DNA of 37,023 nucleotides from a virus. Its lineage: Duplodnaviria > Caudoviricetes. The position numbers and the translations under genes are program-made. Each line of letters begins with the position of its first letter. The first letter of the stretch is position 1. The stretch covers positions 1 through 37,023 of the IMG/VR virus record IMGVR_UViG_3300042295_000748. The stretch is one strand, 5' to 3'. The notes beneath the pieces were generated by a model. That model did not search any database, had not been told where the DNA came from, and saw only the letters and a program-made list of their open reading frames with translations. Below are positions 1 through 37,023 of this stretch, in pieces.

Positions 1-261
1 TGCCCGTCGCACTCCGGGCCACCAAGAAGGGCCGTATTCACTACCTGAACTACAGCCGCAAAAATGGCTTCACCGACGGCTCATTCATCCTACCCAACGG
101 CTCCCGCTGCGACTTCCTGAACTACACGCAGAGCGAGAACACCATTGAGGGCCGTGAGGCCGACATGATCTGGTGTGATGAGCTTGTACCGCAATCCTGG
201 GTGGACACACTGCGCTACCGCCTGATCACCCGCCGCGGCAAGCTCCTCGTGACCCAGACTC
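1..261. repeat. Terminal direct repeat, copy 1 (circular/permuted genome overlap)
   Basis: 1-261 matches 36763-37023 except for 7 substitutions (128, 132-134, 155, 161, 176). Confidence 0.95.
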
Positions 262-1262
262 CCCTCGAAGGCGTCGCCTCGGTCTACAAGGAGTTCACCG
301 CCGGCTCCGCAATCACCCGCTTTGACGACGCCGAGCTCATCAAAGGCAAGCAGGCTCTGCCCACGTGGCCCCTTGGCAAGGCCGCCCGCACCATGGTGCA
401 GCCCCAGACCAACCGGCGCACCGTGTTCTTCTTCTCGGAAGACAACCCGTACAACCCCTTCGACGAGATGAAGTCCAAGCTGGTCACCTCGCCCATGGGC
501 CAGATCCTGACCCGGGCCTACGGGTGGGCCTCGGACAACATTGGCAAGGCCTTCGCCCGTTTCCGCCCCGATATCCACTGCATCCCATCCTCCAAAGTGC
601 CCCCGGGCGGCACCCTGTACATGGTCTGCGACCCTGCCGGCGCCCGCAATTGGTTCTGCCTGTGGCTCCTGGTCTACGAAGACGGCAAGCGCATCGTGGT
701 CCGCGAGTTCCCCGACTTCTCCAACTACGGCGAGTGGGCGCTGCCCTCCGAAAAGCCCGACGGCAAGCTCGGTCCCGCGCAAACCCTAGACGCCGGCCGT
801 TCCATTTCCGAGTACCGCGCCCTCTTCCGCCAAATCGAGTCCGAGCTCGGCTACGGTGAGCCTGTTATGCGCCTGATCGACCCCAAGGCCGGCGGTTCTC
901 CAGCGCTCTCCGAGGCCGGCGGCACGACCCTCATCGACCTCCTGGCCGAATCCGACGACCCCACCGACGATGGCATGGCCTTCATTCCCGCACCCGGCGT
1001 GCCCGTCGACCAGCGCACATCCGCCATCAATAGCCTCCTCTCCTACGACGCCACCCAGCCCCTCACCGCGCTCAACGAGCCCTCGCTCTACATCACCGAC
1101 ACCTGCACCAACCTTGCCTACGCACTCTCCGAGCACACCGGCCGCGACGGGCAGAAGGGCTGCACTAAAGATCCCATCGACTGCCTGGGGATGCTTTTGG
1201 TCTCAAGTCTTGCGTTCGTAGGCCGCGGGGGCTTTGATTGTCGCGGCGGCGGCGGATACTAA
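3..1262 (+). CDS. terL: Terminase large subunit, C-terminal part (continues from 36318 across the genome join)
   Basis: Frame open from base 3; Walker B-like IWCDE, coupling motif VTQTP, RNase H-like nuclease motifs MVCDPAG and KDPIDCLG; directly upstream of the portal-like gene. Joined length about 568 aa. Confidence 0.92.
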   Translation, partial: PVALRATKKGRIHYLNYSRKNGFTDGSFILPNGSRCDFLNYTQSENTIEGREADMIWCDELVPQSWVDTLRYRLITRRGKLLVTQTPLEGVASVYKEFTAGSAITRFDDAELIKGKQALPTWPLGKAARTMVQPQTNRRTVFFFSEDNPYNPFDEMKSKLVTSPMGQILTRAYGWASDNIGKAFARFRPDIHCIPSSKVPPGGTLYMVCDPAGARNWFCLWLLVYEDGKRIVVREFPDFSNYGEWALPSEKPDGKLGPAQTLDAGRSISEYRALFRQIESELGYGEPVMRLIDPKAGGSPALSEAGGTTLIDLLAESDDPTDDGMAFIPAPGVPVDQRTSAINSLLSYDATQPLTALNEPSLYITDTCTNLAYALSEHTGRDGQKGCTKDPIDCLGMLLVSSLAFVGRGGFDCRGGGGY

Positions 1263-1273
1263 ACCATTTCACT

Positions 1274-3361
1274 ATGCAAGGAGATTCCTACAAGCAAGCA
1301 ACCGACGTGATGGCACGGGTCGGCGACGAGCCCAATGTACCGGCATTGACCGAGGAGCTGCGGCGCTCGGCCACCGACTACGGCGTCTTCGCCCGGGTCG
1401 AGAATGCTGAGAATGTGCGCTACTGCCGCTGGCCTGGGCAGACCGACGACGGCAAGAAGAACAACGATGCCAACCGCAACAAGCCGGCCTTCCCCTGGGA
1501 CGGGGCCTCCGACACGCGCATCCCGCTGGCCGACGAGGTGATCAACGGCCTCGTCGACCTCTGTTCCACCTCTTTCTGGCGCTCGATGCTCCGCGTGTCG
1601 CCCACCAACATCAGCCAGCTTGACCAGGCGGTCACCGCGCACAACCTGATGGACTGGACGGTCAACTCCCGGATGTACAACGACCTCACCCGCGAGGTTG
1701 AATTGCTCTCGCAGTACCTCTGGACCTACGGCTGGGCCGGTGTCCATGTCACCTGGCAGCAGGAGATGGGGCAGAAGGAGCAGTACCTGACCATGGACCA
1801 GATCATGGCCTTGGCAGCCCAGTCGCCCGAGGGCTCCATCCTGGCCGACCTGCCCAACCTCATCGCCAACCCCGAGGCCGACGACCAATCCGCGGAACTC
1901 CTGCTCGCTGCCTTCCCTAACCTGCGCAAGCGCCGAGCCCTCAAGGCCATCCGCGACCTGCGCACCGAGGGCGAGTGCGACTTCCCTATCCCCACCATGG
2001 TCAGCAATAAGCCCATGGTCGCTGCCCTGGCGCCCTACGACGAGCTGGTCTTCCCGCCCGAGACCACCGACATCCAGTCCGCCCGGGTTGTCTTCCGCCG
2101 CTACTACATGACCGAGGCCCAGCTTCTGAACAAGGTCGAGACCGAGGACTGGGACGCCGAGTGGGCGCAGGAAGCCATCAACACGATGGGCCGTTTCTCG
2201 GATTACTCCACCTACACCTACGCAGCCGTCGGCCTTGCCGAAAACTCCATCCTCGACCGCGAAAACCTGATCGAAGTTGTCTACGCCTACCAAAAGTCTA
2301 TCGACTCCGACGGTATCCCGGGCGTGTTCTACACCGTATTTAGCCCCCAAGTCGGCGACAAGTGGGGCTACTTCGACCTGTTGGACTACACGCACGGCCA
2401 GTATCCTTTCGTTATCTGGCGCTCCGAGCTCATCCACCGCCAGATCACCGAGAGCCGCGGCGTGCCCGAGGTTTGCTCCACCTGGCAGCACGAGGTGAAG
2501 GCCCAGCGCGACTCGATCTTCGACTACACGTCCCTCGCCACGCTCCCGCCCATCGAGGTCCCCAAAACCCGCGGCGGCAACCTGAAGATCGGTCCCGCCA
2601 TCCAGATCCCGGTGCTGCGCCGCGGCGAGATCGGATTCCTGGCACCGCCCGCACGCGAGCCCGGTGTAGCCTTCCAACTGATCGCGGCCATCGAGGCCCA
2701 GACCGACCGCTACTTCGGCCGCCCGACCGAGAAGGTCCCGCCGGTCATCACCCAGATGCGCCAGCAGCGCCTAATCAACAACTGGCTGCACGGCTGGACC
2801 GAGGCCTTCCGCCAGGTCCTATCCCTCACGCTCCAGTACGTCGGCCCCGCCGAGATTCAGCGCATCACAGCATCGGCCACCCCGCTGCCTCCCGACATTC
2901 AGGACTTCGATGTGATGCTGAAGTTCGACGTCCGCGAGATGTCCACCGACCTGGTGACCGAGAAGCTCAAGGCCATCAGCACCCTTGTGCTGCCGCTCGA
3001 CACCGCCGGCGTCATTGACCGTGCCAAGCTGATCTCGGTAGCCCTCCGGGCCATCGACCCCAACCTGGCCAGCGAGTTGGTCATGCAGCAAGGCCCAGCC
3101 GCGCAGAAGATGTTCAATGAGACCAACGACGAGATCGCGCTCATGTCCCTCGGCAACCCGCCGCAACTGCGCGAGAACGACCCCACAGCGCCAATGCGGT
3201 TGCAATTCAGCCAGCAGGTAATGCAATCCAACCCGAAGTATCAGGCCCAGCTTCAGCAGGACCCGCTCTTTCAGGCCAACCTGCAAAAATACATTGAGAA
3301 CCTGCAGTTCAGTGTCCAACAGCAACAGAACGCCGTCACAGGCCGCCTTGGAGTCCAATGA
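1274..3361 (+). CDS. Portal protein
   Basis: About 695 aa between terL and scaffold/capsid; AFPWDGASD motif and Q-rich helical C-terminus typical of podovirus portals. ATG 1274 preferred over the TTG at 1238, which overlaps terL. Confidence 0.85.
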   Translation: MQGDSYKQATDVMARVGDEPNVPALTEELRRSATDYGVFARVENAENVRYCRWPGQTDDGKKNNDANRNKPAFPWDGASDTRIPLADEVINGLVDLCSTSFWRSMLRVSPTNISQLDQAVTAHNLMDWTVNSRMYNDLTREVELLSQYLWTYGWAGVHVTWQQEMGQKEQYLTMDQIMALAAQSPEGSILADLPNLIANPEADDQSAELLLAAFPNLRKRRALKAIRDLRTEGECDFPIPTMVSNKPMVAALAPYDELVFPPETTDIQSARVVFRRYYMTEAQLLNKVETEDWDAEWAQEAINTMGRFSDYSTYTYAAVGLAENSILDRENLIEVVYAYQKSIDSDGIPGVFYTVFSPQVGDKWGYFDLLDYTHGQYPFVIWRSELIHRQITESRGVPEVCSTWQHEVKAQRDSIFDYTSLATLPPIEVPKTRGGNLKIGPAIQIPVLRRGEIGFLAPPAREPGVAFQLIAAIEAQTDRYFGRPTEKVPPVITQMRQQRLINNWLHGWTEAFRQVLSLTLQYVGPAEIQRITASATPLPPDIQDFDVMLKFDVREMSTDLVTEKLKAISTLVLPLDTAGVIDRAKLISVALRAIDPNLASELVMQQGPAAQKMFNETNDEIALMSLGNPPQLRENDPTAPMRLQFSQQVMQSNPKYQAQLQQDPLFQANLQKYIENLQFSVQQQQNAVTGRLGVQ

Positions 3362-3600
3362 AACTGACCGACGAACAACTCTCGGAGGCCCTCTCCGTGT
3401 CCGAGGAGCACCCGGTGCTCAAGGCCATGGGCCAGATCATCGACGACACGCTGCGGGACGAGGTGCTCAACGCCCTCCTTCCATCACTTTCCGCGGAGGA
3501 CCGTGCCTACAACTCAGGCCGGGCAGCCGCGATCAAGGATCTCATCGCACAAATCAGTGCGTTAAGAAATGGGAGGGGATTGACTTCCGGTCAATTCTAG
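3358..3600 (+). CDS. Small helical protein between portal and scaffold
   Basis: ATGA-coupled to portal stop; 80 aa; RAYNSGRAAAI resembles small post-portal proteins of podoviruses. Confidence 0.75.
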   Translation: MKLTDEQLSEALSVSEEHPVLKAMGQIIDDTLRDEVLNALLPSLSAEDRAYNSGRAAAIKDLIAQISALRNGRGLTSGQF

Positions 3601-3679
3601 GCTCTCACTCAAACAACGGCTTCTTGGTTGGCCTTAAACAACCCTGGCGCAGCATACCCGGCTTGCAGGGTCTAAAAGC

Positions 3680-4690
3680 ATGGACATCCCGACGAATACA
3701 CAGGAAGCGAAACCTGCCCAAAACACGGCACAGCCCCCAATCAACCCGATGCAGTTCGACGAATCGGCGTTGGCGAAGCTACTGAAGACACGATTCAGCG
3801 GGGAGGAAGAGAAGGCATCAGCCGTTGAACGACAAGTGCCGGAGCCGGAAGCCACTTCCGTGGACGATCAGGCCGAGGATGCGGAGCCGACCGCAGAACA
3901 AACGGACGCCCAGGCCGAGTCGCCTGAGCAGGAGGTTCTTTCCGAGACCGAAGAGAACAGCGACGAGGATTCGCTGGGCTACCGCAAACGCATCGACAAG
4001 CTCACGCGCCAGAAGAAAGAGGCGTTGGAGAAGGCCGAGGCGCTCGAGCGGGAGCTCAACGACGCCAAGACCAAGCTGGAGCAGACCAACGACAGGCCGA
4101 CCGCGGTGCAGTCCGCTGCAGACCCGTTTGCCGATGTCTGGGAAGTGTCGAAGCTCAACGATGAGTGGAGCAAGGCCCGGAATCTGAAACGGTGGTGCGA
4201 GGACAACATCGACGGCTGCGAAGTAGAGGGCAAGGAGTACAGCGCGGAAGACGTGAAGCAGATCAAGCGGCGTGTAGAAGACGCCATCGACCTGCACATA
4301 CCAACCCGCGCCCGCTTCCTGCAGAACTACCAGCAGATCAAGCCCATTGCCGAGACGCTCTACCCATGGTGGAAAGACCGTTCAGCTACCGAGTACACCG
4401 AGGCGCAGGCCGTCCTGCGGCAACTGCCGCAGATTGCCTCACTGCCGGAGTACCAGGTGCTGGTCGGTGACTTCATTGCCGGGCGCAAGCTGCGCCTGGA
4501 GAAGGAGTCCGCCAAGGGCAAGCCATCTGCCACCCGCCCACTGGCCAAGGCACCCAGTCAGCCCGGTCGCCCCACCGCAATCCCTGCAAAGAAGGATGCG
4601 GCCAAGGTCGGCCTGGACAAAGCCAAGTCGCAGTTCCGAAAGTCCGGGACGACCACCGAATTAGCCCAAGTACTCAAAAGGATGCTCTAA
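3680..4690 (+). CDS. Capsid scaffolding protein
   Basis: Acidic low-complexity N-terminus, KRIDKLTRQKKEA coiled coil, basic C-terminus; immediately before the capsid gene. Confidence 0.8.
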   Translation: MDIPTNTQEAKPAQNTAQPPINPMQFDESALAKLLKTRFSGEEEKASAVERQVPEPEATSVDDQAEDAEPTAEQTDAQAESPEQEVLSETEENSDEDSLGYRKRIDKLTRQKKEALEKAEALERELNDAKTKLEQTNDRPTAVQSAADPFADVWEVSKLNDEWSKARNLKRWCEDNIDGCEVEGKEYSAEDVKQIKRRVEDAIDLHIPTRARFLQNYQQIKPIAETLYPWWKDRSATEYTEAQAVLRQLPQIASLPEYQVLVGDFIAGRKLRLEKESAKGKPSATRPLAKAPSQPGRPTAIPAKKDAAKVGLDKAKSQFRKSGTTTELAQVLKRML

Positions 4691-4693
4691 ACC

Positions 4694-5755
4694 ATGCCCC
4701 TACTTCAGCCCAACCAGGGCGGCTCTGTGCCGCTCGCTTCCACCTCGTCCGCTCGTGAAGATCTGGCGGACTACATCGCCATCGTCGACGCCAAGTCGAC
4801 CCCGTTCGTGTCCATGGCCCCGAAGGGCCGTGACATCGGCAATATGCAGTTCTCTTGGCAGGTCGACAACTATGGCGCCCCTGTTCTCGGTGGCGTGCCG
4901 GACGGTACCGACGTGACCGTGTCCAGCGCCTCAAACCCGGTGGTCAACCGGACCCGCCTGAACAACTACGGCCAGGCCTTCCGCCGGGACCTGCGCATCG
5001 GTTTCATCGCCGAGACCCAGGAGGTCGCCGGTGTGACCGATGAGTTGGCCAACGGCATCGCCAAGAAGCTCGTTGAGATCAAGCGCGACATGGAGTCGAC
5101 CTTCATGTGCACCAACCAGCCCGCCCAGATGGACACGGGTCCTGGTGGTAATGCCTATCGCACCGGCTCGATGGGTAACTGGTTGAACAACACCAACGCC
5201 GCCAACATCGGCGCGTGCGCTTCTGGTTCGCCCTTCCTGCCGGCCTCCGGCGCGGTCGACACCACCGCTGCGGCTTCCTTCACTGAGGCCACTGCCCAGA
5301 ACGTGCTGACCGCTATCTACAGCGCCACCGGCACCTTCCGCGACTACGACTGTATCTTGGGCACCACGCTCAAGCGTGCGTTCACCAACCTCACGGCCTC
5401 TGGCGTCACTCAGGTCGCCAACGCCAACAGCATCGCTGCCACCAGCGTCCGCACCTTCAACCAGGACCTGTCCAGCGACACTTTTAAGGCCTCCATTGAT
5501 CTTTTCGAGGGAGACTTCGGACGGCTTATTTTGCATCCGACCCAATTTTTGGGGTCTACCACCGGCACCACGTTGACCGCCACGGCGACCAAGGGCTACG
5601 TCATCCCGATGGACATGGTCGAGGTTCGCTACGCCAAGCTGCCCCAGGTCAAGGAGCTGCCCGACGCCGGCGGCGGCCCTGCCCGCCTCGTCGAGGCCAT
5701 TGCCGGTCTCGTGGTGAAGAACCCGAGCGGGTTTGGCTTCTTCAACGGAGCCTAG
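4694..5755 (+). CDS. Major capsid protein (SU10/DUF5309-like)
   Basis: 353 aa; REDLADYI..VD...TPF.SM, FSWQVD, TRLNNYGQAF, EIKRDME and GLVVKNP motifs; followed by a terminator. Confidence 0.88.
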   Translation: MPLLQPNQGGSVPLASTSSAREDLADYIAIVDAKSTPFVSMAPKGRDIGNMQFSWQVDNYGAPVLGGVPDGTDVTVSSASNPVVNRTRLNNYGQAFRRDLRIGFIAETQEVAGVTDELANGIAKKLVEIKRDMESTFMCTNQPAQMDTGPGGNAYRTGSMGNWLNNTNAANIGACASGSPFLPASGAVDTTAAASFTEATAQNVLTAIYSATGTFRDYDCILGTTLKRAFTNLTASGVTQVANANSIAATSVRTFNQDLSSDTFKASIDLFEGDFGRLILHPTQFLGSTTGTTLTATATKGYVIPMDMVEVRYAKLPQVKELPDAGGGPARLVEAIAGLVVKNPSGFGFFNGA

Positions 5756-5767
5756 TCAGTCTACAAC

Positions 5768-5807
5768 GGGGGAGGTCCATCCCGGGCCTCCCCCTCTTTC
5801 CTTTTCT
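5768..5807 (+). terminator. Intrinsic terminator after capsid gene
   Basis: 11-bp stem GGGGGAGGTCC (5768-5778) / GGGCCTCCCCC (5784-5794) with one G-U pair, 5-nt loop, then TCTTTCCTTTTCT. Confidence 0.8.
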
Positions 5808-5808
5808 C

Positions 5809-6192
5809 ATGGCCCACAATTCCGCATCCTCCGTCATCGCCAACGCTCTCGACGATATGCCCGGCGAACTGCGCCGCGCCGTCATCAAGGAGTTCCAATC
5901 CGGCATCCAGAAGGACTGGGTCAAGGCCGGCATTGATCAGAAGCGCATCGCCCAGGACTCGCAGCGCGAAGTCCGCGCCGTCGACGGCATCGGTCGCCTG
6001 CGGATGCGGATCGACCCCACTCTCTACCATGCCTGGGGCACCAAGTATGGGTACGACTGCTGGAAAGATTCCCAGTTTTTGAAAGAGGTTGAGCGGGATA
6101 ACCCCGAGGTGCGAGTGCGCTGCGGGGCTACACGCTTGCAGGTTGGATGGAGCGGTGGCACAAAACGCAGTAGTCAGAAGTTCACCCTATGA
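5809..6192 (+). CDS. Hypothetical post-capsid protein
   Basis: 127 aa ORF with phage-like codon use; stop overlaps next start (ATGA). Confidence 0.75.
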   Translation: MAHNSASSVIANALDDMPGELRRAVIKEFQSGIQKDWVKAGIDQKRIAQDSQREVRAVDGIGRLRMRIDPTLYHAWGTKYGYDCWKDSQFLKEVERDNPEVRVRCGATRLQVGWSGGTKRSSQKFTL

Positions 6193-6443
6193 ATGTCGGA
6201 TCAAACCGCCAACTGGCCGGCGAATTCGGTGGCCGGTACATCGACGCCTCCGCGGGCACTGTGACCGGCAACTACATGGAGATCCATGCCGTCGCCACGT
6301 CCATCCTCGGTGCCGTCACTTCCAACATCACCAACTTCCCCTCCGGCGTGACGATTCAGGCCGGCGACTCGATCTCGGGCGTCTTCACCTCGGTGGCTGT
6401 ATCCTCCGGGGCGATCATCGCCTACAACCGCAAGTGGGTCTAA
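6189..6443 (+). CDS. Small beta-rich putative virion protein
   Basis: 84 aa, G/S/T/V-rich, coupled to neighbours in the structural module. Confidence 0.7.
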   Translation: MNVGSNRQLAGEFGGRYIDASAGTVTGNYMEIHAVATSILGAVTSNITNFPSGVTIQAGDSISGVFTSVAVSSGAIIAYNRKWV

Positions 6444-6444
6444 A

Positions 6445-6681
6445 ATGCGTCTCGGACTAGGCCTAGGACTCGGCGTGCAGCAAGCCCTCGGTGGGGCTGG
6501 CGGCGGCGCTGACCTGCCTATCATCCGACGCGACCTGCTCCAGGAGGACGACTTCTTTGTCTTCCTTGAGGATGGCGACAAGATCGTCATCACCTTCGGC
6601 ACCTTCGACTCTTTAGACTTGGAGAACGGGGACTTCCTGCTCCAAGAGGACACAGGCAAACTCATCATTCAAGCTAACTAA
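6445..6681 (+). CDS. Small putative virion protein with LLQED repeats
   Basis: MRLGLGLGLG N-terminus and repeated LLQED / LENGD motifs. Confidence 0.7.
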   Translation: MRLGLGLGLGVQQALGGAGGGADLPIIRRDLLQEDDFFVFLEDGDKIVITFGTFDSLDLENGDFLLQEDTGKLIIQAN

Positions 6682-6684
6682 CTT

Positions 6685-7827
6685 ATGGCAGACACGAAAA
6701 TCACGGCCTTGGCGGCCATCACTACGGTTGATCCGGCAGCGGACGTGCTGCCGATTGTGGACATCTCGGATACGTCCATGGCTGCATCGGGCACCACGAA
6801 GAAGATCACCAGCAACCAGATCCTGGGAGCCGGCGGCACCGCCACCCTCGCCTCCGCCACCATCACCGGCGATCTGACGGTGCGGACGAATAAGCTGGCT
6901 GTTACCAGCACTGGCGTGGGCATTGGAACGGCGAGTCCAATTTACTCGCTTGTTGTAAACGGAACTGACACGACAAATGTTCTGTTTAACGGAATTACAA
7001 AAGGTGTTCGATTTGTAGCAAATGCATCTGGATCTGTAATTACCGGTGTCGATAATACTGGATTTACATCCTTCCAGCCTCTTTCAATCGGTGGTTCTAC
7101 TCTCGACTTTTCGTTGAGCGGCTCCACCGCCATGACTTTGAACTCTACGGGGCTGGGCGTGGGGACGGTTCCTGCGAATGGACTTAAACTGTCGTCGTTC
7201 GTGACGACCGATGGCGCACCTGCTACGAGCGGAACCACTCAGACTTCCGGTTCGTTCCGTGTCGGAGCTGCTTCTACGGCTGGAGCAATGGACATGGGTA
7301 CGGCTGGTTCGTACTCGTGGATTCAAGTTGTTGACCGCACAAATCTAGCAACCAATTACAACCTCGTTCTACAGCCGAATGGGGGCAACGTGGGCGTGGG
7401 GGTTACGCCGAGTGCGTGGCAGAGTCCGTTTAAAGCTATTGAACTTTCTGGAGGTTCAATTTCAGCAAATAACACAGCTAGTTTGCGTTTGGTTCAAAAC
7501 GCTTTCTTTAACTCTGGTGCTTGGTTGTACAAAACAACCGCTGCCGCAAGTCGATACGAACAAGAAGCCGCAGGACACTATTGGTTTAATGCCCCTAGCG
7601 GCACCGCTGGCAACGCCATCACCTTCACCCAAGCGATGACGCTGGATGGCCTTGGCAATTTGCTCGTCGGTCTTACCGCTGCCGGAACCACCGCTGCCAA
7701 GACCATCCAGATTGCCAACGGCACCGCTCCTACTGCCAACGTGACTGGTGGCCAACTCTACGTCGAAGCCGGTGCGCTGAAGTACCGTGGAAGCTCTGGC
7801 ACCATCACCACAATCGCTAACGCCTAA
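6685..7827 (+). CDS. Fibre/spike-like virion protein
   Basis: [12 protein letters not shown]-terminus; repeated GVGIGT / GLGVGT / GNVGVG / GNLLVG beta modules. Confidence 0.75.
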
Positions 7828-7838
7828 TCCATACCACC

Positions 7839-8249
7839 ATGAACACCATCTCCCTCTTTTGGATCATCGAACGCCTTCTCGTCCGTAAAGTCGAAGGCAC
7901 CTATTCCGATGTCGTCATCACCGCCGATTGGCGTTGCAACGGCTCGCAGGATCAGTACAGCGGCACCTGCTACGGCAGCGCGTCGTTCGCTCCGCCGAGC
8001 GGTTCGTTCACGCCGTATCCCGATCTGACCGAAGCGCAAGTCTTGGGCTGGTGCTACAGCAACGGCGTCGACAAGGTGGCCATCGAAGCCAATGTGTCCG
8101 CGCAGATCGCTGACCAGATCAACCCGCCGATCATCGCTCCTCCGCTGCCGTGGGCGGCGCCGGTTGAAATCGTTCCGCCGGTTGTTGAGCAGAAGGTGCC
8201 GGTTTTGGTTGCGGAGCCGGCCACCGTTGTCGATTCTCCGGTCGCATGA
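7839..8249 (+). CDS. Fibre-associated protein (possible assembly chaperone)
   Basis: 136 aa directly after the fibre gene; FTPYPDLTEAQVLGW and INPP...PLPW motifs recalled from fibre-adjacent proteins of aquatic phages. Confidence 0.7.
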   Translation: MNTISLFWIIERLLVRKVEGTYSDVVITADWRCNGSQDQYSGTCYGSASFAPPSGSFTPYPDLTEAQVLGWCYSNGVDKVAIEANVSAQIADQINPPIIAPPLPWAAPVEIVPPVVEQKVPVLVAEPATVVDSPVA

Positions 8250-8401
8250 TCAAGATCGAACTCACACTGCAACAACTCCAACTGCTCCACCAGCTCTTGG
8301 TGATTGGTATGAAGGCCGGCGACGTGAACAATATGCGCGTCGGTCTCCCCTTGGTGGATATCCTAGAAGAAGCTGCGAAAAACCAATCTAATCCCACCTA
8401 A
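8246..8401 (+). CDS. Small hypothetical protein (51 aa, not in ORF track)
   Basis: MIKIELTLQQLQLLHQLLVIGMKAG...; ATGA overlap with upstream stop; next gene starts at 8402. Confidence 0.65.
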   Translation: MIKIELTLQQLQLLHQLLVIGMKAGDVNNMRVGLPLVDILEEAAKNQSNPT

Positions 8402-8581
8402 ATGGACGCATCCAATCACGGCGGTGACACAAATCAGATGATTGTCTCCATGGGAGGAGCAGCAGCGGCCACCGCTGTTTCGTTTATCCCCTGGCTCACC
8501 GACTGGGTTAGACTTATCACCGCCGTGATTGGCTTACTGTGCGCCATCTACGGTGCGTATCGCTTATTCCGCTCCAAATGA
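8402..8581 (+). CDS. Small membrane protein, holin/antiholin-like (59 aa, not in ORF track)
   Basis: Hydrophobic segments GGAAAATAVSFIPWL and LITAVIGLLCAIYGAY, basic C-terminus RLFRSK. Confidence 0.65.
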   Translation: MDASNHGGDTNQMIVSMGGAAAATAVSFIPWLTDWVRLITAVIGLLCAIYGAYRLFRSK

Positions 8582-8760
8582 AAAACACCAAGACCACACT
8601 GGCCGGCATCGGTGCCATCCTCGTCGCTGTTGGCGGCGCTCTCAAGGCCCTGTTCGACGGTGACCCGACCACCCATCTGGACATCACCACGACCATCGCA
8701 GCCGTCACGGCTGGCATCGGCCTGATCTGGGCCAAGGACGCCGAGAAGAAGGCCGAGTGA
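8578..8760 (+). CDS. Holin-like two-TM protein
   Basis: MKNTKTTLAGIGAILVAVG...VTAGIGLIWAKD; ATG 8578 coupled to upstream TGA. Confidence 0.65.
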   Translation: MKNTKTTLAGIGAILVAVGGALKALFDGDPTTHLDITTTIAAVTAGIGLIWAKDAEKKAE

Positions 8761-8930
8761 ATTGGATCTACCAGATCCTGAAGGCCCTGCTCGATTGGTT
8801 CCGCGAGACCCCACCCACCGACATCCAACATGGAAAAGCTCCCGAGGCTCTCAAGAACGATCTGGCTGATCGCATTGCTGGACTGCCTCGGTTGCCAGAT
8901 GACCAAGGTGGTCCTGGTCCCTTCCGGTGA
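8757..8930 (+). CDS. Putative i-spanin-like protein (57 aa, GTG start, not in ORF track)
   Basis: GTGA overlap with the holin-like stop; amphipathic N-terminus WIYQILKALLDWF; 3' half overlaps a lipoprotein ORF in another frame. Confidence 0.5.
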   Translation: MNWIYQILKALLDWFRETPPTDIQHGKAPEALKNDLADRIAGLPRLPDDQGGPGPFR

Positions 8931-9048
8931 TCCGGTGATGCTGGCCAAGCCTGTAAAGGCCAGCGTGTACGGATTCGACAAAGACAAGAAGCTGGTGGGG
9001 CCGTCCACGGTGACGCTGCCTGCCGGCTGGTACGCACTGCCAAAATGA
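8830..9048 (+). CDS. Lipoprotein, putative o-spanin
   Basis: Basic N-terminus, hydrophobic IWLIALL, lipobox-like LGC, Pro-containing mature part; starts inside the preceding ORF. Confidence 0.55.
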   Translation: MEKLPRLSRTIWLIALLDCLGCQMTKVVLVPSGDPVMLAKPVKASVYGFDKDKKLVGPSTVTLPAGWYALPK

Positions 9049-9290
9049 TCAACTACAAGGGCAACAAGTTCTCGGGCTACAACAAGCCCAAGCGCACGCC
9101 GGGCGAGAACAAGAAGTTCGCTGTCCTTGCCAAAGAAGGCGACAAGGTCGCTCTCGTGCGTTTCGGCGACCCGGACATGACGATCAAGAAGCACATCCCG
9201 GAGCGGCGTGCATCCTTCCGCGCCCGTCATGGTTGTGACGAGCCGGGCACCAAACTCTCCGCCAAGTTTTGGGCGTGTAAATCCTGGTAG
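9045..9290 (+). CDS. Small basic phage protein
   Basis: 81 aa; KKFAVLAK.GDKV.LVRFGD...RR.SFRARH.C...YW-like pattern recalled from aquatic phages; function unknown. Confidence 0.8.
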   Translation: MINYKGNKFSGYNKPKRTPGENKKFAVLAKEGDKVALVRFGDPDMTIKKHIPERRASFRARHGCDEPGTKLSAKFWACKSW

Positions 9291-9293
9291 CCA

Positions 9294-10220
9294 ATGAGAA
9301 CTGTCACCTACGACTACGTGCTGCAACGCGCCTGTGAGCTCACTGGGCGCGTTTTCTCCACTCTAACGACCGAGGAGTCCAACTTCTTCCGCACGTTCAT
9401 CTCCATGTCACTGCGGAGCGCCTGGGAGTGCTTCGATTGGCCCGAGCAGACGGTGTACGAGCAGCAGTACTTCGCGGCCGACTACAACCCGGCCCAGCTC
9501 TATTCAGCCGGCATGGTGGTCTACTTCAAGACCGAGCAGAAGTACTACCAGTACGTCGGCTCGATCAACTCCGGCAATCCCCCGACCACCGGAGGCCCTG
9601 GCGGCACGCTCAATGCCCAGTACTGGTCCGAGGCACTGCCCGACTACGGCAACAACGACGGCGACTGGGACGCAACGACTACCTACACCATCGGGCAGAT
9701 CATTCTCTACCCCGACACCCAGCGGCACTACCAGCTCTACGCCACGGCACCGGCCGGCACCGTCCCGACCAACTCGGTCTACTGGGGCGTGCTGAACAAG
9801 TTCCTGCGCAACATCTCGCAGACCAACAACCCCGACGGCACAACCCGGGCTGTCCCCATCGGCGAGACCTTCTCGGTCTGGCCAGCCGACCCTCGTGTCA
9901 CCTGGCGTCAGCAAGAGGTCACGTACACGTTCACCGATGACGGTGTGCTGGTTGGGAACGACCTCCCCTACGTCTGGCTGGAATTCCGCAAGACCCCACC
10001 GCTTCTGTCCAACTCCGCCGAGGCCACCGCCTACGCCTTCCCCTACCGCTTCTGCGAGATCTGTGCACTCAAGGCCGCCGGCCAGATGCTCCGGGTCGAC
10101 GGCAAGATCGACCTGGGCAACCAGTTCCTTGAGTTAGGAGAGGTTGAACTGACCAAGGAGATCGACAAGGTGGCGCTCCAGGAGAAATATGTCCGGCAGA
10201 TAATCGTACCGTCCCGGTGA
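9294..10220 (+). CDS. Putative head-tail adaptor with carbohydrate-binding-like inserts
   Basis: Helical N-terminus ending AWECFDWPE and C-terminal FPYRF...AAG..L as in adaptor proteins; two W/Y-x5-Y-x2-G-x2-V-x-Y repeats inside. Confidence 0.6.
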   Translation: MRTVTYDYVLQRACELTGRVFSTLTTEESNFFRTFISMSLRSAWECFDWPEQTVYEQQYFAADYNPAQLYSAGMVVYFKTEQKYYQYVGSINSGNPPTTGGPGGTLNAQYWSEALPDYGNNDGDWDATTTYTIGQIILYPDTQRHYQLYATAPAGTVPTNSVYWGVLNKFLRNISQTNNPDGTTRAVPIGETFSVWPADPRVTWRQQEVTYTFTDDGVLVGNDLPYVWLEFRKTPPLLSNSAEATAYAFPYRFCEICALKAAGQMLRVDGKIDLGNQFLELGEVELTKEIDKVALQEKYVRQIIVPSR

Positions 10221-10221
10221 T

Positions 10222-13041
10222 ATGCCTGACCTGCCTCAAATCGGTGCAATCGACGATGGATTCGTTGGAGTGGTATCGCGCATTGACCCTGCGCTGATCC
10301 CGGCCTCCTACGTTTCCAACGCCGTCAACCGACGCTTCGAGGATCAGGTCATCAAGAACCGCTGGGGCATTGTGCAGCCCAAGTGGGGCGGTAAATGGGA
10401 GTTGCTGAACCGCGTGGTGACGGTGACCTCCAACTCTGTTTCCACAGTCCCTGTCAGCGGCACGCCCATCCCTCAGAACGCAAGCATCTCCTCGGACCCA
10501 GTCGCCAACGTGCTGGTCTTTTCCAACGGCACCCGATGCCTCTTGGATGATGGGACCAACTGCGTGATGTCGACCGCAGCACTGGCTTTCACAGGGGCTC
10601 CGGTCAACCGCACCGTTCAGTTCTACAACCAGACGCTGCCCTTCGAGGACATCCTCGGCGTCCTGCCCTACCGCGACCCGGACACCGGGGCCAATGCACT
10701 TCTGGTGGCAGTCAACGAGGCACGGACCTCCGACGGTGGCCAGGGCAAGGTCTGGTGCATCCGGCCCAACCAGTCGCCCGTCGAGGTGCCCATGAACGGG
10801 CACGACATCTACCTGCCGGTGCGCCTCATCCAGGCCACCAACGGCGTGGTCATGCTGCGCCCGGGCAACGCCCGATACTACTTCTCAAGTGCCTCAGGAA
10901 TCTACGACAACATCCTGATGGAGAACGGGAGCAATATCCTGTGCGAGGACTCCACGGTGCTTTCGGACGAGGACTCCATACAGGTCAACCTAAACGTGGT
11001 GCCCGACCTTACCACGGGCGACATCGTGACCATCGGCGGTGTGGGCGACGTGGCTCCTCTGTGGACTGCGACACCGGGTTCTGGTCAAGGCTTCCAGTTC
11101 TTTGTCAACGTGGTCAACGAGGAGGTCTCGCTCCACCTGACATTGGTTGATGCTCGGGCCGGCACAAACGCCTTGCCGCTCAGTCCTGAGAACAACGCCC
11201 GGTACTACATTGAGCGCTCTGCCAACCTGACCGGCTACGATCTGGCGCAAGACATCGTCGACAACCTGAACGACGGGATGCCCATCCTGATGCAGGGCAA
11301 CGCCACGTTCCCGTCGGCGCTCGACGCCGGGTTCGACCGCATCCCGTCTACGCTGTCCATCGTTGGCTCTGACTCCACCGGAGACACGCTGACGGTCTAC
11401 AACCACAACTTCATCCCGGGCGACCAGGTCTCGATCTCGAACGTGGTTGGCAGCGCCACGGTCAACAACCAGATCTACTACGTCTACCCGGTCGACAACA
11501 ACACGCTGAAGCTCTTCAACGGCACGACCGAGGAGACCGACTCGCTGAACGACGCTGGTCGCGCCATCATCCAGCTCACGACCACCGGCACGTCGCCCAA
11601 CATCACGATCAGCGCGGTCACGATCCTCAATCAGGGCTCCGGCTACCTCTCGGCCCCTGTGATCACGGTCTCCGGCACACACAGCGTGGCCGCCAGCCTA
11701 ACCGCCACGGTCACTAATGGGATCGTCAGTTCGGTGACCATCGTCAACGGCGGCACCTACTCGACCACACCCACCGCCTCGGTGGCCATGCCCTCCACGC
11801 TGGTCGACGTGGACAACAACAACATCACCGGCAGCATCAAGCGCTCGAGCGCTTCCGGTTCCTCGGTGCCCCCGGGTCGCGAGGGCCTGTACTTCCAGAA
11901 CCGCCTGCTGCTGCTCTACGGCAACGACTACCTGGCCGTCTCCGACGTGCTGGACCCGCTGCACTACAGCCCGGTGCTCAACGAGTTCAAGCTCAACACC
12001 GGCAGCAATGACCGCGTGGTGGCACTGTACCCGTTCAACACCACCACGCTGCTGGTCTTCAAGGAACGCTCGGTGCTGGCTGTGGAGAACCTCTACGGCG
12101 ACCTGTCGACCACCCGGCTGACCGAGATCACCCGGGAGTTCGGCTGCGTGTCTCAGGCTTCCATCGCAGGCACGGGCTCCGACGTCATCTTCCTCTCCCA
12201 ACGCGGCATAATCAGCCTGCGCCAGACCGAGTTTGGCATCAGCCAGTCGGTGGTTCTGCCCCTCTCCGATCAGATCCAGAACATCGTCGACGACATCGAC
12301 CAGGCCTACTGGGGCAATGCCTGTGCGACCTACTTCGCCAACCGCTACATCCTGAGCGTGCCCGTCGAGGGTGGTGACGGCAGCAACCAGCGCACGCTGG
12401 TCTACAACTTCCTGAACAAGGCCTGGGAAGGCTACTGGGAGGGCTCTCTACTTGTTCCGCGGTTCTGGTGCCGTGTCATCGTAGCAGGCACCGACACGCT
12501 CTGCTGGGCCGATGAGAGTGGTCTGATCCACCAGTTCGACCCGCTCGGTCTCGTGGACGTCAACCTGGCCGGAAACCTGATCCAGATGTCGACCGAGGTT
12601 CGTTTCCGCGGCTACACCGGGGAGGACAACGTCGACCACAAGCAGTGGACCGACATTCAGTTCGAGTTGGGCAACTGGAACACCCGCTATTCCATCACCG
12701 CGCAGTTCGACGGTGTGAACGAGTCCTATGTGGTCGCCACCGACCAGACCAAGGATCGCACGGTCTACTACACCTACGGCAGCGGCACCTACAACACCAA
12801 CAACACCGCCGACAACTTCCTGGCCCCGTACCGCGAGGACTACTCGGTGACCACCCAGTTCCGATGCGGCAACAACGGCTGGAAGGCCGGCCTGCACCAG
12901 TTCTTCAGCCACAAGGCCCGCCTGCGCAAGCACTCGGCTTCTGTGCAGCCCCTGATCACCACCGACCAGGGCTCCCTCGACATCTACAGCGCCAAGGTCA
13001 TCGGCATCGCATTCCGACTCTACGGCAAGAACGACGTCTAA
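10222..13041 (+). CDS. Putative tail hub/nozzle (P22 gp10- or T7 gp12-like) with inserted domains
   Basis: DDGFVGV N-terminus, YFQNRL, SDVLD, LLVFKERS, FGCVS, VIFLSQRGI, PLSDQI, LVYNFLNKAW beta-propeller motifs; central GSGY...P Ig-like insert. Confidence 0.7.
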   Translation: MPDLPQIGAIDDGFVGVVSRIDPALIPASYVSNAVNRRFEDQVIKNRWGIVQPKWGGKWELLNRVVTVTSNSVSTVPVSGTPIPQNASISSDPVANVLVFSNGTRCLLDDGTNCVMSTAALAFTGAPVNRTVQFYNQTLPFEDILGVLPYRDPDTGANALLVAVNEARTSDGGQGKVWCIRPNQSPVEVPMNGHDIYLPVRLIQATNGVVMLRPGNARYYFSSASGIYDNILMENGSNILCEDSTVLSDEDSIQVNLNVVPDLTTGDIVTIGGVGDVAPLWTATPGSGQGFQFFVNVVNEEVSLHLTLVDARAGTNALPLSPENNARYYIERSANLTGYDLAQDIVDNLNDGMPILMQGNATFPSALDAGFDRIPSTLSIVGSDSTGDTLTVYNHNFIPGDQVSISNVVGSATVNNQIYYVYPVDNNTLKLFNGTTEETDSLNDAGRAIIQLTTTGTSPNITISAVTILNQGSGYLSAPVITVSGTHSVAASLTATVTNGIVSSVTIVNGGTYSTTPTASVAMPSTLVDVDNNNITGSIKRSSASGSSVPPGREGLYFQNRLLLLYGNDYLAVSDVLDPLHYSPVLNEFKLNTGSNDRVVALYPFNTTTLLVFKERSVLAVENLYGDLSTTRLTEITREFGCVSQASIAGTGSDVIFLSQRGIISLRQTEFGISQSVVLPLSDQIQNIVDDIDQAYWGNACATYFANRYILSVPVEGGDGSNQRTLVYNFLNKAWEGYWEGSLLVPRFWCRVIVAGTDTLCWADESGLIHQFDPLGLVDVNLAGNLIQMSTEVRFRGYTGEDNVDHKQWTDIQFELGNWNTRYSITAQFDGVNESYVVATDQTKDRTVYYTYGSGTYNTNNTADNFLAPYREDYSVTTQFRCGNNGWKAGLHQFFSHKARLRKHSASVQPLITTDQGSLDIYSAKVIGIAFRLYGKNDV

Positions 13042-13047
13042 ACCACC

Positions 13048-13953
13048 ATGCCACTCTTTGTAACTGTCACCCCGGGCACCACGGTCAGCTCAACCACCAC
13101 GCTGTCGGCCTCGACGCTCAACCTCCTGGGCACGCCCAGCATCGACATCACCGGCTCGGTCGACGGCGGCACGCTCTCGGTGGCCGATGGTTCGCTCGGG
13201 TTATCAAAGTTCTCCGCAATCACTGGAAGCCGACTCATTGGCAATGGTAGCCCGGTATCAGCCTACCCTACGGAGCTTGCATCCACTGACCTAGCCTTTG
13301 CGCCCGGCACGATCAACATCGGCACCGGGGCTGTGACCACCGCCAAGCTGGCCGACTCCTCGTCAACCACCACCGGCGTCACCTACGCCAAGATCCAACA
13401 CGTCACCGATGCTCGTCTGATCGGTCGATCTTCTGGCACCAACGGCGTCGCCCAGGAGATCACGGTCGGGTCCGGGCTGTCACTGGCCAGCGGTGCGCTG
13501 ACCAACGGCATCCTGCGGTGGACCACTAGCGCCAAGAGTATTCCGCTGATTGCTTCCGGCAGCCAGGCCGTTCAATGGCTGACCACTTCAACGGAGCTGC
13601 CATCGCTGTCGGTTGCGCCTCAGATGGTGCGTGTGGTCCTGGAATGCTTCACCAACGACGGCCCGTTCGTTGATGGCGACGAGGTGGACATCCAGAGCGT
13701 TGTGATGCAGGGGTTCCAGAATAACTTCCCAATTTTCAACTACGTCCCAACGGTTTCATCTGGAGTTGTTTCCGGTTCCAATATTTTCCTGAATGTCTGG
13801 TTCAGCAGCCAGACCCCGGGCAACCCAACGCCTTTTGCGTCGGCTTCAACCTCTCGGCTTTTTGTTCTAACAAGCGCCGGCGCCTACCAGGAACTGACCC
13901 GCGCCAACTGGAAGGTCAAAGCCTACCTGCTCTACGCACCTACCTGGGCATGA
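13048..13953 (+). CDS. Tail needle/fibre-like protein
   Basis: S/T-rich; AVTTAKLAD and VTYAKIQ repeats also found in the large tail fibre. Confidence 0.6.
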   Translation: MPLFVTVTPGTTVSSTTTLSASTLNLLGTPSIDITGSVDGGTLSVADGSLGLSKFSAITGSRLIGNGSPVSAYPTELASTDLAFAPGTINIGTGAVTTAKLADSSSTTTGVTYAKIQHVTDARLIGRSSGTNGVAQEITVGSGLSLASGALTNGILRWTTSAKSIPLIASGSQAVQWLTTSTELPSLSVAPQMVRVVLECFTNDGPFVDGDEVDIQSVVMQGFQNNFPIFNYVPTVSSGVVSGSNIFLNVWFSSQTPGNPTPFASASTSRLFVLTSAGAYQELTRANWKVKAYLLYAPTWA

Positions 13954-14354
13954 TCCCCCAGATCACAGACTACCTGCTGCACAAGCTCCCGGACAGCTTC
14001 AAAGGCTGGACCCGTGAGGCCGTCGAGGACTACGTCATGTTCCACGCAGAGCAAGGCACGCTCAAGATCGCCACCCAGGACGACCATGTGGTCGGTGTGC
14101 TGGTAGGCTGGCGTCAGACGGGTCCAGAGCCTAAGGCCTGGGAGTGGCAGAAGTCCGACCCCAATGGCGACTACTGGTACTGGCATCAATTCGCCGCGGA
14201 TTGCGCGGTATTCGCCATGGCGGTGGCGGCTAAGTTCTTCCATGACCGACCGGAGGCTGCAATCCTCCCGGCTATCGGCTATCGCAACGGCAAACTGACC
14301 ATCTTCAAGAAAGGCTCGATGCCGATCTACCGGGTGGCCTCCAAAATGATATGA
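13950..14354 (+). CDS. Hypothetical protein, possibly GNAT-like virion assembly factor
   Basis: 134 aa just before the ejection-type genes, the position of P22 gp14 / T7 gp13; DDHVVGVLVGW strand pattern. Confidence 0.5.
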   Translation: MIPQITDYLLHKLPDSFKGWTREAVEDYVMFHAEQGTLKIATQDDHVVGVLVGWRQTGPEPKAWEWQKSDPNGDYWYWHQFAADCAVFAMAVAAKFFHDRPEAAILPAIGYRNGKLTIFKKGSMPIYRVASKMI

Positions 14355-15172
14355 CAGTCGACGCACCAGCACCACGCAACTACGCCCAAGAGACCGCGGA
14401 CACGCTTCGCACCCAGCTCGAGCTGGCACCCGAGCGATACGCTGCGGAGGCTCAGTTCGCGCCTAGGTATCAGGCACTGCAGCTCGACCTACTGCGCCAG
14501 GCTACTCCCGAGCTCCTGGCACTCTACCGCGATCAGATCGCGCCCACCATGGGCGAGGTCGAGGCGGCCGCCCGCTCCCGCTCCCGGGCCGGTGACATTG
14601 CCGACATTGCGCGGCTCGGCCCTCAAGCCCGCGAGGCTATGCGCGGTGCAGCCCCTGAGCAGACCCAGATCGCCGACATCCTTGCCCAGAACGCGACCTC
14701 CAATCTCCTTGCCGGCTCCCGGCTGACCCCGGAGCAGCAGCGGATGGCGCAGCAGCAGGCCCGCGTAGCCTCTTCGGCCCGTGGCATGGCCCAGGGACCG
14801 CAGGCTGCCTTTCAGGAAGCCCTGCGCTCCCAGCTCATGGGCGCAGGTATTCAACAGCAGCGCCAGCAGCAGGCCATGGGTGCGTTGCAGGCCGGCCAGG
14901 GCGTCTACGGCGACGTGTTCCAGCAGGTGCTCGGGCGTCCCTCACAGGCCTTCGCCGGTTCTCAAGGTTTCCTCGGGCAGGCGCAGGGCTTCAACCCGGG
15001 CCAACTCTTCAACCCAGAGAGCGCCTACGCTGCAAACCTGTTTGGCGGAAACCAGCAGACCCAGATGGCGGCAAATGCTGCCGGGGCGTCTGCCACCTCG
15101 GGGCTTATCGGAGCCGGCCTTGGCGCAATCGGATCTATTGGCGGTGGTGCTCTGGCTGGTCGAGGTCGGTAA
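14351..15172 (+). CDS. Putative ejection (DNA transfer) protein 1
   Basis: A/Q-rich helical protein with Gly-rich hydrophobic C-terminus GLIGAGLGAIGSIGGG. Confidence 0.65.
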   Translation: MTVDAPAPRNYAQETADTLRTQLELAPERYAAEAQFAPRYQALQLDLLRQATPELLALYRDQIAPTMGEVEAAARSRSRAGDIADIARLGPQAREAMRGAAPEQTQIADILAQNATSNLLAGSRLTPEQQRMAQQQARVASSARGMAQGPQAAFQEALRSQLMGAGIQQQRQQQAMGALQAGQGVYGDVFQQVLGRPSQAFAGSQGFLGQAQGFNPGQLFNPESAYAANLFGGNQQTQMAANAAGASATSGLIGAGLGAIGSIGGGALAGRGR

Positions 15173-15184
15173 CTCTTAAAGAAT

Positions 15185-16714
15185 ATGGCTCAATACGGCT
15201 ATTCAGCAGGCTACCAGGGCGGCGGACCTTCCGCCGTGCCTTCCGGCTTCATCGAGGCCTACGCCCAGTCCGGCCGGAACATCGGCGCTGGTATCCAGCA
15301 GATCGGCAATGCCATCGGCGAGTCGCTGCAGCGCTATGGCCAGAACAAGCAGGAGAACGAGTTCCTGCAGACCCGGCTCGAATCGCTGGCCCCGTATTTG
15401 AACACCGTTGCCCAGAGCGGCAACATCATGGACAAGAACAGCGCGGAGTCGAAGCTGCTCGGCGACATCGAGAAGTTCTCGTCGATGTCCATCCCGCAGA
15501 AGAAGGCCACGCTGCTCAATGCCGAGTTCTTCCTAGATCGGGCCGACAAGCAGCGTGCGAGGGAGATTCAAGATATTCAGGCCGAGGCCGCCCGCTTTAA
15601 CCTGCAGACAGCGCAAGGTGCCGAGGCACGACGCCTTGGGCTCGAGCAGGCAATCTCTCAGGTTGCCCAGCTTCCGGCCACGCAGGAAGTCACAGTGCCC
15701 GCACCTCCGGCAATCATCAGCAGCAGCCTGAACATTCCCGCGGAGCAGCAGCCCTACACCCCGTTCTACCAGGTGCAGCAGATCCCGGGCGGCACAATCC
15801 AGCAGCCTCCGGCTCCGCAGGCTCCGCAAGGTCCGACCTTTGGCGGAATGCGCTTCGGCGGTGCCGATCAGTATACCATGGGCCTCGGGCGCAACATCAT
15901 GCCCATCCCGACTGGCACCAACCGCTCGCAGTTCACGCCTTCCGCACAAGTTCAGGCAGCCCCGCCTGCCGGTATCGCGCCCATCCCGCAGCGTGAGGTC
16001 CCGGCTTTCGAGTCGCAGCCCATCCAACGCACGGTTACCGAGACCCAGCCGGTCGGCTACCAGGACCGCTTCAAACAGGCGGTCGACGTGTTCCAGCGCC
16101 TAGGTGCTCCGATCAACCCGGATGCCATCAGGAGCGTGCTGGAGGCCACCGGAACGCCTCGGCCCATTCAGGTCGACACCCAGACTCTGCCCGGCGGCAT
16201 CACCGTGGTGCGTGCGGACGGCAAGGTGGATATCCTGCCTGCTCCCAAGATGGTCGAAGGCAAGGACCTGACCGAGGGGCAGTCCAACTCGCTGGGCTTT
16301 GCTTCGCGCATGATGCTCAACGAGGGCACGATCAATGACGTGGTGGGCCGCGGTTATCGCCCTGGTGGCCTAACTGAGTTTGGCTTCACCCCAGAGCGTC
16401 TGCGTTCCGACGACCGCAAGATCTACGACGCCGCCAAGGAAAACTGGATTGCTGCTGCCCTGCGCAAGGAGTCCGGTGCTGCCATCGGCAAGGACGAGTA
16501 TTCCGCCGCAGATCGTCAATACTTCCCGCAACCCGGCGACAGCGACAAGGTGCTCAAGCAGAAGGCAACCCTGCGCTCGACCGTCTTCAAGTCCATGAAG
16601 GCCGGCATCGGTCGGTTCGCTGACGACTACCTGCGCCAGATGGGCGTCGGTCAGGAAACCCAACCCCAAGGCGGCGTCCGTAAATACAATCCCGTCACGA
16701 AGCGCATCGAGTAA
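15185..16714 (+). CDS. Putative ejection protein 2
   Basis: IGAGIQQIGNAIG N-terminus, P/Q-rich middle, C-terminal LTEGQ...LRKESGAAI...YFPQPGDS domain. Confidence 0.65.
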   Translation: MAQYGYSAGYQGGGPSAVPSGFIEAYAQSGRNIGAGIQQIGNAIGESLQRYGQNKQENEFLQTRLESLAPYLNTVAQSGNIMDKNSAESKLLGDIEKFSSMSIPQKKATLLNAEFFLDRADKQRAREIQDIQAEAARFNLQTAQGAEARRLGLEQAISQVAQLPATQEVTVPAPPAIISSSLNIPAEQQPYTPFYQVQQIPGGTIQQPPAPQAPQGPTFGGMRFGGADQYTMGLGRNIMPIPTGTNRSQFTPSAQVQAAPPAGIAPIPQREVPAFESQPIQRTVTETQPVGYQDRFKQAVDVFQRLGAPINPDAIRSVLEATGTPRPIQVDTQTLPGGITVVRADGKVDILPAPKMVEGKDLTEGQSNSLGFASRMMLNEGTINDVVGRGYRPGGLTEFGFTPERLRSDDRKIYDAAKENWIAAALRKESGAAIGKDEYSAADRQYFPQPGDSDKVLKQKATLRSTVFKSMKAGIGRFADDYLRQMGVGQETQPQGGVRKYNPVTKRIE

Positions 16715-16716
16715 TT

Positions 16717-19700
16717 ATGCCATACCAGATCCAGGTCGGCTCTCAGGTTGTCGAGTTCCCTGATTCCGTTGGCCAGGATGAGGCCCAGCGGATTTTGTCC
16801 GAGCAGTTCCCAGCCACTGGCGAGGACATTGCCGGTGCCATGCAGGACCCGGCCTACAAGCCCTCGGTCGACGACTACCTCAAGTTCGAGCAGTACTCCA
16901 AGACCAAGCAGACCGACTGGATCAACACCATCGCGCAGTCGGTGGATGCTGCCGCCGGCCTGATCGGTGGCGCGATCTCCGAGGGGGCACAGGGTGCTGT
17001 TGCCAACCCGCTCAACTACATTGAAGGCGCAGCCCAAGGCACCCGGCAGCTCTACGGCCTGGTCGCACAGTCTCAGGACCCGGCCTCGCCGCTCTTCAAG
17101 TTCAAGGACCTCGTCGCAGGCACAGGCACCGCGGAGTCCCGCTACAATCAGTTCCTCGAGGCCCGCGACTTCGCCAACACCACCGCACGCCTCGAACGCG
17201 GCGAGGAAGGCATTGTTGTCCCGCCTGAATACACCAACCCGGAGTTTGTTCAGGGCGTGTCCATGATCCTTGACCCGACGCTGGCTCTCCCCGGTATCGG
17301 CGAGATCATCGGCGCAGGTAAGCTCGCCACCCGTGCTGTCGGCAAAGGCGCTCAACTCACCGGACGTGCCGTTGCCGGCGTTGCAATGCCTCTGGAACGC
17401 GTTGCAGGTGCTGCCGAGCGCATGACAGCGGAAGCACTTGGAATGGCTCCTGAGGCACTCCGTAACACCGCGGCGACTGCTGGTCTTGCCGGTGCCCTCG
17501 GAATTGCCCCGGAGGCCGCTGCCTTCGCTGCCATCCCCGCAGGTATCCGTACCGCACGCGAGGCCGGCGAGGCCCTGACCCGTGCCGGCGAGAACCTGAT
17601 GACCCAGCCTTCGCGCATCGGGCCTCTTGAGGCTATCGGGGCTGCCCCGGGTGCCAACCTGCGCCAGCGTATGCTCGGTGTGGTCGGGCAGTATGGTGGG
17701 GACGCTGCCTTGGATGCCTCGCTGCGGGGTATTGCCGGAGGAATCGAAGGCGCTGCAGTTGGTGCAGGCTTGGGCTTTTTGTCAGGCGGCGAGGAAGGTG
17801 CGGCCGCCGGCCTTGGATCTGGCCTTGCCCAGGGCGCAGCCGGTGCCCTCGGTGCCCGCGGCTTCGAGCGGCTCACAGGCAAAGCCGCCAAGGAGGCCCG
17901 TGCCGGCGACCTCGGGCGATTCATCGACGCCCAGCAGGATCCGACGACCAAGGCGCTGTTTGAGCGTGTCAGAGACCAACACGGCGTCGATACGGCCTCG
18001 GCACTGATGGACGTCGAAGGACTGGTCAAAGGTCGGTTTGGCGATGTTGACGTAAAGTACCTTTCAGACACTGACTTTGTTGATCAGTACAAGGGCCGTG
18101 CCCGTGGTGTTCAGGTTGAGATTGGAGACCGCCCGACCATTGTCATCAATGCCGACATCCTCGGAAAAGGCAAAGGCGACAGCCCGTTGTACACTCTCGG
18201 ACATGAGCTGTTCCATGCTCTCGAAAAGAGCGAGCAGCTCGCAGGCGGTGCAACTGAGATCAAGAACGCTCTTGTCGGACGCTGGGTTCAGGAAGGCGAC
18301 ATCACCCGCAAGCTGGCCGAGGGCGCTTTCAATGACGCCGAGATCGAGGCCCGCTTCAACCAGTACCGCGACAAATTGGGTGCTGGCAGCCCGGAGCGTG
18401 CCGACCAGCTCGCCCAGTACGACACCATCGACAAGAAAGCTGGCTATGTGGCCTCGGAGCTGGCCGCTGAACACTTTGCAGCACTGATTGCTGGTCAGAA
18501 GCCGGACGCCATGCTCAAGGGCTTCTCAGGCCTCACCAGACAGCTTCTGGATGCCGCACTGACGCAGAACGCCAGCAAGGCCATCGCAAACGCTGCTGCG
18601 TCGATTGAGCGCACGTTTGGCGTGAAGCCGACTGACTCAGTCCTGTTTCCGGATCTCAAGCAGGCCTCGCCTCAGGTGAATGCCATGCTGCGCGACTTGG
18701 TGCGTGCCCGTCGCAAGCTGGACGAGAAGATCATGCTCGATGACAGCCGCGGTGGCCGCGTGCTGAAGCCGGAGGACGTTTCCAACCCGTTGGCAGCAAA
18801 GGAACTGGTCGACCTTGGGTTGGCCGAGCAGATGCCCGATGGCAGCATCAGGAACCTTTCCAGCGAAGAGATCCGAGCACGCGACGACAAGGATTTGACC
18901 TCGTTGCGATCCATCACCGAGAAGATACCGGGGGCTCGGATGGTCGACGGTGAAATCACCGGCAGGTTCAGTCCGGATCAGCTCAGTGCCATCGAGCAAT
19001 CCCAGACGATCAGCTCTCGGATGAAGGACAAGATCCGAGCAGTCAATCTGGCAATCGAGAACGGCAACAGCCTATTCGTCACCTACTTCGCCGCACTTCG
19101 ACGAGTGAGGAACAAGCTCACCAAGAAGTACTCTCCGAAGTACGACAGTGGCATTCGTGTCAGCGAGCGCGAGTTCTCTCCGTACAGCTTCAAGATCACA
19201 AAGGCTGACAACCCGGTGGTCAACGCCATCGACATCACCAAGGTCCGAAACGAACTCAGCAAGCTGCTGAAGAAGGATGGCAGCATCGGTGGCCTGTGGA
19301 GCAACACAGATGGGTTTATGACCGATCTGGCGAGGTACTTCACCAACCTCGACCAGAAGGAAGGTGCTCGCCGTTCTGCGGAGATCTTCGGAGTTGAGAA
19401 GGCCAAGTTCCTCGGTGACTTCGTGGGCGCTGCTGAGAAAGGCGGAAGCAAGTTCGTTCGCAGTTTCCGGCTGGATCGTGTTGGCTCGATGTCTCCGATG
19501 GACTTCAAAGCGAAGTTTTCCGAGGAAGCCTATCAGCTCTCGAAGCAGCGCTGGATGCCTGCCGAGACCATCGGCGACAAATCGGTCATCAACTCCGACG
19601 AGGGCTACCGCATCATCAGCGGTGCCAAGCACAAGCTCTACAGTCCCGATGGAAAGCTCATCGGAATCTACGACACCCAAACCCAAGCAGAAAGGAAAGC

Positions 19701-21747
19701 AGATGCCACTCAAGCAAGGCTACAGCCAGAAGTCGATCAGCAGCAACGTGTCCCGGGAGATGAAGTCCGGCAAACCGCAGAAGCAGGCGGTGGCAATCGC
19801 GCTCTCGGTGGCGCGGAAGGCGGCCAAGAAGGCCGGCAAGAACTCGGGACGGTTCGACAAGCGGGGGATGTAAGGTTCATGCCGGACGGCACAAGCGATG
19901 GGCTTGCCGTTCTGGATGATGTGCTGAAGCTAGAGCTTCCGCGTAGACCCAAGGTCATCGACATTGCCAACGCATTCCAGAATATGTTCGGGAAGGCGAT
20001 TGAGTACCGCAAATCGAACCCGCAGGACAACGCTCGGTTGGTCAACCTGTTGGTTCAAGAGATCGACCGTGCCGTCAAGCTGCACCCCGAGGCCAAGGGT
20101 TGGTACGACGAGAACGTCAAACTGACGATGGACGTGATGCGGGATCTGGACCCGGATCTGGCCAAGCCCGAGAACGACTTCATCTTCAAGGCCATCCTGG
20201 CGGCTACGTCGGATGGCAACAAGGTAGGCCCACAGTTTCAACAGACTTGGAAGGAGTACAGCAACTGGAAGAACACCGGGGAGATTTCTGGTGAGTTCGT
20301 GTCCGGTGATCGCATTGAGAACATCCAGACCAACCTGGAAATGCTCAACGAGTTCATCAAGGACATCGGCTGGGAGAAGACCAAGGACTTCATGGTGCAG
20401 AAGGGCACAGTGAAGGATTTGCGCCAGGCCTTGGTCGACGTCTTCGGTTGGACCAAAAAGCAGGCCGCCGGTGTGGGATCTTCTGAGCGTGTCGACGAGG
20501 TGGTTCCGTTTGCGGTAGTGCTCGGTCCCAAGCTGGGGTCGTTCTTCAACAACCTGTACGGCGACTTCTCATCGGTGACCATGGACCGCTGGTTCATGCG
20601 CACACTGGGACGCCTGACCGGCACCCAGGTGGCACCGCTCTCAAAGGCTAAGCTGCGCGAGATGCGCAACAACCTGCGCGATGCAGTCGCCAGGCTGACC
20701 CCGTCTGAGTTTGAGATGCTTGGAGTCAAGCGTGGCGATCTTAAGGGCACGTCCATCGACGGTGCTGCCACAACCATCTCCGGCAGGTTCTCCAAGAAAG
20801 CCCTGCGTGAGACGGCTAAAAAATCCTCTGAGGCCGGTCAATCTGCGCTCGAGGAAACAAGAAAGTTTGCAAACGCTCTAAAAAAGGGCTTGAATCCCCT
20901 AGTCGAGGCTCCGGTCGATGGCACCCATCGGCGCTGGATTCGTGAGCGTATCGCAGAGGTTCAGTCGGAACTGCGTTCCCGCGGCATTGAGCTGGAGAAC
21001 GCGGACCTGCAGGCCGTGCTGTGGTATCTCGAAAAAGAACTCTATGAAAAACTCAACTACCGCAGCAAATCAGGAGAGTCAGACTATGCTTCCGCAGCCT
21101 CCTCCCTCTATCAGTCAGTGGCTGGACGACCGTCTGACGTCTATGCAGGAGGAACAGGACGAGTACGCGCAATCGGGAGCACTGGAGGCAGCGAAGGAAT
21201 GGGCGCAGGCCAAGCGAGCCAAGCGGCTGGGCCTGAAGTAGGCAGCCAGCGCTTCATGCCGGTGGATGAAAACACCGGCCTACCTCTCAATCCTGACAAG
21301 ACTGTTACCGTCTATCACCACACAAACAAGACGGCAGCAGAAGCAATCAGGCGCACCGGAGTGCTCAAATCAGCCGGTGAGCCTGACGTGTATGTGACTA
21401 CGGAAAAGTCCCCAACAACCGGCTATGGTGATGAGGTTGTTGCTATCAAAGTTGATCCCAAAAAACTGCAGATCGACGATCAGTTTCCTGATGGAAGGAC
21501 TGACTTCAGATTGTCAGTGGGCAAGCCTGGCGGATCAATGAAGGTCGCTGTTGATTCCAGTGAGCGCTTCATGCCTGTGCCCGACTCCTCAATGCCCGGC
21601 GCCTACTCCTTCCCCGGTGGCTACCGGGCACTCCCGGGCAAGGCCAAGGGCAGTCTCCGCCTCTACGGCCCCGCAGGCAGCCTGATCGGCATCGCAGCCA
21701 GCCTTGACGAAGCGCAACGCATCATCCGAAAGAAGTCCAAGCAATGA
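16717..21747 (+). CDS. Large ejection-type polyvalent protein (zincin peptidase, HhH-glycosylase-like and ART-like domains)
   Basis: 1676 aa; G/A-rich hydrophobic region, HELFH at 18202-18216 with downstream SELAAE, four R[FW]MP motifs, GPKLGSF..N..VTMDRW..LQAVLW domain, TVYHHT..VYVT..YG domain. Confidence 0.8.
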   Translation: MPYQIQVGSQVVEFPDSVGQDEAQRILSEQFPATGEDIAGAMQDPAYKPSVDDYLKFEQYSKTKQTDWINTIAQSVDAAAGLIGGAISEGAQGAVANPLNYIEGAAQGTRQLYGLVAQSQDPASPLFKFKDLVAGTGTAESRYNQFLEARDFANTTARLERGEEGIVVPPEYTNPEFVQGVSMILDPTLALPGIGEIIGAGKLATRAVGKGAQLTGRAVAGVAMPLERVAGAAERMTAEALGMAPEALRNTAATAGLAGALGIAPEAAAFAAIPAGIRTAREAGEALTRAGENLMTQPSRIGPLEAIGAAPGANLRQRMLGVVGQYGGDAALDASLRGIAGGIEGAAVGAGLGFLSGGEEGAAAGLGSGLAQGAAGALGARGFERLTGKAAKEARAGDLGRFIDAQQDPTTKALFERVRDQHGVDTASALMDVEGLVKGRFGDVDVKYLSDTDFVDQYKGRARGVQVEIGDRPTIVINADILGKGKGDSPLYTLGHELFHALEKSEQLAGGATEIKNALVGRWVQEGDITRKLAEGAFNDAEIEARFNQYRDKLGAGSPERADQLAQYDTIDKKAGYVASELAAEHFAALIAGQKPDAMLKGFSGLTRQLLDAALTQNASKAIANAAASIERTFGVKPTDSVLFPDLKQASPQVNAMLRDLVRARRKLDEKIMLDDSRGGRVLKPEDVSNPLAAKELVDLGLAEQMPDGSIRNLSSEEIRARDDKDLTSLRSITEKIPGARMVDGEITGRFSPDQLSAIEQSQTISSRMKDKIRAVNLAIENGNSLFVTYFAALRRVRNKLTKKYSPKYDSGIRVSEREFSPYSFKITKADNPVVNAIDITKVRNELSKLLKKDGSIGGLWSNTDGFMTDLARYFTNLDQKEGARRSAEIFGVEKAKFLGDFVGAAEKGGSKFVRSFRLDRVGSMSPMDFKAKFSEEAYQLSKQRWMPAETIGDKSVINSDEGYRIISGAKHKLYSPDGKLIGIYDTQTQAERKADATQARLQPEVDQQQRVPGDEVRQTAEAGGGNRALGGAEGGQEGRQELGTVRQAGDVRFMPDGTSDGLAVLDDVLKLELPRRPKVIDIANAFQNMFGKAIEYRKSNPQDNARLVNLLVQEIDRAVKLHPEAKGWYDENVKLTMDVMRDLDPDLAKPENDFIFKAILAATSDGNKVGPQFQQTWKEYSNWKNTGEISGEFVSGDRIENIQTNLEMLNEFIKDIGWEKTKDFMVQKGTVKDLRQALVDVFGWTKKQAAGVGSSERVDEVVPFAVVLGPKLGSFFNNLYGDFSSVTMDRWFMRTLGRLTGTQVAPLSKAKLREMRNNLRDAVARLTPSEFEMLGVKRGDLKGTSIDGAATTISGRFSKKALRETAKKSSEAGQSALEETRKFANALKKGLNPLVEAPVDGTHRRWIRERIAEVQSELRSRGIELENADLQAVLWYLEKELYEKLNYRSKSGESDYASAASSLYQSVAGRPSDVYAGGTGRVRAIGSTGGSEGMGAGQASQAAGPEVGSQRFMPVDENTGLPLNPDKTVTVYHHTNKTAAEAIRRTGVLKSAGEPDVYVTTEKSPTTGYGDEVVAIKVDPKKLQIDDQFPDGRTDFRLSVGKPGGSMKVAVDSSERFMPVPDSSMPGAYSFPGGYRALPGKAKGSLRLYGPAGSLIGIAASLDEAQRIIRKKSKQ
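19703..19873 (+). CDS. Nested +1-frame gene: small basic MPLK..KQAVAIAL protein (56 aa)
   Basis: MPLKQGYSQKSISSNVSREMKSGKPQKQAVAIALSVARK...; 51 of 56 codons end in G/C (hand count); AAGGA 6 nt upstream of the ATG. Confidence 0.75.
   Translation: MPLKQGYSQKSISSNVSREMKSGKPQKQAVAIALSVARKAAKKAGKNSGRFDKRGM
21044..21241 (+). CDS. Nested +1-frame ORF (65 aa; alternative start 21086, 51 aa)
   Basis: ...QWLDDRLTSMQEEQDEYAQSGALEAAKEWAQAKRAKRLGLK; G/C-ending codons favour this frame over the host frame; AGGAG at 21072-21076 precedes ATG 21086. Confidence 0.55.
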   Translation: MKNSTTAANQESQTMLPQPPPSISQWLDDRLTSMQEEQDEYAQSGALEAAKEWAQAKRAKRLGLK

Positions 21748-24467
21748 GCTACGATTCACAGACTAGCACGATCCTGATCAACAAGCTGCGCAAGGACGTC
21801 GACTCCTTGACTCTCAAGATCGCGGTGCTGCAGGACATCAAGGCCAACAACGTCGCAGGCGGCACTCCGGCGACCGCTGTGTGGACTGCTAGGACGCTGA
21901 ACACAGTCTCCAGCGATCCGAATGGCCTGATCATCGACCTTGCGTCCAACGAGTGGAAGGTGGCCGCCGGCGATTACCAGGTGAAGGTGCTGGCACCGTT
22001 CCATCACACCCGCGGCACCCGGTTGCGGATCTACGACGTCACCAACTCGGTGGTCATCGGGTACGGCCCCTCGCTCTACATCAACAACGGTGTGGACATG
22101 GAAGTGTCCCTGAACCTGCGCATCACACCGCACAAGGACAACGTCTACCGGCTGGAGTACTACTGCGAGCGCGGCGGCCATGCTGACGGCTTGGGTCTGG
22201 CTGCCAACGTCGGGCAGTCCGAGATCTACACCACGCTGGAGCTGACACGGCTCGACACCGGAGCCACCAAGCCCCTCGGTGCTGGCGGTCTGCAGGGTCC
22301 GCAAGGGCCTGCTGGCCCCACTGGCCCTGCCGGACCTGCTGGCCCCACCGGCGGCGGTGTGACCAGTGTCAACGTCTCCGGCGGCCTGACCGGCCTGACG
22401 ACCTCGGGCGGACCTATCACCAGCAGCGGCACAATCACGCTGGGAGGGGTTGTAGCCGTGTCGGCAGGCGGAACTGGTGCAACCACCGAGGCGGCTGCCT
22501 TGACAAGCCTGGGGGCCTACCCTGCGTCGAATCCGAATGGCTACACGTCGAACGGCGGCACGGTGACGTCCTTCGGGTTCACCAATGCCAACGGTGTGAG
22601 CGGTACGGTCACCAATGCGACCAGCACGCCCAACCTGACCGTAGCATTGGGTGCCATCACCCCGACCTCGGTGGCTGCCTCGGGCACGGTTACCGGCAGC
22701 AACCTGTCGGGCAGCAACACCGGCGACCAGACGATCACGCTGACCGGGGATGTCACCGGGTCTGGCACGGGGTCCTTCGCTGCGACCATCGCCAACAACG
22801 CGGTGACCTTCGCCAAGGTGCAGCAGATTGCCACCGACAAGATCCTGGGCCGCGATACCTCGGGCACGGGTGTTGTTGAGGAATTGACCGTCGGCGGCGG
22901 TGTGGAGTTCACAGGCTCCGGCGGCATCCAGACCAGTGCGTTCACCGGTGACGTCACCAAGGCTGCCGGTGGTACGGCCCAGACAATCGCCACCAGCGCG
23001 GTGACCTACGCCAAGATCCAAGACATCTCGGCGGCCTCGAGACTACTGGGCCGAGGTGCCGGTGCCGGTGCTGGGGTCGCCCAGGAGATCAGCCTAGGCA
23101 CCGGCCTGTCGATGTCAGGCACCACGCTGTCGTCGACTGCTGCCGGCTCTGTGACGTCGGTCGACGCTTCGGGCGGTACGACAGGCCTAACCTTCTCGGG
23201 CGGCCCTGTGACGACCACAGGCACGCTGACGCTGGCGGGCACGCTGGATGTGGCCAACGGTGGCACCGGAGCGACCACGGCTGCCGGAGCCCTGACCAGC
23301 CTCGGGGCCTACCCCAACAGCAACCCGGCCGGGTACACCGCCAATGCCGGCACCGTGACCAACGTGTCAACCTCGGGCGGTGCCAATATCTCGGTGGCTA
23401 CCGGCAGCACCACCCCGGTGATCAGCCAGGTGGCGGCTACGACCACGCAGAACGGCTACATGACCTCGGCACAGGCCACCAAGCTCGACGGCATTGCCGC
23501 AGGGGCTTCGGTGACGTCTGTGGGCGTGGACGGTGGCACGACAGGCCTGACCACCACCGGCGGCCCGATCACGTCGTCGGGGACCATTACGCTGGCCGGG
23601 ACATTGGCTGTGGCCAATGGCGGTACCGGAGCCACCAGCGCAGCCAATGCGATCACCAACCTTGGAGCCTACCCGGCGAGCAATCCCAACGGCTACACCA
23701 GCAATGCGGGCACGGTGACCAGCGTTAATGTGTCGGGAGGCAGCACCGGGCTCACGACTTCAGGAGGCCCGGTGACGGCCTCTGGCACCATCACCATCGA
23801 CGGTGTTCTGAGTGTGGCCAATGGAGGCACCAGTAGCACCTCGGCATCCTCGGCCATCTCCTTCCTGGCCGGCGCAACGACCAACGGGCAGTACCTCCGA
23901 GGCAACGGCACCGTGGTGCAGATGTCAGCCATCCAGGCCGTCGACCTGCCGCAGATTGCCCTGGGCGGATCTGCTGTCAGCGGGACACTAGGCGTGATCA
24001 ACGGCGGCACAGGTCAGTCCAACGTCTTCAGCGACGGCGACTTGCTCATCGGAAAGAGCATCGGGAGCACGCTTGCCCGGGCAAAGCTCACCGCGGGCAC
24101 AAACATCACCATCACCAACGGCTCCGGCACGATCACCATCGCAGCCACAGGCACTGGCACCGGCGACGTGGTGGGACCCGGCAGCGCGACGGATGGCGAC
24201 TTCGTTCTGTTCGATGGCACCACTGGCAAGTTGATCAAAGGGGCGAGCTACCGGCAGGTGGGCGGGGATATCATTGGGCCGATTGGCGGCAGCTCGATGA
24301 TCGACGGGTTCGTCTACATCCCGGCCGGCTCCGGGGCTCCGACAGGCACTCCGACCAATGTCTCAGGCACCAACGTGCCTATGTTCTTCCACACCAACAA
24401 CGCGACCAACACCAACGTGCTCTACATCCACAACGGATTCGCTTGGAAATCGGTTGCTCTGACCTAA
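21744..24467 (+). CDS. Tail fibre protein
   Basis: 907 aa G/T/S/A-rich; collagen-like (GXY)7 at 22287-22349; four VTSV..GG.TGLT..GGP repeats. Confidence 0.8.
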   Translation: MSYDSQTSTILINKLRKDVDSLTLKIAVLQDIKANNVAGGTPATAVWTARTLNTVSSDPNGLIIDLASNEWKVAAGDYQVKVLAPFHHTRGTRLRIYDVTNSVVIGYGPSLYINNGVDMEVSLNLRITPHKDNVYRLEYYCERGGHADGLGLAANVGQSEIYTTLELTRLDTGATKPLGAGGLQGPQGPAGPTGPAGPAGPTGGGVTSVNVSGGLTGLTTSGGPITSSGTITLGGVVAVSAGGTGATTEAAALTSLGAYPASNPNGYTSNGGTVTSFGFTNANGVSGTVTNATSTPNLTVALGAITPTSVAASGTVTGSNLSGSNTGDQTITLTGDVTGSGTGSFAATIANNAVTFAKVQQIATDKILGRDTSGTGVVEELTVGGGVEFTGSGGIQTSAFTGDVTKAAGGTAQTIATSAVTYAKIQDISAASRLLGRGAGAGAGVAQEISLGTGLSMSGTTLSSTAAGSVTSVDASGGTTGLTFSGGPVTTTGTLTLAGTLDVANGGTGATTAAGALTSLGAYPNSNPAGYTANAGTVTNVSTSGGANISVATGSTTPVISQVAATTTQNGYMTSAQATKLDGIAAGASVTSVGVDGGTTGLTTTGGPITSSGTITLAGTLAVANGGTGATSAANAITNLGAYPASNPNGYTSNAGTVTSVNVSGGSTGLTTSGGPVTASGTITIDGVLSVANGGTSSTSASSAISFLAGATTNGQYLRGNGTVVQMSAIQAVDLPQIALGGSAVSGTLGVINGGTGQSNVFSDGDLLIGKSIGSTLARAKLTAGTNITITNGSGTITIAATGTGTGDVVGPGSATDGDFVLFDGTTGKLIKGASYRQVGGDIIGPIGGSSMIDGFVYIPAGSGAPTGTPTNVSGTNVPMFFHTNNATNTNVLYIHNGFAWKSVALT
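22359..23850 (+). repeat. Four dispersed intragenic repeats in the tail fibre
   Basis: VTSVxxxGGxTGLTxxGGPxTxxGTxTxxGxxxVxxGGT units start at about 22359, 23151, 23511 and 23715; three are followed by LGAYPxSNPxGYT. Confidence 0.8.
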
Positions 24468-24478
24468 CCTGAAGGCCC

Positions 24479-24739
24479 ATGAAGCACACCTTCCCCTGCG
24501 TCGAATCAATGCGGCGCGTGAACCTCTCCAACGGTCGAGTGGTGCGCGTCTGGCGCGACCGTACCAAGGAGAACCTGTCGGCCTCCTACGACGACGCGGA
24601 CATCGTGTCGACCTGCATCGCCAATGCCACCAACGACACGCAGCTCCTGGCCGCACTGGCCAAATTGAAGGGCGTGAACGCTGTCGAGCTGGTCGACGCC
24701 AATGGCCAGGGCACCGTGGTCTACACCGCCTGGCCGTGA
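24479..24739 (+). CDS. Hypothetical protein
   Basis: 86 aa with phage-like codon use; stop overlaps next GTG. Confidence 0.7.
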   Translation: MKHTFPCVESMRRVNLSNGRVVRVWRDRTKENLSASYDDADIVSTCIANATNDTQLLAALAKLKGVNAVELVDANGQGTVVYTAWP

Positions 24740-24909
24740 CCTACCGCAACCGGACAAACCGGGCGATAGTGGTCGAAATACTGGCCGATACCGCGGAGCT
24801 GCGTTTGGGCGAGCTGCGGTGGCCCGTGGTGGTCTACCGCCGGCTCGACAACGGCACGATCTACGTGCGCTCGAGGGCCGAGTTCGAGGCCAAGTTCTGC
24901 CCTGAGTGA
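24736..24909 (+). CDS. DUF1653-like small protein (57 aa, GTG start, not in ORF track)
   Basis: VVVYRRLDNGTIYVRSRAEFEAKF matches the recalled VVY..L....WVRP..F pattern. Confidence 0.6.
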   Translation: MTYRNRTNRAIVVEILADTAELRLGELRWPVVVYRRLDNGTIYVRSRAEFEAKFCPE

Positions 24910-24949
24910 CCCTCGTTTTACCCCTACAAACATTGGGTTTTCTTCAAAA

Positions 24950-25028
24950 TCTACAGAAAAATGGTTTTCTCTGTAGACTCATGTCTGCCTCTGTGGCAGC
25001 TTGACTTCCGTCGGGGCAATCAAGTCAA
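24950..25028 (+). promoter_or_regulatory. AT-richer control region at the late/early boundary
   Basis: Inverted repeat TCTACAGAAAAA..TTTTCTCTGTAGA (24950-24977) overlapping a weak TAGACT-N17-CAGCTT promoter-like pair; second inverted repeat TTGACTT..AAGTCAA (25001-25028). Confidence 0.45.
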
Positions 25029-25040
25029 AAGCGAAACACC

Positions 25041-25286
25041 ATGAGCAACGCGATTCTAACGGCAGCGAATGAACTGATCGACAACAGCGGATCAATCAGC
25101 GCCGCGGTTGATATGCTTCAAGAGCGGATCACTCGTAGAAAGTCAGAAGGAAAGTCGTCTGAACTTGCTGAACAACAACTGGCTTACCTGAATCAGCTTT
25201 GGGAAACGTCCGGCGGAACTTACCAGACAGCGAAGCAGCAGGAACGTAGCAAGAACTACCAAGCAAGCGGCGGTTACATTGACTAA
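25041..25286 (+). CDS. Hypothetical early protein
   Basis: 81 aa helical ORF, lower GC than the structural genes, first gene after the control region. Confidence 0.7.
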   Translation: MSNAILTAANELIDNSGSISAAVDMLQERITRRKSEGKSSELAEQQLAYLNQLWETSGGTYQTAKQQERSKNYQASGGYID

Positions 25287-25322
25287 CACACTTTAGGCCC
25301 GGGTGGGGCCAATACCACCCAA

Positions 25323-25347
25323 CCAGGGGCGCGACTGGCCAACGCGC
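25323..25347 (+). promoter_or_regulatory. Predicted H-type RNA pseudoknot in gene leader (copy A)
   Basis: S1 CCAG/CTGG, L1 GG, S2 GCGCG/CGCGC, L2 A, L3 CCAA; 15 nt before ATG 25363. Confidence 0.55.
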
Positions 25348-25362
25348 ACAACTCTCCAAACC

Positions 25363-25695
25363 ATGACCACTCTTTCCAACCTCATCAGCGCTCTGATCAT
25401 CGTCGAGTCATCCGGCAACGATCAGGCCATCGGCGACAACGGACGCGCCCTGGGCCCCCTGCAGATCCACCGCGGTGTGGTTCTGGATGTGAACCGGATC
25501 ACCGGTAGTAACTACCGGCACCAAGACATGACCAACAGGGTGGCGGCCCGGGCTGTGTGCGAGGCCTATTTGAAGCACTACGGCCGCGGAGCCACCACCG
25601 AGCAGTTGGCTCGCCGTTGGAATGGGGGGCCTACCGGAGACCGAAAATCTGCCACCGAGGCCTACTGGGCCAAGGTTAAGAAGCAACTGAAATGA
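25363..25695 (+). CDS. Lysozyme-like / lytic transglycosylase family protein
   Basis: ALIIVESSG (catalytic Glu), GDNGRALGPLQI, ARRWNGGP, YWAKV motifs; ATG 25363 preferred. Confidence 0.8.
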   Translation: MTTLSNLISALIIVESSGNDQAIGDNGRALGPLQIHRGVVLDVNRITGSNYRHQDMTNRVAARAVCEAYLKHYGRGATTEQLARRWNGGPTGDRKSATEAYWAKVKKQLK

Positions 25696-25829
25696 CCAAA
25701 CCGAAAACCATCAACGTGACACCCACCACCCACAAGGCCCTGCGCGACTACTGCCTCGCCGCCGGCCTCAAACTGCAGGCCGTGGCCGACAAGGCAATCG
25801 CGGCCTGGCTGAGAAAGGCTGCAAAGTGA
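25692..25829 (+). CDS. Ribbon-helix-helix-like DNA-binding protein (45 aa, not in ORF track)
   Basis: MTKPKTINVTPTTHKALRDYCLAAGLKLQAVADKAIAAWLRK; coupled at both ends. Confidence 0.7.
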   Translation: MTKPKTINVTPTTHKALRDYCLAAGLKLQAVADKAIAAWLRKAAK

Positions 25830-26281
25830 CTCGAATCCTCGCAATTGACCCGGGTGCCTCAGGCGGCCTGGCCTACCTGGGAGCCTCCGGCATCATCCTA
25901 AACTCAATGCCGGAGACCGATCAGGACATCAGCATCCTGGTGAGCGACAGGCTGGCGATCAGCGACGTGGTGTACATTGAGAAGGTCGGCGGTTACGTCG
26001 GCGGCAAGGGCGCCCCGGGCTCTTCGATGTTCAACTTTGGCTACAACGTTGGGTTCCTGCACGGCCTGATCGCAGCCTCGAAGACTCGGGTCATCGAGGT
26101 GCCGCCGCAGCGCTGGCAGAAGACCATCCAGGCAGGCACCAAGGCGACCCATGGTGCGAAGTGGAAGAGTCACCTAAAGGGCATCGCGCAGCAGCGCCAA
26201 CCCCGCCAGGTGATCACACTGAAGACGGCGGACGCTGTGCTGATCCTGGAACACGCCATGATTGCGGAGGGGTTGAAGTGA
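25826..26281 (+). CDS. RuvC-like Holliday junction resolvase
   Basis: RILAIDPGASGG, VYIEKV, SMFNFG, VPPQRWQK, ADAVLI motifs. Confidence 0.85.
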   Translation: MTRILAIDPGASGGLAYLGASGIILNSMPETDQDISILVSDRLAISDVVYIEKVGGYVGGKGAPGSSMFNFGYNVGFLHGLIAASKTRVIEVPPQRWQKTIQAGTKATHGAKWKSHLKGIAQQRQPRQVITLKTADAVLILEHAMIAEGLK

Positions 26282-26505
26282 TCACCAAGAAGACCATCAC
26301 CAGCGCCGTGGCCGCGGGCTGGATCTCATTCCCGGAGCCCAAGGCCAGGGAACTGTCGAGGAACTGGGCGCAGCCGGTCGAGGCCTTCGACAGCGAGCTG
26401 GCATACCGGCTGTGGGACAACGGTGCCGACACCGACACCGTGGCCCGGGCCATCGGCTGCAAGCGCAGGTTCGTGGCCCAGATCATCAAGGAGCACAAGC
26501 GATGA
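26278..26505 (+). CDS. Small HTH protein
   Basis: GTG start coupled to upstream stop; GADTDTVARAIGCKRRFVAQII helix-turn-helix pattern. Confidence 0.6.
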   Translation: MITKKTITSAVAAGWISFPEPKARELSRNWAQPVEAFDSELAYRLWDNGADTDTVARAIGCKRRFVAQIIKEHKR

Positions 26506-26660
26506 AACCCAAACCCAAACGCCCCGTTGCTAAGATGTTTGTCGTGTCAGACGACACGCACAAGCGACTGAAGGAATACGCAAAACGCAAAGGCTATAAG
26601 CTGCAGTACGTTGCGGACGAAGCGGTGAGTGAATATCTAAAGAGACAGGAGGCGAAATGA
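26502..26660 (+). CDS. Ribbon-helix-helix-like DNA-binding protein 2
   Basis: MFVVSDDTHKRLKEYAKRKGYKLQYVADEAVSEYL; similar to 25692-25829. Confidence 0.7.
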   Translation: MKPKPKRPVAKMFVVSDDTHKRLKEYAKRKGYKLQYVADEAVSEYLKRQEAK

Positions 26661-26947
26661 CACAAGAAGAACAACGAGTATCTATCGCAGAAGCGTGTGG
26701 TGAAGATAGCGACAGTATCGTGCGGGAACTTATCCCCGACTACCTCAACGACCTCAACGCCATGCACGATGCGGAGAAGGTGCTGGGTGAGAAGCGGATC
26801 AGAAGCTACGCATTTACGTTAGCTCAAGTCTTGGATACCTCGCCAACCGTGGATCTTGACGACCAGTTTCTGAACATCCACGCCACCGCAGCCCAACGAG
26901 CAGAGGCTTTCCTCCGCACGATTGGTAAATGGAAGGGGGCGAAATGA
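26657..26947 (+). CDS. Phage ABA-sandwich-like hypothetical protein
   Basis: IPDYLNDLNAMHDAEKVL...ATAAQRAEAFL pattern recalled from that family. Confidence 0.6.
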   Translation: MTQEEQRVSIAEACGEDSDSIVRELIPDYLNDLNAMHDAEKVLGEKRIRSYAFTLAQVLDTSPTVDLDDQFLNIHATAAQRAEAFLRTIGKWKGAK

Positions 26948-27270
26948 GCGATACAATCATCCTTGATAGCAAAAAGTGCAATGCGCAATTACTAACCATC
27001 CACGCCGACGGCCGCATAACTGTAGCCGAGCATCTTAAACCTACGGAGACAGCAGCGAAGGTGTTACAGATCATGCGTGAACAATGGATGGATAGCATTC
27101 AATCCAAAAAGATTAGGGAACAAGAGGACCGCATCAAGCGGTTGGAGGAGGCTGGAGACAAGATGGAAACAAGGTTGCATCTTCGGAAAAACATATCTGA
27201 CCAGTTCGTTTACAAGGGAGACGCTGAATCAGTTGAAAATTGGAACCAAGCCAAGGAGGCCAAGCCGTGA
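26944..27270 (+). CDS. Hypothetical early protein
   Basis: ATGA-coupled start MSDTIILD; coiled-coil RIKRLEEAG. Confidence 0.65.
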   Translation: MSDTIILDSKKCNAQLLTIHADGRITVAEHLKPTETAAKVLQIMREQWMDSIQSKKIREQEDRIKRLEEAGDKMETRLHLRKNISDQFVYKGDAESVENWNQAKEAKP

Positions 27271-27581
27271 GCCAACTCAACAACATAGGTATTCTTGAGA
27301 TGATGCGCGGAACACCACCGCCAACGTGGGAGCAGACCTGTCTCAAGCTGTCCTCTGATCTAGCTGATTCACGCCAGCACGTCATAGAACTCGAAAACCG
27401 TCTCCGCGCTCTGTGGGACAAGCTCGAAGGGGAGAGGAAGTTCTACGATGAGCGCATCCGAGAACTCGAAATAGCTGGCAACGCAATGTACGCATTCATC
27501 AATCCGCCATCTCCGAGCATGAGGACCATCCGAATGGACAACCTGTTGCAAGGATGGGACGACGCTAAGATTGGGAAATAG
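27267..27581 (+). CDS. Hypothetical coiled-coil protein
   Basis: GTGA-coupled start; RIRELEIAG module. Confidence 0.65.
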   Translation: MSQLNNIGILEMMRGTPPPTWEQTCLKLSSDLADSRQHVIELENRLRALWDKLEGERKFYDERIRELEIAGNAMYAFINPPSPSMRTIRMDNLLQGWDDAKIGK

Positions 27582-27589
27582 GCCAAGCC

Positions 27590-27733
27590 ATGAACCATCT
27601 TGTTAACGCCAACAAAATGATCAGCGATACCATCCAATGTGAGCGATGCTTCCGAGTGGCTGTCATCTCCAAGAGCGGAAAAACCTACGTCTGCACGATC
27701 TGCAAGCATCGGGAGAAGGTGGGGAAGCCGTGA
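27590..27733 (+). CDS. Small zinc-ribbon protein (47 aa, not in ORF track)
   Basis: CERC...CTIC; stop overlaps next GTG. Confidence 0.6.
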   Translation: MNHLVNANKMISDTIQCERCFRVAVISKSGKTYVCTICKHREKVGKP

Positions 27734-27951
27734 ACGTCCCAATCGGACCAGCCGCATTCGTGTTCCGCCACAAGAGAACCGGCCAGATTGTCGTCGCACC
27801 CAGCGAGCGGTGGCATGAGTACTACGACAACAAAGAGGACTGGGAACACACTGCGAGCGTGAATGCTTGCGGAGCTTTACAGTACATCATCGACGCCAAA
27901 CCGGCTGAGAGAAACCGATACATCAAGTCGCTTACTACCGAGAAACCATGA
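27730..27951 (+). CDS. Hypothetical protein
   Basis: GTGA-coupled; 73 aa. Confidence 0.6.
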   Translation: MNVPIGPAAFVFRHKRTGQIVVAPSERWHEYYDNKEDWEHTASVNACGALQYIIDAKPAERNRYIKSLTTEKP

Positions 27952-28121
27952 CCATCGAACAAATGAGAACCATCGACGCCGTCAAGACTTGGAAAGAACT
28001 GGAGGAGGCCCGAGCCAGGATCAAGCACCTGGAGGCAGCACTTCGCAGGATCGCCAACCAAGACTATCGCGGCAACCGCTCGACCGAATCTCAGATCGCT
28101 GTTGAGGCGTTGAAACCATGA
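27948..28121 (+). CDS. Small coiled-coil protein (57 aa, not in ORF track)
   Basis: ELEEARARIKHLEAALRRIA; ATGA-coupled at both ends. Confidence 0.65.
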   Translation: MTIEQMRTIDAVKTWKELEEARARIKHLEAALRRIANQDYRGNRSTESQIAVEALKP

Positions 28122-28318
28122 TCACCAAACTCCACGAACTGCCGCCCGACCATCACCTGCGCAACACGGCCATCCAGCACATTGACGTGAGGATTAAGTG
28201 CCGGCACAGCGGGACCACTCGAGACCCGCGCACCTGGCGCATCAAGAACGACACATACAACAGGCTGTGCGACACCTGGCACATCAACTTCGACTTCATC
28301 ATCCAACCAGCACCATGA
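28118..28318 (+). CDS. Hypothetical protein
   Basis: 66 aa; ATGA-coupled at both ends. Confidence 0.6.
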   Translation: MITKLHELPPDHHLRNTAIQHIDVRIKCRHSGTTRDPRTWRIKNDTYNRLCDTWHINFDFIIQPAP

Positions 28319-28470
28319 GCGAGAACACAGTGGCCAAGAAACTCAAGCAGGGCGACGGCGTCTACTGCATCAGTAAGCAGGAGGCTGGCGCGATCTACAA
28401 GGCAGCCCGGGACTACAAGGTTGACGACGTCAGCTACTGGCGGCGCAAGCGGGGAAAGGCCGGCAAGTGA
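28315..28470 (+). CDS. Small basic hypothetical protein
   Basis: MSENTVAKK...WRRKRGKAGK; coupled at both ends. Confidence 0.6.
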   Translation: MSENTVAKKLKQGDGVYCISKQEAGAIYKAARDYKVDDVSYWRRKRGKAGK

Positions 28471-28685
28471 TCACCGACCGAGACGTGGCCAAGTGCATGG
28501 CCGAGTACGGTGGCGGGTTTGTTAGTCGGCTGGGCAGTGCTGCCCTGGCCGCCGACCCGAGCAATCTGAAGAAACTGCGGGATGCCTTCCCGGACTACTG
28601 GGCGAACTACGCCCGGATGGCACAACAACTTTTCGAGGTCGAGAAACAGGCCTCGGTTCAACACAACAACAACAACATAAAGTAA
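28467..28685 (+). CDS. Hypothetical protein
   Basis: YGGGFVSRLG.A...AD..N..KL..AFPDYW pattern recalled from phage hypotheticals. Confidence 0.7.
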   Translation: MITDRDVAKCMAEYGGGFVSRLGSAALAADPSNLKKLRDAFPDYWANYARMAQQLFEVEKQASVQHNNNNIK

Positions 28686-28690
28686 GACGT

Positions 28691-29473
28691 ATGATAATCA
28701 GTGCAACAGGCGGGAAGAAGGACTTCGCGCCGTGCCCCGAGTTCTCGGGCCGGGCGGTGTGCGTGGACGTGACTCCGTTGAAGGAGTACGAGACCGAGTA
28801 CGGCGTGAAGCAGAAGTTCAAGTTCGCGTTCGAGATCGAACTGCAGGACGACAGCAGGGACCCGGTGCAGCCCTGGGTGGTGTTCACCAAGCCCATGGTG
28901 CCCAGCCTGCATGAGAAGGCGGCGCTGACTAAGTTCCTCAAGGACTGGTTCGGCCGGAAGTTGACCGACCAGGAGAACAAGAGTCTGGACCTGGAGAGCC
29001 TCATTGGGCGCCCGGCCAGCCTGGTCATCGGGCACGAGCAGAGCGCGGATGGGAGCAAGACCTACGCGAACATCAAGCTGATCATGGCGCACAAGGCAGG
29101 CGAGCCGCTGCCAGCGAGCGGGCTGTGGGTGCGGCTGCAGGACCGGCCTGCGAAGGATGGAGCCGAGGGCAAGGCAGCGCCGGCGAGCGGGGACTCGAGC
29201 TTCCGCAAGACCTCGGGCGGCGGGCAGCCTCCGGCGGACGATGCGTCCAAGGTCAAGGTTCACGTCGGGAAGCACAAGGGCATCGAGCTCCGGGAGCTGA
29301 CCGAGGAGAGCATCACGAGCCTGATCGAGCACTGGCTGCCCAAGGCCCGGGCCGAGGTTAAGCAGACCGCGGACGACAAGCGCCTGATCAACGGCCTGGT
29401 GTGGTACCAGGCCAAGTTCAAGGTTGACGAGGAAGCTCAGGTTAAAGTGGAGCAGGACGACCTCCCCTACTGA
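28691..29473 (+). CDS. SSB-like / NGO0469-like replication protein
   Basis: SLHEKAAL.KFL..W.GR, DLESLIG.PA.L.I.H, KTYANI motifs; acidic-aromatic tail DDLPY. Confidence 0.7.
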   Translation: MIISATGGKKDFAPCPEFSGRAVCVDVTPLKEYETEYGVKQKFKFAFEIELQDDSRDPVQPWVVFTKPMVPSLHEKAALTKFLKDWFGRKLTDQENKSLDLESLIGRPASLVIGHEQSADGSKTYANIKLIMAHKAGEPLPASGLWVRLQDRPAKDGAEGKAAPASGDSSFRKTSGGGQPPADDASKVKVHVGKHKGIELRELTEESITSLIEHWLPKARAEVKQTADDKRLINGLVWYQAKFKVDEEAQVKVEQDDLPY

Positions 29474-29476
29474 GCC

Positions 29477-29878
29477 ATGAACCCGACCAGGAAGAAGTAC
29501 ACCAAGGTGGCCCACCTCATCCCCGAGGTCATGCAGATGAGGGCCGAGGGCAAGTCCATCACACAGATCGGCGAGATCATGGGCCTGACCAAGCAGCGCA
29601 TCAGCCAGATCTCGCAGGCGGCCAAGATCAAGGCCGAGATCCAGGCGCAGTGGGGCTGGCCCTTCACCACGCGCACCTTCAATGTCCTAGACCGCATGGC
29701 GGTGAAGGATAAGAGCGAGGCCCTGAGCCTGTATACGTCCGGGCACCTGCATCCCAATGCCGTCACAGGCTTCGGGTGGAAGTCCTACTCCGAGATCTGC
29801 GAGTGGCTGGCCGTGCCGGTGCTCCTGAAGAGGCCCAAAGAACCCAAGCTGTGCCCGCACTGCGGGAAGCAGATCTGA
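29477..29878 (+). CDS. Putative transcription factor: sigma region 4-like HTH + RNAP alpha-CTD-like domain + zinc ribbon
   Basis: GKSITQIGEIMGLTKQRISQI; TTRTFNVL...GFGWKSYSEI; CPHCG. Confidence 0.65.
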   Translation: MNPTRKKYTKVAHLIPEVMQMRAEGKSITQIGEIMGLTKQRISQISQAAKIKAEIQAQWGWPFTTRTFNVLDRMAVKDKSEALSLYTSGHLHPNAVTGFGWKSYSEICEWLAVPVLLKRPKEPKLCPHCGKQI

Positions 29879-29920
29879 CAACTTTCCCGGCAGCCCGTTG
29901 CTGTTGGGGACTCATGGACA

Positions 29921-29952
29921 AGCGGGGGGTGCGCATCCGCTGACAAACGCAC
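29921..29952 (+). promoter_or_regulatory. Predicted H-type RNA pseudoknot in gene leader (copy B)
   Basis: S1 AGCGGG/TCCGCT, L1 GG, S2 GTGCG/CGCAC, L2 CA, L3 GACAAA; 28 nt before ATG 29981. Confidence 0.55.
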
Positions 29953-29980
29953 AACTACCAATCCAAACCGTTTTAGCATT

Positions 29981-30643
29981 ATGCCAGCAAACCCACGTAT
30001 TTACTTCGACATTGAGACAGGACCGCTCCCTATTGCGGAGCTGGTCATCCCACCGTTTGACCCGAGCCAGGTCAAGCTGGGCAACATCAAGAACCCGGAC
30101 CTGATCGCTGAAAAGATCAGGACAGCCGAGGAGAACCACGTCAGCGACTACATCAAGAACGCAGCACTGGATGCCCTGAGCGGCCAGGTGCTGGCCATCG
30201 GATACCGTGTCGAGCATGAGCAGCCCGCGGTGCTCTGCGCCGATACGGATGGCGAGAAGGCCATGCTGCTGCAGTTCTGGTCGCTGCTCGACAGTTTCGA
30301 GCGCAAGCCGCAGATGATCGGATTCAATGTGAAGCCCTTTGACCTGCCGTTCCTATTCAAGCGGTCCTGGAAGCACCGGATCACCGTGCCCTACTGGATG
30401 CGCAATGGCAGGTATTGGACCGACCTGATCGTGGATCTGCGCGAGGTGTGGCAGCTAGGCGACAGCCGGGCGCACGGCAGTCTTGCCGCGATATCGAGGC
30501 ACCTCGGGCTGGGCGACAAGGCCGGCAACGGGGCGCACTTCCACGAGCTGTTCAAGACCGACCGCGAGGCTGCCATTGCCTACTGCCTGCGCGACGTGGA
30601 ACTCACGCAGAAGGTCTCCGACATCCTCATCCCGACCTACTGA
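29981..30643 (+). CDS. DEDDy 3'-5' exonuclease (PolB-like, standalone)
   Basis: ExoI FDIET, ExoII GFN..PFDLPFL, ExoIII YCLRDV. Confidence 0.88.
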   Translation: MPANPRIYFDIETGPLPIAELVIPPFDPSQVKLGNIKNPDLIAEKIRTAEENHVSDYIKNAALDALSGQVLAIGYRVEHEQPAVLCADTDGEKAMLLQFWSLLDSFERKPQMIGFNVKPFDLPFLFKRSWKHRITVPYWMRNGRYWTDLIVDLREVWQLGDSRAHGSLAAISRHLGLGDKAGNGAHFHELFKTDREAAIAYCLRDVELTQKVSDILIPTY

Positions 30644-30644
30644 T

Positions 30645-31901
30645 ATGGAGACTACCACCTGGCCGGCGGAAGCCGAATTCGATCCGACACCGGAGGACCG
30701 GTTCATGGTATGGGCCACCACCGGAGGGAACGTGTTCCTGACCGGCCAGGCTGGTACGGGCAAAAGCACGCTGCTCAAGCAATTCTTGGATTCAGGAGCA
30801 ATGGGCGTGGCGGTGACGGCCCCGACAGGCATTGCCGCGTTGAACGTGGGCGGGACCACCGTGCACAGATGGTGCGGGATGCAGTTGGGGCCGCAGGATG
30901 GCGAGGACTTCCTGCAGGCTGCCGAGCGGCTGGAGGAGCAGCCTTCGATTCATGGAGCCCGCAAGCGGGTGCGGAGCACCGAGGTGCTGGTGGTCGACGA
31001 GATCAGCATGATGGCAGGAAGGCACTTGGACTTCTTGAACTACTGGGTGAAGCGGATCAGAGAAGACAGCAGGCCCTTCGGCGGGTTACAGGTTATCTTC
31101 CTGGGCGACTTCCTGCAGTTGCCGCCGGTCAGGACCGACCAGAGCCAGCCCTACGACTGGGCGTTCCTGAGTCAGGCTTGGGAGGAGGCCGACTTCAAGA
31201 CGATCAAGCTCGAGAAGGTGCGGAGGCAGAATGACCTGCCGTTCATTGAGATGCTGAGCGGGTTCCGGGTGGGTAGGATGAAGCCGCGGGACAACCAACT
31301 GCTGCGGAGTGCGCTCAGGATGAACCCGCCGGAGCACATTACTCGGCTGATGACGCACAACGTGCAGGTGGATAAGTGGAATAATTATCGGCTGAGTTCG
31401 ATTGATGGCCCGATTGCTGTGTTTGACTCCGAGGTCAGGGGTGTAGATCAGGCCGTGGAGTTCGCCACCAAGAACATGAGCACGCCGCGGGTGCTGCAGT
31501 TGAAGCCCGGGGCTGCCGTGATGTTTACCGCGAACGATGCGGAGCAGGGCTTCTACAATGGGCAGGTGGGCCGTGTGGTGGAGTTTCGGGGTGGGGATAT
31601 CGTGGTCGAGAGCCGCGGTGAGAAGATTTCACTGGGTCGGCGCAAATGGTTCTTTGAGAGTCTGGGGGTGACCGTCCAACAATACCCGCTCCGATTGGCC
31701 TACGCGATGACCATACACCGGGCGCAGGGACTGACCCTGGATGCCGCGAGGATTGACATACGGGCGGCCCGGGAGCCCGGGCAGGCCTACGTGGCACTGA
31801 GCCGGGTGCGGACGCTGGGCGGGATCTACCTGACCGAGTGGCCGAAGGGCTGGTTCATCAGCGAGGAGGCGTTGCGGTTTGAAAGGCGTGAAGAGGTATG
31901 A
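30645..31901 (+). CDS. PIF1/RecD-like SF1B DNA helicase
   Basis: GQAGTGKS, TAPTGIAA, VDEISM, PFGG.Q....GDFLQLPPV, RRQND, NGQVG, QYPLRLAYAMTIHRAQGLT, GQAYVALSR. Confidence 0.93.
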   Translation: METTTWPAEAEFDPTPEDRFMVWATTGGNVFLTGQAGTGKSTLLKQFLDSGAMGVAVTAPTGIAALNVGGTTVHRWCGMQLGPQDGEDFLQAAERLEEQPSIHGARKRVRSTEVLVVDEISMMAGRHLDFLNYWVKRIREDSRPFGGLQVIFLGDFLQLPPVRTDQSQPYDWAFLSQAWEEADFKTIKLEKVRRQNDLPFIEMLSGFRVGRMKPRDNQLLRSALRMNPPEHITRLMTHNVQVDKWNNYRLSSIDGPIAVFDSEVRGVDQAVEFATKNMSTPRVLQLKPGAAVMFTANDAEQGFYNGQVGRVVEFRGGDIVVESRGEKISLGRRKWFFESLGVTVQQYPLRLAYAMTIHRAQGLTLDAARIDIRAAREPGQAYVALSRVRTLGGIYLTEWPKGWFISEEALRFERREEV

Positions 31902-33868
31902 TGACGACGCAAGAGATTGAGGCCTGGCTGGGGACGCCGCTGTTCCTGGTGCCGCAGAGCCCGGGGACCAAGATACCGATGGTCAAGTACACCCAGGAGA
32001 CCATGGAGAGTACTAAGCGGGATGTGTACCGGGTCATGCTCGAGCACGGGAACGTGGCTGTGAGGCTGGGGGAGTTCTCCGGAGGGCTGTGCGCGATAGA
32101 CTTCGACGATGAGGGGAGTTTGGAGGCGTTCTTGAGGGTCAACCCGGTGCTGCAGGGGTCGGCAAGGTGGAAGGGCAAAAGGGGAGCGCAGATTGGCGTG
32201 AGGATCACGGGCAAGTACCCGGGGCCGTGCGCGGAGCGCAGCACGACCGAGATGGTCCAGGTCGGTGATCGGTTGCTGGGCAAGCCATTGTATGAGTGGC
32301 GGAGTACGGGGAACCTGAGCACGGTGAAGGGCGTGCACCCGAGCGGGTGCGAGTACAGCGTGCTGGTGGACAGGCCGCCGGTGGCGCTGGAGTTCAGCCA
32401 GATCCGGTGGCCCGAGGGCTGGCCGGCGCCGGGCAGTCGGGATGAGATCGCGCAGTTGATCCGGCAGCATGGCGTGCCCTGGACGTTCGGCCGGAGCGGC
32501 ACGGGCAATCTGCAGGCTCCGTTCTTTGCGGCCTACATGGCGCACAAGGAACGGTTCCTCTTCGATGCGGTGAGCGGGATGCACTACTGGTACAAGGAGG
32601 ACCGGGGGATCTGGATGAGCATGAGCCGCGAGGAGATGGCTCAGAAGGCCCTGGAGACTGCCAGGCGCGTTCTGTTGGATCAGGTGGCCTCTACGGAGGA
32701 CCCGCGGCTGCCGGCGCTGCTGACGAGGCTGACAGCCAGCTTCGCGGACCAGGTGGTGGATCTCATCGGAAGGTTGCAGGTGGAGCGCAATCCGTTCTCC
32801 AGGCCGGACAGCGTGGTGCACTGCTCCAATGTCATGGTGGATCTACGGGCAGCACCCTACGAGATGCATGGCTTCGGGCCGGAGTGGATGTCGAGGAATC
32901 AGACGCCGGTGCGGTATGTCCAGGGGGCAAGCAGCGAGATGTGGCAGGCCTTCCTGGATCATGCCCTGCCCGAGAAGGACGACCAGATGCTGCTGCAGAG
33001 ATGGGGCGGCCTGGCGCTGCTCCAGAGGAACAGGCCGCAGGTGATTCTGCTGCTGACGGGGACCGGCGGCGGCGGGAAGAGCACGGTGGCCGGGTTGGTC
33101 AGGCGACTGGTGGGCGACGAGAACTGCAGCGAGCTGAGGACCGCGCACCTGGGCAGCAGGTTCGAGCTGGCCAACTTCCACGATAGGACGCTGCTGATCG
33201 GCAGCGACGTGCCGCCGGACTTCCTGTCCTGCGAGGAGAGCCAGCAGCTCAAGGCTCTGACGGGTGGCGATAGGTTGAGCGTGGAGTTCAAGGGCAAGAG
33301 CGGGGCCAAGGCCGTGGTCGGCGACTGGAACGTCATCGTGACGGCCAATAGTAGGCTCAAGGTCAACGTGCAGGGAGATTTGGGAGCGTGGTCGAGACGG
33401 TTGCTGCTGCTGGACTTCAGCCAGCCCAAGCCGGAGAAGGTGATCCCCAACTATCACGACGTGATGATTGAGCGGGAGGGCAGCGGGATATTGAACTGGT
33501 TCCTGGAGGGCGCGGAGGATCTGTGCCGGGTCATGCAGGCCGGCAGGCCGTTCCCGGTGACCGAGAGGCAGCGCGGGATGATTGATAATCTATTGAGCGA
33601 AAGCGACAGTGTGAGATACTTTGTTGTTAACCATGTCCGGGGTAGCAGTATGTCGTCGGATTGTATCACAACCGAGGAACTATATAGTGCTTACATGACG
33701 ATGTGTAACAACAAGGAATGGGGGCCTGAACCGGAGAAGCGTTTCCAGAAACGTGCCGCTGAACTGATGCTGGAGATACACCAGGCCATCCCGTCGAACC
33801 ACATTCACCGTAGCGACGGTCAGCAACAACAGTCCCGAGGCTACATGAAAGTAACCTTGACCGCATGA
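31898..33868 (+). CDS. Primase-polymerase fused to SF3 (P4/D5-like) helicase
   Basis: NVAVRLG...AIDFDD and VHPSG..Y prim-pol motifs; GTGGGGKST, LKALTGGD, IVTAN, AWSRR helicase motifs. Confidence 0.88.
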   Translation: MMTTQEIEAWLGTPLFLVPQSPGTKIPMVKYTQETMESTKRDVYRVMLEHGNVAVRLGEFSGGLCAIDFDDEGSLEAFLRVNPVLQGSARWKGKRGAQIGVRITGKYPGPCAERSTTEMVQVGDRLLGKPLYEWRSTGNLSTVKGVHPSGCEYSVLVDRPPVALEFSQIRWPEGWPAPGSRDEIAQLIRQHGVPWTFGRSGTGNLQAPFFAAYMAHKERFLFDAVSGMHYWYKEDRGIWMSMSREEMAQKALETARRVLLDQVASTEDPRLPALLTRLTASFADQVVDLIGRLQVERNPFSRPDSVVHCSNVMVDLRAAPYEMHGFGPEWMSRNQTPVRYVQGASSEMWQAFLDHALPEKDDQMLLQRWGGLALLQRNRPQVILLLTGTGGGGKSTVAGLVRRLVGDENCSELRTAHLGSRFELANFHDRTLLIGSDVPPDFLSCEESQQLKALTGGDRLSVEFKGKSGAKAVVGDWNVIVTANSRLKVNVQGDLGAWSRRLLLLDFSQPKPEKVIPNYHDVMIEREGSGILNWFLEGAEDLCRVMQAGRPFPVTERQRGMIDNLLSESDSVRYFVVNHVRGSSMSSDCITTEELYSAYMTMCNNKEWGPEPEKRFQKRAAELMLEIHQAIPSNHIHRSDGQQQQSRGYMKVTLTA

Positions 33869-33891
33869 AAAGCACTGGATTTGTCAAGTGT

Positions 33892-34029
33892 TGTCAAGCG
33901 GTTGGGACGGGGGACGGCACTTCTCAACTCGGTGCTAGAAGTGTAAAAGGGGGTATAGGCTGCTCCAGGGTAGGAATGGAGTTGGGAAATGCCGTCCCTC
34001 CCGTCCCAAACACTAGACACCGCTTGACA
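33892..34029. other. Long imperfect inverted repeat, candidate replication origin
   Basis: TGTCAAGCGGT/ACCGCTTGACA outer arm plus TTGGGACGG-GGGACGGCACTTCTCAACTC / GAGTTGGGAAATGCCGTCCC-TC-CCGTCCCAA inner arm, directly after the primase-helicase gene. Confidence 0.55.
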
Positions 34030-34272
34030 GTGGTAGGCCTACGCAAAATTGGCTCGAAATTGGTCGGGCAATGCCCAGCCTGTGCCGAGGTAGGTGGGGA
34101 CAAGCAGCGCAATCACCTCGTTGTCCAGGCAGACGGGAGGTTTGGTTGCGTTATCCACCCCGGTCCCAGTGGCAAGGCACATAGACAACGCATATTTCAG
34201 CTTATAGGAGATAAAAGCGGCAAGGGTAGGCAGCACTTGCCCGCAACACCATTAGACATATCACTGTTATGA
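33976..34272 (+). CDS. Zinc-finger protein resembling a detached primase zinc-binding domain (start uncertain, 33865 or 33976)
   Basis: GQCPAC...DK...HL......FGC pattern; stop coupled to the next gene. Confidence 0.55.
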   Translation: MELGNAVPPVPNTRHRLTVVGLRKIGSKLVGQCPACAEVGGDKQRNHLVVQADGRFGCVIHPGPSGKAHRQRIFQLIGDKSGKGRQHLPATPLDISLL

Positions 34273-34595
34273 TAGTAACAAACACAACGAAACTATTGAT
34301 GGAGGCACCGCACCTTGTGAAGATAGGCGTGCAGCGTGGCTGGCTGTCGTACCCCAAGGATATGGCGTTCAAGGAGGACGGCACACCAGCCCCGGTTATG
34401 CAGGATGAGCCGGAAGTCACCGAGCAGCGCCACACACCGGACATGGCACGCAAGGCCTACGACCTGCGTGACCGCGGCCTGTCGCTGAACGATGTCGCCA
34501 CGGCCTGCCAGGTGCCCCGAGGCAGCGTGGTCTATCTCATCAGCAAGGGCCACGAACTCTACCTCGCAAGCCAACGGAAGGACATTGAACCATGA
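34269..34595 (+). CDS. HTH domain protein
   Basis: LRDRGLSLNDVATACQVPRGSVVYLISKG. Confidence 0.7.
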   Translation: MIVTNTTKLLMEAPHLVKIGVQRGWLSYPKDMAFKEDGTPAPVMQDEPEVTEQRHTPDMARKAYDLRDRGLSLNDVATACQVPRGSVVYLISKGHELYLASQRKDIEP

Positions 34596-35410
34596 CCACA
34601 ACAAAGGCAGAATCCCCGCAGATGGAAGATCCATTCATTTACGCACCGCAGCCGACCAGCAAGGTCCAAGCAGTAACCCAGGCAGGCACCAGGCCGTCCA
34701 TCCATGTCTCGCTGTACGCCTACGGTGGCATCAGCGCAGCCTGCATGATGTCCTGGGTAGATCTGACGGCCACGTTCGCCCGTTCAGACAGGCAGACCGA
34801 TCTGCGCACCATCCGGGAGGATGCCCTGATATCCCGCAGCCGTTGCCGTGCGACCAAGTGGTTCCTCGACAGCGGCAAGGACGTCTGGATTCAACTGGAC
34901 CACGACATTGAGTTCACCGCGGCCGACGTCATCCGCATGGCCGAGCTGGCCCATGAACACCAGGCAACCGTCTGCATCCCCTACTCGTGCCGCTCACTGC
35001 CCGCCAGGCCGGCCCTGCGTCCCAAGGCGGAGCACCTGCAGGCCCTCAAGCATCAGGTGAATGACGCTGAGTGCGCAGCGGAGCTGGTACCCATCACCAT
35101 GTTCGCATCGGGATGCCTCGCAATCCCCCGTAAATGCCTTCTGGCGACACTTGATGCGCTGGAAGGGTCAGGAGTGCAGAGCCCGTACAGGATCGACTGG
35201 TGCGAGGATGTGCGCGTCGAACGCTTCCCGACCCTGTGGATGCCACTGGCCATGGAATCCATGCCCGGCAAACTCGAGTATCTCAGTGAGGATTACGCTG
35301 CCGCAGTCAGGATGACCCTGGCCGGAGTGAAGCACCTCTCGATGAAACCCCGTAAGCAACTCAACCACTGGGGAGAGTTCCCCTTTAGCTTTGCGCCTTA
35401 TGCCGGGTGA
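34592..35410 (+). CDS. GT-A fold glycosyltransferase-like protein
   Basis: LISRSR, DxD motif in WIQLDHDIEF, SGCLAI.R, YLSEDY, NHWG. Confidence 0.75.
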   Translation: MTTTKAESPQMEDPFIYAPQPTSKVQAVTQAGTRPSIHVSLYAYGGISAACMMSWVDLTATFARSDRQTDLRTIREDALISRSRCRATKWFLDSGKDVWIQLDHDIEFTAADVIRMAELAHEHQATVCIPYSCRSLPARPALRPKAEHLQALKHQVNDAECAAELVPITMFASGCLAIPRKCLLATLDALEGSGVQSPYRIDWCEDVRVERFPTLWMPLAMESMPGKLEYLSEDYAAAVRMTLAGVKHLSMKPRKQLNHWGEFPFSFAPYAG

Positions 35411-36020
35411 GAAACCAAAGAAGAGGCCGAGTCTTAGAGATGTTGGTGCTGCTGCTGGAGTCAATCGTCAGTATGCTCAAAGAGTTCTTTCCGGTGCAAC
35501 CAATGTGCCGAAAGACATCAAGGAGAAGGTACTGAAGGCAGCCAATGATCTTGGTTACACGAAAACCGAGCATCCAGGTCAGCATTTCAACTCTAAGCTC
35601 ACCCAAGAGCGTGCTGACGCAGTCGTTGAAGGCATCATTGAGAACAAGTCACTGGAGAAAATCGCTGAAGCCACTGGGTTGTCTCAGCATACAGCGTTTA
35701 AACTGATCCGTGGAGTCAAGGTTCCATCGGATTACCCCGAAACTGAAGACGAATGGCGCAAGGATGTGACCGGATTCCTGGAGGTTGCGATCTGGAAAGG
35801 CACCAAGCGACTGGCTGAATCCTCTATTATGTTGATAGATGATCGTACGTTACCGGTATCGGTGGCCGTGCTAACGGATAAATTGGCGGTAATTCGCGGT
35901 CAGCCCACCAGTATTCACCTAGCCATGACAGCCTCTGTGAGCCATCGGGACCTCATGAAGGACCTAAAAGAGCGCAATGTGACCCCCGTGAACGACGAGC
36001 AGACGCCCGACCTGGTTTAG
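35400..36020 (+). CDS. Probable terminase small subunit with N-terminal LacI-type HTH
   Basis: PSLRDVGAAAGV....QRVLSG...V....KEKVLKAANDLGY; second HTH; AVLTDKL..IRGQPTSI tail; last gene before terL. Confidence 0.55.
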   Translation: MPGEKPKKRPSLRDVGAAAGVNRQYAQRVLSGATNVPKDIKEKVLKAANDLGYTKTEHPGQHFNSKLTQERADAVVEGIIENKSLEKIAEATGLSQHTAFKLIRGVKVPSDYPETEDEWRKDVTGFLEVAIWKGTKRLAESSIMLIDDRTLPVSVAVLTDKLAVIRGQPTSIHLAMTASVSHRDLMKDLKERNVTPVNDEQTPDLV

Positions 36021-36317
36021 GTAGTGGCCCGAAATGTCCCACCCCTACCGCGGAAGCGTCATCGAAAACCACGATTTCAGGCCTGTTTCAGCGTTTTCTT
36101 GCACAATAGCAGTTATATTCACTTCGCAACGCAAACACGCAGCAAACCCCTGCAAACATTGATCGAAACGCACTTTTGCCCCACTCAGCAGACCCAATGT
36201 CCTACCCCGTTACACAAGGCAGGCACAAGGCCGCCCGGGCCCCCCGGGGGAGGGGGTCGGGCAATCCGCGGCGACGGTAAAAGTCGACGGGTTCTCTAAA
36301 ACGAAAAATATTGATAA

Positions 36318-37023
36318 ATGAGCCAACCACTCTGCCTCACCTGCTCCAAGCCCTTCGAGATCATCAAGCAGCGCGAAGGCCCTAAGCAGAAACGCTTCTG
36401 CACCGAGGCCTGCAACACCGCTTGGTGGAACGAGCAACCGCAGCACCCCGTCATCCCCAAAGTCGACGCCTCGCACCCCCGCGCCCTCGAGCTCAAGCAG
36501 AAGCGCACCCAGCTCGTGCTCCTCGAGAAGGCCGACCCCTACACCTACGGCTACATCCCCGACCACTGGGAGATCGCCAACACCGAGTATTTGCTCACCC
36601 AGGAACTACTGATCTCCGGCGGCAACCGCGCCGGTAAAACCCTCTGGGCCGCCCGCCGCGTGGTTCAAACCCTCCTTGAGAAGGAGAACGCATCGGTTCT
36701 CTGCTGTCACACCTCCCACGCCACCTCGGTCACCGTGCAACAGCCCGCGATCTACAACTACCTGCCCGTCGCACTCCGGGCCACCAAGAAGGGCCGTATT
36801 CACTACCTGAACTACAGCCGCAAAAATGGCTTCACCGACGGCTCATTCATCCTACCCAACGGCTCCCGCTGCGACTTCCTGAACTACACTCAGTCGGAGA
36901 ACACCATTGAGGGCCGCGAGGCAGACATGATCTGGTGCGATGAGCTTGTACCGCAATCCTGGGTGGACACACTGCGCTACCGCCTGATCACCCGCCGCGG
37001 CAAGCTCCTCGTGACCCAGACTC
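36318..37023 (+). CDS. terL: Terminase large subunit, N-terminal part (runs off the window and joins 3-1262)
   Basis: ATG 36318; CLTC..FCTEAC zinc-finger-like start; Walker A GGNRAGKT at 36618-36641; no stop to window end. Confidence 0.9.
   Translation, partial: MSQPLCLTCSKPFEIIKQREGPKQKRFCTEACNTAWWNEQPQHPVIPKVDASHPRALELKQKRTQLVLLEKADPYTYGYIPDHWEIANTEYLLTQELLISGGNRAGKTLWAARRVVQTLLEKENASVLCCHTSHATSVTVQQPAIYNYLPVALRATKKGRIHYLNYSRKNGFTDGSFILPNGSRCDFLNYTQSENTIEGREADMIWCDELVPQSWVDTLRYRLITRRGKLLVTQT
36763..37023. repeat. Terminal direct repeat, copy 2
   Basis: Matches 1-261 with 7 substitutions. Confidence 0.95.

Follow-up and report, generated by a model that had tools for sequence, protein, structure and literature searches.

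A giant phage polyvalent protein with motif-bounded exchangeable cassettes, genes nested in its linkers and bacterial arrays derived from phage junction DNA

The window, meaning the whole stretch of 37,023 nucleotides analysed here, is the 37-kb virus record IMGVR_UViG_3300042295_000748, in which a capsid gene of SU10 type, genes resembling those of tails and a primase/helicase arm were recognised; lake metagenomes contain DNA near-identical to it. The final member of a putative run of internal-virion genes, with a tail-fibre gene coming next, is a giant ORF on the plus strand (16717–21747) that encodes a protein of 1676 aa. This protein is a member of the phage polyvalent proteins by its zincin HExxH motif with a downstream Glu and by its variable combinations of conflict domains. 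Given the position of the gene in the structural module, the product is very likely packaged in the virion and injected into the host together with the phage DNA, and a polyvalent protein has been found in virions and proposed as an ejection protein (10.64898/2026.04.10.717836, accessible part).

All features of the giant gene lie on the plus strand. A constant N-terminal region (16717–17916), Gly/Ala-rich from about aa 200 and likely the packaging or ejection part, is followed by a zincin metallopeptidase domain (17917–18726) with HELFH at aa 496 (18202–18216) and ELAAE at aa 581, where Glu581 (18457–18459) is the predicted third ligand, and by a predicted WYL-fold domain that also belongs to the constant core (aa ~717–940; 18865–19536). 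Four junction motifs then divide the remainder of the protein: RWMP at aa 945 (motif 1, 19549–19560) and RFMP at aa 1053 (motif 2, 19873–19884), aa 1512 (motif 3, 21250–21261) and aa 1617 (motif 4, 21565–21576). Between and behind them lie a beta-rich 55-aa domain recognised by profile and model (copy A, 19555–19704), a glycosylase-fold cassette (19879–21090), an ART-like cassette (21256–21570) and a terminal 55-aa domain recognised by profile (copy B, 21571–21747). Two ORFs are nested in the +1 frame, namely the basic, 56-aa ORF1 (19703–19873) and the 51-aa ORF2 (21086–21241, with a possible upstream start at 21044), and their stops lie 2–11 nt from the following motif. The motifs, HELFH with its downstream Glu and both nested ORFs were thus found where the initial annotation had placed them. 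That annotation also took the two 55-aa domains for copies of one domain, which a profile comparison supported (E 6.7e-6) but direct BLASTP, which gave no match, did not.

Homologues were compared in a close set of 121 proteins, made up of the window protein and 120 listed of 226 matches. The HELFH motif is kept in 121/121 of this listed set, and the His, Glu and His of the motif together with Glu581 are invariant among 25 distant alignment rows. An AlphaFold model of the core (aa 401–998, pLDDT 80, pTM 0.56) was structurally re-aligned with known structures. Residues 401–670 resemble zincins of the PPEP and lethal-factor types, which tied at Z ~6; the individual matches to PPEP-1/2/3 have Z 5.4–6.1, and PprI, an ssDNA-activated zincin, is also among the fold matches (Z 5.3). 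A likeness to PPEP-1/2/3 would lie in a similar zincin fold and in the invariant Pro in the motif of the giant protein, but the motif here is aromatic-x-Pro, not Pro-Pro, and those enzymes are secreted and stand alone.

The re-alignment assigned aa ~717–940 to a predicted WYL fold, with CapW (Z 8.5, rmsd 2.9, 90 aligned), BrxR (Z 8.4) and PafBC (Z 8.2) as matches. The WYL signature is R-x-F-R-L-D-R, and the consensus alignment of the core contains the matching RSFRLDR; Pfam WYL was matched by 1 of 25 distant rows, at E 0.055. A Foldseek search of the PDB returned nothing at E<=1e-3 for either the core model or the model of the glycosylase cassette. The predicted WYL fold is what the giant protein core has in common with the ssDNA-sensing regulators CapW, BrxR, DriD and PafBC, whereas here no HTH was seen and the WYL domain is coupled to a peptidase within a phage protein. 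The modelled arrangement raises the idea that the WYL domain senses nucleic acid and thereby switches on the peptidase, which we regard as doubtful. The WYL domain is an addition to what the initial annotation had observed.

The first large cassette was modelled over 404 aa with pLDDT 87, and the top 16 of 48,161 chains compared with it all belong to the HhH-GPD fold group, with Ogg first (Z 9.8, rmsd 4.4, 193 aligned; a middling Z is to be expected of a helical model), followed by NTHL1 and EndoIII. The two-lobed helical fold with its HhH element agrees with the glycosylase-like domain proposed at the outset, and we describe the cassette, which is DUF7178-like, as a predicted HhH-GPD DNA glycosylase fold; an amino acid:DNA transferase belongs to this fold group as well, as does a nucleoside hydrolase. 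Lys1272 and Asp1290 are invariant in 19/19 sequences, and from their spacing they may be the catalytic equivalents of the HhH-GPD residues; they lie 18 apart, which we take to be the EndoIII spacing. The predicted fold is shared with the HhH-GPD superfamily (Ogg, EndoIII/NTHL1 and AGOG; also QNG1 and PUGT), from which the cassette differs by large insertions. A sequence search of the PDB with the cassette gave no match, and no mention of DUF7178 was found in the literature searched. Structural relatives of the cassette occur in other giant phage proteins, and six other first-slot cassette classes have similar Lys/Asp/Trp motifs (by eye; class 19 is the one linked by profile). For the 105-aa ART-like cassette, of putative H-Y-D type, the tentative assignment comes from its motif and an Atlas lead to Tox-ART-HYD1 (0.92, 137/256 features); the cassette matches phrog_6170 (E 5e-5), and Pfam gave no match.

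If the motifs bound mobile units, as had been suggested, their contents should vary between homologues, and they do. Among the 121 proteins (120 of 226 matches listed), 76 architectures were counted with the strict motif pattern and 84 when variants such as RNMP and YFMP were admitted; after ART-PolyVal variants had been merged, 78 architectures remained in the same listed set, with 88 types of junction, and 25 cassette classes occurred more than once. Motif 1 is present in all 121, and the junctions in these listed homologues are all of the form [RK]-aromatic-M-P. The terminal domain, of 57–63 aa, is C-terminal in 118/121 of them, and the remaining three look cut short. Pfam cargo in the 24 homologues scanned comprises ART-PolyVal, GNAT, PBECR5 and DUF7178. 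Among pairs with at least 97% core identity (55 equal-length cores among the matches listed), the architecture differs in 123/132, and in 525/525 comparisons among the listed matches identity extends only 2–5 residues beyond the motif Met.

Cassettes are therefore swapped between phages exactly at the junction motif. In loci L075 and L076, whose cores are 34–42% identical to that of the window, detectable shared DNA is confined to 19876–21262, i.e., from motif 2 to motif 3 with ORF2 included, so that these two motifs form the left and right borders of an exchanged cassette. Contigs of the lake assemblies end at 19856 and at 21231–21260, and reads cover the shared parts more deeply than the cassettes (the depth over ORF1 includes homologues from other phages). 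Breakpoints located by k-mers fall at most 6 aa from a motif for 90/422 ends and 139/341 starts, against a background of 5.5%; most of the others fall into the ORF1 linker, inside ART-PolyVal variants or at forms of the motif outside the count. Neither a fixed domain order, nor an unconserved motif, nor +1 frames interrupted by stops was seen at the sequence level.

The junction motif is conserved as protein. Across 135 distinct junctions from 39 loci, Arg is encoded by all six codons and Pro by all four, and Phe, Tyr and Trp interchange; this free variation at silent sites rules out a site-specific DNA repeat as the nature of the motif. In 110 distant homologues FMP is the most enriched tripeptide (15-fold), and the general form is aromatic-x-Pro, with x being M, S, Q or L and FSP, FLP and FQP occurring in other lineages. 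When the motifs of one protein are paired, x agrees in 0.77 of the pairs, compared with 0.36 after shuffling (45 proteins with at least three motifs; kinship inflates the value). On a tree of 59 it changes 12 times, and no peptidase specificity residue clearly co-varying with it was found. Within the window, [FWY]MP occurs only once in the 7944 aa of the 21 other ORFs, which fits a reader acting in cis and rules out a prohead-protease site common to other virion proteins; with the enrichment of FMP, it also tells against the motifs being there by chance.

We favour the explanation, drawn from these sequence patterns, that the core zincin cuts the giant polyprotein at the aromatic-x-Pro motif and would so free the enzyme cassettes; a scissile bond between x and Pro is a guess from the PPEP-like fold. 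Autoproteolysis of polyvalent proteins has already been proposed (Iyer et al. 2017, PMC5512222, accessible part). The motif might instead be a docking or threading signal that binds the core, one of the 55-aa domains or the ejection channel, in which case the protein would be delivered whole and the peptidase would hit a host target. We judge this unlikely, though far from negligible: the model places motif 1 right behind a helix, as the strand that opens a folded domain and not as a loose linker, which counts against cleavage, and in distant homologues the 55-aa domain begins at the motif in 79/90 copies. There are also uncleaved precedents, as N4 vRNAP, ArdC and TraC1 have such peptidases and yet travel uncleaved (PMC5512222, accessible part). 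Against docking, some 25 unrelated cassette classes are bounded by the motif and their disparate chemistries fit release, the catalytic residues of the peptidase are never lost in the 121 close proteins (among the matches listed) or the 25 distant rows, and the nearest folds include Pro-directed endopeptidases, if at Z ~6 only.

Two further readings would dispense with proteolysis, and both are very improbable. Exchange points that coincide with the motif would also be expected if it were mere DNA microhomology (~11 nt) for in-frame recombination without any protein function, and a uniform x within a protein could reflect a common gene pool, but silent sites vary freely, F/Y/W and R/K exchanges preserve chemistry, aromatic-x-Pro has been kept for very long and the motif decays once its frame is dead, as in the bacterial spacers described below; the motif probably serves as a crossover point as a by-product. 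Alternatively, the nested ORFs could be translational leaders after which ribosomes re-initiate at the next RFMP Met to give free cassettes. The ORF1 stop does lie 5 nt ahead of the motif-2 ATG, which has a Shine-Dalgarno-like word (-8.6 kcal/mol). Shine-Dalgarno sites are weak in the majority of the phage's genes, so such words are weak evidence, and the other three motif ATGs have none. In many lineages, as placed on a quick tree, x is Ser, Gln or Leu, which together with those three ATGs also rules out the motif Met as a general internal start; re-initiation would moreover yield no C-terminal ends, and selection acts on the amino acids of the nested peptides.

ORF1 is a real gene. It matches phrog_2423 (E 4.9e-20), it is nested in +1 at every close locus that covers it and also in L064, and 38/39 unique loci agree in all 21 nt surrounding its start. 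Over its first 35 codons the ratio of nonsynonymous to synonymous changes is 0.22 in +1 and 1.87 in frame 0 (39 loci), with an upstream control reversed, and along the giant gene +1 codon usage peaks highest at ORF1 and ORF2. Homologues of ORF1 occur in 346/50,697 phage records and, in the three inspected, stand alone in head or late modules; a loose first look at three complete distant relatives did not find it. In ORF1, an old phage gene of other function was captured as a passenger next to the core, and the linker encoded in frame 0 is the by-product. The proposal that the nested genes are young overprints on the giant gene is thus reversed: selection acts on the +1 frame. A role for ORF1 as a cassette inhibitor was rejected as improbable: it adjoins the constant core, its family is widespread and stands alone, and the bacterial arrays lack it.

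ORF2 is likewise a real gene, and it is linked to its cassette. It follows its glycosylase in all close copies and is recognisable in relatives down to 38% domain identity. The expectation that +1 ORFs travel with specific domains was accordingly borne out for ORF2, which goes with the glycosylase cassette, but not for ORF1 beside the constant core. Codon usage at ORF2 favours +1 (0.48; 1.4% of background windows are equally high). Among phage copies it is weakly constrained (pN/pS 0.63 against 0.85), and substitution tests give no clear +1 preference. The +1 frames are intact across loci, being open in 16/17 selected loci, a count for which the 43-codon threshold was set afterwards and in which linkers poor in Leu, Val, Ile and Met lack +1 stops anyway. 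In L087, L093 and L094 the ORF ends with the glycosylase and a +1 ORF follows as a normal overlapping gene, in the manner of immunity genes in polymorphic toxins, which sit directly behind the effector (PMC5576092, accessible part). The +1 peptides of these three loci and of distant nested cases show no recognisable homology to ORF2, and neither ORF2 nor the other cassette-linked nested ORFs belong to a PHROG or Pfam family.

Other classes have +1 ORFs of their own, at the ends of classes 19, 21 and 22/23 and at the start of class 9, and comparable ORFs were not found in ART, GNAT or short cassettes. The suggestion that each cassette may carry a nested gene stands for the glycosylase type and one other and not for the ART cassettes.

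A profile search returned 36 ORF2 homologues, of which 20 are 83–96-aa fusions of the front half of the class-9 nested gene to ORF2 (the context was seen for a minority). Scanning metagenomes yielded 18 loci; among the 14/18 inspected, four (L109, L110, L111 and L116) do not belong to giant genes, another four are unrelated helper-ATPase matches and the remainder are phage copies; a scan of GTDB added one array, L127. L110 and L111 are the same array, leaving four distinct ones, each with two to four stand-alone tandem genes. Each is a homologue of a nested gene from class 4, 9 or 19, with 76–83% DNA identity to the linkers only, and ORF2 is usually present fused to half of another nested gene. 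Neither enzyme domains nor ORF1 were found in the four distinct arrays. The spacers between array genes read, in the dead frame, QRFMP, QRFML, RVML or QRFQI, so that the motif has decayed in three of the four shown. The bacterial arrays derive from phage junction DNA: these fossils of RFMP set the direction as phage to bacterium, and without the polyprotein the motif decays.

The array genes are under purifying selection in the nested frame. For ORF2 (3 copies, the L111 copy having been missed by the pattern) pN/pS is 0.40 in the nested frame against 1.70 in the old host frame, and for class 19 (5 copies) 0.49 against 1.27, in both cases from pooled non-independent pairs with no multiple-hit correction. 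Orphan immunity genes occur without an effector in polymorphic toxin systems, and selection on tandem partner genes that lack effectors is, in all four arrays, the pattern of an orphan-immunity array, with the difference that here the orphan copies are in bacteria and the effector is in a phage. Genes of BREX/DISARM type lie beside the arrays, whose neighbours are BrxA and BrxB (L111), a DrmD-like helicase (L116), an SNF2 helicase (L109 and L127) and BrxL with DUF4268 (L127). They are rare: the frequency is 1/401 genomes of the order of L127, none being found in the 400 other genomes of that order. No glycosylase was found in G011 (the genome may be incomplete), and no stand-alone array in viral contigs, in a scan insensitive enough to miss a known nested phage copy.

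From these patterns we lean slightly towards ORF2 being an inhibitor that is made in the producing cell, neutralises the glycosylase there and remains in that cell once the enzyme has been packaged. No immunity gene can lie downstream of a cassette that is internal to an ORF, and for co-inheritance its partner would therefore have to be nested out of frame in the linker. The initial annotation had offered this role for both nested genes, and it now has circumstantial support, through the orphan arrays, for ORF2, but not for ORF1. The nested genes could instead be independent small phage genes (e.g., for superinfection exclusion or host takeover) swallowed by read-through, which bacteria keep to block phage in some other way, or the arrays could be a self-protecting mobile island. 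That account holds for ORF1, and the fast divergence of peptides in the ORF2 position, the fusion of ORF2 in arrays and a fragment after ORF2 in L110/L111, which we take to be integrase-like, would suit it. The one-to-one linkage of nested gene with cassette type tells against it, as does the fact that the arrays gather exactly the cassette-linked genes and not ORF1, and we consider it the less probable account, with a sizeable minority chance. As to the inhibitor reading, the arrays may protect the bacterium against phage cassettes, which would make array bacteria candidate hosts; we put the chances of this just short of even.

Taken as a whole, the reading is of an injected polyprotein that would cut itself at the motif, whose cassettes pass between phages by exchange there, with ORF2 as an inhibitor and bacterial copies near defence genes, and we hold it to be evenly balanced between right and wrong. 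The polyvalent proteins share with the giant protein a large multidomain form, an HExxH+E peptidase, mosaic architectures and the ART-PolyVal, PBECR5 and GNAT cargo of its homologues, but the accessible part of that account names no junction motif, nested genes or WYL domain in these proteins (PMC5512222). What is new relative to known polyvalent proteins is the junction code, the predicted WYL-peptidase core, the nested cassette partners and the host-side copies. Polymorphic toxin-immunity systems and phage MuF toxins resemble the locus in that a small partner ORF immediately follows each variable effector cassette, but here there are several internal cassettes in place of one C-terminal tip, the partner is out of frame and there is no MuF (PMC5576092, accessible part); no MuF match was found in the giant protein or the homologues examined. 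The hidden ShiLan HNH insertions in phage methylases are similar in being real out-of-frame genes within an open phage frame, whereas here there is no endonuclease and no homing, and the small peptides are tied to neighbouring cassettes (PMC11855218, accessible part). Family searches found no out-of-frame HNH endonuclease among the nested ORFs. A literature search, with subscription papers mostly outside it, returned nothing on polyvalent junction motifs, cassette-linked nested genes or host arrays.

The prediction that polyvalent proteins are processed dates from 2017 and named no cut site, and four exact candidate sites, the catalytic Glu497 and natural motif variants now make a test possible. 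More generally, what looks like a linker in a giant phage protein can be a gene missing from the annotation. We propose, tentatively and with rather more doubt than confidence, that bacteria steal the antidote genes hidden with DNA-attacking phage cassettes, strip them of their enzymes and stack them in defence islands, copying the nested genes into arrays beside defence genes; this would be an undescribed anti-phage defence that names the host and pairs inhibitor with effector. If the arrays are antidotes, they reverse the usual direction, in which phages steal defence parts, and they could be mined for inhibitor-effector pairs, a new glycosylase-inhibitor family and the host assignment of uncultured freshwater phages. 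L127 lies on a 51-kb chromosomal contig with a P-type ATPase, a sigma-70 factor and a histidine kinase, within a 4.6-Mb MAG labelled Verrucomicrobiota (the species label is doubtful). The L111 array also neighbours a DUF1559/N-methyl gene, and DUF1559 presumably has a phylum association.

In two other loci (L074 and L115) and in the homologous protein P0200, the 55-aa domain of the window type, the linker carrying the nested +1 gene ORF1 and the glycosylase-fold cassette with its own nested gene, ORF2, are attached to a different core, in which BLASTP found no similarity to the window's zincin peptidase or predicted WYL fold. The cassette array thus moves as a whole between very different cores. 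The giant ORF of a 63-kb phage (L066) exceeds 3155 aa, with at least seven FMP junctions and many additional cassettes.

Tiny cassettes of 9 and 35 aa flanked by two motifs occur in homologues P0001, P0074, P0103 and P0013, and are likely deletion scars fusing the start of one cassette to an ART-PolyVal end. Several common cassette classes, namely 7, 14 and 20 (about 300 aa) and 18, 10, 5, 3 and 2, have no Pfam family and are candidate effectors.

The window's Gly/Ala-rich stretches 17287-17560 and 17617-17890 show a mild +1 codon preference, and the +1 frames at 17603-18007 and 18056-18487 are open for 134-143 codons; both features are probably compositional. In the distant phage L086, a tandem pair of nested +1 ORFs, the second of class-9 type, lies downstream of the glycosylase.

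Immediately upstream of the bacterial arrays of stand-alone nested-gene copies lie a conserved 350-aa gene and an SNF2/SWIM helicase (L127:4155-7183, L110:28-1077, L109:150-1793), which may form a so far undescribed defence module. The helicase of L110/L111 is shortened to a 57-aa stub. A fragment resembling a tyrosine recombinase C-terminus lies 3' of the last array gene, at L111:1020-1080 and likewise after the L116 array.

Across the window, most gene starts lack a Shine-Dalgarno site, a scarcity that hints at the host group, and a lysozyme-like ORF (25303-25695) was recognised by eye in the early-side region past the tail fibre.

Follow-up and report, generated by a model that had tools for sequence, protein, structure and literature searches.

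Nested genes known from phages have mostly arisen as new frames inside older genes, and Rz1 of phage lambda, contained within Rz, is an example of a fully nested phage gene on the same strand. Gene E of phiX174, likewise fully nested on the same strand, arose as a new frame within D (PMC8227390), whereas at the locus described here the inner gene appears to be old and the outer stretch new. Among published phage cases the nearest is the ShiLan domain, an HNH endonuclease encoded out of frame within an actinophage DNA methylase, where a complete gene in another frame is read through stop-free by its host gene as a passenger loop (PMC11855218). In the parts of that source used here ShiLan is a selfish homing element of patchy occurrence, whereas the present case involves a widespread and non-mobile small gene, fixed in the relatives examined, with a free ancestral position adjoining the same giant gene and with a host frame purged of cysteine and tryptophan. 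In logic, the locus most resembles the spacer of the HBV polymerase and the ASGV linker that overlies the movement-protein gene; in both, an older gene has been overprinted by a linker frame that connects domains within a single polyprotein, selection being asymmetric, and the order of events in HBV has been deduced from codon usage (PMC8227390, in the sections drawn on). Those are eukaryotic viruses, whereas the present case concerns a tailed phage for which the un-nested state is found in a sister group. A literature search of open-access titles returned no description of nested genes in ejection, internal virion or polyvalent proteins.

The window, i.e. the whole 37,023-nucleotide (37-kb) stretch of DNA analysed, is a complete-looking virus record of a phage found in lake-water metagenomes, with recognisable genes for an SU10-type major capsid protein, primase, helicase and terminase. 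Between its tail-tube genes and tail fibre lie three cysteine-free genes of rising size (273, 509 and 1676 aa), an order that we take to resemble that of T7 gp14-16. Cysteine is absent from all 114,247 residues of 64 related giants, as well as from the two preceding genes of the window. The absence of cysteine has been reported as a trait of Schitoviridae ejection proteins (PMC11445570, as excerpted). Because no family or fold confirms it, we infer this role from gene order and cysteine absence, and regard the giant as likely to be an ejection protein that is injected. The giant itself has no Pfam or PHROG match, and a structural model of its residues 746-1511 was too poor for use (pLDDT 37.8), with the linker predicted as coil, as was much else.

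The giant consists of a constant N-terminal part of about 945 aa, a first repeat domain (CTD1), a linker, cassettes with RFMP-like junctions and a terminal repeat domain (CTD2), which is 33% identical to CTD1 over 52 aa (Table 1). The part downstream of the linker varies from 234 to 1567 aa, and the 57 complete loci show 36 module architectures between them. This resembles the polyvalent phage proteins, described as packaged and injected, in combining a giant multidomain gene amid virion genes with variable cassettes; it differs in its nested gene and linker, neither of which is mentioned in the consulted portions of the source (PMC5512222). Across the relatives several effector domains occur in variable architecture, as is characteristic of polyvalent proteins, and one relative (L003) carries an ART-PolyVal domain at 119.8 bits, above the cut-off, while the window's own cassettes gave no Pfam match.

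Table 1. Positions of the features discussed, numbered from the first letter of the window.
Feature	Positions	Strand	Remarks
Two upstream cysteine-free genes	14351..16714	+	273 and 509 aa; likely smaller ejection proteins
Giant cysteine-free gene	16717..21747	+	1676 aa; probably the largest of the ejection (internal virion) proteins; carries polyvalent cassettes
CTD1	19549..19701	+	first copy of the ~52-aa repeat domain, from RWMP at aa 945
Putative translation-initiation region of nested gene	19681..19702	+	A-rich, weakly folded, near-invariant host codons
Linker of giant, read over the small gene	19702..19872	+	G/Q/R/E-rich; host aa 996-1052
Nested gene for 56-aa basic protein (phrog_2423)	19703..19873	+	homology, per-frame selection; predicted two-helix hairpin
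Variable cassette region	19873..21564	+	two modules, each with RFMP at its opening (aa 1053 and aa 1512)
Second candidate nested +1 ORF	21086..21241	+	51 aa; in linker at end of first cassette; AGGAG upstream
CTD2	21565..21747	+	terminal repeat-domain copy, from RFMP at aa 1617

A first-pass annotation had placed a 56-codon ORF (19703-19873) in the +1 frame of the giant gene (16717-21747). This was confirmed: the ORF lies wholly within the giant gene, on the same strand and in a different frame, overlapping host residues 996-1053. Recounting reproduced the reported codon endings, with G or C in 51/56 codons of the nested frame vs 26/57 of the host frame. The nested TAA does overlap the Arg codon of RFMP: its first two bases close a host Val codon, and its final A opens the Arg codon. 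The real evidence for a nested gene is nevertheless homology and the pattern of substitutions among relatives, not the open frame or its GC3. Random synonymous recodings of the host peptide leave the +1 frame open for 56 codons in 74% of cases, and 1.4% also yield the nested start and stop. The observed GC3 (51/56) exceeds moderately the mean expected from the phage's codon usage (43.8/56, P=0.009), and part of this excess arises because the host frame excludes T at its first codon position.

Related loci were collected with a host-frame query, which returned 53 loci, and with an alignment ending ahead of the overlap, which returned 62 loci, 10 of them new records. The final set comprised 64 loci, the window and 63 more, on 63 records altogether, L105 and L117 sharing one record. 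Left out of the counts were L001, L002, L003 and L017, whose records are duplicated among later loci, and L122, whose contig stops within the nested gene with the frame open that far. In the upstream region of the giant, identity falls to about 30% across this set. The start, the stop position, the lack of internal stops and the open giant frame are all kept in 64/64 loci, so that stops in the +1 frame, for which the relatives were inspected, occur in none of them. The sole length variant is an in-frame 12-nt deletion, giving nested ORFs of 171 nt in 35 loci and 159 nt in 29. The window's genome and 4/5 other complete records each carry a single copy of the small gene, the nested one; the fifth holds two phrog_2423 copies, both nested.

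Two alternatives concerning the nature of the locus were considered in this context. Patchiness of the ShiLan type was rejected, as the nested gene is present in all loci recovered with the upstream query and the linker in 119/120 giants in databases (118 by pattern and one by eye; the remaining one is truncated ahead of the linker). A homing-endonuclease insertion was also rejected, the small protein being a 56-aa basic hairpin with no match to a nuclease family. Logan contigs of the likely source run break close to the region, as might be expected from an assembly chimera or from an element removed by splicing of the RNA or the protein. However, the arrangement recurs on 63 records assembled separately and in the 119 giant proteins, and splicing joints are absent from the four sequencing runs checked as contigs (two DNA and two RNA-library), which makes artefact or splicing extremely improbable. 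Two RNA-library contigs from relatives span the overlap; as contigs, they do not show transcription. The GenBank phage set holds no relative of the giant's junction region, and consequently no cultured member or host was found.

The per-frame dN/dS comparison, proposed together with the ORF, indicated that the inner frame is under purifying selection. Within the overlap, the nested frame has a dN/dS of 0.15 vs 3.2 for the host frame (39 ungapped codons, 43 haplotypes, in pairwise comparisons that are not independent), while in the 50 codons upstream of the overlap the values are 0.11 for the host vs 2.0 for the +1 frame. On a tree of 54 haplotypes, parsimony places 46, 20 and 127 changes at nested positions 1, 2 and 3, and 45 amino-acid changes in the nested vs 163 in the host frame. 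The ATG is present in 64/64 loci, and the host-silent change that would abolish it never occurs. The nested stop is TAA in 35 loci, TGA in 15 and TAG in 14, ahead of eight different next host residues, while host Val codons elsewhere produce a +1 stop in 651 of 5351 cases (12%). Start and stop are thus fixed despite the variation of the downstream cassettes. As the 64 loci are relatives sharing one origin, many of them near-identical, per-sequence counts overstate independence. The high proportion of host recodings with an open +1 frame would suit a dead relic, persisting only since the giant needs the linker sequence. Still, it is the host frame that bears the amino-acid changes, variation falls at nested third positions, start and stop are fixed and the nested dN/dS already contradicts decay; we consider a relic very improbable.

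The outer frame is constrained in another manner. The linker has a high content of G, Q, R, A and E, and the corresponding outer frame is open in 9/73 free homologues (L077, a longer fused ORF, was left out of the free-gene set). A synonymous third-position T in the small gene that would create a host stop occurs at 0/665 positions in nested vs 166/703 in free genes; the corresponding figures are 0/346 vs 173/431 for a host Cys and 0/190 vs 58/155 for a host Trp. Nested third-position T giving host Ser is rare (2/367), and that giving Tyr is tolerated (19/167). Counted per site, T is found at 2/26 possible nested sites vs 16/32 upstream. The giant frame itself is constrained over the overlap, with stop, Cys and Trp excluded, a constraint that the first-pass annotation had overlooked. 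Founder effect or common ancestry, or codon preference, may contribute to the avoidance of T, as Ser is also avoided. In combination, these patterns give us high confidence that the region 19703-19873 is a real dual-coding segment, with an old and maintained inner gene and a new and constrained outer linker, and that this one stretch of DNA is, judged from its sequence, likely to make two proteins.

The nested peptide matches phrog_2423 with an E-value of 4.9e-20 (profile positions 1-45 of 52), the same profile that is matched by genes of PB1, RSB1 and phiEap-2. The first-pass annotation had described the peptide as a widespread small basic phage protein resembling DUF6496. The first part of this description holds, and phrog_2423 is the family concerned. 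The second part was rejected: PF20106 reached 15.2 bits vs a gathering cut-off of 24 bits (E 0.028) and aligned to residues 24-44 only. As a separate observation, and as a lead only, 31% of an Atlas look-alike cluster is DUF6496 at 0.93. Free-standing homologues, on which the annotation had made its claim depend, do exist, 75 of 80 IMG/VR loci lying outside a giant ORF and five nested in one. In all, 1810 protein relatives of the nested peptide were found, and relatives occur in 346 GenBank phage records, mostly from Pseudomonas phages. PB1 ORF19, SCUT-S1 ORF22 and RSB1 ORF47 share with the nested protein the family, the same start Met and the QAVAIA helix; they differ in being free genes, often amid head genes.

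The nested peptide is strongly basic (pI 11.2; 14 K/R vs 2 D/E) and is predicted to fold as a two-helix hairpin (helices 9-21 and 26-43, pLDDT 81). Searches with this model gave nothing at E<=0.001 in Foldseek and a best Z of 5.4, to unrelated helical hairpins, in VIA-align; a PDB sequence search gave a best E of 0.91. Of 54 scanned neighbours of free homologues, hand-picked from 119, 23 proved to be head, packaging or connector proteins, and 18 gave no match. In PB1, ORF19 is located after the minor head genes. ORF22 of the Pbunavirus SCUT-S1, 46% identical to the nested peptide over 48 aa, was detected in DNA-released ghost particles with seven peptides and 77% coverage (PMC6521218, Table 1). 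Mature Pa193 virions contain gp21 (7.4 kDa, Mascot score 288; PMC11456595, in the part of the source used), which we placed in the family through size and gene order only.

Since Pbunavirus homologues have been reported in virions by mass spectrometry, the small protein could well be a head accessory protein. We give this assignment, a basic head accessory protein reached by analogy, about an even chance. That it binds packaged DNA or the inner capsid is guesswork based on the protein's charge and fold, on neighbouring head genes and on the detection of homologues in virions, with a similarly balanced probability. The linkage of the small gene to the giant in the ingroup and sister group alike would also suit a non-structural role, for instance that of a factor which chaperones or inhibits the giant or its cassettes and is kept inside for co-expression. 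However, most free homologues adjoin unrelated genes, the small gene is retained while the cassettes change across the 57 complete loci, and Pbunavirus homologues occur in virions. A non-structural role is accordingly considered unlikely.

Expression of the inner frame would rely on ribosomes initiating within the giant mRNA, where the sequence is A-rich and weakly folded; the small phrog_2423 gene would then yield, from an ATG of its own, a basic helical protein that probably enters the head. The AAGGA motif ahead of the start is confined to the window's subclade and missing in 19/64 loci, and the weak folding is not significant (z +1.5). By inspection, ordinary genes of the window's phage mostly start in A-rich sequence and lack an obvious Shine-Dalgarno motif. 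The interval 18500-20300 gave no promoter-like site. The six host codons ahead of the ATG are each minority codons (11-22%), end in A or G and are nearly fixed in 43 loci. Rare and nearly invariant, they could alternatively signal a programmed +1 frameshift, whose product would be a shorter isoform of the giant ending in a basic tail. Such a fusion would have no need for the ATG invariant in all 64 loci; moreover, two subclades differ upstream yet share the ATG position, and free homologues begin at the same Met. We therefore regard frameshifting as improbable, and initiation at the nested ATG as the preferred reading.

The state before nesting can be approached via a sister group that shares 23% identity across about 940 columns and has the same CTD1-cassettes-CTD2 layout. 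The linker is native there and usually short, and holds no nested gene. Instead, the small gene is free and begins 1-31 nt past the stop of the giant in 8 of the 10 metagenome loci with a complete 3' end, out of 12 examined; likewise, 3 of 4 viral records carry it free after the giant, and none carries it nested. It is missing from this position in L199, L294 and L295, and is thus either dispensable in those or located elsewhere. Gene distribution has served as a criterion for which of two overlapping frames is ancestral (PMC8227390, as excerpted). By this criterion, and because the gene is free in the sister group, the small frame appears to be ancestral and the linker new. Purifying selection, distribution and the sister group with its free gene thus agree with the earlier proposal that the nested frame is ancestral and still maintained.

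We propose that recombination moved the small gene from behind CTD2 to behind CTD1. The likelier route would be replacement of CTD1 by a unit of repeat domain, stop and small gene, followed by loss of the stop. Read in the giant's frame, the bases of the small gene would then supply a new hydrophilic linker between the giant's constant N-terminal part and its interchangeable cassettes. In the sister locus L195 the spacing from the CTD2 stop to the free ATG equals that at the junction in the ingroup, where a Lys codon stands in the place of the stop. The small gene could also have been inserted straight into the short native linker after CTD1 via a short match at the start codon, with no stop lost. 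Consistent with this, CTD1 of the sister locus L198 ends in Asp-Tyr-Ala codons with an ATG in the register of the nested start, and CTD1 ends in KAQSDY in the sister group, resembling KAEKDY in the ingroup. Conversely, the L195 spacing fits the ingroup junction, and other cassettes end in +1 ORFs with ribosome-binding-like motifs, which suggests capture of domains together with a downstream gene and for this reason slightly favours the stop-loss route. A tree of 24 repeat domains gives no decision: it contains four clades whose order is not resolved, and does not tell whether CTD1 or CTD2 of the sister group is the parent of ingroup CTD1. Direct insertion is a credible alternative, which we place somewhat below an even chance.

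One of these other +1 ORFs, at 21086-21241, lies within the window and is intact in 10/10 carriers. Its pN/pS is symmetric (0.063/0.109 vs 0.065/0.103, from six haplotypes only), it has no PHROG match below E 0.1, and 12 close homologues only were found. Two distant relatives, in which a later ATG serves as start, retain its pattern and stop position, and it is regarded as a candidate only. Relatives also contain two further +1 families. Giants may grow by capturing units of a domain plus a downstream small gene and reading through the latter, linkers being systematically second-frame readings of intact genes, a tentative generalisation that we hold at slightly less than even probability. If true, every swappable cassette may carry a hidden small protein, with the phrog_2423 gene at the fixed junction and the ORF at 21086-21241 as examples, and the giant gene would be a hidden, reshufflable operon.

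For the phages carrying this locus, the analysis suggests that a growing polyprotein came to surround a gene that is old and widespread, with the state before the event still readable in the sister group. The two frames appear to divide selection between them, the inner keeping its amino-acid sequence and the outer forbidding stops, cysteine and tryptophan. The locus would hence offer a clean natural test of gene overlap arising by read-through and of two frames sharing selection. The nested peptide does appear as a called gene in databases, mostly on short contigs, and presence/absence analysis from called genes alone could count the phrog_2423 family as lost. Apparent linkers in giant phage proteins can conceal real genes.

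Besides the nested phrog_2423 gene, a candidate second +1 ORF was identified in the first cassette of the window's giant gene (listed below), and the RFMP motif at residue 1512 of the giant protein lies directly beyond its end. The ORF is unbroken in all ten loci carrying the same cassette, and its pattern is still seen in the distant relatives L313 and L314, where it starts at a later ATG. ORFs starting with ATG in the +1 frame of other cassettes form two more families (51–121 aa), which overlap G/Q/R/E-rich stretches of those cassettes and in several cases have GGAG upstream. The database proteins P0245–P0251 look like a join of one of these families with the window's second ORF.

Candidate +1 ORFs within the giant gene of the window and related loci
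Feature	Locus	Position	Strand	Remarks
Candidate second nested ORF	window	21086-21241	+	51 aa, AGGAG upstream
Counterpart of the second ORF	L018	7372-7527		
Loci listed with the second ORF	L311-L314			
Further ATG ORFs (two families)	L083	9114-9305		
	L101	9111-9311		
	L107	4173-4349		
	L120	8991-9146		

The single 44-kb record G005 holds two differing nested copies of the phrog_2423 small gene (loci L105 and L117), and is probably a chimeric assembly from two related phages. A longer 143-aa ORF in locus L077 (6001–6432) is an in-frame fusion with a phrog_2423-like N-terminus. In the sister-group phages L199, L294 and L295 the small gene is missing after the giant gene, and the next gene follows directly.

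In the window, the giant gene belongs to a succession of three genes without cysteine (14351–21747; 273, 509 and 1676 aa), likely an ejection-protein operon. Most window genes are preceded by A/C-rich sequence with no clear Shine-Dalgarno motif there, a hint as to the host group. Within the giant gene, module junctions are marked by RFMP, RYMP or RFQP motifs (19873–21576 in the window, and in relatives), and across 57 loci the cassette region displays 36 architectures built from 24 module clusters. These junction motifs and architectures suggest a recombination hotspot or a linker code.
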